From Eledone cirrhosa (Eukaryota), in NCBI GenBank assembly GCA_964016885.1, contig CAXHJY010000427.1, positions 1 to 64,000 of the forward strand: a stretch of 64,000 nt of DNA, given 5' to 3'. The notes below the pieces were generated by a model. The model ran no database searches, was not told the origin of the DNA, and saw only the letters and a list, made by a program, of their open reading frames with translations. The first letter of the stretch is position 1. Every line of letters begins with the position of its first letter. Both the position numbers and the translations under genes were made by a program. Positions 1 to 64,000 of this stretch are shown here, one piece after another.

Positions 1-8
1 CATATATA

Positions 9-171
9 GTAACAAAGAAAAGTGTGGTAAGGAACCAGGTGGACCACAACGCTCCAGAACCATCGTTACTTAGGGTAGTAGAGTGGGTAATAGGAAAAGA
101 GTCAGGAACCCGACGGCTGAAGCTCCGGCTGTTTCGACAGCTAGATCCGAACGTTCGGATCTAGCTGGAGA
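9..171 (-). mobile_element. Family A hairpin element
   Basis: Shares cttagggtagtagagtgggtaatagg with seven other copies; ends in hairpin cagctagatccgaac/gttcggatctagctg. Confidence 0.8.
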
Positions 172-294
172 AGTTTTTCTAATCCAGTGGTTACCAACCT
201 TTTGTGTTCCATGCCCCTCCACAACGTTTCAAAAATTGTTATGATCCCCTTTGATATAAAAACAGCGATTATCCTCTGCAAAATGTATTTAAAT

Positions 295-545
295 TGGCGT
301 GAGACACGTGGCCTAGTGGTAAGGGAGTTGGAATTACGATCATAATGTCGTGGGTTTGAGTCTTGGACTGGGTTGTGTATTGTGTTCTTGAGCAAAACAC
401 TTCATTTCACGTTGCTCCAGTATACTCAGCTGAAAATGAGTACCAGCAATAGCTGGGGGTTTAACCCTGCGATGGACTGGCGTCCTGTCCAGGGGGGAGT
501 CTTGTACTCTCAGTCGCTTCACACCATGAAACCGAGAAAGAGAGA
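295..545 (+). mobile_element. tRNA-derived SINE (family S1)
   Basis: A box tggcctagtgg, B-box-like ggtttgagtc, central cttgagcaaaacactt...cagctgaaaatgagtacc and ccctgcgatggactggcgtcctgtccagggg, similar to Meta/V-type conserved SINE domains. Confidence 0.75.
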
Positions 546-1002
546 GCCATGAGTCGCCCTCCACTACCACATCTCCACTGACAAGATTTTATTAAGACCC
601 TCCTCGCCCTCCACCACCACAACATCTCCACTGACAAGATCTTGTCAAGACCCCATCACCACAACATCGTCACTGACAAACGTTCAACTTCACACCATGA
701 AACCGAGAAAGAGAGAGCCATGAAAGCCACGAAAGAGAGAGGGAGAAACCAAGAATCCTTCTGGCTTAAGACAGACTTTAGATACGTGGTGCCAGATGCA
801 CAATAACATGTGTGGAGGAGGTGAGATAGGAGTTTCCGACAGTAATGTGTACCAAAGGTGCCTTGGTGGAAAAGTAACAAGGTAAAACCTAAAGCTTGTC
901 CTCATTAACATCATTTTCAAATGTTTTCCCCTATGGGGCGTGCGTCCCGCGTTGGGAATCACTGGTCTAATCCTTAATAGTGTGGCCTCGTTGAGCGAAT
1001 AT

Positions 1003-3073
1003 GTCGTGGTGGTGGTGGTGATGGTGATGGCGGTGGTGATGCTGGTAGTAGTGGTGGTGGTGGTGGTGATGGTGGTAGTAGTCGTGGTGGTGGTGGTGGT
1101 GGTGATGGTGGTGGTGATGCTGGTAGTAGTGGTGGTGGTGGTGGTGATGGTGGTAGTAGTCGTGGTGGTGGTGGTGGTGGTGATGGTGCTAGTAGTCGTG
1201 GTAGTGGTGGTGGTGATGGTGGTGGTGATGCTGGTAGTAGTGGTGGTGGTGGTGGTGATGGTGGTAGTAGTCGTGGTGGTGGTGGTGGTGGTGGTGGTGG
1301 TGGTGGTGGTGGTGATGCTGGTAGTAGTGGTGGTGGTGGTGGTGGTGATGGTGGTAGTAGTCGTGGTGGTGGTGGTGGTGGTGGTGGTGGTGGTGGTGGT
1401 GGTGGTGGTGGTGGTGATGCTGGTAGTAGTGGTGGTGGTGGTGGTGGTGATGGTGGTAGCAGTCGTGGTGGTGGTGGTGGTGGTGCTTGTGGCGAGGGGT
1501 GGATGTAGTTAACATAATAGACTGTATGGGCCACCCACTTTCTAACGGTCGACTGGCAACTGCGTGACAAGTCAACCGAAATAGAGAGAGAGGGGGAGAG
1601 AGAGAGGGAGAGAGAGAGAGAAGGAGAGAGAAATTGAGAGAGAGAGGTAGAGAGAGAGGGGGAGAGAAAAAAGGAAAGAAAGAGAGAGAGGGCAGAGAGG
1701 GGGGGGGACAAGTAGAGTGAATGGTAAGGAGAAAGAGGGTAAAAGGGAGGGAAGGAGAGAGAGAGAAATGCAGAGAGGAGGAGAAGGTGGAGGAGGAAGT
1801 AGAAAGAGAGGTGTCAGATAAAGAGAGAGAGGGAGTAAATGGAGAAAGAGAGATTGTAGAGAAAGAAAGAGAGAAGGTGTAGATGAGGGAGGGGAAAATA
1901 AAGGCACTGACCTTTCAGGTGTTGACAAATTGTCCCCTTCCTCCCATTTACCTTAACACGTCTCCTTCTTATCCACTCTTTACATTCTTGTCTCTCTCTC
2001 TCCCAATCTCTTTCTCCCTCTGTCGCACTTTCTCTACGTCACACGCTCTCTCTCTCTCTCTCTGTCTGCCTGTCTGCACCCCGCTCTCTTTCTCTCTTTC
2101 ATTTTCTCATTCACTCCCAGTCTTTCTCGCTCTGTCGCACTTTCTCTCCATCTCTCTCTCTCTCATTCCCTCTTTCTCTCCATCTATTTCTCGTTCTGAC
2201 GCACTCTCTTTCCCTCTCTCTCTCTCTGTCTCTGTTATTTTCTCTCTCCCTCTCTCTCTCTGCCTCTGTCTCTCTGCCCCCCTCCCTCTCTCTTTCTCTC
2301 TCACACACACACTCACATCTACCTTTACTGATATATATACAGAAACAACTTCCAGTAGTTACCTTTAATGATTTATGCACACACGCACACACACACACAG
2401 ATTCACACACATACACACACGTACACACATACATACACATACACACACATACACACACATATACACACACATATACACACACACACAGACGCACACACAT
2501 ACATACATACACACATACATACAGAAACAACTTCCAGTAGATACCTTTAATGATTTATGCACACACACACAGATTCACACACACATACACACACATATAC
2601 ACATACACAGACACATACATACACATACACACACATACACACACACATACACACATATATACACACACACAGACACATAGATACACATACACACACATAC
2701 ACACACATATACACACACACATACACACATACATACACATACACACACATACACATACATATACACACATACACAGACATACTCACAGACACACATACTC
2801 ACAGACACACAGAGATACACATACATACACACATACCTATATACCCACATACACACACACACATGTTACTGGTGTTGATGTTGCTGTTGTTGTTAGTTGT
2901 AGTACTGGTGGTGTTGTTGGTGTTGTTATTGTTGTTGCTTCTGTAGCTGTTGTTTTTGGTGTTGCTGTTGTTGTTGGTGGTGATGGTGATGATGGTGGTG
3001 GTGGTGGTGGTGGTGGTGGTGTTGCTACTGTTGTTGTTGTTGGTGTTGTTGTTATTGTTGTTGGTTTTGTTGC

Positions 3074-3131
<58 letters not shown>

Positions 3132-4520
3132 GGTGGTGGTGTTGTGATTTTTGTTGTTACTGTTGTTGTTGTTGGTGTTGTTGTTGTTGTTTGTGTTAGT
3201 GGTGGTGGTGGTGTTGTTAGTGGTGGTGGTGGTGTTGTGATTTTTGTTGTTACTGTTGTTGTTGTTGGTGGTGGTGATTGGTGGTGTTGTGATTTTTGTT
3301 GTTACTGCTGTTGTTGTTGGTGTTGTTGTTGGTGTTGGTGGTGTTGTCATTGTTGTTGTTACTGTTGTTGTTGTTGTGGTGGTGGTTGTGGTGGTGGTGG
3401 TGGTGGTGGTGGTGGTGTTGCCATTGTTGTTGTTACTGTTGTTGTTCTTGGTGGTGATGCTGTGATATTCCTTTTATTGTCGTTGCTGTTATTTATGTTA
3501 TTAGTGGCATTTAGTGTTGTTGTTGTAGAGGCCATTGCTGTTGTTGTTGTTGATGAGACTGTTGTAGTGGTTGTTGTTATTGTTCTTGTTGTAATTGCTA
3601 TAGTTGATGACACTGTTGTTTTTGTTGCTAAAGTTGATGGCATTGTTGTTGTTGTTGTTGTAATTGATGAGTCTGTCTGTCTGTCTGTTAAGGGTGTTTG
3701 TTAAATGACTGTCAATCATCCGGGGTAGATGTACAATGGTGGTTATAAACTGGGAGTTGAAACCTCGTGAGACACTGCTCTGAACACACACATATACACA
3801 TACATATACATACACACATACACACATACACACATACACATACACAGACATACACACAGATACTCAGACATACACACACATATACATACACACATACATG
3901 TACACACATACACGCATACACATACACACATACACACACATACACAGATACTCAGACATACACACATACATACACATACACAGATACTCAGACATACACA
4001 CACATATACACATACATATACATACACACATACATATACACACATACACATACACATACACACATACACATACACACATACACACACATACACAGATACA
4101 GAGACACACACACACATACATACACATACACAGATACACAGACATACCCACACAGAGACATACACACATACACACATACATATACACACATACACACATA
4201 CACATACACACATACACACACAGATACACACACACATACACATACATACACACACATACACACACACAAATATACACACACACATCTACATACAAACACA
4301 CAGACATACACACACAGGCATACACACAGACATACACACACACAGAGATACTCAGACACACACACAAAGATATCTATCTGTCTGTCTGTCTATCTATCTA
4401 TCCAGCTATACATTCATCTCTCTCTCTCACTCTCTCTCTCCCTCTCTCTCTATGTGTGTGTGTGTGTGTGTGTGTCTGTGTATGTGTGTGTGCGAGTGTG
4501 TGTGTCTGTATATATATATA
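1003..4520. repeat. Compound microsatellite block: (GGT)n, (GA)n, (CT)n, (CA/CATA)n, (GTT)n
   Basis: Direct reading of the sequence. Confidence 0.95.
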
Positions 4521-4544
4521 TATACAGATTATATATATATATAT

Positions 4545-4734
4545 AATTGTTTCTACGTTTGGCACAAGGCCAGCAATTACCCAGTACATTACTGGTACTT
4601 TATTTTATCGACTCCGTAAGGATGAAAGGCAAAGTTAACCTCGGCGGGATTTGAACTCAGATCATAAAGGGCCGTAACTCTATGCTGCAAAGCATGGTGT
4701 CCGACTCTCTACCCATTCTGCCAATCCACCGTCC
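4545..4734 (-). mobile_element. Octopus/Ceph-type tRNA SINE (S2), full length
   Basis: Reverse complement of 25042-25231; B box gttcaaatcc; core cgccgaggttaactttgcctttcatccttacgg.gtcgataaaataaagtaccagt. Confidence 0.85.
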
Positions 4735-4808
4735 TTATATATATATAATGTATGTATAATATCCTATTGAGAGAGAGATAGTTTGATAGATAGATCGATC
4801 GATCGAAA

Positions 4809-4873
<65 letters not shown>

Positions 4874-5077
4874 ATCTATCTATCTATGTGCATATTATGT
4901 ATATATATATGTGTGTATATGTGTGTGTGTGTTAAGCATTTCCGTAGAAAAGGTAAAGGAAAGAAGTGTGCTCTATGTATAGTACAGAGCTATCTAATTA
5001 CATAATAAACAACACAAGATAATTATTCCATTACCAAAGGTTTCATGAAACTAGACAATCCTTACAGAAACGTCCAG

Positions 5078-5148
5078 TTCTCATCTGATGAACGAGCTGG
5101 ACGATCCTGTATGGATCGTCTAGTCTCCTGAAAACTTTGGTAATGGAA
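5078..5148 (+). ncRNA. Hammerhead motif inside a fold-back element (4995-5180)
   Basis: ttctcat CTGATGA ...ctggacgatcc-tgtat-ggatcgtctag... GAAA actttgg TA atggaa; inverted arm reads GAAA-CCTTTGG-TA; related half copy at 40145-40190 (minus). Confidence 0.65.
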
Positions 5149-5177
5149 TAATGATATTGTCTCGTTTATTATGTAAT

Positions 5178-5213
<36 letters not shown>

Positions 5214-5215
<2 letters not shown>

Positions 5216-5400
5216 AACCAGTAAGACCCCGACGGCTGAGCTCAAGCCGTTTCGACGGCTAATTCTGGACTAATTAGCCGTCGAAACGGCTTGAGCTCAG
5301 CCGTCGGGGTCTTACTGGTTCCTATTACCCACTCTACTACCCTAAGTATTGAGTACTTTGGTGCGTTATGGTCCACCTGGTTCCTTACCACATTTCCCTC

Positions 5401-5402
<2 letters not shown>
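5214..5402 (+). mobile_element. Family A hairpin element
   Basis: Inverted short arm + long arm with GAAACGGCT-loop-AGCCGTC; (TA)n both sides. Confidence 0.85.
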
Positions 5403-5447
<45 letters not shown>

Positions 5448-5572
5448 TATTTATATACACACCACGCATCTCAACGTACACCCACTTACATCTCTCTCTC
5501 CACCACCGGATCTTGTTACCCGGAGATTTACCCATTTGCATTGTCGAGGCTTCCAAACGACTTAAAGATATT

Positions 5573-5654
<82 letters not shown>

Positions 5655-5803
5655 AATTCGATTCCTGGACCGGGCGAGCGTTATGTCCTTGAGCAAGACA
5701 CTTTATTTCACATTGCTCCTTCTTCCTGGAGTTGCGACCGATAGATAGTATTAGCAATTGGAAAGACTAACGGAAACATTGTTTCCTCAGTCCGATTTGA
5801 CGA
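5655..5803 (+). mobile_element. 5'-truncated tRNA-SINE variant (S1 head, different tail)
   Basis: ttcgattcc B box, gtccttgagcaagacact; homologous to 18808-18955. Confidence 0.65.
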
Positions 5804-6206
5804 AAGTCGATCGATCCTTTATATATATATATATTGAAAGTTAGTTAGAAATATCCAAGCGTAAGAGCACTCAGTCCATAGGATGAGTTTAGTATAAATA
5901 ATTACATCAGTGAGATAAAGTGGTACTTAAGTGTCGTTGGATTCTGGATCCCAACTCATTCAGCCTGTCATAAGAAAAATGAGAATAAAGATGGCCGCCT
6001 AGGGTTGATATATTCCTCAAAGGAAGGCACAATCAAACCCTAGGCGGCCATCTTTATAGTTATTTGCAGCGATTCTTTGCTTAAACTTTAATCTGTTCTT
6101 ATAATAAATATTTGCTCTACGGGTTTATATATATATATATATATATAGAAATAATAATAAAATAAGGGTGAAAGCAGCGATTCTTTGCTTAAACTTTAAT
6201 CTGTTA

Positions 6207-6299
<93 letters not shown>

Positions 6300-6329
6300 T
6301 ATATATATATATATTTATATATATGTGTG

Positions 6330-6505
6330 TCTGATGGTAGCTAAGATGCTTTCATAGGTGGTATGCCGGTTGAGCACTCTATGCTCTTACAGAGCAGAGT
6401 ATGATAGAATAGAAAACGAAAAATCAGTGAAGCATCTGAACTCAATTTATTGTGTGTTACAATTGTTTCGCGCGCGAACAGCTCGAGACGCGCTCATTGT
6501 GTGGA
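6330..6505 (-). mobile_element. Family C element (3' half of hammerhead plus tail)
   Basis: Homologous to 39915-40098 (ttgagcactc.atgctcttacagagcagagtat). Confidence 0.7.
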
Positions 6506-6556
6506 TCTTATCGAGCCCTCGTCGGATTTTAGTCTTCACATTTATTATTAATATAT

Positions 6557-6640
<84 letters not shown>

Positions 6641-6659
6641 ATGTATATATGTATATATA

Positions 6660-7062
6660 CGGGAGAGACCCCTTAGCCTTTGTCAAGGCAGAATTCTAGG
6701 AGAAGGAAAACTCTGATATAACACCTGCAACCCTGATGGTATCCAATGATGTTGACTTCTTCTTCTTTTGGTAAATATCATCTTGGTTAAGAGAGTGGGA
6801 CTGGCTTTGTGCAGTGCCTTTGCTCACTATAAAAGCTTCACGGCACAGGCATTGCTTTATATCTGGAGATCTCTCTGCACTTGTCGTCACATGGTACCAT
6901 GGGCCCAGCACTATGTGTCAATAATTGTCACAAGTGTAGTGTTTGTACCAGAGTTTTCATGTCGCAGGCTGGACTAAAAAGTCACTCGTTCAGCGCATCG
7001 GTAGGGGTTCTCCTACATGGATATAAAGTAGTGGCCGTACTCGAAAACGAGTTGGCAGCCAC
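6660..7062 (+). mobile_element. Degraded RTE-related fragment
   Basis: HKCSVCTRVFMSQAGLKSH C2H2-like tail as in RTE/BovB-type 3' ends; ctaggagaaggaaaactctga resembles RTE 5' regions. Confidence 0.45.
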
Positions 7063-7440
7063 CATATATGTATATATATGTATGTGTGTGTGTCTGTGTG
7101 TCTGTGTGTGTGTGTGTATGTATATATTATATCATATTATATATATACACACATACCAACTGACAGACACATTATACCAACCAATAGCCAGTAATGATGT
7201 AGACATGCTTCTATTATGCACTAATATACGAAAGATAGGAATACAATTGACGTATTAACCGTATTAAAATAGTTTTACATACATACATAATTATACATAC
7301 ATGTGTGTGTGTATACCTATACGTACACCCCCTATATAAATATATATATATATATATATACAGTATATATATATATATATATATATATACATACATACAA
7401 TGTACATACATATGTGTTTATATACCTATACGTACACCTC

Positions 7441-7505
<65 letters not shown>

Positions 7506-7548
7506 ATACCTATATATGTGTGTGTGTATATATGTATACGTACACCTC

Positions 7549-7599
<51 letters not shown>

Positions 7600-7716
7600 T
7601 ACATATATACATACAATATATACATGTAAGTATGAATATGAATATTTCTATAAATATTCTTTTTATTTTTACGACCGTGTAATACGTAGGACAATGGAAA
7701 AAAAAGAAAGAAAGAG

Positions 7717-7763
<47 letters not shown>

Positions 7764-8224
7764 AGAGGTAATAAAAGAAAGCTGCCAGTTATTTTCTGTG
7801 ATAATTGGTCACGTGTTTAGATGACAATACGGATGAAAGTGTCGCCAGCCGGACTCTAGGTGACAGTCAGAATGAGAGAGGGGGAGAAGAAGCAGAAGAA
7901 GAGAGGTCTGTCTGCTGTTCTGTTAGCAGCAGACCATGAAGTCTTTGTAGTCAATGTTTCTGGACAAGAAGAAGAAACTTTGGTGCCAGACTTTCAACAA
8001 ACCAACGACACGATTTACCAAACAACACAAACCAAGAAATGCAAACGTATAATTTCGTTTTGTTAAACTGGGTCTATTAAAGCAACACTTAACCTCTGTA
8101 TACATACCTACATACCTACATACATACGTATATACATACATATATACATACATACATATTTCATACATACGTATAGCTTTTTGTTATTGTCAACGTCACT
8201 GGCTTGAAGGAATTCCGTCAGTAT

Positions 8225-8298
<74 letters not shown>

Positions 8299-9309
8299 AT
8301 GCACATAATTTACTTTCGTCCATATCTGTCTCTTTTTTGTGAAAATATAATTATATATATATCTTAGTAGTATCTGTTTATATATATATATATACAGATC
8401 CTACATATATACGTATGTATATATATATGTATGTACGTGTCGACATGAATAATTACATATACATATATAATATGACCGGGTGACTCCAGTTTTCTTTAAA
8501 AAATATCTTGAAGCTCTCCGTCCAACAACAACAACAACGACAACAAATATATAATATATAAACAAATAATAATTCTTCAAACGTCATAGGTATGTTATTT
8601 CCTTAAAAATGGCGACAATGGCGACGCAGACGACGATGGCAATGGCGATAGTAACAGTCGCTTATTTGGGATGGTTGGCTGGGTGGGTAGGTTTATAGAT
8701 ATATTAAATGTAAGAGAAAAATTAAGGAGTGAGATAAAATAAAGAAGGGCGCCATGGAGAAGAGTGGGAAGTGGGAGTGAGTGGGGGGAGATCTTCCGAA
8801 ATGAAACTCAACGTAAAAATAAAAGGGAAAAAAATGGGGGAAAAACTAGGAAGAAGGTAGAGCCATTTAGTTAAGCTTCACTAGCAATCAAAAGATTCTT
8901 TGTGGAGTTTGTTCGTATTTAGACGATACAGTCAAGTGTGTTTTCTTAGCTGTGTGGGTAGGAGGAATGGCGAGAAAATTGCATATTTATAAATAATAAT
9001 AACTAATGATTGAACAAAGAATTAACACTGTGACCGAAGACGGTGCCATATGTCTCTATGTCACCAACCTAGAATCTCTGAGATTCTTCTTCTTCCATCT
9101 TGTTGTTCTGTTGTTCTTTCTTTCTGTCTTTATTTTTCTGACGTTACTTCCTTAATGGATTATAATGGCCGCCAATTAAAGAAAGTAAATTATTGGCTCT
9201 ATTGTTGTTATTGCTGTTGTTGTACCATAGTTCGAAAACAATACACACTGCCATCGTTAGCGTCACTTCTTGGCACCAGCTATGTATGTTTGTATGTTTG
9301 TATGCATTT

Positions 9310-9373
<64 letters not shown>

Positions 9374-9411
9374 AATGAAAAATGGCGTGCTGCGTTGTTG
9401 CGAATGTGATA

Positions 9412-9572
9412 CATATGAATTAAAATATAGAGCAAGAAACCAGGACTATCCGTCATCAGCGATCTTCTGGTCATCATCGGTATTTCTTCGAATTAAAAAT
9501 GCGAATAAATACCGATGATGGCCAGAAGATCACTGATGACGGATAGACCTGGTTTCTTGCTCTATTTTTTAA

Positions 9573-9580
<8 letters not shown>
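9412..9580. repeat. Inverted repeat, about 75-bp arms
   Basis: atatgaattaaaa.atagagcaagaaaccagg...cggtattt paired with aaataccg...cctggtttcttgctctattttttaattcatat. Confidence 0.85.
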
Positions 9581-9630
<50 letters not shown>

Positions 9631-9811
9631 AAAGGGAAAGTAAGGTTCTATTGAAAACAGTCGTTATAGAGAAAAGGCGAAGTTGGAAATAGCACGGAAA
9701 ATATATTTTAGGGTCTGTTTTTCTTTTTTTTCCTTTCTTTGAGATTGGTCAAAATGACATTATATACGTGTGTGTATGTATATATATATAAATATGTGTG
9801 TTTGTATACAT

Positions 9812-9975
<164 letters not shown>

Positions 9976-10240
9976 CTGTAATTTCTATAATACGAAGAGG
10001 GTGTTTAACTCCAACACGCTCCACTATTTTAATCCTTATATATATATATATGCATATTAGTAGATCTACTGATCAGCCATATATATATAAATATATATAT
10101 GGATGATCAGTGGATCTGCTAATATGCAGATCTGACTGATCAGCCTGTCTGCTAATATGCAAATCAGGCCGATCAGTCACTGTATATTTTAGAAAATAGC
10201 ATATATTTTCACTAGGTTTGACAGTTGGCAGGTGAACAGT

Positions 10241-10290
10241 GAGCTGTACTGATGAAGGGTGATACTCAGAAACATTAGTGTCTGCAGTTC
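10241..10290 (+). ncRNA. Type I hammerhead ribozyme motif, complete
   Basis: Stem I gagctgta/tgcagttc, CTGATGA, stem II gggt-gat-actc, GAAA, stem III ca-ttag-tg, GTC; predicted cut after 10282. Confidence 0.8.
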
Positions 10291-10445
10291 TGTTTGCATG
10301 CCAACACAAGAGCAAGAATGAAGGGTTCATTCTACTGACATGGCGTTAAAAATGAGGCTTGTTTGCATAATTGCAAACGAAATTGTATTCAGCCATGTAG
10401 AGCGAATTTATATATACATATAATAATAATAAAAAAAATTCGCTC

Positions 10446-10534
<89 letters not shown>

Positions 10535-10572
10535 GTATATATATGTGGGTGTCTGTGTCTATATACACTGGT

Positions 10573-10610
<38 letters not shown>

Positions 10611-10874
10611 CACACACACACTCACACATATATGCAAAACACCACCAGCTCTTTCACTCTTCCATTCTCCTTCTCTGTCTCCTCTCCCTCTCTCTATGTG
10701 CTATCTCTTTCAATCTACTCTGTCACAACCACTATCTCTTCCTATCTCTCCTTCGATCTCTCTGTTTATGAAGGTACACAGAAAACACCGTATCTCGGGA
10801 ACCCGTGCTTCGATTTACGCGAAACTTGCTTTATTCCATATTGTTCTGATATTGTTGTTCTTCATCACGACCAT

Positions 10875-11532
10875 CTTCTTCTTCTTCTTCTTCTTCTTCT
10901 TCTTCTTCTTCTTCTTCTTCTTCTTCTTCTTCTTCTTCTTCTTCTTCTTCTTCTTCTTCTTCTTCTTCTTCTTCTTCTTCTTCTTCTTCTTCTTCAAACG
11001 ATGACGATAATGATGATGATGATGCACGCTATTTACCCAGAATGCACTCTGTAACCGTTGTTGACATACTGTTGACAGACCGGCCGTCAACAGTATTACA
11101 CAATGGCTGAAGACAAGGCGGTGAGGGGTGGGGAGGTCGTTCTGGGGCTGGGGGTGCCCCCCTTCCTATATAGAAAGTTCTGGAAGAAAATAAAAAACAA
11201 ATAAAAACAAAACAAAATATTATCTACAGTAGTTGTGTCACTGTTGTTGTTGTTGTTACTGTTGTTGTTGTTATTGTTGCTGTTGTTATTGTTGTTGTCG
11301 TTATTGTTGTTGTTGTTATTGTTGTCGTTGTTGTCGTTATTGTTACTGTTGTTGTTATTGTTGTTATTGTTGTTGTTGTCGTTACTGCTGTTGTTGTTGT
11401 TATTATTGTTGTTATTATTGTTATTGTTATTATTGATATGTATTATTAGGTTCATATCAGCGTGGGTTTCCTAATGTCCAATCTCCTCATCATCATCACC
11501 ATCATCTACATCATCACCATCATCATCATCAT

Positions 11533-11564
<32 letters not shown>

Positions 11565-12140
11565 TCATAATCATCATCATCATCATCATATCATCATCTC
11601 TTTACCGTTTACCACTGTCAGCCTAATATCATCACACAACACCACACCTCACCGCACCACACTACATCACATCACCCCACACCCCACCATACCACACCAT
11701 ACCATACCACATGACACAAGACCACACTACAGCACACCACGCCACACCACACCATGACATACCATACGACACGACACTACACCACACCACACCCCACCGT
11801 ACCACATGACACAATATCACACTACATCACACCATCCCACACCATACCACACTTGACCATGTCATACCACACCATACCACACCACACCACACCATACCAC
11901 ACTTCACCATGTCACACCACACCACACCACACCACATCACACCACACCATACCACACCATACCACACTTCACCATGTCACACAACACCACACCATGACAT
12001 GCCATACTACACGACACTACACCGCAAGACACTACACCACACTACACCACACCACACTACACCACAACATACCACACCACAAGACACCACACCACACCAC
12101 ACCACACCATACCACAAGACACCACAACATGCCATACCAT
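10875..12140. repeat. (TTC)n, (TTG)n, (CAT)n and (CACAC)n microsatellite block
   Basis: Direct reading; pure (TTC)n about 10875-10995. Confidence 0.95.
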
Positions 12141-12344
12141 TAACAATAACAGTATGCACTGACAGTACCCTGTGTGTGTTTTATACTCTAAACAAAGACC
12201 CCTAAAAGTTATTAAGGTGACATGAAGGGCGAGGTTTCAATTAGCATGTTAAATGTATTATTAATTGTTATTGTCAAAGATCCTTTCTAACATACACACA
12301 CAGAGGGAGGGGGGGGGGCTGACAGATGTATATACAATGCATAT

Positions 12345-12424
<80 letters not shown>

Positions 12425-13352
12425 GTATGTATATATATATATATATTTATATATATATTTATATATACATCCTATATATATGTGTGTATACATATATATA
12501 TATATATAGATAGATAGAGAGAGAGAAAGAGAGAGAGAGAGAAAGAAAGAGACAGACAGAAAGAGAGAGAGAAAGAAAGAAAGAGAGAAAGAGATAGAGA
12601 GAGAGAGAGCTGGATATGAAGACAAACCTCACATACACAAGCACGCACACACACGCCTATACACCAATCCGTATATAATTAAACTCATAATTATGTCTTT
12701 CTATGAGAATATGTATCTGTGTATGCATGTGTGTGTGTGTGTGTGGGTGTGGGTGTGGGTGTGTACATAAGAATGAATAAAAATACTGTATTCTCGAATC
12801 TTATATAATTTTATTAATTAGGTCATTGCCATACTACACAACGTTGAGTGCTAAAACCTGGCTATACGGATGTTAATTGATCAACAAGTAGGATTGAGAA
12901 AGGATTACTTATTAACGAACACGAATGGTCAAACATAAGTAAATGTGTCACCAATATACAAAACATCTTAAATTGCTAAAAATATCTCATTCAGCGAAGC
13001 AAATACATATAGAAGATCTTATACAGAATCACTGAAAGTTAGATCCCAATATAGCAATCTAAAAAGAAAACATCACAATCATCTTTCCCGAAGGATATAG
13101 TGTTAGTTAAGCAACGTAAAGCTAGAAGGCTTCACTTGTGAAGTGTTCTTTTTAGATTAATTTATTGGGATCTACCCCTTAGTGATTTTGTATAAGATAC
13201 AAAATCATACATACGTACGTACATACATACATGTGTATATACATGTTTACACATTTTATACATACATATATACATACATACATATATGCATACATACATA
13301 CATACATACATACATACATACATACATACATACATACATACATACATACATA

Positions 13353-13692
13353 CGTTGTAAGAAAAATACAAGAGAAGGAGGACATCTACAGACCATTGAT
13401 GACGAATTTGCAAATCCAGTATCCAAAACCACCCCTTCAGCTTCATAATTGCATTATTGGAGCTACAGGTTATATACCAACCCGTTTGGACCAAAGTATG
13501 ACTAAACTTGGATTTGTGGACAAAGAGTGCAGTTCGCTAATTCATAGACTACAAATGGCTGCGATAGCTGGCACCTTCAAAATTTGCAAAACATTATTGC
13601 GATTCAAGGGATGACAATTTCTTTTCTTTTACAACCTTGCCACCAGGAAGGTGACCGGTCAAAATTGTACTCGAAATTAAGAGAAAGAGAAA
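13353..13692 (+). mobile_element. 3' end of an RLE-type non-LTR retrotransposon in (CATA)n
   Basis: KIQEKEDIYRPL...IIGATGYIP...LQMAAIAGTFKICKTLL resembles the C-terminus of RLE-encoding elements (EK..Y..L, iGA.G); (CATA)n both sides. Clade not resolved. Confidence 0.65.
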
Positions 13693-14643
13693 CATACATA
13701 CATGCATAGATACATACACACATACATACACAATCCATTAATGGAACAGTACAAATATGTAAATAATCCAAAATATTTGCATCTAATAACTGCATATACA
13801 CTTGTACAGATACAAAGCGTATACACATGCACACATAGAACTCAAAACATCCACATCTACACATACAATAACATCCATACTTGCACACACATGCATACAT
13901 ATCTACCTAGTTGATGTGTAAATTTCAATGAGAGAGTCTTGTATCTATGTTAGATACCGACTCTCTCTCTATTGGCAAACATTTGAGAAATTATAAAACC
14001 AGAAGAATATACATACATACATACACACATACGTACATACACACATACATACATATACATATAGATACATACAAACATATACACATACATACACAATAAT
14101 AGCTCCATCAGTTTCGAGAATGTCCATACCACTCAAAGACGAGTGGCAACAATATCACTTTTTAGTTCTGCTAAAGACTTAGATTCCTTTCTGCATATGC
14201 TACAACGAAAGAAAAAAATAAAAGAAAACCATGCTCATACAATACACGAGAAAATCGTTTAGATCAAGTGATGCCTGTGCTTGAAACTTTTTAAGCGATG
14301 AAAGGCCTTGTTCTGGACCAATGCCACACTCTGAATAACGATAACAGGTAACCAAAAACAAGATTATTGGTTGCCATCGAGTCACCGGTTTTTCCTTCTA
14401 GAATAATGTCCTAACAAGAACTAGGGCTCTCTCACTTCCGGTGTGATAACATAAATACATACACACATATACACATATACACATATACACATTCATACAT
14501 GGATACATTAATACATTAATACATACACAAACTCATAGATAGATAGATAGATAGGTACATACATACAAACAGATATACATGCACAGACACACACATACAA
14601 ACAGATATACATGTACAGACACACACATACACATACGCACACA

Positions 14644-14689
<46 letters not shown>

Positions 14690-14690
<1 letters not shown>

Positions 14691-14890
14691 GGAGGAAATG
14701 TGGTAAGGAACCAGGTGAACCATAACGCATCAAAGTACTCAATACTTAGGGTAGTAGAGTGGGTAATAGGAACGAGTAGGATCCCGACGGCTGAGCTCAA
14801 GCCGTTTCGACGGCTAATTCTGGACGCAAATTGAGTCCAGAATTAGCCATCGAAACGGCTTGAGCTCAGCCGTCGGGGTCCTACTCGTTC
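14690..14890 (-). mobile_element. Family A hairpin element
   Basis: As above, long arm on minus strand; (TA)n both sides. Confidence 0.85.
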
Positions 14891-15129
14891 ATATATATAT
14901 ATATATATATATATTGTTATATTTGGGGAGGGTCATATTTGCGTAATATTGCCAGAATTAATAACAGAACACACTCACTGTTTGGTTGGTTTTCGCTTCT
15001 CGCTGTCTTTTATATATATATATCTGCGATCTAACTTACTCGGTCCTTAATGTTGCCATTGACTGACCGGCGGTCAAAAATAATACAGATACAATATAGA
15101 CAAACACATATATATATAGTTTACATAAT

Positions 15130-15175
15130 TTACATAAATCTTTCGTTGCACATCTGCAACATCGTCAGTGGTGTT
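15130..15175 (-). ncRNA. Hammerhead core in the Penelope pseudo-LTR (family D)
   Basis: CTGACGA t gttgca-gatg-tgcaac GAAA about 265 nt after the ORF stop; stems I/III pair poorly in this copy. Confidence 0.6.
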
Positions 15176-15433
15176 ATATTCATTGTTCCTCCTGTTGTGT
15201 TGTATGTCTACGCCATTTTTTTTTGTTCAGTCTGTCTATATATTTATTTATTTATTTGCTTGTTTGTTTATCTTATTTTATTTTGTCTTCTTTGCGCATG
15301 CGTTTGCGTGTGTGTATAGTGTTATGTGTGATGTGTGACTAGTGTGTATAGTGTTGTGTCTGCTGGGTGACTAGTGTGTGTTTATGTGCTTGTGTATGTA
15401 TTTATTTATCTTATTTTATTTTATTTAATTTAC

Positions 15434-16984
15434 TTATACTTCTCTTAGGTCAGTGTTGTTTGTTTGGGTGTTGTTGTTGTTCCACTCATTCTTTCTGTTT
15501 AGCTTTGGTCTTCTAATTTCTATTTCACTGGCCTCTCTGATTTGCCTATCTGCTGGGTCATTCCTATGTTTAGATATTATTCTAATTTCTATGTTGTCTA
15601 TGTTACCGTCATGTTGTTGTCTAGCATGTTCGTATAGTACTGACCCGTTTTTTCGTCCTTTTAGTTCCCCCCAGTGTTGGTCTATCCTTTCACCTATGCT
15701 ACGAGCTGTCTCACCTATGTATGTTGTTGTCGTGTTTCTGCAAGTACCCTCTGTACATCTTATGCTATAGACTACGTTTCTAGTTTTACAGTTTATCCGG
15801 GGGTTCACCTTACATATGATACATTTCCTATTGGTACAGTGGGTTTTCTTAAAAGGGTAGGTTTTGCTGATCAGGGATTTTATGGTGGTTCCTGGCTTTT
15901 CTACCACCTTTATTTTTAAGTGGGTCTTTCTCAGGGCCTTTCTACACTGGTTAGCTAATTTCCCTCCAGGGGTGGCGTCCACAAACATGACACTCTGATA
16001 TCTCTGGTTGTCGTACCATGATGTGGCCTTCCCTATCTTATGTCTAGCCCTATCTAAGCTATTCCATGATTTGCTCCTGTATAGTGGGCAAATTCCTTTC
16101 ATGTCCAGTTCTATGAGGGTCTTATACTTTTCCATGGCTCCTTCGTATACTCTGACTCTGTCTCTTTGGTTGTAGCCAGAGAACTGCATGCGGTTGATGA
16201 AGTGTTGGATGTGTCCTTCCATTTCTGTTGGGTCGCACATGCTGGACACATTCTTCATCACTCGTACCAAATCTGCGATCAGAATATTAAACTTAGCACT
16301 ACTGGACATTGCTGAGTTTTTGAGTATCAGGTATTTGGAGGCCATGGGTTTAGCATAGTGTGAGTGGAGAATTTGGGCTCTCTCGTCTATAGTGTTAATC
16401 CAGAGTTCTGTGTCTAATACAGGTAGTCTATTGTTAGGGTGTTTGGAAGGGAAGTCTATAGTTACAGTTATACTCTGGTGTATGGAATTAGCTATCTGCT
16501 GGATGCTTTCCATCGTGCTACGTTCTAAATCAAACTTGTTAGTGCTCTCTAGTGGGGGTGTTCTTATAACTATATTGATATCGTCTACATAACGAGAGTA
16601 CATGATGAGGTCTATGGAGCTTTCATTAAGGAGATCTTTAAGTCTCCTTTCCCACCATACCATGAAAAGGTTGGCAACATCACCAGCTATGCTGACGCCG
16701 ATGGCTGCTCCCTCATTTTGGGTGTAGATTTTCTCATTGAACTTAAATATGTGGCCCTTTAGGGTAGTTTTGATACTAGCCCCTATTGCATGTGCGACCA
16801 TTTTTCTTACCTGATCAGTGTTTTGGGGGGTCCGTATAGCTTTGGTCCACCCAATCCACCTTCCTATGGGAGTCTTTTTAGCCATTGAGGTTATGGTGGG
16901 GGGTCTACCTCTTATAGGTCTACTAGGGCAGAAACATCTAAGGTCATGGCTGTCTAGGTAGTCAGTGTCGTAGGTAAGTCTAAG

Positions 16985-16987
<3 letters not shown>
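15434..16987 (-). CDS. Penelope-like reverse transcriptase + GIY-YIG endonuclease (N-terminally truncated)
   Basis: RT motifs YTQNEGAAIG, YSRYVDDI, LPVLD, HYAKP; CxxxxCxxC linker (CTNRKCIIC); NVVYSIRC...YIGETARSIGERIDQH and RQIREASEI...PKLNR of the PLE GIY-YIG nuclease. No stops or frameshifts. Confidence 0.93.
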
Positions 16988-17056
<69 letters not shown>

Positions 17057-17241
17057 TACAGACTAGGGAGAGGAAAGACTGTCTATTTTATCTAATAATT
17101 CTTCAAACTTGCAATTTTATATATAGCTCTGATTAATAATTATTTGCTTAATTAAATTTTTCATTGAGCCACACAGTGAAAGGTAGCCACACTCATATAT
17201 ATATCTGACTATGTCTAAATATATACATATATCCCTATGAA

Positions 17242-17336
<95 letters not shown>

Positions 17337-17698
17337 CATACATACAAACATACATAACACATACACACATACATACATATATACATTATACATTCATATC
17401 CACAAGCAAGGTAATGGTTGTTGCAGGTGTTTTTAGGAAAATTCCAGTTAATTTTTCTTTCTCCCTCAGCGTGTCTTGATTTGACCTTTGGGGTCAAGTT
17501 ATCCAAATTTCCAACACCCCCTCCTTCGCCACCTTCATACCTATACTACACTCTCCTCTTCCCACACCTCCTCCAAAATATACACACCACTTATCTCAAC
17601 ATTTCATGACTATGTATCAATTTTGCGTATAAATAATGTGATGTACATACATACATACATACATATATACATACATATATACACACATACATATATAA

Positions 17699-17818
<120 letters not shown>

Positions 17819-17906
17819 CATGTATATATAACTGATATATCTGTATATATGTATGTATGTGTATCAATATGATCTGTATATACGTATATATATTTGTTTA
17901 TATATT

Positions 17907-17971
<65 letters not shown>

Positions 17972-18622
17972 CTATGTGTATATGGATATATGTGTATTTA
18001 TATGTCTATAATTGAGAATGTAGTTTGTATAAGTGTATATGTATGAATGTATGTATGTATGTATCTGAGTAACTGTTCGTATAATTAGTTGTGATTGTTT
18101 CTCGGTGTGTATAACTATATGTAGTGTGTATAACTGTGTTGACTGCTCAATAGGAGAGCAACAACAACAACAACAACAACAACTACTAAAGTATACATCA
18201 TCAACGGCAGCACAGGTGTAACGCTTCAACACAATATACAATGGTAAAGAGTCACCGAACTATAAAGGAAAGAACACACATACATACAAGCACACACACA
18301 CACACACACACACACACAAGCACATACACATACAGAGAGAGAGGCAGAGGCATATACATACACAAATACTGACACAGACACACACATTCACAAACATACT
18401 CACTGACACACACTCACATACACATAGAGAATCACAAATATGTTTGCATATATATATATATATCACACACACACACACACAGACACAGACACACACGCTC
18501 ACTCACACACATTCATAGACATATACACACTCACACTCACATACCGAAGGAGAATCATATATATGTTTGCATATATATGTTTGCATATACATATATATAT
18601 ATATATATATACATATATATAT

Positions 18623-18675
<53 letters not shown>

Positions 18676-18807
18676 TAACACAAATAATTAATCACTTTTA
18701 AGAATATTTTCTTAACACATCCAGATATCTCATTAAATATCATTCTGATGATGATATCTAGTATATATGTCTATAGGAATATAATTCTGTTATGAAGCAG
18801 TGATTTC

Positions 18808-18955
18808 AGCGGTTCCCGGACCGGGTGATGCATTGTGTCCTTGAGCAAGACACTTTTTTTTCATGTTGCTCCTTCTGCCAGGAGTTGCGACAGTTAGATA
18901 GTATCAGCAGTTGGAAAGACCAATGGAAACATTGTTTCCTTGGTCCGATCTGACG
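18808..18955 (+). mobile_element. 5'-truncated tRNA-SINE variant
   Basis: Homologous to 5655-5803 (ggagttgcgac...gcagttggaaagac...ggaaacattgtttcct). Confidence 0.65.
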
Positions 18956-19029
18956 TGTTTCACCTCACTTGTTAAGCGAATGAGATGTGGGATCTTGCCG
19001 ATTCGGATAATTTACATATATATATGTAT

Positions 19030-19270
19030 CTTAGATTCTTCCACGCCGTTCGGCGCATCGAGCAGTAAGTAATGGCCAACGGTCACGATCAGCGGCAACT
19101 TTTTCGAGACCGTACCAGGTGATGTTGGCTGCCATCAGGTCCTTCCGGAACGTTCGTCGCCAGGCAACCCCGCCTCCGTTTACCGCCAGGCAGGCGGAGT
19201 CCAGTTCATCGCTGTTTTTGAATGCTGTTCTTTTTGCAGACGCAGAATATGGTTAGCCAGACGGCACCGA
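19030..19270 (-). mobile_element. RTE-type LINE 3' fragment, degraded
   Basis: Minus strand reads KTAMNWTP...WRRTFRKDLMAANITWYGLEKVAADRDRWPLLTARCAERRGRI*. Confidence 0.7.
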
Positions 19271-19407
19271 CGCTCCGTGTCCACTCCGTGTCCTCGTTTC
19301 GCACTCGGTTGCGCCAGGACACACGAAGGACATTCACAGGCACCGTTGGTGGAAAGCGTTCAACCGTCTCTCTAATTTTGCCGTACTCTATATATTATAT
19401 ATATATA

Positions 19408-19783
<376 letters not shown>

Positions 19784-19911
19784 CACATACACCATTTCAA
19801 TCTTATAGCCTGGTTTAATTGATTTTTTGTGTGGTTAATTGTGCTGATTGAGAATAGAGATGTTGTATATATATATATTATCAATTGATTCTCTGGACAT
19901 GTTTTACTCTA

Positions 19912-19980
<69 letters not shown>

Positions 19981-20117
19981 CAGAAGGGATATTCAATTTG
20001 TTGGTAATTCAACAAATATAAATGTTTATAACTGATTCAGAGCACTCGACAAGTTTTCTGGAGTATAATATTCAACGATATTAAATAAATGGAAACTGTA
20101 TTTATAAAACCATATTT

Positions 20118-20173
20118 ATTCTATTATATATATTTCAAGGGTACCAAAACTTTGGTACGCTTTCATCAGATAG
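20118..20173 (-). ncRNA. Inverted twin hammerhead motif (family E)
   Basis: Reverse complement of 20251-20304 with a 4-bp stem I (ctat/atag). Confidence 0.65.
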
Positions 20174-20244
20174 TCTATCCAAGGAAAACTTGAACCGTTA
20201 AGGTATTTTCCTTGGTTATGTCAACATTTATAAAACGCACTTCG

Positions 20245-20305
20245 TATTTTATCTGATGAAAGCGTACCAAAGTGTTGGTACCCTTGAAATATATATAATA
20301 GAATA
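20245..20305 (+). ncRNA. Type I hammerhead ribozyme motif (family E)
   Basis: Stem I tattttat/atagaata, CTGATGA, stem II gtaccaa-agtg-ttggtac, GAAA, palindromic TATATA, TA; predicted cut after 20297. Confidence 0.8.
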
Positions 20306-21656
20306 AATATGGTTTTATAAATATAGTTTCCATTTATTTAATATCATTGAATATATATGTTCAGACACGGAACAAAGCCGCTACCCAAGGTTTCAAGGCT
20401 CTCTTCCCAACTGAGCACTGGTAGTGGTGTTATTAGTGATGGGTAATTGTGATGGTTACGATGGATATCTGGTCAAAGACCTTTAAATTGTGACCATTCC
20501 ATCTTTCTTGTATGTACGGGCGAAACCAGGAAATTATCCACCACTACCACCACCACCAGCACCACCACCACTACCACCACCACCACCACCACCACCACCT
20601 TCATTACGATCACCACCAATACCACCACTACCACCACCACCGCCACTACCACCACCACTACCACTAACAACAACCATCACCACCACCACCAATTCCGCCC
20701 CACCCCACCCCACCACCGCCGCCACCACGACCCTCCTCCCCCCACCCTAGTATTTCCGGTTATCTACGTGTGACTAACTCTATAGCTGTCATGTTAAACA
20801 AGCCATTGTCCAGTCCAGCCTAGCAATACCTGTGTGTGTAATTAGAGTCCAAACGAACCACACTCAATTATCTCCCCATATTTGTCTCCCACGCCACCGC
20901 CACCCTGCTACCCGTCATTTAACCTTTCCTTGCCTTCGGGCTGTCTTCTGGCCGTGTTTCTTTAGAGCTTTGCGGCGGTCAACATATTTATATTGGTTGT
21001 AGTGGCGGTGGTGGGGGTGGTTGTGGGGGTGGTGTTGACGGTGGTAGTGGTAGTATAGTAGTTGTAGTGGTGGTGGTTGTGATGGTGGTAGTAGGGGGGG
21101 GGGGGGTTGTAGTTATAGTGGTGGTGGTTGTAATGATGGTGGTGGGGTTGTGGTAGTGGTAGTGGTAGTGGTAGTGGTGGTGGTTGTGATGGTCGTCGTA
21201 GTTTTAGTGGTGGTGGTGGTTTTGGTAATGATGGTGATGGTGGTGTTGGTGGTTTTGGTAATGATGGTGATGGTGGTGTTGGTGGTTTTTAAGGTGGTGG
21301 TGGTGGTGGAAGGATGTGTGACATCAGTAACAAAATGTAATAACAAATAACACCTGAGCGATGAAGGCGGTGGCAGTGACAGTGGAGGGGGGGGGGGTAG
21401 TGGTGGTGTTGGTGGCGGTGGTGGTGGTCAGCGAGTTTTCTAACGTTGTCTGTTTGGAGTTAGAATGAAGGGGTGGTGGTGGCTATAGTGGGGGTGGTGA
21501 TGTGAGGCGGGGAGGATACGTTCAGGTGACTATTCATGAATAAACACAGGTAAGTACACAAACATATAAACACACAAGCACACACGCATATACACACACA
21601 TATAGACACACATACACACACATATACACGCACACACATACATACATGCATATATA

Positions 21657-21722
<66 letters not shown>

Positions 21723-22309
21723 CGTGTGTGTGTGTGTTAAATGCATGTATCTATGTGTGTGTGTATATGTGTGCGTATGTGTGTCTATATGTGTGTGTGT
21801 GTATATACACTCACACACACTTACACAAACATACACATACACACACATACAATCGCAAATATAAGCATATACATACAGAGAAATCCACACACTCACAGAC
21901 ATACGCATACATGCACACAAACTCATATACACAGACATACAGCCCCCCCCCCCTCCCCCCCGCACACCGAGAAACACAAACACATGAGAACATTAACTAC
22001 AAAGTGCTTATCTCCCTTCTTACACATCTTTAATATATGAGTTTCATATATTAAACACGTGTTTTCCTCATGAAAGTTTTCACCCGTTTCTTTTCCTTTC
22101 TTACACTCGACTATCTTTCTTTTTCTTTTTCTTTCCCTTTCTCATTCTATCTTACGATAAGAGACTAACGTCCGAAATGTTGAAAAAATGTTCATCAATA
22201 TCAATCGTTAAACTAATTTATTTTATCATCTTACTCTATTGTTCTCCCGTATTGTTTTTCCGTGTTGACTTTTCTCAAACATATTTATAAAATAAAATGT
22301 CTGAAGCCT

Positions 22310-22788
22310 GTCTCGAACCCGGAGGTACATAAGGTCGGTTCTTATCCTGGTTTTCATAGCGTAAAGTGATTGAGAGTATAAGACTTCTCTGATAGACAAG
22401 ACGCCTGTCCATCGCAGGGTGATTGTGATGCTGGTGGTGGTGGTGGTTGTAATGGTGGTGGTAGTTGTAGTGGTGGTGGCTGTGATGGTGGTGGTTGTAA
22501 TGGTGGTGGTAGTAGTGGTGGTGGTTGTAGTTGTAGTGGTGGTGGTTGTGATGGTGAGGTTGATGGTAGTGGCGGGTGATTGTGATGGCGGTTGTGGGGG
22601 TGTTGGTTGTGATGGTGTGGTTGGTGGTAGTTGTAGTGGTGATGGTGGTGGTGGTGGTTGTGACGGTGGAGGTGGTGGTAGTGGGGGTGGGGGTAGTGGT
22701 AGTGGTGGGAGAACCCAGTCCAGGAATCGATCCCACGACATTATGATCGCGAGTGCAGCACATTTACCACTAGGCTCTACGGTTCCCC
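22310..22788 (-). mobile_element. tRNA-derived SINE (S1) interrupted by a (GGT)n-type microsatellite
   Basis: tRNA head at 22710-22788 and 3' domain accctgcgatggacaggcgtc...gaaaaccagg at 22310-22420 are collinear with 295-545. Confidence 0.7.
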
Positions 22789-23194
22789 AAACACATTTAT
22801 AGCTTCAATACTATATATAAAGCCAACAATTAGAAGCCTGTTTTATGTATCTTGTTTAATGGCATCAGTCAAACTATTCCTTTTCATGATTAGAATGGGC
22901 ATTTGACCCCTGTTTGTGTAGATCTACGATGTTAGGGTGATTGGGCCACGATTATACGTTCGTTATTTCAATTTCCGGTGGTCTATTTCCGGTATCTTTG
23001 AGTCAGAGATTTTACTTCACGGTGCTCAGCCCACTCAGCTGGAAAATCTGTAGTTGTACCAGTAATACAATAGGGTAGCTTTGCCATATATTGTGTCACG
23101 TGAAATCTTCCAGTTAACCTATTAATTTCACGAGAAAACTGTTCTGTCGGGCGACCAAATACATCACTAATCGTCGAAAACCGATGGCAGTGCA

Positions 23195-23271
<77 letters not shown>

Positions 23272-23295
23272 TGTGTGTGGGTGCGTGTGTGTATA

Positions 23296-23372
<77 letters not shown>

Positions 23373-23442
23373 TCATATATATATATGTATATATATATAT
23401 ATACATATAAGTATATATACATATATATATGTATATACATAA

Positions 23443-23488
<46 letters not shown>

Positions 23489-23904
23489 ATATATATATAC
23501 TACGTTGTGATATGTTGTGAGTGTTGTGTATGTATGTATGACTGTCAGTGTGTACGTATGTATGTAGGGGTGTTGCGGTGTATTGAGCTGTGATCATGTA
23601 AATCAACCACATACAATTCGTATACCACCCATCAAGCTGATCTTAATGGACTTCTCCGCTCTCTTACAAACCCATCAGCGTTGACAGCGTCTCGGTTTTG
23701 TTTTTGTCTTCTGTCTTTCTGAAGGTGTCTATGTGTTTTTGTGTGGATGTGTAGGCTAGTGAACGAATAGAGTTTAACTATGTTTGATGTATGTACATGT
23801 TGATATATATGTATATGTGTAAGTGTGTGAATGTGTGTGAGTGTGTGTACATATATATGTACATATATATGTATATGTATACATATATGTGTATATATAT
23901 ATGA

Positions 23905-23970
<66 letters not shown>

Positions 23971-24048
23971 CAGATTAAAGTTTAAGCAAAGAATCGCTGC
24001 TTTCAACCTTAATATATAATAATGTCCATAACACTTTTATATATATAT

Positions 24049-24163
24049 AACGAAGGAAATGTGGTAAGGAACCAAGTGGACCATAACGCACCAAAGTACT
24101 CAATACTTAGGGTAGTAGAGTGGGTAATAGGAACAAGTAAGACCCCGGGGTCTTACTTGTTCC

Positions 24164-24165
<2 letters not shown>
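24049..24165 (-). mobile_element. Family A element, perfect palindrome at the predicted cleavage site
   Basis: ...ggaacaagtaagacccc|ggggtcttacttgttcc; (TA)n both sides. Confidence 0.85.
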
Positions 24166-24210
<45 letters not shown>

Positions 24211-24556
24211 CTGTGTGTGTGTAATAAAGAAACTCTGGAGAAAAGGGAACAGAAGACACAGAAGATACAAACCCAAGGACGATTTTCGCTCAACAGCTGT
24301 CTTCTGTGGATCATTATAATTTCGAATACATTAAAGACAGAACTATTCACCATAGTGTATTGATAAGTAGACTCGGATAGCTATTTGGGCAGAAAACAAA
24401 CAAAAACAACAAAGATATACCGATAAGGACCGCAAAATGTTACACTCGAAGGCATCAGAGATTAGTATGGTTAGTAACCTCAAGAAAGGGAAATAATTAA
24501 TCTAAGTTGATAGGGCATTGCTGTGACCCTCTCTCTCTTTCTCTCTAGTATATAAA

Positions 24557-24612
<56 letters not shown>

Positions 24613-24614
24613 CA

Positions 24615-24646
<32 letters not shown>

Positions 24647-24714
24647 AATTTGGAGGCGGTAAAAACCAGTAAGACCATTACTCACCAGTAGTAGATCTAG
24701 CCGTTTCAACAATG

Positions 24715-25028
24715 TTTACCATTGAGTGACCAACGGTCAAAAATACAGATGTAATATAGATATAAACACATATATATAGTCTAACAAACTTCTTTCGTTG
24801 CACATCTGCAACATCGTCAGTGGTGCTATTATGTTCCTCCTGTTGTATTGTAAACATTGAGGACCCAAAGAATTAACTGATATAAAAGATACAGAAGCGA
24901 AAACCAACCAAACAGTGAGTGTGTTCTGTTATTAATTCTGGCAATATTATTACAACAATATGACCCTCCCCAAGTATACAAGTATAACAATATTTGTTTC
25001 ATATCAAAAACCTCGCAAAACAAATTCA
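24715..25028. mobile_element. Family D pseudo-LTR with internal inversion
   Basis: 24715-24850 (hammerhead part) is minus, 24851-25028 (3' tail) is plus. Confidence 0.78.
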
Positions 25029-25041
25029 TCGCCGTTACATA

Positions 25042-25231
25042 TGGCGGTGGATTGGCAGTATCGGTAGAGGGTCGGACGCCATGCTTTGACGCATAGAGTT
25101 ATGGCCCTTGCCATTCTGAGTTCAAATCCCGCCGAGGTTAACTTTGCCTTTCATCCTTACGGGGTCGATAAAATAAAGTACCAGTAATGTACTGGTTAAT
25201 TTCTGGCCTTGTGCCAATAGTAGAAACAGTT
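25042..25231 (+). mobile_element. Octopus/Ceph-type tRNA SINE (S2), full length
   Basis: ggcggtggattggcag A-box region, gagttcaaatcc B box, conserved core, tail ggccttgtgccaa..tagaaac. Confidence 0.85.
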
Positions 25232-25314
25232 ATATATATAGATATATATATATAACCAAAAGATGGTTAAAAGAGTTCCATGTATTTTATTATGCGCATT
25301 TCAAAAACAAATAT

Positions 25315-25355
<41 letters not shown>

Positions 25356-25359
25356 AGTG

Positions 25360-25393
<34 letters not shown>

Positions 25394-25401
25394 TGTGAGT
25401 G

Positions 25402-25434
<33 letters not shown>

Positions 25435-25480
25435 TTATATATATGTATATATATATATGTGTGTGTGTGAGTGTATATAT

Positions 25481-25519
<39 letters not shown>

Positions 25520-25534
25520 ACGTATATATATATG

Positions 25535-25598
<64 letters not shown>

Positions 25599-25607
25599 CA
25601 GACAGAC

Positions 25608-25648
<41 letters not shown>

Positions 25649-25991
25649 CTCTACAGTAAGCAAGATGTAGTTCAAAGGTCGCAATGTCTGCTATCGGTTA
25701 TGAATGGTGGCCGGCACCTTTGATAAAGATTTTAAGTAAACTTACGTCAGGTAGAAGGAACACTATTGTTGTTGTGTGAGTGGTGTCGGTGGTGATGGTG
25801 GTGGTGGTGATGGTGGTGGTGGTGTCGGTGGTGTCAGTGGTGATAGTGGTGGTGGTGGTGGTGTCGGTGGTGATAGTAACTTCTACTGACTTAATGAATA
25901 ATATACAGTCAAGTGACGACAAATGACATTTCATTCTGTTCAAAACATACACGTATCCTATATGTATGTATATATGTATTTATATATGTAT

Positions 25992-26065
<74 letters not shown>

Positions 26066-26117
26066 ATATGTATATATATATATATAAATATATATAAATA
26101 TATACATATACACACAG

Positions 26118-26148
<31 letters not shown>

Positions 26149-26277
26149 CATATACACACAGACACACATATATATATATACATATACTTAGAGAGAGAGA
26201 AAGAAAGAAAGAGTGAGAGAGAGGGAGAAAAATCAATACATTACATAAATACACCAAATTCCATAATTGAAAGATCA

Positions 26278-26421
26278 ATATTTATTTTGTAATTTACACG
26301 TGTTTCGTTAATATATAAACGACTGCATCTAATCCAGTGTAGATATCTGGATGTTTCGACTTCAAATATGCTGCTAAATATCAATTTATCAAAGTAGAAC
26401 AATGTTTTTATTCATACAAGG

Positions 26422-26477
<56 letters not shown>

Positions 26478-26632
26478 GAATAAAAATGTGTTCTACTTTG
26501 ATAAGTTCTAAACTCATGATTCAGCATATCTAAAGTCAAATTATTGTGATATCTACACCGGATTAGCGATTCTAGATGTAATCGTTTATATATTAATGAA
26601 AAAACGTGTAACTTACGAAATAATAAAAAATA
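26278..26632. repeat. Diverged inverted repeat around a (TA)n tract
   Basis: ttatcaaagtagaaca/tgttctactttgataa, gtgtagatatc/gatatctacac, ttaatatataaacga/tcgtttatatattaa. Confidence 0.75.
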
Positions 26633-27013
26633 ACAACACTGCTGCTACTATGTCTACTCACCTCTCTCTCTCTATACACAAAAACTGATTCTCCAGTCCC
26701 CTTCTGAGCAAGGAAGATGGAAAAAAAAACTTACTCCAACACTTAATATTAAATCTTTAATTTTTAGTTTTTAATTCTTATTAATTCTTTTTAAGTGTAG
26801 TACTCAACATTTGATCAGATGAATTTTACTAATACATCGAACCTGGTAATACTTTATATATTTTATATACATTATAAAACTGTTTGTTAAAAGAATTGTC
26901 CCTCTCATTTTTTCAATAATGTCATCTTTCAATAATGTCACTTTGACGAATCAAAGAAAGAAAAAAGAAGAAAAACAGACCCTAAACTATATTTTCCGTG
27001 CTATTTCCAGCTT

Positions 27014-27096
<83 letters not shown>

Positions 27097-27119
27097 AGGC
27101 GAAGCTGGAAATATATATA

Positions 27120-27233
<114 letters not shown>

Positions 27234-27516
27234 TATATATATATATATATATGTTTATATATATATATATATACATATATATATGTGTTTATATATATAT
27301 ATATATATGTTTATATATATATCTGTTGTTTGGAGCTATATTGGTCACATGTTCCACCCCACCCTAGCCACATCATATCTCTCGTCTTTCAAATAGTTCA
27401 ACATTATGTATTCACTGACTTCATATGTAGCTTTTATATGGACACCTTGTAGTGGCTAGTATAATGTTGCTTGTGTACTTAACACAAATACTACTCAAAA
27501 GGCACTTATATCTACG

Positions 27517-27552
<36 letters not shown>

Positions 27553-27720
27553 TATATATGTACATATTATTTATATATATATGTGTGTGTGTGTGTAGGT
27601 ATGCATATTGTCTATAATAATGTGTATTGAAGGAGATTTGTATAATTTGAATGTGTAGCAAGTGTTTAAATATCTATGTGCGTGTATGTGTATTTATATA
27701 GATATATAAGTATGTGCAAT

Positions 27721-27826
<106 letters not shown>

Positions 27827-28060
27827 GCATCCTTTCATTCATACATACATGCACACATACATATATAGTATGTCTTTATACGTGAATAAATATGCGTATA
27901 TTTGTCTTTATTTAGATGTTCGCTTTTTGTTATTCTTTATCTATTTTTACAAAGTTTTCCTTTTCTTCTCGTTTGTCAAATACTGTCAGTGATCAACACG
28001 ACAACCACCACTACGACGACCTACAACGGTACTGAAATACCAATCAACCATCTTCTATAC

Positions 28061-28225
28061 TAGGTATGGGCAACCTTTTGCGAGCAGTGGGCCGCATAGG
28101 ATGTAGCTTATCAAAGGCCGGGCCGCATTTCTACAAACATTCTAGGCAATTTTGAAATTAGTTGTGCCATTCAGAACGCCAAACCGGCTGCATGCTGCTC
28201 ACCGGTCGCAGTTTGCCCACGACTG
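28061..28225. mobile_element. hAT-type MITE
   Basis: Termini taggtatgggcaa / ttgcccacgactg, internal gggccgca repeats, 8-bp flanking duplication ttctatac / ttctattc (7 of 8). Confidence 0.75.
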
Positions 28226-28458
28226 TTCTATTCAGTCGTTCAACCGCCTACAAATAGCAACTAAATACCCAACACTACGATAACTTATATATCCCATCAC
28301 CTTTCAAAATGATTAGATACATTGTACGGTATCGTCTCTGATATAAAAATAGATGGGATTGTCATGCTTGGAACACACGATTCAAATGTATTCGCTGGCA
28401 TATCTACGTTTATGGATTAGGACAATGGGATTGATAAGTTAATATCTGTATACAACAA

Positions 28459-28745
28459 CTACAACGGTACGCGATGGGGCCCACCCACAGCCCCGGCGGA
28501 CAGAATGGAGAAGGCGTTTCCCCGGAGGACGGCAAGAGAGACACGTTGGAAGAGCCACTCCAACTCGCGGGGCTCACACCTGCGGCTGACCAGCTCAGCG
28601 CCTATGGTGGTGAGTAAGGAGGTAGCCCTGGGGCCGAGGACACCAGAACTCTCCACTGCCAGGGGTACGACCGCAAACCTGTCGGAGAGCGACCAGTATT
28701 TGAGGAGTTTGGCCCCCTCAGCTCGACATGCAGCAGAACCTGCTT
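28459..28745 (-). mobile_element. CRE-like non-LTR retrotransposon C-terminal fragment
   Basis: AGSAACRAEGAKLLKYWSLSDRFAVVPLAVESSGVLGP...LFQRVSLAVLRGNA matches the CRE-type RLE tail (K..KY, P.a.Es.G, fQR.S.a..RGNA). Confidence 0.8.
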
Positions 28746-29186
28746 TGTAACTGATACTCTTGTGGACACGACATGAAGAAGAAGACTTTCATGATAAAAA
28801 CTTAAGAGGGTTATCATTAATACTGCCACACGTGCACCTAGTTCATTTCGTAAGTTATGACTTACTACACGTATCTAGGTGAGTGGAAGTAGCGTGTGGA
28901 GATGGGGAAAATATAGAGGATATCTTAACGTGTTTTACTATCACCACCACCAGCTCTACCTGTTGCGCATGTGCCGAGGTGGTGTTTGTAGGGTCGTCCA
29001 TTAAAAATAATATTTCTTCACTGACGGCAAGAAAGAGGGAAAGAAAGGAAGGAAAGAAGGAAAGAAAGAAAGAAGGAAAGAAGGAAAGAAGGAAAGAAGG
29101 AAAGAAGGAAAGAAGGAAGGAAATGAATGATAAAAACTACCGATGTTATGATTTGGGGCGTGACAATGTTTTTTTAAAATGACTAT

Positions 29187-29266
<80 letters not shown>

Positions 29267-30090
29267 CCCTTCATAGTACCTTCTTTGAGAAAACTGAATT
29301 TAGAGATCCACAGACATGGAACTGGTTGAAAAGAGGAGACCTTAAAAAGGCTACAGAAGGAATGTTAATGGCTGCGCAGGAGCAGGCCCTCAAAACGAAG
29401 TGGTTAAAACACCATATTTACAAGGAGGAGGCTAGCCCACTGTGCAGGATCTGTGGAGAGAGAGAGGAGACTGTGGCTCACATGGTATCCGAGTGTAAAC
29501 ACCTAGCCCAGACTCACTATAAGGGCTGGAGACATGATGTGATGGGCAGGGTGATCCACTGGCACCTATGCAAAGTAAACAATTTACCACATTCTGAGAA
29601 GTGGTGTGAGCATAAGCCAGAGGCGGTGATAGAAAACGATCAGGTGAAGGTGTTGTGGGATTTTAGGATACAGACGGACAAGAAACTGGAACACAATAGA
29701 CCTGACCTGGTGGTTGTGAACAAAGAAAAAAGATCGTGCCTGATTGTGGATGTGGCCTGCCCATTCGACACGAGAGTGCAAGAGAAGGAGAGGGAGAAAA
29801 TTAACCGATACCAGGACTTAAAGTGGGAGGTAAAAAGGATTTGGAACTGCCATGAAGTCAAAGTGATCCCGATTGTCATAGGCGCACTAGGGACTATCTC
29901 AAAAAGTTTCCAGGGATGGTTAAAGAAAATTGGCCCCTTCACGCTTTTTGGAACGCTTCAAAAGGCATGCTTGCTGGGAACAGCAAGAACCCTCCGATAC
30001 GTCCTGAATATCTGAGGCTGCAGGTAGTGGCTTGATATTCATTTCAACAAACTTTCCAGTTAACTAACATCAATGACTGAGACTCAAAGA

Positions 30091-30091
<1 letters not shown>
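29267..30091 (+). mobile_element. R4/Dong-clade non-LTR retrotransposon 3' part (CCHC + restriction-like endonuclease)
   Basis: LHSTF...WLKRGDL, CRICGEREETVAHMVSEC, RHD, LWDFRIQTD, RPDLVVV...IVDVACP, EKINRYQDL, PIVIGALG; embedded in long (AAT)n, the known Dong target type. Confidence 0.88.
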
Positions 30092-30173
<82 letters not shown>

Positions 30174-30176
<3 letters not shown>

Positions 30177-30240
30177 TGTTTCTACTTTAGGCACAAGGCC
30201 AGCAATTACCCAGTGCATTACTGGTACTATATTTTATCGA
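30174..30240 (-). mobile_element. S2 SINE 3' fragment
   Basis: attgtttctactttaggcacaaggccagcaattacccagtgcattactggtac. Confidence 0.8.
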
Positions 30241-30253
30241 AATAATAATAATA

Positions 30254-30470
30254 AAGTGGTCCCGATTGTCATAGGCGCAAAGAGTTTCCAAGGATGGTTA
30301 AAGAAAATGGGTCCCGCCCCGCTTTTTGGAATACTTCAAAAGGCATGCTTGCTGGGAACAGCAAGAACCCTCCGATACCTCCTGAATATCTAAGGCTGCA
30401 GGTAATGGCTTGATATTCATTTCAACAAACTTTCCAGTTAAATAACGTCAATGACTGAGACTCAAAGAAC
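30254..30470 (+). mobile_element. Second short R4/Dong 3' end
   Basis: Similar to 29860-30090 with a deletion and several substitutions; (AAT)n on both sides. Confidence 0.85.
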
Positions 30471-30743
30471 AATAATAATAATAATAATAATAGCTGTTGC
30501 TGTTGTTGTTGGTGGTGGTGGTGCTGTTGTTGGTGCTGTTTTTGTTGTTGTTGCTGTTGCTGTTGTTGCATATATACAGCCAAGATGAAAAATTCAAGAT
30601 ATGTTATTCTTATAATACATGCTTCGAGAAGGATGATAAGAAAAAATGTATATATATACAAACACACACACAAGCACATATATATCTAGCTGTTGAAACG
30701 ACAGGAGCTCAGCTGTCGGGGTCCCACATTTTTCATCTATCTC

Positions 30744-31200
<457 letters not shown>

Positions 31201-31637
31201 TATATATACATATATATAAAAACCTAATAAACTAATATTTGTACTGCCTCTCTGTTTTTGTTCCTGTCTAAGATTTAACTATATATATATATATATATAT
31301 ATAACAATAAGAATGGCAGCTTTTTGTAAACTTTATTTCATGTTGCAATTTGTTTCCATATCGATCAGCTCTGATTTGATCATATGATCGGATCCGGTCT
31401 CTCAATAGACACTTCTTCAGATGTGAGAGTTTACATGGGTGGTCCTATCCAAACGTATATATATATATATATATATATATACAGAGAGAAAGAGAGAGAC
31501 ATAGACGAAGAAGTATTAGATTTCAAATTTATTTGTTTTTCTGATGAAAAGCTGCAATAATTCATTAAATGGTTATCGAACGACCGAACAAGACGAGTAA
31601 ATTACTCCTGTAAATCGAAGAAAGGTGTATATATGTG

Positions 31638-31753
<116 letters not shown>

Positions 31754-31754
31754 C

Positions 31755-31834
<80 letters not shown>

Positions 31835-31850
31835 TTATAAAAATAAATAT

Positions 31851-31900
<50 letters not shown>

Positions 31901-31911
31901 GTATGTATATG

Positions 31912-31943
<32 letters not shown>

Positions 31944-32369
31944 TTGTGAGAGGTGGGGAACGTGTATGTGTGTGTGTCCGTGATGTGTGTGTGTTTGTGA
32001 TGTGTGTGATGCGTGTGATATGTGTAATGAATGTGAGTTGTATATGTTGTATGTGATGTGTATAACACAAAGGTGTGAAGATAGAAAGGGAAAAAGATAT
32101 AGATAGAGAGGGGGTGATGTTGAGGTGGTTTGTTGTAGAGGGATCTGGACAGAAACAGAAAGGGTTATTGACTAACGTAAAGAAAGACAGGTTTACAGAG
32201 AAAGAGGGGGAGGAGTGTTGGATGAGAGTGAAGGTGGATAAGGTGGGTAAAGAGAGAGAGAGAGAGGGAGGAGTGAAGGTGGGTAAAGTGGGAGGTAGGG
32301 AAAGATGAGTGGCACATTTAAATAAAAGTATATACAGGAGTAAATGATTGGACCACAATACATAACCCC

Positions 32370-32743
<374 letters not shown>

Positions 32744-32798
32744 CTCCTCTACCTCTTTCTCTAGCTGTATATCTATCTATCTATCTATATACAACATC

Positions 32799-32857
<59 letters not shown>

Positions 32858-32905
32858 TTATGCATAATATCTAGGTGTGTATGAGAGATAGGAAGGAGGG
32901 TAAGG

Positions 32906-32998
<93 letters not shown>

Positions 32999-33234
32999 AT
33001 GACACGCAGTGGTGTGTTTAAGAAATGTCAATGGTATGGAAGATACAGAAGATGTATTGTTTGAAATCAAGATCCAGCACTTGTATAGTGAGTGGTAGCA
33101 ACAGTAATGCTAATATTGACTCTGTTCATAGCGTGGCGTTAGTTTAGCTTAGTTCTTCAATATAATTATATATAAACAGACTGTTAGATTACATAGTTGC
33201 ACACACACTGGCATACAGGAAAACACTTAGACTC

Positions 33235-33340
<106 letters not shown>

Positions 33341-33458
33341 GTACATACGTATATAGGTATACTCAAATACACACAGACACACAGACGCATATCTATATAT
33401 ATACATATATACATATGTATACGAATATATAAACACACTTATATATGCATACTCATGT

Positions 33459-33515
<57 letters not shown>

Positions 33516-33989
33516 CATGCTCTATCTATCTATCTATCCATCTATCCATCTATTTCTCTCTCTCTCACACATACACACACTTTCTCTCTCTCCCCCCCTC
33601 CCCCTCTCTCTCTTAGATAGTGAGAAATTAGAAAATATTAAAACAAAAAAGTATACTCAGGCATAGATGCATCTTATAAGGTCTGGTTTCTCAAAGAAGA
33701 TAAATGCTCACACAAAGGGGTACATAGGTTTCAATAGGTTCAATTTACTTACACGTACCCCAATAGCTTTGAATACATCAGCCAATTGGAAACACCACAC
33801 AAACTTCCTATGCGTCACTATATCATGGTGGTTTATAGAGAAAGAATGCCACCTGCGGATAGTATCGATGGTTGCAATAAACTAACTACCGCTAAATTAT
33901 TCGAGACCAACCTCCAATAACTTAAAAATTCGATAACACCAGACAATGCAACCATGCAGATCATTTATATATATATATATATATATATT

Positions 33990-34093
<104 letters not shown>

Positions 34094-34142
34094 TGCACGC
34101 GCAGACATGTACATGCACACACTCACCAATATGTATATATAT

Positions 34143-34291
34143 AGAGTCATATTGTTATAATATTGCTAGAAATAATAACAGAACACACTCACTGCTTGGT
34201 TTGGGTTGGTTTTCGCTTCTGTATCTGTTATATCTCCATAGTTAATTTATCTGGCAATCAATGTTTATCATTGATTGACCAGTGGTTAAAA

Positions 34292-34292
<1 letters not shown>
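34143..34292 (-). mobile_element. Family D pseudo-LTR 3' fragment
   Basis: aataacagaacacactcactg...ggttggttttcgcttctg shared with 14960-15000. Confidence 0.75.
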
Positions 34293-34328
<36 letters not shown>

Positions 34329-34927
34329 TATATATATAGTAATAATAATAAATTTGAAGACTAAAATCCAAAGAGGGCTCGATAAGGATAAATATATATC
34401 AAATATATAAAAACCGTAGACCAAATATATATATATATGAGTGTATAATTTAGCAGACTGTATTTTATTGCAAGTATAGATACCACCAGCGGCTGTTATT
34501 CTTTGTCTATAAATTAATAGGGTACCTCCGATGTTTGTTCACCCTTTCAAGGATCGAATGCTTGAAAATGTGAGTGTCCTCCACATACGATCGTTTTTTT
34601 TTTTTTGTATTTTTCATGTGACGTTGAAATTGGTATTTTAGGGAGATAAAATGTTATTTTTTGCACGGTTTCGGCTACCATACGAAGACACTTGCTTCTT
34701 CCATGATTTACACAAAAAAAAACATTTTTTTTTCAAATTTTACGTACACTTGTTGTATAGGTCATTGCCTTTCCCTTGGACATCATCAGTGTCGTGCAGG
34801 GGAAAGACTGGTTTTTCACAACTTGCCCGGGGTTATGCCTCGGCAGAGAACATTCCAAATGCAAATATATATTTAATATATTGGCAGCGTGAACCTAATA
34901 TATAACAATATATATATATATATACAT

Positions 34928-35030
<103 letters not shown>

Positions 35031-35076
35031 TATATATATATATACATATATATACATGTATGTATATATATATATA

Positions 35077-35498
35077 GTTACAGATTAGGTTCACGCTGCC
35101 AATAAAAACACGCGCACCTGTTGGTTTTCACTTCAATTTATCATATATTTCCGGTTGGTTGGCTGGTTCGATAACCGGAAGGTTTTTTTATATATTGTCA
35201 AATCTCTTTCGTCACAAATTCTGTGACCTCCTCAGTGAATAGGTTTTATTTTGTGCGTCTCTCCTTTGTTCTGTACTACACCATCTTGTTTTCGTGTAGG
35301 TCGAATGTGTGACGAAAGAGCTTCGACAATATATAAACGACCACCCAGTTATCAAACCAACCACCCAACTGGAAATTTAAAATAAATTGAAGTGAAAACC
35401 AACAGGTGTGTGTGTTTTATTGGCAACATGACCCTCCCAAAGTATAACAATATCTGTTTCAACACACGTTTTCAGATAATATCTCTTGCAAAACAAAT
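35077..35498. mobile_element. Family D-related fold-back element with hammerhead core (35193-35241, minus)
   Basis: Arms 35097-35215 and about 35306-35425 are diverged inverted repeats; minus strand CTGAGGA g gtcaca-gaatt-tgtgac GAAA; tail atgaccctccca..gtataacaata as in family D. Confidence 0.7.
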
Positions 35499-35505
35499 TA
35501 AAAAA

Positions 35506-35562
<57 letters not shown>

Positions 35563-35724
35563 ATATAGAAATGGCTTCTACATAACTAGAACTCTTTCAT
35601 TCGGGAACCTGGGATAAACTGATATATATATATGTATATATGTATATATAATTATGGAACGAAGCTTATAGAATAGAATGGGCACTGCTTAGGTTTAAAT
35701 TTATATATACATACAACATTGCTT

Positions 35725-35853
<129 letters not shown>

Positions 35854-36047
35854 TGTGTGTATTGTGTAATGAAAGTAATGAAAAGAAAAATATCAAAACA
35901 AAAACAAGTATGGATGAATAAATATATAGGAAACAACTAAAACGATTAAATTTCAGTAAAATTTTATAAAATTCTATAAATTTGTACATTGTTGTTTTAA
36001 CCATGTCAATACTGTATTGATGATAATACACACACACATTGTTATAC

Positions 36048-36082
<35 letters not shown>

Positions 36083-36084
36083 TG

Positions 36085-36152
<68 letters not shown>

Positions 36153-36177
36153 AATATATATATATATATATATATAT

Positions 36178-36263
<86 letters not shown>

Positions 36264-36534
36264 ATATATATATATATATAATAGTTATACATATTTACAT
36301 AGATATATGTGTTTGTGTATCTGTGCATGTGTCTGTATATATACATATATATATGTAAGTGTGTATCCGTCTGTCTGTCCGTGAGTGTGAAATCGTTTAT
36401 TTACAATGAAATTTCTTTAACATTTCTCCAGTTCTTTCTATGAAAGTATTTTATTTTCTTTCTCTTTAATATTTTCTGTTTTTTTTCATAAAATAAACTT
36501 AAAAACAAGGTATTGTTCAAATAAATAGTCATAT

Positions 36535-36620
<86 letters not shown>

Positions 36621-36624
36621 GTAT

Positions 36625-36745
<121 letters not shown>

Positions 36746-37255
36746 TATATTTATATATATAATACGTACGTAAATATGTATATATATATATATATATATA
36801 TAAATTACATATATAAACCACCGATTGATCCACCAACTAAATAAACCATGCCGCCGCGTGGTTGTGTTTATATAAATATTGTTGTATATAGCTATATACA
36901 TATATAGGTGTATATATGTATTTATATATATTTGTGTTTGTGTGCGTGTGTGAGGGGGGGAGTGTATGCGTGTGTGTCTGTGTATGTAATGTAGGAATTT
37001 CAGACCGTGAAAATAACTGTAAATCTTTAGAGCAGCAGTTGAAAGATATGAGGCTCGATACCATGTAGTCACCGCTGGACCCTTTTAATTCCGTAAATAA
37101 GGGGTCTCTTTTCTATTTTCTAAGCTAGTTATAGCAACCAACAGTATTTACAATTACTTTTCTGCGTCTGTGTCCCATACCTTTTCTATGATCTTCATAA
37201 TCCCTCAGAGACACGATAGTTCGAACTTCCATGTGATTTTGTAAATACATATACA

Positions 37256-37382
<127 letters not shown>

Positions 37383-37384
37383 CA

Positions 37385-38199
37385 TCTACATTCTTCAATG
37401 TTCCAGTTTTATTCACATTCTTCAGTTGTTTTATCGCAAGTCCGTAGAATTTGGTGATATCTCTTGTGTCCCATCAATCTGTTTGTCCCTTAATTTTACT
37501 GGAACCACACCACCTTCGCCAATCTACTGTTGTTACGCCAACTTCACTAACAAGTCTGTCTTTATATCAATCAATATGATGTGATATTATGAATGAGATT
37601 GTGTTGTTGTTTCTATCAGTTTGACCGAACACTCATTGCTGCTATTTCATTTTATTAAGATATCCCTGCGATGAAATTTCATAGATTGACCCTGTTGTGA
37701 TTTTAAATAAGGAATTTTGTTTTAACAAAAAAAAAAAAATTCCTCTAGGATTTTAGCCACATTCTGATCACTTTGTAAAGTTCCTTAGCCCCTTTATGAA
37801 CTCTTACCTTCTGAAACCTAAAACTATAAGACCCAAAACCTGAATGTAAACGAATATTAGTTCTCAGAGTAATACCAACAAAATTTCCCTTTAAATTATT
37901 ACATCTTGAACAGGGCTATTCACATTGGATAATATAACCTTATGTAAGCAATGCTCACGGAAAATGCGTTCCTGTTCTTGTTGTTCTTGTTGTTATTGCT
38001 GGTAATATTGCTCTTGGTGGTTCCATTGAAGGAAGTGAAATAAAAGGAGTAAACCTGACAAAAATGGCGGTGGGTGCTACAAAGGAAACGATTTACGAAA
38101 CGTAGACAAAATGGCGTCGATTGGCGTAAAATGACTGCAAATAATGTTCGTATGATAATGTTCATCTGGTTTGATTTGATCGGATTGAATATATCGCAT
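37385..38199 (-). other. Probable NR2E1 3' UTR
   Basis: About 800 bp of repeat-free sequence directly after the stop codon; AATAAA on the minus strand near 37650 and near 37408. True 3' end cannot be fixed from sequence. Confidence 0.55.
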
Positions 38200-38468
38200 T
38201 TAAAAGTCTGATGATTTATACATATCCACGAGTAGCCTTTCTATTGGTATGTTGCCGATAGTTTTTCTGAAGAACAGCTCTTCTATTGTGTTACCAGAAA
38301 CGCTGCGTAGTGTCGGAAGTAAGAGAAGCAGTTTCCCGAAGCGGAACGGTTGACTGGGATAACTTCCTTGGATATATTTGCTTAATGTCACCTGGGCTTG
38401 ATCTTGTAATCCGGCAATCGTATGGAAATCACGCAAACTTTTCATCTCGCTCCCAGCGTTTGGAAAAA
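38200..38468 (-). CDS. NR2E1: Tailless/TLX nuclear receptor, terminal coding exon (helices 9-12, AF-2, stop)
   Basis: (V)FPNAGSEMKSLRDFHTIAGLQDQAQVTL...QPFRFGKLLLLLPTLRSVSGNTIEELFFRKTIGNIPIERLLVDMYKSSDF*; C-terminus DMYKSSD is typical of NR2E1. Acceptor aatttcag, TAA at 38200-38202. Confidence 0.97.
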
Positions 38469-38549
38469 CTGAAATTTAAGAAAATAAAGAGAATTCAATA
38501 AGCATATGGCCTCAGCTAGTCGGCTGGACTACGTAATAGAGTAATAGAT

Positions 38550-38738
<189 letters not shown>

Positions 38739-38739
38739 G

Positions 38740-38812
<73 letters not shown>

Positions 38813-38819
38813 GTATGTC

Positions 38820-38890
<71 letters not shown>

Positions 38891-38891
38891 G

Positions 38892-38955
<64 letters not shown>

Positions 38956-39002
38956 CATATATATATATATACATATATATTTATATATATATATATATAC
39001 AC

Positions 39003-39068
<66 letters not shown>

Positions 39069-39132
39069 GGTAAACAAAAATAACAACACAATCAGTACAG
39101 TATATGGAAGGGATATATTAGGTTAACGCTTG

Positions 39133-39181
<49 letters not shown>

Positions 39182-39347
39182 CAATGACTTAGAGACTTTG
39201 TTGATATGTAATCAACGGTGTTATGTTCACAACAGATACGAAGCACTCGACAGCTAAAATTAATCTGGAATATTATGATAATAATAGTAATAAATGAAAG
39301 AAATAACACTACTATTATTTAATATGAAATAAATAGTGATGCTATAG

Positions 39348-39386
<39 letters not shown>

Positions 39387-39626
39387 ATATAGGTGTGTGT
39401 GCTTGTGTATGTTCATTTGTGTGTATGCATATGTATAAGCGTGTGAATTTCACATTATTTTAACATCCATCATATACAGTCTACTAACACGGAACAGCTA
39501 AAACTTAATCAAACATTGTACACTAAACATCCCGCCCAAACTTCTTAATTAATTTAATCCACTGTAATAGGAAGTGGAGTATGCACACACTCACATATAT
39601 AAATATATATAAATATGTATGCGTCA

Positions 39627-39692
<66 letters not shown>

Positions 39693-39872
39693 AATAATAA
39701 TAAATTTGAAGACTAAAATCCAAAGAGGGCTCGATAATGATAAATATATATCAAATATATAAGAACCCTAGAGCAAATGTTTATTAAAATATATATATAC
39801 ACATGATAGAAGCTGGCGAGCGAAGGCTGGCGGGATAAACGGGACATTTTGAAACTCTGCTTCAAGAGATTG

Positions 39873-39969
39873 AGACGTATCTGAAGAACTTGCGATTTCA
39901 GAGTCAGGTTTGAGCCACGCATCGATCGTGCCTCGAGCTGTTCGCCAGAGAAACGATTGTAATATGTCT
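39873..39969 (+). ncRNA. Type I hammerhead ribozyme motif with long stem II (family C)
   Basis: 8-bp stem I agacgtat/atatgtct, CTGAAGA, about 60-nt imperfect stem II, GAAA-CGATTG-TA; homolog at 6450-6505 (minus) has GAAA-CAATTG-TA. Confidence 0.78.
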
Positions 39970-40684
39970 AATAAATTCTAATTCGTCGCAACACTGATTG
40001 ATTCTCCGTTTCTTATGTGATATTATACTCTGCTCTGTAAGAGCATCGAGTGCTCAAACGGCCTACCGCATACGGACGCTTTAAGCATCCCACACCAAAT
40101 ATATATAATATATCTTTTTATATATAATAAACAACAGAATATAACTATTCCATTACGTAAGGTTTCATGAATCTAGCCGATCTTACAGAAACCTCTAGTA
40201 TATATATATATATATATATTTTTTTTTTTCCAGCACTAGACCATGCCCTTAATGAAGATGACATAGAGATAAGAGTTGAGTTTTGTGAGTGGTACCTGGC
40301 GAAATGTGATTGAAAGAGATTGAACCGAAATACCAAATGAAATGATTCGCTAAGTCATCAATTCCATCCATCTTTTATCAGCAGTGCCTGGACTAAAATG
40401 GTCATTATTTTGAACAACTGCGATAACTCAAAAATTCTAATCCTGACAATTTTGTCTTGAAGAATAAAAACTTTAATATTCCATATAAACATGTTTTCAC
40501 ACACAAACACATTTATATATATATTCCGTCAATAAGCATAATTTTTACAAACTCTTCCCTCTCTCTCTCTCGCTCTCTCTCTCCCTCTCTCTTATTCATT
40601 CTTCATTCTCTCCTCCGTAGTCACATATATATTGTTTTTTAAATAGTCATCTACATTATCTAGAAAATATAAGTATATCCAGAC

Positions 40685-41040
40685 ATATGCAGTTATTAGA
40701 TGCAGAATTTTTGGAATGTTTTACATATTTTTACTGTTACATACATACATGTAACAGTAAAAATATGTAAAACATTCCAAAAATTCTGCTTCTAATAACT
40801 GCATATACACTTGTACATATAGAAAGCACATGCACACATACAACTCAAAACATACATATCCACACATACAATAACATGCATACCTGCACACACATGCATA
40901 CATATCTACCTAGTTGATGTTGTGTAAATTCCAATGAGAGAGTCATGTGTATATGTTAGAAACCGACTCTCTCTTTATTGGTAAAAATTTGTGAAATTAT
41001 AAAACCAGAAGAACATACATTCATACATATATACATACAT
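40685..41040 (+). repeat. Interspersed repeat with terminal palindrome (40685-40807); second copy at 13745-14012
   Basis: Shared ctaataactgcatatacacttgtaca...catatctacctagttgatgt...gaaattataaaaccagaagaa. Confidence 0.75.
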
Positions 41041-41266
41041 ACAAACATACTACCTGCATTAGCAAGCATAACGTGTCCAAACTGTTTCCTTTTCACATGC
41101 ACACATCACACATATACACACAAATATATACAAATATATACATACACATACATACAAATATATACATGCATATATATGTGTGTGTGTGTGAAATATATAC
41201 AGACACACATACATCTATACATATTTACATATAGATATATCCCTTATGACGAGAATGTTTGTAAAG

Positions 41267-41297
<31 letters not shown>

Positions 41298-41570
41298 TAT
41301 ATATATATACTCTTTCCATAACTTGTACATTCTTTCTTTCACTCTCTCTTTGTCTATCTATCTATCTATGTATTCATGTATCTATCTATCTCTCTGTTTT
41401 CCTCACTCTCTCTCTATTACAAACATACGGACATTCCCACACATACACTAACACATACTTACATAGATACAAACAAACAAGGATACAAGTACGGAAGCAT
41501 ACAGAGATACATACATACAAGCACGCATATATATTTATATATAACTATCTACATTTCTTATTTCTCTCTC

Positions 41571-41622
<52 letters not shown>

Positions 41623-43621
41623 TCTATCTATCTATCTATATATATATATATATATATATATATCTTTCTTTTTCTCTACACATACACACACTGACAGACA
41701 CACATACATACATCTACATACAAACATCCCACCTTCTTAGAAGAAAGGAAACTTAAGTATAAAAAACAATGCAAGGACACACTAACAAACGTCAAAAGTA
41801 TGAGACTACGGCGGGAAGACGGAAGAAGGAAGGACGTAAAAGGCAGCCATTAGTAACGAAAGATAGTCAAGAAGACAGCCATTTTGTTAATAAATTTTCT
41901 TGTTTTTCTTCTCCACACACTGTCTGTTTACACTGTTTTGGTCTATTTCCGGTTGTTTCACAGTATTACACATTAAAATCTATTGACATAGTCTTCCATT
42001 CATAAATAGCAACATTCCACATTTGAGAATTACTCCTGGGAAAATATGACCAAAAAACAAAGTTACCTGGGATTTTTGTCGGATGGGGGAAGGGGGCACT
42101 GGGGTGTTTTTGTTTTGTGTTTGTTTTGTGCTTGTCTTGTTTGTTTTTCAACTTTTTCCTTTACACGAAAAACTAAAAAGTAAAGAAAATAAATTTTTGT
42201 TTCCATCTTGTTTTTACTTCGCTGTTTAACCGTTGGTGTTTGTGTATGTATAAGTCTGTTGGTTATGGCATATATGTGCGTGTGTATGTACGTGTGCTTG
42301 TTTGTGTGTGTGTGTGTGTGTGCGTGTGTGTGTACGTGTGCTTGTGTGTACGTGTGTACGTGTGTTTGTATGTGTATGTATTTGCTTTTGTATTTATGTG
42401 TGAATAATTGTATCTATTTGTCTATATTTTTCTGTGTCTGTGTCTGTGTTTGTCTATGTATATCCACGTGTGTGTGTGAGAGAGAGAGTGTGTGCGTGCG
42501 TGTGTGTGTGTGTGTCATTATGCCTATGTATGTCTGCCTGTGTAGCTATATCTGTGTATGTGTAATATCTGTAATTGTATATGTTTGTCTGTGTCAATGA
42601 GTCTATGTATATGTATGTACATATGTGTGTATGTGTAATTGTGTATGTTTGTGTCAACGTGTCTATGTACATGTGTGTGTATGTAATATGTCTACTTCTA
42701 TGTGTAACTGTATCTATGTTCATGTCTGTCAGAGCATGTATGTGTATGTATGTATATATATGTGCATGTATGTGCATATGTGTGTATGTATGTGTATGTA
42801 TGTGTATGTATGTGCATGTATGTGTATGTGTATGTATGTGTATGTATGTGTATGTGTATGCATGTGTATGTATATGCATGTATATGCATGTATGTGCATG
42901 TATGTGTATGTGTATGTATGTGTATGTATGTGTATGTGTATGCATGTGTATGTGTATGCATGTATATGCATGTATGTGCATGTATATATGTGCATGTATG
43001 TATGTGTATGTATGTGTATGTATGTATATGTATGTGTATGTGTATGTATGTGTATCTATGTATGTATGTATATGTATGTGTGTGTATGTGTACGTATATG
43101 TATATATGTGTGTATGTGTACGTATATGCTTGTATGTGTATGTGTATATATGTATATGTATATGTATGTATGTGTATGTATGTATGTGTATATATGTATA
43201 TGTATGTATGTGTATATATGTATATGTATGTATGTGTATGTATGATAAAGAAGAGAAGGAGAAGGCTATAGCAGACAATTTACTTTATTTATAAAAACAT
43301 TTCAGTTTTTTCTTCAATTTTCTAGATAGAGAAAGAGATGGTGGGGAAGCAGAGATGGTGAAGAATAGAGGATGGTGAAGATACGAGGAGGGGGGACGAG
43401 GGGGTGGGAGGATACGAGGACGGTGGGGATAGGAGAGAGGGGGTGTACGCTGGAGGAAGGGGTTACAAAACAAAGCAAAAATTAAATGACCAAAACCAAA
43501 AGCAAAGACACCATAAATATTTGTTGAAATAAACTAAACATAATTAAGAATGAGAAATGTTCGTTGTTTGTCTTTGCTGTTGTTCTTCCTTTTGTTATTG
43601 ATGTTGTTGTTGTTATTGTTA

Positions 43622-43653
<32 letters not shown>

Positions 43654-43758
43654 CTTGTTGTTATTGTAGTTCTTATTGTTGTGGTTGCTGTTTTAACTGA
43701 TGTTGTATATTAATTGGTTACTATTAACAGCAAAGGTGGAAGTTAAAGATGTCAATTA

Positions 43759-44120
43759 CCGTATTTCCCGGCGCCGAAGACGCTTCGTTCTCGACGACGC
43801 ACCCTATTGTAAAATGTGTATATTACCAAATTTGCCTCAGGTGTCAGGTTGACACTCGGCGTGATATGGGAAAGAAGCAGAATTCAAAGGAGGTTTCCCA
43901 TAATAATTGATTCAACTTTTGGCACAAGGCCATCAATGCTGGGAGAAGGCACCGTATTTCCTGGTGCCGAAGACGCTTCGTCCTTGAGGATGCACCCTAA
44001 TTTTAACAACCAAAAATTGTGAAAAATAATAATAAACCATGTTCGGCCTCCATGACATATGGTAGATTTTTTGGACTTATTTTAGGGAAAAAGTAGAGTC
44101 TTTGGCGCCGGGAAATACGC
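43759..44120. mobile_element. Tc2/pogo-type (Tc1-mariner superfamily) MITE with a duplicated left end
   Basis: TIRs ccgtatttcccggcgccgaagac / gtctttggcgccgggaaatacgc, TA on both sides; second left end at 43952. Confidence 0.75.
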
Positions 44121-44359
44121 TACATATTAAAACATAGTATCGAACATTACACCTCTTCCATCCCTACTACAACCACCATTCCACCACTACCACCACTACT
44201 ACCACCACTACTACCACCACTACTACAACCACTACTAACACCACTTCCACCATCAAACCCCCTTTCACTGGCTGGTGGTAGCACCCAGTCTAGGAATCAA
44301 GTGTTAAAATGTTCAGCTATATGTTACAGTGAGGAAAATAAAAATGTGTCCTGCCTTAC

Positions 44360-44509
44360 CTGTTTTGAAAATAACGATACCCTTCAGACATGCGTACTCG
44401 GTCGGGTCAACCATCAGAGCTTTAAATTTTGTTATAATTTCCTGTAAAATTCTGATTTCACTCATGATGTTCACAACTTTCTCTGGTGGTGAATGATCGC
44501 CATTTATAC
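44360..44509 (-). CDS. NR2E1: Tailless/TLX nuclear receptor, LBD exon (helices 7-8)
   Basis: (G)INGDHSPPEKVVNIMSEIRILQEIITKFKALMVDPTEYACLKGIVIFKT; acceptor gtgacag, donor G|gtaagg; 150 nt, phase 1 to 1. Confidence 0.96.
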
Positions 44510-44645
44510 CTGTCACCATAGAAACAAACATATATATATATGCATAATAAATTTATACATAAACATTATATCATACACACCCACACACACATATATATAT
44601 ACATACATATATATATATGTATGTATATATGTATATATATATCCA

Positions 44646-44693
<48 letters not shown>

Positions 44694-44766
44694 TTATACA
44701 TCTGTATGTAAGTATATATGTATTGGATTGGGTAAAAAGAACAAAAACCAACAAAGTTAAATGACA

Positions 44767-45214
<448 letters not shown>

Positions 45215-45227
45215 ACTGTTTATATTG

Positions 45228-45293
45228 TATTTTGTCTGAAGAAGGCATAACATATTTTTAATATGATATCCCTGAAATATATATAATGAAATA
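45228..45293 (+). ncRNA. Type I hammerhead ribozyme motif (family E variant)
   Basis: Stem I tattttgt/atgaaata, CTGAAGA, different stem II (catatt-ttt-aatatg core), GAAA-TATATA-TA; downstream tail nearly identical to 20303-20345. Confidence 0.78.
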
Positions 45294-45521
45294 AATATGG
45301 TTTTATAAATATAGTTTCCATTTATTTAATATCGTATATATATATATATAGGCTCCGAAGATAATATTGACACATCTATTTATTTTTAATGGACTAATAT
45401 CGATTGATATTCAATATCATAACCTCAATGTCCACTTTTACTGACCAATATTTGAACAATTTGTTAGCCATTAAATATATATATGTATTCATAGATCTTT
45501 GTTGTTCTCTCTAGCATTTTA

Positions 45522-45557
<36 letters not shown>

Positions 45558-46013
45558 GAAATAGTATGTGAAATTATATTCAGCCATTTATGATAATTTA
45601 CTGTATTGTTTCATATTAATTATCAAATACTGCTGATGAAGGTACCAGATGTGTGTATATATTTTATTACACAATCGTCTGTTCGATGCATATATTCATG
45701 CTGAAGCTAAAAGCAAAATTTGTATTTATTTTAATATCTATTCTTTATTTAATTCCATGTTATTTCATTTGTATCACACTTTATTTGTATAGAGAAATAT
45801 TAGCTTTAAAATTGATGTATTTATATATATTTATATGTTTATAGATCCTTTTGGTAAATATTGCGCGAAAATATCTTATCGGTGTATTGAGGAATAGTTA
45901 TTAATGTCATACATATCTATTTGAGTTATGGCAAACCACTTCACTATTGGATGGACGTGCATGGCCACCGGGCATATCACAATAATTGCATAAATGCACC
46001 AATGACTGCGTAA

Positions 46014-46064
46014 GCATCTGACGAAGTCACATGAATAACCATGTAACAGAAATATATATAATGC
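46014..46064 (+). ncRNA. Type I hammerhead ribozyme motif, complete
   Basis: Stem I gcat/atgc, CTGACGA, stem II gtcacatg-aataac-catgtaac, GAAA-TATATA-TA; predicted cut after 46060. Confidence 0.75.
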
Positions 46065-46105
46065 AATAAACAATTATGGTGATTTAATCCCGTCTTAACT
46101 ACTAC

Positions 46106-46172
<67 letters not shown>

Positions 46173-46194
46173 TATGTGTGTGTGTGTGTGTGTG

Positions 46195-46231
<37 letters not shown>

Positions 46232-47963
46232 ACACACACACATATATATACTGGTGTGTACTCCAATATATGCGCATATATATGTAAAAACATTGATTAA
46301 TATTCTCTCTGTATTATACAGCTGTATGTGTGTGTGTATGTATGTATGTATGTATGGATGGATGGATGTGTGTGTGTATGTCTGTGTGGGATGTGTAGGT
46401 GTGTGTATGTGAATGTCTGTGTGGGGTGTGTATGTGTGTGTATGTGAATGGCTGTGTATGTACGTAAGTATGTTTGTATTTGCATGTACGTTTATGCGTG
46501 TATCTGCTCCTCTGCGTGTGTGTGAGTGTGTGAGTGTGTGCATGTGTGGGCGTGTGTGTGTGTGTGTGTGTGTGTGTGTTTAAGAATTATCAATTGTTAA
46601 CTCTGTGACATCACTTCCGGTTAGGTAACTGGCAATATTTGATCACCTGATATGAGTGTTTGGCTGGAAAGGCGGAGAAATTCTTGATGAAACATAAAAA
46701 GCTGAAAGTCGACAGCAGAAGTAATGGCCTAGTGGCGTAGTGGTGTGTTGGCATAGTGGTGTGGTGGCGTAGTGGTGTGGTGGTGTGCTGGTGTGGTGGC
46801 GTAGTGGCGTAGTCGCGTAGTGGCATGGTGGTGTGCTGGTGTGATGGTGTGGTGGTGTGGTGGTGTGGTGGTGTGGTGACGTTATGTCTTATGTGGTGGC
46901 GTGGTGCTATAGTAGCATGGTGGAATTATGACTTGTGGTGGTGGCGATGGTGGTGGTGGTGTGGTGCTATAGAAGCATGGTGGAATTATGACTTGTGATG
47001 GTGGTGGTGGTGGTGGTGATGGTGGTGGTGGTGGTGGTGGTATCGTGCTATAGAAGCATGGTGGAATTATGACTTGTGGTGGTGGTAGTTGTGGTGGTGG
47101 TGGTGTCCTGGTGCCGTGGTAGTGACCTGGTGGTGTAGTAGCGTGGTGAAATGGCGGTGTGGTGATTGACGCTATGTCTTGATGTTGTGGTGGTGGTGAG
47201 GTGTAGTAGTGGTGTGTGTGAAATGGTGGTGTGGTGGTAGTTCTCGTGATGTATTGACGTTGTTGTGGTGGTGTGGGGTAGCAATGGTTGTATTGAGATG
47301 GCGATGTGATGGTGTGGTGTAGTAGTCATGTGGTGGTGTGGTGTAGCAGTGGTGTGGTGTAGTAGTGATGAGGTGAAATGGCGGTGAGGTGGTGTGGGGT
47401 AGCAGTGGTGTGGTGAAATGGCGGTGTGCTTGGATATACTAATCTTATGGATATGATATCCTAACTGATCCCATTTAGCAAATATCCTTCGAAATTCTTC
47501 AGCTGACATTCTTGCCCCGCCACCCCCTCCTCCTTCTTCCTCCTCCACCTCCTCCTTCTTCTTCACCATCTGCATCATTATCATTATTATCATCATCACC
47601 ATCATCAATCAACATCATCACCATCATCACCATCACCATCACCATCATCATCATCATCACATATTACTTTTACATCTCGTTATTTTTTCTTTTATTTTTC
47701 ATTTTTCTTTCCTTTGAATATTTTCTTGTTTTCTTTTTTTTGTGTAGTTTTTTTCTGTAACTTTTTTTTTGTTTTCTCTTTACTATTTCTTTATTTATTT
47801 CTTGCGGGTTGGTGAGGTTATTTATCTCTAGTTAGGGGCGGATGGCCGGGTAGGGGAGGAGTTCGTCCGCCATTTTAACAGCTCTTGCTTTTGGGGGTTT
47901 CTTTTTCTGCTGCTGGGGTTCTACTTACCCTCCTCACCAAACAAGGATCTGATGTAGGATCCC

Positions 47964-48005
<42 letters not shown>

Positions 48006-48007
<2 letters not shown>

Positions 48008-48118
48008 CAAAGAGGGTGTTGTAAGAAACCAGGGGACCATGACGCACCAGAGTACTGTTCGGATCTAGCTGTCGAAACGGCCGGAACTCAGCCGTCGGGG
48101 TCCTGACTCTTTTCGCTA
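48006..48118. mobile_element. Family A element, rearranged
   Basis: Inverted distal tail joined to gttcggatctagctgtcgaaacgg...gccgtcggggtc. Confidence 0.75.
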
Positions 48119-48133
48119 TATATATATATATAT

Positions 48134-48526
48134 CTAGAGCTGGTAAAATTCCCGAGATCCATAGACGAGTTCTCTCCAACGGTCTCTGTCCCTCATTATC
48201 GCTGCCATGTCCTGCGTCTCCAAAAAACCAGTGTCTGTCCTTAAGAAATCAACATATGTTAACCTCAGTCTTCCTCTTCCAGTATGTCCATGCAGGGGCT
48301 CCCACAGGAGCACTGAGTGCAGTGTCAACTCTGGATGTCGGTGAGCATGTCCAGCTAACCTCAGTCTCCTCTGTGTCACTTTCGAGCTGACTTTTGGGAG
48401 GCTCCCGTAAAGCTCTGTGTTCTTCAACCTCAGTGTATACTGATTAATGTTCAGAGCCATCCTCAGCATTCTCGTGTAGCACCCATCCACCATCTGAGTG
48501 AGTTTCTTGGTCAGTATCCAAGTCTC

Positions 48527-48527
<1 letters not shown>
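48134..48527 (-). mobile_element. RTE-type LINE 3' fragment
   Basis: ETWILTK...DGCYTRMLRMALNI...RRLRLAGH...LLWEP...GRGR...MRDRDRWR; lies between (TA)n and (TATG)n. Confidence 0.85.
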
Positions 48528-48561
<34 letters not shown>

Positions 48562-48694
48562 TGTATGTATGTATGTATGTATGTATGTATATGCGTGTAC
48601 GCGAGTGCATGTTGGTATATCCTCGTGTTCACCAATGCCATGCGAATAGACATTGCAGAAGCCCATCGTTCATATATATATATATATATATATA

Positions 48695-48882
48695 TTTATT
48701 AAAATAACAGATTAAAGTTTAAGCAAAGAAGATCCCGTTAAGGGTGAAAGCAGCGATTCTTTACTTAAACTTTAATCTGTTATTTTAATAAATATTTGCT
48801 CTACGGTTCTTATATATTTGATATATATTTATCCTTATCGAGCCCTCTTTGGATTTAGTCTTCAAATTTATTAGTATTACTA
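48695..48882 (+). mobile_element. Family B fold-back element (most complete copy)
   Basis: Inverted arm + gatcccgttaagggtGAAAgcagcgattcttt...tcgagccctctttggatttagtcttcaaattt; fragments at 6066-6124, 6162-6210, 6506-6550, 23968-24014, 34340-34426, 39691-39790, almost all abutting (TA)n. Confidence 0.75.
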
Positions 48883-48944
48883 TATATATATATATATATA
48901 TACACGTGTGTGTGTGAGTATTATCATTATCTGTTCACGTTCGT

Positions 48945-49310
48945 ACTACATTTATCGACACCGGAAGGATGAAGGGCAAAATTGTCCTCGGTGTGTTTGA
49001 AGTCAGAACCGTAAAGAACAGGAATACTTAAGCATTTTCGCCGACGTTCTAATTATTCTGACAACCGACCACCGTCTGAAACCTGTAAAATAATGGTTTC
49101 TTATATAGGCACAAGGCCAGTAATTTGGGTGAAGGGAAAATCGATTAAATCGACCCCAGTGCGTGACTGGTACTTTATTTTATCGACCCCCGTAAGGATG
49201 AAAAGCAAAGTTAACCTAGGCGGGATTTGACCTCAGATCATAAAGGGCCATAACTCTATGCTGCAAAGCATGGCATCCGACTCTCTACCGATATTGCCAA
49301 TCCACCGCCC
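48945..49310 (-). mobile_element. Two adjacent S2 SINE copies (one diverged, one full length)
   Basis: 48945-49075 diverged and 49093-49310 well matched to 4545-4734. Confidence 0.8.
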
Positions 49311-49362
49311 TGGAAACCTGTAAATTAATTTTTATAAAAAGCTTATGTAAAGGTAACCTTAC

Positions 49363-49594
49363 CTGCTGAGACCAACAGTGGTCCAGGTTCTAATGGCATC
49401 TGGAACTGGGCAGCACCGAGTACGAACAACTCCCGCCAGCCTTCTTCAAGAAGAAGAAACTGGTCTAAAGACGGTAGACTAAAAAAGGCCGGAATACTTT
49501 TCACCCATTTCACACTCATAAATAGCAGCCGAGCCGCCGTTTCACAAATAGCTTCTGGGTTGCTGAAGTACGTTTGCATAAGTTCATGTGGATA
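49363..49594 (-). CDS. NR2E1: Tailless/TLX nuclear receptor, LBD exon (helices 3-5)
   Basis: [37 protein letters not shown]...[24 protein letters not shown]...LLVSA; joins previous exon as PTPK|YPHE, the TLX-specific motif. Acceptor cctttcag, donor G|gtaagg; 232 nt, phase 0 to 1. Confidence 0.96.
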
Positions 49595-49619
49595 CTGAAA
49601 GGAAAATAATGATAATAAT

Positions 49620-50171
49620 AATTGTTTCTACTTTTGGCACAAGGCCAGCAATTATCCCAGTGCATTACTGGTACTTTATTTCATCGGCCCCATAAGGATG
49701 AAAGGCAAAGTTAACCTCGGCGGGATTTGAACTCAGATCATGATAATAATAATTGTTTCTACTTTAGGCACAAGGCCAGCAATAACCCAGTGCCTTACTG
49801 GTACTTTATTTTATCGCACCCGTAAGGATGAAAGGCAAAGTCAACCTCGGCGGGACTTGAACTCAGATCGTAAAGGGACGTAACTATGCTAGAAAGCATG
49901 GCGTCCATGATTTCATTTCTTGGCCTCAAGGGCCGACATATAGGGGACAATACAAAGACAGTGTGGGGTTTACAATAAGCTCGAGTAAAAGTGCACAATG
50001 GTAAAACTAATTTAACAATGAAAATATAAAGATATAAAATAAACTAATAACAAATAATAATTGTTTCTACTTTTGGCACAAAGCCAGCAAATAAACCAGT
50101 GTATTACTGGTACTTTATTTTATCGACCCCGTAAGGATGAAAGGCAAAGTTAACCTCGGCGAGATTTGAAC
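49620..50171 (-). mobile_element. Three S2 SINE copies (about 49620-49741, 49751-49907, 50059-50171)
   Basis: Each begins aattgtttctact.t.ggcacaa and carries the core; all truncated in the tRNA head. Confidence 0.85.
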
Positions 50172-50888
50172 GTTGTTATTGTTGTTATTGTTGTGATTGT
50201 TGTTGTTGCTGCTGTTGTTATTGTTGTTGTTATTGTGGTTGTTATTGTTGTTGCTGTTGTTATTGTTGTTGTTATAGTAGTCGTTGTCGTGGTTGTAGAT
50301 GTCGTTGTTGTTGTTGTCGTTGTTGTCGATGTCGTTATTGTTGTTGTTGTCATTGTTTGTTGCTGTTGTTGTTGTTGTTGTTGTTGTTGTCGTTGTTGTT
50401 GTTGTTATAGTCGTAGTTGTGGTTGTTGTAGATGCCGTTATTGTTGTTGTTAATGCCACCGCCGCCGACGTCTATTGTATGTAGTATAAGCTGTTGTATG
50501 AATGGTGACTAATACGGTGGATCACTTCAGATCGTGTGAGCGGCGTTTGACCACAACAGCCGCCGCAACAAACGGCACCATCTTAAGATGACCGCCCCAT
50601 AACCCTAACACAAACCACTCAGCTCCATCCTTCTTGTTACATCTCTCTCTCTCAACGTTACTCTGTTTCCAGATCTCTCCCCCTCTCTCTCTATCTCTTT
50701 CTCTATCTCTCTCTCTCACTCACGCTGTCCCCGCCTCTCTCTCTCTCTCTCGCTGTCTCTCTCATTATGTCTCCCTCACTCTCTCTCTTCTCTCTCTCTC
50801 ACTCTGACTTCGTCTCACTCTCACTCTCACCCTGTCTCTCTATCTCACTCTCTCTCTTTCACTTTGTCTCCGCCTCTCTCTCTCTCTC

Positions 50889-50947
<59 letters not shown>

Positions 50948-51067
50948 CACTCACTCCCGCTGTCCCCGCCTCTCTCTCTCTCTCGCTGTCTCTATCATTC
51001 TGTCTCCGTCTCTCTCTCTCTTTCTCTCTCTCTCTGACTCCGTCTCTCTCTCTCTCTCTCAGACTCC

Positions 51068-51147
<80 letters not shown>

Positions 51148-51743
51148 CTCTCACTTTGTCTCCGTCTCTCTCTCTCTCTCCCTCCCTGTAACTCCTCCTA
51201 CTAGTCATACTCACAAACATCACACAAACGGAAGATATATAGAAAAGTGAAAGTAGATAATATATACACATATACACATATACATATATACATACATTAC
51301 ATACACACATTACATACACACACATTACATACACTACACACACACACACACACACTACACACACACACACACAACTCGACACACACGCAACAGGAAAAAC
51401 AAACCTTGAGTGATGATAATGATGATGATGATAATGATAATGATAATGATGATGATGATGATGATGATAATGGTGATGATGATGATGATGACGACGATCA
51501 CGATGCTGATAACGATGACAGACAGACATGCGTATATATTTACATATTTACATATTTATAGCAGTGGTGTTGGGTCCTGGTTTAAGCGGAAGATGTGATA
51601 AATAGTTAATTAAAAGTAAGGATATTTATACTTTAGAAAGAAACAACACCAACTACAACAACAACAACAACAGTATATATAACATATTCTAAGGGACTAC
51701 TGAATAACAAATCAGATAAGGGGTGCCTATGTATGCATTATAC

Positions 51744-51821
<78 letters not shown>

Positions 51822-51822
51822 C

Positions 51823-51891
<69 letters not shown>

Positions 51892-51988
51892 TATATGTAT
51901 ATATATGTATATATATGTGTGTATATATATATATTTATATATATATATATGCGTATATATATATACAGACATATATATAATATATATA

Positions 51989-52114
<126 letters not shown>

Positions 52115-52141
52115 GGAGAAAGTATGACCACAACTCCTTGG

Positions 52142-52280
<139 letters not shown>

Positions 52281-52363
52281 AACAGAAGGGATATTCAATT
52301 TGTTGGTAATTCAACAAATATAAATATCCTTGGTTATGTCAAAATTTATAAAACACACTTCGT

Positions 52364-52424
52364 CTTTTATCTGATGAGAGCGTACCAAAATGTTGGTACC
52401 CTTGAATAATATATAATAGAATAA
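52364..52424 (+). ncRNA. Hammerhead motif (family E), mutated core
   Basis: CTGATGA and stem II as at 20253 but GAAA reads GAAT. Confidence 0.6.
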
Positions 52425-52818
52425 ATATGGTTTTATAAATATAGTTTCCATTTATTTAATATCATTGTATATATATATATATAGTTTTAATATCGATGTT
52501 GTATTTTATCACAGCAATCAACGGATTATGGCGTAATCGAGCTGAAGCATTCCACCTCAGCTGCATCTATCTAAGTAAGATTTGGTGTCAGATAGAACGG
52601 TGTTCATTGCTAGATCAAAGGTCATGGTGAAGGCCTCTATGATCAGATGCATTCCAGCTGTTACAATCCTGTCTTTTTTTCGGTTTATATCTAGTACCCA
52701 ATTACCCAATATACCGTTCACGCGTTTAATACTATGCTATATGATTTGAGGGAGATTTGGTAGCTATTACTAGCCGATGAAGTGACGACATAAGAGTCCC
52801 ATGTTTTTGTTGACATAC

Positions 52819-53042
52819 CTTAGGGGTTGGTTGGCATATAATTCCATTGGTTACTTGGGGTGACTCGACGGCGCTCACAGTAATTCCATCGTTCATGTGT
52901 TCGAATGGTACTAATGCTGGTAAGAATTGATTTCGGAATGGGTTGGATGGTAATGAAGAGGCTAATTCACTGGTTTCTTTCAAATACATCGCCACCTGGC
53001 GTCGAATCGTCGAGTTACGTGGCCCTCGCTCATGTTGGACAG
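52819..53042 (-). CDS. NR2E1: Tailless/TLX nuclear receptor, hinge exon (first of four exons in the window)
   Basis: Translates (A)VQHERGPRNSTIRRQVAMYLKE...ICQPTPK; AVQHERGPR is the NR2E T-box that follows the zinc fingers. Acceptor tttcgtag, donor AAG|gtatgt; 224 nt, phase 1 to phase 0. Confidence 0.95.
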
Positions 53043-53187
53043 CTACGAAACAGAAAAAAGACAAACAAAATATGTTTAGTTTGAATCAACAAATATACAT
53101 GTAAATTGTTATATATATTATAAAAACCCACAGAAATGGAAAAATTCTCTGCTGTTTGTACACAAAAGCTGAAAAGGCTTTGTATCT

Positions 53188-53229
<42 letters not shown>

Positions 53230-53232
<3 letters not shown>

Positions 53233-53512
53233 ATAGTTCACTTGAAGCATTGTGTAATGAGGTATAAACGTTTGCATATGTATAATAAAGCCAAAACAAT
53301 GCAGGTATGGACATAGAATAAAGAATGCAAATGCAAAAGATATTGTTGTCAATTAGTCTTTTACCTTAGATTAAATAAATCTAAGGTAAAAGACTAATTG
53401 TCAACAATATCTTTTGCATTTGCATTCTTTATTCTATGTCCATACCTGCATTGTTTTGGCTTTATTATACATATACAAACGTTTATACCTCATTACACAA
53501 TGCTTCAAGTGA

Positions 53513-53520
<8 letters not shown>
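53230..53520. repeat. Near-perfect inverted repeat, about 143-bp arms
   Basis: Same 'ORF' appears on both strands in the track; centre ccttagatt-aaata-aatctaagg; only a few mismatches; (TA)n both sides. Confidence 0.95.
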
Positions 53521-53556
<36 letters not shown>

Positions 53557-55607
53557 GTGCATATGTGGAAAAGTAAGTGGAAAACAACATAGCAAAACAA
53601 TACAGTACATTGTTGAAATATATTAGTTTAACGTTTGATATATTAGTAAAAAGAATCCACACTACCACCAAACCATAAAACCACACCACACTGCAGGACC
53701 ACATTAAAGACCACACCATACTACAGAGAAAACCACAACTAACCCACAGGACAAGCTACACCACAAACCACAACTCCACTCCACTATACCACAGCACACC
53801 ACAGCACAAACCACACCACACCACCACATCACAGACAACACCACAAACCACAGCAATTATTCCAACTGTCAAACAATCAAACAAAGCTACATTTATCAGA
53901 AGCTCTATAAATCTTGATGTTGTTGTTATTGTTGTTGTTGTTGTTGTTATTGTTGTTGTTGTTGTTGCTCGTGTTGTTGTTGTTGTTGTTGTTGTTATTG
54001 TTGTTGTTTTTGTTGTCATTGTTGTTGTTATTGTTGTTGTTGCTGCTGTCCTTAGTTGAGAAACGTGCAACTCGTATGCATTTATCTTCATCTTTTGCAC
54101 ATGGCACATCAAGACCATTTCTCACTCCCCACTATCATTACCACCACCACCACTACTACTACCACCACTACCACCACTACCACCACCACTATCATTACCA
54201 CATCACCCCCACCAATACTACTACCATCACCACCACCAAGACCATCAACACCACTATCATTACCACATCACCTCCACCACTACCACCACCAGCACCACCA
54301 CTATCATTACCACATCACCTCCACCACTACTATTACCACCAATACCATCATCACCATAACACAACCACCACCACCACCATCATCACTCCACCACCAACAA
54401 CAACAACAACAATAGCAATAATATCAACACCATCACAGCCACCACAACACCACACCACACCATACTATACCACACTACACAACACCACACCACACCACAC
54501 TACACCACACCACACTACACCATACCACACAACACCACACAACACCACACCACATCACACCACACCACACTACACTATACAACACCACACCACACTACAC
54601 CACATCACACCACACCACACCATACCATACCACACCACACTACACCACACAACACCACTCTACACCACACCACACCCTACCTCACCACACAACACCCCAC
54701 CTCACCACACCAAACCTAAACTTTCTACATGTCGTTGATCGAGGAGTTTTTCTCAGTAGTATAGACACACGTTACAAACGCCATCACTAACTTCCGCTTA
54801 CGTGACGTCATACAATCGCCATGCTTCGTCACTACCGGACAACCATTTTGTTTCGCCTTATTCCACTTCTTTCATTCTCATTTATTTATTTATATAATTA
54901 TTCATTTGTTTATATATTCATTTGTTTAATTATTTTTTCTTTAATTATTTGTTTAATTATTTATTTATTTATTTATATATTTATATATTTATTTAATTAT
55001 TTGTTTATTTATTTAATTATTTATTTATTTTTGTCATTCGCTCTGTATTATTATTCTTATGTTTGTATATATTCGTCTTGTCTTCTTATGTCTATGTTGT
55101 TGTTGCTGCTGTTCACGTTGTTGCAATTTTTATTGTTGTTGGTGTTATTTCTGTTGTTGTTGTTGCTGTTTTTGTTGCTGCTGTTGGTTTTATTGTTATT
55201 GTTATTGTTGTTGCTGTTGGTCACGTTGTTGCTTTTGTTATTGTTGCTGCTGCTATTGTTGGTGTTGTTGTTGCTGCTGTTTTTGTTGCTGCTGTTGGTG
55301 TTATTGTTATTGTTGTTGTTGCTGGTGTTATTTCTGTTGTTGTTGCTGCTGGTTTTGTTACTGCTGCTGCTGCTGTTGTTGTTTCTGCTGTTTTTGTTGC
55401 TGTTGTTGCTTCCGCTGTTAGTTTTATTTCTGTTGTTGTTGTTGGTTTAGTTTCTCTATTTGCTATTCCTTCTCTGCAGTAGAATGTTCTAGCTATTGTT
55501 GTTGCGGTCTTCGACAATTTCCGTCGTTGACAAATACCATTGTCTCAAAATGACCATTTCCTTTCTCGACTTACTTTTGAAACATCCCACCTCATTACTC
55601 TCTTTCC

Positions 55608-55700
<93 letters not shown>

Positions 55701-56296
55701 CGTGTATATATATTTATATATGTGTGTGTACTATCTGTCTATCTATCTATAGCATAGTTCTGTTACTATTTCAATATCGTTATCAACATGATAATGATGA
55801 TGATAATGATAATGATGATGATAATGATGACGATGGTGAAAATTATAATGATGATGATGATGACGACGATAATGATGATGATGATGATGATGATGATAAA
55901 GACAACTCTAAACCAATGCTCCAGTGAATCTATTGTCTACCATTTCCCCTTCTTTCCTCTTTTCATCTCTCTCCACTTAAATATACTATTTCTTTTCCCG
56001 ACAACCCCCCTCTCTCTTTCACTTCCTCTCCCTTTCTCTCCCAATATCTTTCTCTCCCCCTCTCTTTCACTTCCTCTCTCTTTCTCCCCTTTCTCCTCCT
56101 TTCTATTTTCTCCCTCTCTCTTTCTCTCCACCCCCCCCCCCTTCCTCACCCTTTCTCTCCCTCTCTCTTTCTTCCACCCCTCGCTAATACTGTTCAGGTT
56201 AGCTTTGCCTTTCGTCCCAACTTACATATCTATCTATCTACCTATCTATCTACCTATCTATCTACCTATCTATCTATCTACCTATCTATCTACCTA

Positions 56297-58243
56297 TTGG
56301 ATCAATCTAAGGCGTTCGATAGGGTCGACCATGGTTACCTGGATGCGGTGCTAGCGGCGGCAGGCTTCGGACCCGTTTTCAGGGGCTGGATCACTGCTAT
56401 GCACAGCAGCCGCATCTGCTCTAGGGTCAAGGTGAACGGCTACCTCTCGGAGCCGTTCAAAATCGCGCGGTCCATCCGACAAGGGTGCCCTCTCTCCTCC
56501 CTTCTGTATGTGTTGACTCTCGAGCCACTACTGCGGAAGTTGGAGTTGTTGCAGGGCATCCCTTTGGAACCGGGATTGCGGAAAGCGGTGTCGGCCTACG
56601 CCGATGACGTGACAGTAATGGTGTCGACGGCCTCCGAAATCGAGGCGGTCGGCACCTTACTGGAGGAGTACGAAAAGTTCACAGGGGCTAAGCTGAACCG
56701 GGACAAGTCGATCGGTTTGCAACTCGGCACGTGGAGGGGCAGACCGATGCCCTCCGATGGCGTCGTCGGACGCTGGACGGAGGGCTCGGTGAAGTTGCTC
56801 GGGGTCTGGTTCGGACCGGACCTCCAGGTGGAGAAAAACTGGGCGGAGGTTACGAACAGGGTGTTTGCACTGACCCAGAAGTGGGCCAGTTGCAAACTAT
56901 CCCTGAAAGGTCGGGCGGAGGTGGCGAACACCTACATAGCGTCCGTCATCTACTACCGCCTGACCGTAGTGCCCTGCCCAAGGGAAACCCTCACCAAGAT
57001 GGAGCGCGCGCTCTTCCAATTCCTTTGGAAGAGGCGGGCTCCTATGGTGAGGAGATCCATCTGCTGTCATACCCTTCGAAAGGAGGGCTGGGGATGCCGT
57101 GGCTAATGATGCGTAAACACGCATTAAGGCTACGGCACCTCTACGTATTCCTCACCGGACAACCGGTGTGGGCCTCGTTTGTGAGACGAACCTTTCCCAG
57201 ACTCGTCTCACTCACCGAGCTGCAATCCTGGGTCAAGCAAAGACCGAGAAAACTGGGCGACTGGCACACTGAGTGTGCCCAGGCGCTCACCGCCCTCTGG
57301 CAGGCGGATCCGGTTATCAGTGGAGACTCCACCGCAACATTCTATAGAGGGCTGGTACGCAGCAGGTGCGACGACGCCCTCGGAGAAGCCCTAGACATGG
57401 AGGAGGACGAACTGGCCAGCCTGTTCGGTAGGACATTCAGCCCGGGACCTATGGACAACTTCCAGAAGTCCCTGGCCTGGCAGTGCTACCGAGGGACTTT
57501 ACCCGTTCGAGAAAGGCTCTACAGACACGGGCGCCCGGGTAGGGACCCCGCCAAAAAGATCTGTCCCAGATGCGTGTGCGACGAGGAAACCGTTGCACAC
57601 GCATTGGTACACTGCTCGGGCGTAGCCGATCTGTGGGGCTATGTCGAACAACTGCTGTCAAGGGTGGGACCGATCCGGTTGACCACCGAGTCTATTGTAA
57701 TGATCAAGCCGCCTCCCCCCTTCAAAGATGAAGCAGAGGCGGTGTTTCTGTGCGTAATAGCCATGGCGAAAGAGATTGTATGGTGGACGCGTCTGAAAGG
57801 ACTGAGGTCAGGCACCTTTCTCTCTGGCCAACAACTGGTCCGTTTCTTCCGTTATCATTTCGGAAGAAGGATCAGGATGGAGAGAGAGGTGCTGCACCCC
57901 AGCCGTTTCTATGAAAGATGGGTGAAAGTGGCGAGAATGGCCCGTGTGAATGGGCCTTCACTCTACATCAGACTATAGGTGAGGAAGATGAAAGACCAAG
58001 GGAGCACCCCTTCTCTGTGCTCCTGAGGAGAAGGGTTGCACACTTTTTTCGGGGGTGTGTGCGACCCCCCCAAGGCGCCTCCTCTCTATTGAGGATTTTG
58101 TTATAAATTTTATTTTTTGTTATATCTTATTTTATTTTTATATTTTGTTATTGCCTCCTCCTTATTGAGGACGCCTTTTTGTGTAAACTCCCCCCTTTGT
58201 ACTTGTCCCACTTTTGATGCCCTAGTGGCAAATAAAAGAAACA
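56297..58243 (+). mobile_element. Tx1/L1-clade non-LTR retrotransposon, 5'-truncated ORF2 plus 3' UTR
   Basis: DQSKAFDRVDH, IRQGCPLS, AYADD, KLLGVWF, GGLGMP and C-terminal CPRC..EETVAHALVHC knuckle; one frameshift near 57070-57075; AATAAA then short A-rich tail; flanked by (CTAT)n. Confidence 0.93.
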
Positions 58244-58341
58244 TATCTATCTACCTATCTATCTATATACCTATCTATCTATATACCTATCTATCTATCT
58301 ATCAATCTATCTATCAATCTATCTACCTATCTATCTACCTA

Positions 58342-59135
58342 AGCCCGGGACCCATGGATAACTTCCAGAGGTCCCTGGCCTGGCAATGCTACAGAAGGGC
58401 TCTGCCCGTTCGAGAAAGGCTCTACAGACACGGGCGCCCGGGTAGGGACCCATCGAAAAAGATCTGTCTCAGATGCGTGTGCGACGAGGAAACCGTTGCA
58501 CACGCATTGGTACACTGCTCGGGCGTAGCCGATCTGTGAGGCTATGTCGAACAACTGCTGTCAAGGGTGGGACCGATCCGGTTGACCACCGAGTCTATTG
58601 TAACGATCAAGCCGCCTCCCCTCTTCAAAAACTAAGGAGAGGCGGTGTTTCTGTGCGTAATAGCCATGGCGAAAGAGGTTGTATGGTGGACGCGTCTGAA
58701 AGGACTGAGGCCAGACACCTTTCTCTCTGGCCAACAACTGGTCCGTTTCTTCCGATATCATTTCGGAAGAAGGATCAGGATGGAGAGAGAGGTGCTGCAC
58801 CCCAGCCGTTTCTATGAAAGATGGCGAGAATGGCCCGTGTAAATGGGCCTTCACTCTACATCAGACTATAGGTGAGGAAGATGAAAGACCAAGGGAGCAC
58901 CCCTTCTCTGTGCTCCTGAGGAGAAGGGTTGCACACTTTTTTCGGGGGGGGTGTGCGACCCCCCAAGGCGCCTCCTCTCTATTGAGGATTTTGTTATAAA
59001 TTTTATTTTTGTTATATTTTATTTTATTTTTATATATTGTTATTGCCTCCTCCTTATTGAGGACGCCTTGTTTTGTAAACTCCCCCCATTGTACTTGTCC
59101 CACTTTTGATGCCCTGGTGGCAAATAAAAGAAACA
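58342..59135 (+). mobile_element. Second 5'-truncated copy of the same Tx1-type element
   Basis: Near-identical to 57438-58243, with in-frame stops and a short deletion; (CTAT)n on both sides. Confidence 0.92.
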
Positions 59136-59165
59136 TATCTATCTACCTATCTACCTATCTATCTG

Positions 59166-59545
59166 ATTCTTTTTTTCAAATACCACTTTGGAAGAAGAAT
59201 CAGGATGGAGAGAGAGGTGCTGTACCCCAGCAAGTTTTATGAAAGGTGGGTGAAAGTGGCGAGAATGGCCCGAGTGAATGGGTCTTCTCTCTATATCAGC
59301 CTGTAGGTTGAGGAAAAGGAGGAGGAGAGGAAAGGAGTACAAACTCTTCGTACTCCTGGAGATGAGGGTTGCACATTTTTTTCGGGGGTATGTGTTACCC
59401 ATATAAACTGTCTCCCCCTATTGGGGAAAAGCGACTAATTTTTTAAATTGCATTTGTGATAACATTTTACACGTTTTTATTATATGTAAACTTCCCCCTT
59501 TGTATTTGTCCCCTTCTTTTGTGCCCCTGTGGCTAATAAAGAAAT
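59166..59545 (+). mobile_element. Third Tx1-type 3' end, diverged subfamily
   Basis: FFKYHFGRRIRMEREVLYPSKFYERWVKVARMARVNG followed by a related but diverged 3' UTR ending AATAAAGAAA. Confidence 0.85.
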
Positions 59546-59567
59546 ATATCTATCTACCTATCTATCT

Positions 59568-59891
59568 ATGGGTGAAAGTGGCGAGAATGGCCCGTGTGAA
59601 TGGGCCTTCACTCTACATCAGACTATAGGTGAGGAAGATGAAAGACCAAGGGAGCACCCTCTCTCTGTGCTCCTGAGGAGAAGGGTTGCACACTTTTTTT
59701 CGGAGGTGTGTGCGACCCCCCAAGGCGCCTCCTCTCTATTGAGGATTTTGTTATAAATTTTATCTTGTTATATTTTATTTTATTTTTATATTTTGTTATT
59801 GCCTCCTCCTTATTGAGGACGCCTTGTTATGTAAACTCCCCCCATTGTACTTGTCCCACTTTTTGATGCCCTGGTGGCAAATAAAAAGAAA
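59568..59891 (+). mobile_element. Fourth Tx1-type 3' end
   Basis: Near-identical to 57918-58243; (CTAT)n on both sides. Confidence 0.9.
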
Positions 59892-60255
59892 GTTATCTAT
59901 CTATATGTCTGACTATCTATCTGTCTATTTATCTACCTCCCCATCTATCTATCAGCCTATCTTTCTATATATCTATCCAACTACCTACCCACCTATCTAC
60001 TCACGAATCTACCTATCTACCTACCAACCTACCAGCCTACCTACCTATCTACCAACCCACCTACCTACCTACCTACCTACCTACCTACCTACCTACCTAC
60101 CTACCTACCTACCTACCTATCTACCTACCTATCTACCTACCCACCTACCTACCAGCCTACCTACCCACCTACCTACCTACCTACCTACCTACCTACCTAC
60201 CTACCTACCTACCTACCTACCTACCCACCTACCTACCAGCCTACCAACCCATCTA
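59890..60255. repeat. (CTAT)n grading into (CTAC)n microsatellite
   Basis: Direct reading of the sequence. Confidence 0.9.
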
Positions 60256-60849
60256 CACGTCAACCCAATCTATCACCCTTCCAAAATACATACATACCTA
60301 CCCGAAACCTTAACCCTTTAAACACCAAACCCTTTAACTGTCAAGATGTGCCTATATCAAGTACACCCAGCCACTCCACCAAAATAAGCAGGCTTTAGGG
60401 ATCCGGTTGTATTATAATAATACCTGGGCTATTCACAGCCTAGGTGTACGTAAATATATGGGAGTGAACCCTTATTTCTATTTATTAACAGTTTTATTTA
60501 TACAGGGCGACGGGGAAGGGCATACATACGACCAACAGGAATGAGCTTCCACCTGGTTACTCGTACTGCTTGAAACAGCAGCCAAATCCTCCATACATCT
60601 CATCAATACTGACATTACTGTATTTAACAAACTGAAGGAAGCATTGGCAAAGGATTCTTAGCCAGCGTTAACATTAAATGGTTGTATATGATATGTGAAT
60701 GCGTGTGTGTGCGCGTGTGTATGTGTGTATATATATATATGTATGTAAATGTATTTTCAGTGTGGTCTACCCTTGGTGGTATATATATGTATGTATATGT
60801 ATATGTATATGTATATATATATGTATGTATATGTATATATATGTGTATC

Positions 60850-60964
<115 letters not shown>

Positions 60965-61142
60965 ATGTATATATAATATTATTTCATACGAATGAAACAG
61001 ATCTAGTCCTGTAGAAGCCATTTATATATTATATTTAGATGTTTTCACTCGACTAGTGTATTGAGTACCTTATTTACTGTGATTACCCCCGCTCTAGCTC
61101 GAAATCTATACACACACACACATATACACACATGTATACATT

Positions 61143-61250
<108 letters not shown>

Positions 61251-61634
61251 CACACATATTTATAGATATGTGTGTGTTATGTGTGTATAAAAGAAAGTGA
61301 AGGAGGGGGCGGGGGGCGGGGGTAAGTGTGAAACATACGATCAAGAAAAAACGTTCAAAACGTAAATGTAGAAAGTGGGTGTGGTGGTCATGGTAACAAC
61401 AGAGGCCGGTGGTGGGTGGGGAGAGAGGGCAGGGCCCTTGGCTATAGTAACAAGAGAGGCTGGGTGGGAGAGTGAGGGTAGGGCCCTTTAGAAAATATCT
61501 CCCCCAACAACAAATCAACCGGATGTGCATTGATGTAAAGTTACATTCATTCCAGATTGTTTGCTGTTGTTCCTGTGTAGAACTGGGTTAGTAGATCCTG
61601 CATGGCAAAATAGTAAGGGTTTCCCTTCGCAATC

Positions 61635-62298
61635 ATTAGATCCCAGATTCGGTCTTTGTTTAAGTCCCGTGTTCGGTCTTTGGTTAAGTCCCAGGTTCGG
61701 TCCTTGGTTAAGTCCCGTGTTCGGTCTTTGGTTAGGTCCCAGATTCGGTCCTTGGTTAAGTCCCGTGTTCGGTCCTCGGTTAGGTCCCAGGTTCGGTCCT
61801 TGGTTAGGTCCCGTGTTCGGTCTTTGGTTAGGTCCCGTGTTCGGTCCTTGGTTAAGTCCCGTGTTCGGTCTTTGGTTAGGTCCCAGGTTCGGTCCTTGGT
61901 TAAGTCCCGAGTTCGGTCTTTGGTTAGGTCCCAGGTTCGGTCCTTGGTTAAGTCCAGTGTTCGGTCTTTGGTTAGGTCCCAGGTTCGGTCCTTGGTTAAG
62001 TCCCGTGTTCGGTCTTTGGTTAGGTCCCGTGTTCGGTCCTTGGTTAAGTCCCGTGTTCGGTCTTTGGTTAGGTCCCAGGTTCGGTCCTTGGTTAAGTCCC
62101 GTGTTCGGTCCTTGGTTAGGTCCCGTGTTCGGTCCTCGGTTAGGTCCCAGGTTCGGTCCTTAGTTAAGTGCTTTTTTTTGTCCTGGGTGGGTTAGGTTCC
62201 GTGTTCTGTCCTGCTTAGGTCCAGGGTTCGGTCTTAGGTTAAGTCCCGTGTTCGGTCCTCGGTTAGGTCCCATGTTCGGTCCTCAGTTAGGCCCCGGG
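61635..62298 (+). repeat. 24-bp minisatellite, about 27 copies
   Basis: Unit GTTCGGTC(C/T)TTGGTTA(A/G)GTCCC(GT/AG); gives the PRFGPWLS repeat ORF. Confidence 0.95.
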
Positions 62299-62349
62299 TT
62301 ATTTCACCACTGTGTGGAATCTTGGGAAACTGTGTCATTTATAATAGCC

Positions 62350-62613
62350 TCGAGTCGACCCATGATTTGTAAGTGAAATTGGGTAGGCGGAAACTGTTTG
62401 GAAGCCCGTCAAGTGAACGGTTTCTGTAATTCAAAAAAAAGAAAAAACAAAAACAGCCAGCCTTGTCACAGATTGTGTCACGCCGAATCTCCCTGAGGGT
62501 TACATTAATACTACATGTGTCTGTGAAATACTCAGCCACATACATGTTAATTTCTCGAGCAAGCTGTTTCGTTGAACGAACAACTGGAACATTCATCGTC
62601 GAAACTAACGGAG
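62350..62613. repeat. Older interspersed repeat; related copy at about 23060-23192
   Basis: Shared attgtgtcacg..aatct, ttaattt c.cgag, atcgtcgaaa segments. Confidence 0.5.
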
Positions 62614-62993
62614 GCCCATTCCTAGAACTAGAACTAAGTTAACGAATGTAACAACCAATGTAACAATGGACAGATGCTGTCCATCAACACCAGGTGATAT
62701 CCATCTTAACTGTTCTACCTTTGGTATCCAGTTCTGTTCCATTCTGACTACGCAACCCTATCCACATGAGCCGCCGGTGCTATATTCTTTTAAGAACCAC
62801 TACACTATTGTAACCGGATTTACTGTACAGCTCCCTCCTGAGACTTTTTACACCCAGAGTTGGACCAGTAAATGTTCCAGATTTTCTTCATGCATCCATT
62901 GTGTAAAGTATTGAAGGTTCTTTATACCAGCGCTTTAGATTATTGCAATTATTGCTTTATGCCAGCGCTTTAGATTATTGCAATCACTATGAA

Positions 62994-63033
<40 letters not shown>

Positions 63034-63036
<3 letters not shown>

Positions 63037-63208
63037 CGAAGGAGGTGTGGTAAGGAACTAGATGGACCATAAGGCGCCAGAGTACTCAATACTTAGGGTA
63101 GTAGAGTGGGTAATAGGAAAATGTTTAACCCGGCTATTTCTGGACCCGAGTTCAGAAATAGCCATCGAAACGACTTTAGCTCTGCCGTCGGGGTTAAACA
63201 TTTTCCTA
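63034..63208 (-). mobile_element. Family A hairpin element (subfamily variant)
   Basis: Long arm ends ...ttaaccc then stem ggctatttctggac/gttcagaaatagcc, GAAAC...GTC ggggttaa. Confidence 0.8.
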
Positions 63209-63298
63209 TATATATATATATATATATACCTGATTAGCACATTGATCTTTAACGCATTTAGTAATGAATGAGTGTTATACATACTTCTATTGATCACC

Positions 63299-63337
<39 letters not shown>

Positions 63338-63340
<3 letters not shown>

Positions 63341-63495
63341 AGTAAGTAAGACCCCGACGGCTGAGCTCAAGCCGTTTCGACGGCTAATTCTGTACTGTCG
63401 GGGTCTTACTTACTCCTATTACCCACTCTACTACCCTAAGTATTGAGTACTTTGGTGCGTTATGGTCCACCTGGTTCCTTACCACTTTTCATTCG

Positions 63496-63497
<2 letters not shown>
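63338..63497 (+). mobile_element. Family A hairpin element
   Basis: Short inverted arm runs to stem II then jumps to gtcggggtc. Confidence 0.8.
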
Positions 63498-63529
<32 letters not shown>

Positions 63530-63568
63530 AATGAATAATAACAGGTAGACATCATAAAAAGGTAATTT

Positions 63569-63692
63569 ATTCTGTGTGCTTACAAATGTTTCCACGGTGG
63601 TTATACAGCCTAGTTATGCTATGTGCAAATTTATAACTATTTGCAAAACTCAATTATCAAATGCTGTGACCACTGTATCATCAGAGCAGAAT
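63569..63692 (-). ncRNA. Type I hammerhead ribozyme motif with very long stem II
   Basis: Minus strand: attctgct CTGATGA tacagtggt...accaccgtg GAAA CATTTG TA agca-ca-cagaat. Confidence 0.7.
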
Positions 63693-64000
63693 GGTTAAAA
63701 TGTACAATGTAAATACCCTTAATATATATACCTAATATATATATATATGATAATAATGGAGCTGCGGCGTTGCAAATGGGATACATATGAAAAAGTGAGT
63801 CCTTCATCAGTGACCCTCCAACCGTCCTCGGCATTTCATCGCTTTAAGGGCCATATGCCTCAGGTTGGTGCGAACAACGGCTAAAAAAAGTCGTTGGGAC
63901 ACGTAAATAAAGGGGGACGCTAGAGTAACAACAAAAGGGTTTAAGCAACGGAAAGTGAGTAGAAATAGACAAGTCCCAGATCTCTATGAATATAAACTCT

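Follow-up and report, generated by a model that had tools for sequence, protein, structure and literature searches.

Penelope-like elements of the EN+ Hydra clade (Craig et al. 2021, PMC8557442) have in common with the repeat family described here, family A, a C-terminal GIY-YIG endonuclease, a DKT motif, a CxCX5C linker and insertion into (TA)n and, as far as the available text of that paper describes them, an inverted truncated copy, a one-sided tail and a hammerhead ribozyme in the pseudo-LTR. The formation of the inverted structures of Penelope elements is called unresolved in the same text. A promoter in the pseudo-LTR is known for Drosophila Penelope (PMC2377424), and for the hammerheads of metazoan Penelope elements the accessible part of PMC4209133 states that there is no in vivo evidence. 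The PAc element nicks and extends both target strands and initiates at two internal sites, while ribozyme cleavage was dispensable for its insertion in vitro and no RNA-seq reads ended at the cut, according to the portion of PMC11167929 available. In R2, untemplated bases are attributed to run-off of the reverse transcriptase at the RNA end, and the junctions mirror the ribozyme cut (PMC3774820, in part).

Here we analysed a short family A copy whose two arms meet head to head at the predicted cut of such a hammerhead. We read it, with a probability of roughly 70% and judging from sequence comparison, as a two-armed stub in (TA)n that derives from a Hydra-type Penelope-like element and whose reverse transcription probably had as its template the 3' fragment of an RNA that had cut itself. 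A single copy of this kind is insufficient to prove cleavage, and the weight of the argument rests on the population of copies in the genome.

The focal stub and related copies in the window

The focal stub (24049-24166) has one arm of 98 nt and one of 20 nt and lies within (TA)n; the window, here and below, is the whole 64-kb stretch of DNA that was analysed. Its parts are as follows.

24039..24048, no strand: left (TA)n target flank
24049..24146, minus strand: long arm, the element 3' end, which starts with the first base past the predicted cut (24146) and runs to the tail end (24049)
24049..24126, minus strand: one-sided tail of about 78 nt, on a single arm only
24146..24147, no strand: junction, blunt and head to head, at the site of the predicted hammerhead cut
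24147..24166, plus strand: short arm, starting likewise at the first base past the predicted cut and running to a fixed internal end point
24167..24189, no strand: right (TA)n target flank

The preliminary description of this locus had reported a palindrome, gacccc/ggggtc, at 24146/24147, and the 20-bp arms 24127-24146 and 24147-24166 indeed form a perfect palindrome with this centre, which far exceeds what chance would give and does not stem from a simple repeat. Its statements that other family A copies read GAAAC-stem-loop-GTC/GGGGTC on the sense strand, and that the focal copy lacks everything 5' of GGGG, were likewise borne out. The long arm has an exact full-length match in 36 of the 40 genome copies scored, the focal one counted, and we infer that the tail of about 78 nt lies between two start sites of reverse transcription. 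An alternative reading of the blunt junction, with a 2-nt CG overlap, leaves the breakpoints ambiguous by one base, and taken alone the focal copy may have arisen by deletion.

Besides the focal stub, the window holds eight family A copies, among them the following.

5211..5403, no strand: majority class, turning near the inferred transcription start
14686..14890, no strand: majority class, with an 8-nt junction insert
32478..32685, no strand: majority class, a perfect palindrome centred at 32540/32541
63035..63208, no strand: related copy with an internal deletion, not of the cut-site class
63336..63500, no strand: short arm reaching the inferred start, long arm beginning 3 nt before the cut

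The copy at 63034-63208 had been put forward as a second example of a turn at the cut site, a claim that fails: the junction at 63131/63132, one base from the cut, is a 27-nt internal deletion in the long arm, and the copy in truth inverts some 40 nt upstream of the cut, at 63145-63148, as most copies do.

Other repeats are present nearby. The TA tract of the focal stub also contains a short high-copy stub of another family (23967-24012), which recurs at 6130-6205 of the window and also abuts one of the loci collected (L083). Near-perfect fold-back elements at 53300-53450 and 40702-40789 have no relation to family A. In addition, canonical CTGANGA-stem-GAAA motifs occur in other repeat families at 15168 (minus), 19465 (plus), 24820 (minus) and 35235 (minus), and these four are probably pseudo-LTR hammerheads of further Penelope-like elements.

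The parent element and its predicted hammerhead

Searching the 3.0-Gb genome (1,796 contigs) with the upstream sequence of a longer family A copy returned paired inverted matches. Long copies are arranged in the order inverted truncated copy, pseudo-LTR, a frame with reverse transcriptase (RT) and C-terminal GIY-YIG, and pseudo-LTR with tail; in three loci (L076, L077 and L078) a single frame encoding RT together with a GIY-YIG endonuclease at the C-terminus lies between the pseudo-LTRs, and all three frames contain stops or frameshifts. Reading their translations by motif, we found DKT in place of DKG, a CxCX5C linker, and CxxC and CxH near the C-terminus, and RWR stands at the N-terminal position of the RWK motif of the Hydra clade. 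Insertion into (TA)n, the inverted truncated copy and the one-sided tail are all present. Pfam and PDB searches with the parent protein returned no family and no match, respectively. The fit to the Hydra clade follows from the agreement of DKT, CxCX5C, CxxC, CxH and the TA target with the definition in the available text of PMC8557442, and by these motifs family A is assigned as the pseudo-LTR end of a Hydra-type Penelope-like element. The stubs correspond to the last 60-135 nt of the pseudo-LTR and carry the tail on one arm only in 91 of 92 two-armed copies.

Several further observations concern Penelope-like sequences in this genome. A piece of reading frame in one copy (L024) had been considered as the parent and was rejected, as it belongs to a different Penelope-like family. 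In three copies (L010, L017 and L154) the short arm carries one and the same single mismatch near its internal end point, which may reflect either an error that recurs at priming or another variant of the source. The genome also harbours a second Penelope-like family that is very abundant (L032-L036; 25,712 candidates at first look), with low-complexity insertions between RT and nuclease. Finally, at L037:2845-6564 (minus strand) an open frame of 1,240 codons holds an in-frame fusion between a LINE-type RT and the C-terminal portion of a Penelope-like RT and GIY-YIG nuclease, probably a chance chimeric insertion.

The long copies are predicted to contain a full type I hammerhead with a U3-A8 core variant and a covarying stem II. 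At 86 nt upstream of the cut they read ACCCC, then TTGANAA, then a strand able to pair with the one before GAAA. Our search required the invariant core bases, and 57 distinct long copies fitted; among these, positions 3 and 8 are T-A in 53, C-G in two and mixed in two, and position 7 is free (T in 35, C in 16, G in six). The expectation that an upstream CTGANGA would accompany a stem I was right about the stem, which in long relatives is complementary to GGGGT, but not about the core, which is TTGANAA, with the canonical C3-G8 pair in just two of 57 copies. The literal CTGANGA is absent from both strands of two full-length young copies, an absence that we ceased to treat as refuting a ribozyme once the U3-A8 form was recognised. 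Two older-subfamily long copies (L175 and L176) have the canonical C3-G8 core, showing that the family has undergone a switch at the 3-8 pair.

Pairing was examined in 24 aligned copies that we chose from the long copies. Pairing cells amounted to 86.6%, versus 25-46% in slid controls, and changes on both sides were seen at four pairs, namely three of stem II and the 3-8 pair. These changes trace back to a small number of events passed on to many copies. In stems I and III the variation is confined to one side, and two of five covariation measures were not above shuffles. In a divergent subfamily, the compensatory change in the 5' strand of stem II was predicted beforehand from the altered 3' strand and was then found. 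Neither the window nor six long copies gave a hammerhead match when scanned with Rfam, which the long loop II (about 40 nt) likely explains. Stem III has 5-6 bp, and a monomer is therefore plausible. The ribozyme fold with all three helices is predicted to make up 16-35% of the ensemble for three young copies, 61% for an older one and 1% or much less for three others, and a competing hairpin is the lowest-energy predicted fold in two young copies.

Two inversion points across the genome

Most copies turn upstream of the cut. Counted over the whole genome, 13,443 junctions fall upstream of GAAAC within a 30-nt centre. For the first 30 tailed arms passing the site, the end lies 35-45 nt upstream in 18, at 12-28 nt in eight, beyond 112 nt in four and at 46-112 nt in none, bearing in mind that arm-end extension in this set can overshoot by a few bases. 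From a set of 52 junctions, seven of the older subfamily that had no matching reference were excluded; in the 45 young-subfamily junctions with centres of at most 45 nt, the longer arm ends at 40-45 nt in 35 and never beyond 46 nt. The main inversion edge thus falls 41-45 nt before the cut, within loop II, at an Inr-like pair (TCATT/TCAGT) that in young copies stands 26-30 nt after a TATA-like box; the AGT of the pair is kept while the rest of the loop diverges. These motifs resemble the Inr and TATA consensus, and it seems likely from their placement that transcription starts inside loop II. A cap-copy signature at the upstream edge was weak and was not used (untemplated C after the start in five of 30 arms, T in none of 30).

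A second, much smaller class turns at the predicted cut itself. Exactly blunt junctions at the cut number 94 genome-wide (control, 0) and short-centre junctions 613 (control, 35); anchoring on the tailed arm gave 318 matches with centres of at most 20 nt versus 10,507 arms passing the site. By hand count, both arms end within 1 nt of the cut in about 71 of the 100 matches listed, and they do so in 22 of the first 30 short-centre copies (20 by script and two point-mutated ones by eye). Overall, the cut class comprises about 2-3% of copies, that is, a few hundred stubs genome-wide. In the older subfamily the peak is weaker, with about 13 of 31 short-centre matches set against 1,657 passing arms, or less than 1%. 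At 30 loci whose long arms are identical to the focal one, the focal copy alone turns at the cut, a sample too small for a class of 2-3%. The preliminary description had anticipated a peak of inversion points at GTC/GGGG; a sharp class with untemplated bases does exist there, but it is not the main point, the bulk turning 35-45 nt upstream.

One could suppose that the cut-class copies are palindromes of the start class whose centre was later deleted, or trimmed at integration, with the C-run and G-run as a hotspot. Microhomologies of CG and CGG would fit the blunt junctions and those with a 3-nt centre (the latter 14 of the 100 matches listed), and hairpin-mediated deletions do occur in family A, at about 12 of 49 sites examined in addition to the copy at 63034. 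However, where both arms end at the cut around an insert of 1-5 nt that begins with A or T, we counted 157 strand hits, versus five for the same design placed 6 nt upstream; these correspond to about 88 sites, scaled from 56 sites in the 100 matches listed, at which both arms reach the cut with an untemplated insert and without microhomology, and the share of the cut class is not higher in the older subfamily. Later deletion is therefore improbable as the origin of the class, and it may explain some individual copies, the focal one included. The insert is a single A or T at 33 of the 56 sites listed, and mixed inserts made purely of A and T read A then T in six of seven. Single-base spacers are A or T in 13 cases and C or G in two, so that CpG decay does not account for them.

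If the class does reflect a real RNA end, the ribozyme need not be its source: the RT might have stopped at a hairpin, a nuclease of the host might have acted, or GGGG might be a minor site of transcription start. The competing hairpin mentioned above would fit such a reading. In an RNA initiated at the inferred start, however, the bases flanking the cut on either side are predicted to be paired, and this helix continues 4-5 nt past the site, so that a structure stop would fall 4-5 nt downstream of the cut; there is no Inr-like motif at GGGG, and the end matches to the base the predicted cut of an independently conserved hammerhead. We consider these other sources about as doubtful as later deletion. 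Untemplated bases at one fixed base, together with a structure stop predicted elsewhere, thus make it likely that two RNA 5' ends, the start and the cut, fed family A. That the peak instead stems from one short stub amplified as a unit is hardly credible: many long arms of the cut class are nearly identical, as such a founder would give, yet the junction inserts vary among copies and the class is found in four arm variants, with varied flanks, as well as in the older subfamily.

Formation of the stubs and comparison with known systems

These two likely RNA 5' ends can be accommodated in a scheme that we regard as quite probable. RNAs starting at the Inr-like motif in loop II would lack the 5' half of the ribozyme and would not cut themselves, giving rise to most stubs, while an RNA reading through a whole pseudo-LTR, for instance at the 3' end of the mRNA, would allow the ribozyme to fold; the 3' fragment released by cleavage would retain both priming sites and might yield the class of 2-3%. 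Several features weigh against this explanation of the focal stub, namely the CG overlap at its blunt junction, the weaker peak in the older subfamily, the mixed folding predictions, the Rfam miss, the two covariation measures no better than shuffles, the failure of the supposed second example and the small size of the class.

As for the joining of the arms, each of the two nicked target strands would prime its own cDNA, at the tail end in one case and at the internal site in the other, usually with a single RNA as template for the two; these cDNAs would run off the RNA 5' end, often gaining A residues, and would then be joined head to head, whether through a template jump from end to end or through end joining. 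We favour this joining of two target-primed cDNAs with some reserve, on account of spacers of 0-1 nt that are too tight for a fold-back, inserts that read A then T and so fit two A-tailed ends, arms of mixed variants and a foreign piece. The alternative for this step, which likewise starts from a cleaved RNA, is that one cDNA folds back and copies itself into the mirror arm. Matching arm variants within 82 of 92 copies would agree with such self-copying, although they indicate equally that mostly one RNA is involved, and some inserts are copies of short stretches of the arm, as an abortive snap-back would leave. A hairpin loop needs at least 3 nt, however, and the blunt and 1-nt spacers that dominate fall below this minimum; the mixed inserts are mostly A then T, and some copies (L138, L148 and L026) have arms of different variants. 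A further copy (L024, at G000:C4:65458070-65458600) has some 350 nt from the reading frame of another Penelope-like family lying between its family A arms, which suggests a template jump between RNAs. Self-copying of a single cDNA is thus conceivable and rather unlikely. The earlier proposal, in which the template RNA was self-cleaved and then copied back, accordingly divides: a cleaved template is likely in view of the cut-class counts, whereas copy-back by a single cDNA is unsupported, given the 0-1 nt spacers and mixed-variant arms. Taken as a whole, the proposition that a few hundred independent germline insertions were templated by the 3' product of the hammerhead, that a start within loop II leaves only read-through RNA able to cut itself, and that inverted ends arise by head-to-head joining of cDNAs is tentative, and we would put it slightly short of even odds.

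Junction counts from one genome can thus address both hammerhead cutting in vivo and the formation of inverted ends. Such counting might serve as a cheap, genome-only assay for other hammerhead-bearing families, for which whole-genome counts are needed because a class of 2-3% is invisible in a few dozen copies. In addition, a start located within the ribozyme hints at a simple switch by which the 5' end of the mRNA would be spared and its 3' end cut.

A search of titles and the beginnings of abstracts, with supplements and most subscription papers outside its scope, found no report of Penelope inversion points at the cut. In comparison with the Hydra-clade elements, whose tail measures 30-40 nt, that of family A is longer at about 78 nt, and family A comprises more than 10,000 stubs with two defined inversion points, while the available portion of PMC8557442 draws no link between inversion and the ribozyme cut. 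With the hammerheads of metazoan Penelope elements (Cervera and de la Pena 2014, PMC4209133, in part) the predicted ribozyme has in common the type I form, a short stem I, a long stem II, G10.1-C11.1, U3-A8 and the location in the pseudo-LTR; it differs in its stem III of 5-6 bp and in a loop II of about 40 nt that holds the likely start. The PAc Poseidon element studied in vitro (Frangieh et al. 2024, PMC11167929) resembles family A in two internal priming sites that define the tail, in the nicking and extension of both strands and in an AT-rich target, but unlike in the PAc data available, a minority of the genomic insertions of family A begin exactly at the predicted cut. In this respect family A is similar to R2 with its HDV-like ribozyme (Eickbush et al. 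2013, PMC3774820, in part), where 5' junctions also reflect the cut and carry untemplated run-off bases; the R2 cut, however, makes the 5' end of the full element, whereas the cut in family A would free a short 3' fragment that ends as an inactive palindromic stub.

The animal non-LTR retrozymes (bioRxiv 10.64898/2026.07.22.740005, in part) are, like the stubs, non-coding, related to pseudo-LTRs and likely moved by a Penelope-like protein. They consist of tandem units, in contrast to the inverted pairs of family A with half a ribozyme or none, and we rejected the reading of the focal stub as such a retrozyme, since it lacks a ribozyme core and forms one inverted pair instead of tandem units with whole ribozymes. 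Thus, the type of stub, the tail and the hammerhead were already known from these systems, and what family A likely adds to them is a minority signal of probable cleavage in vivo together with a probable transcription start within the ribozyme.
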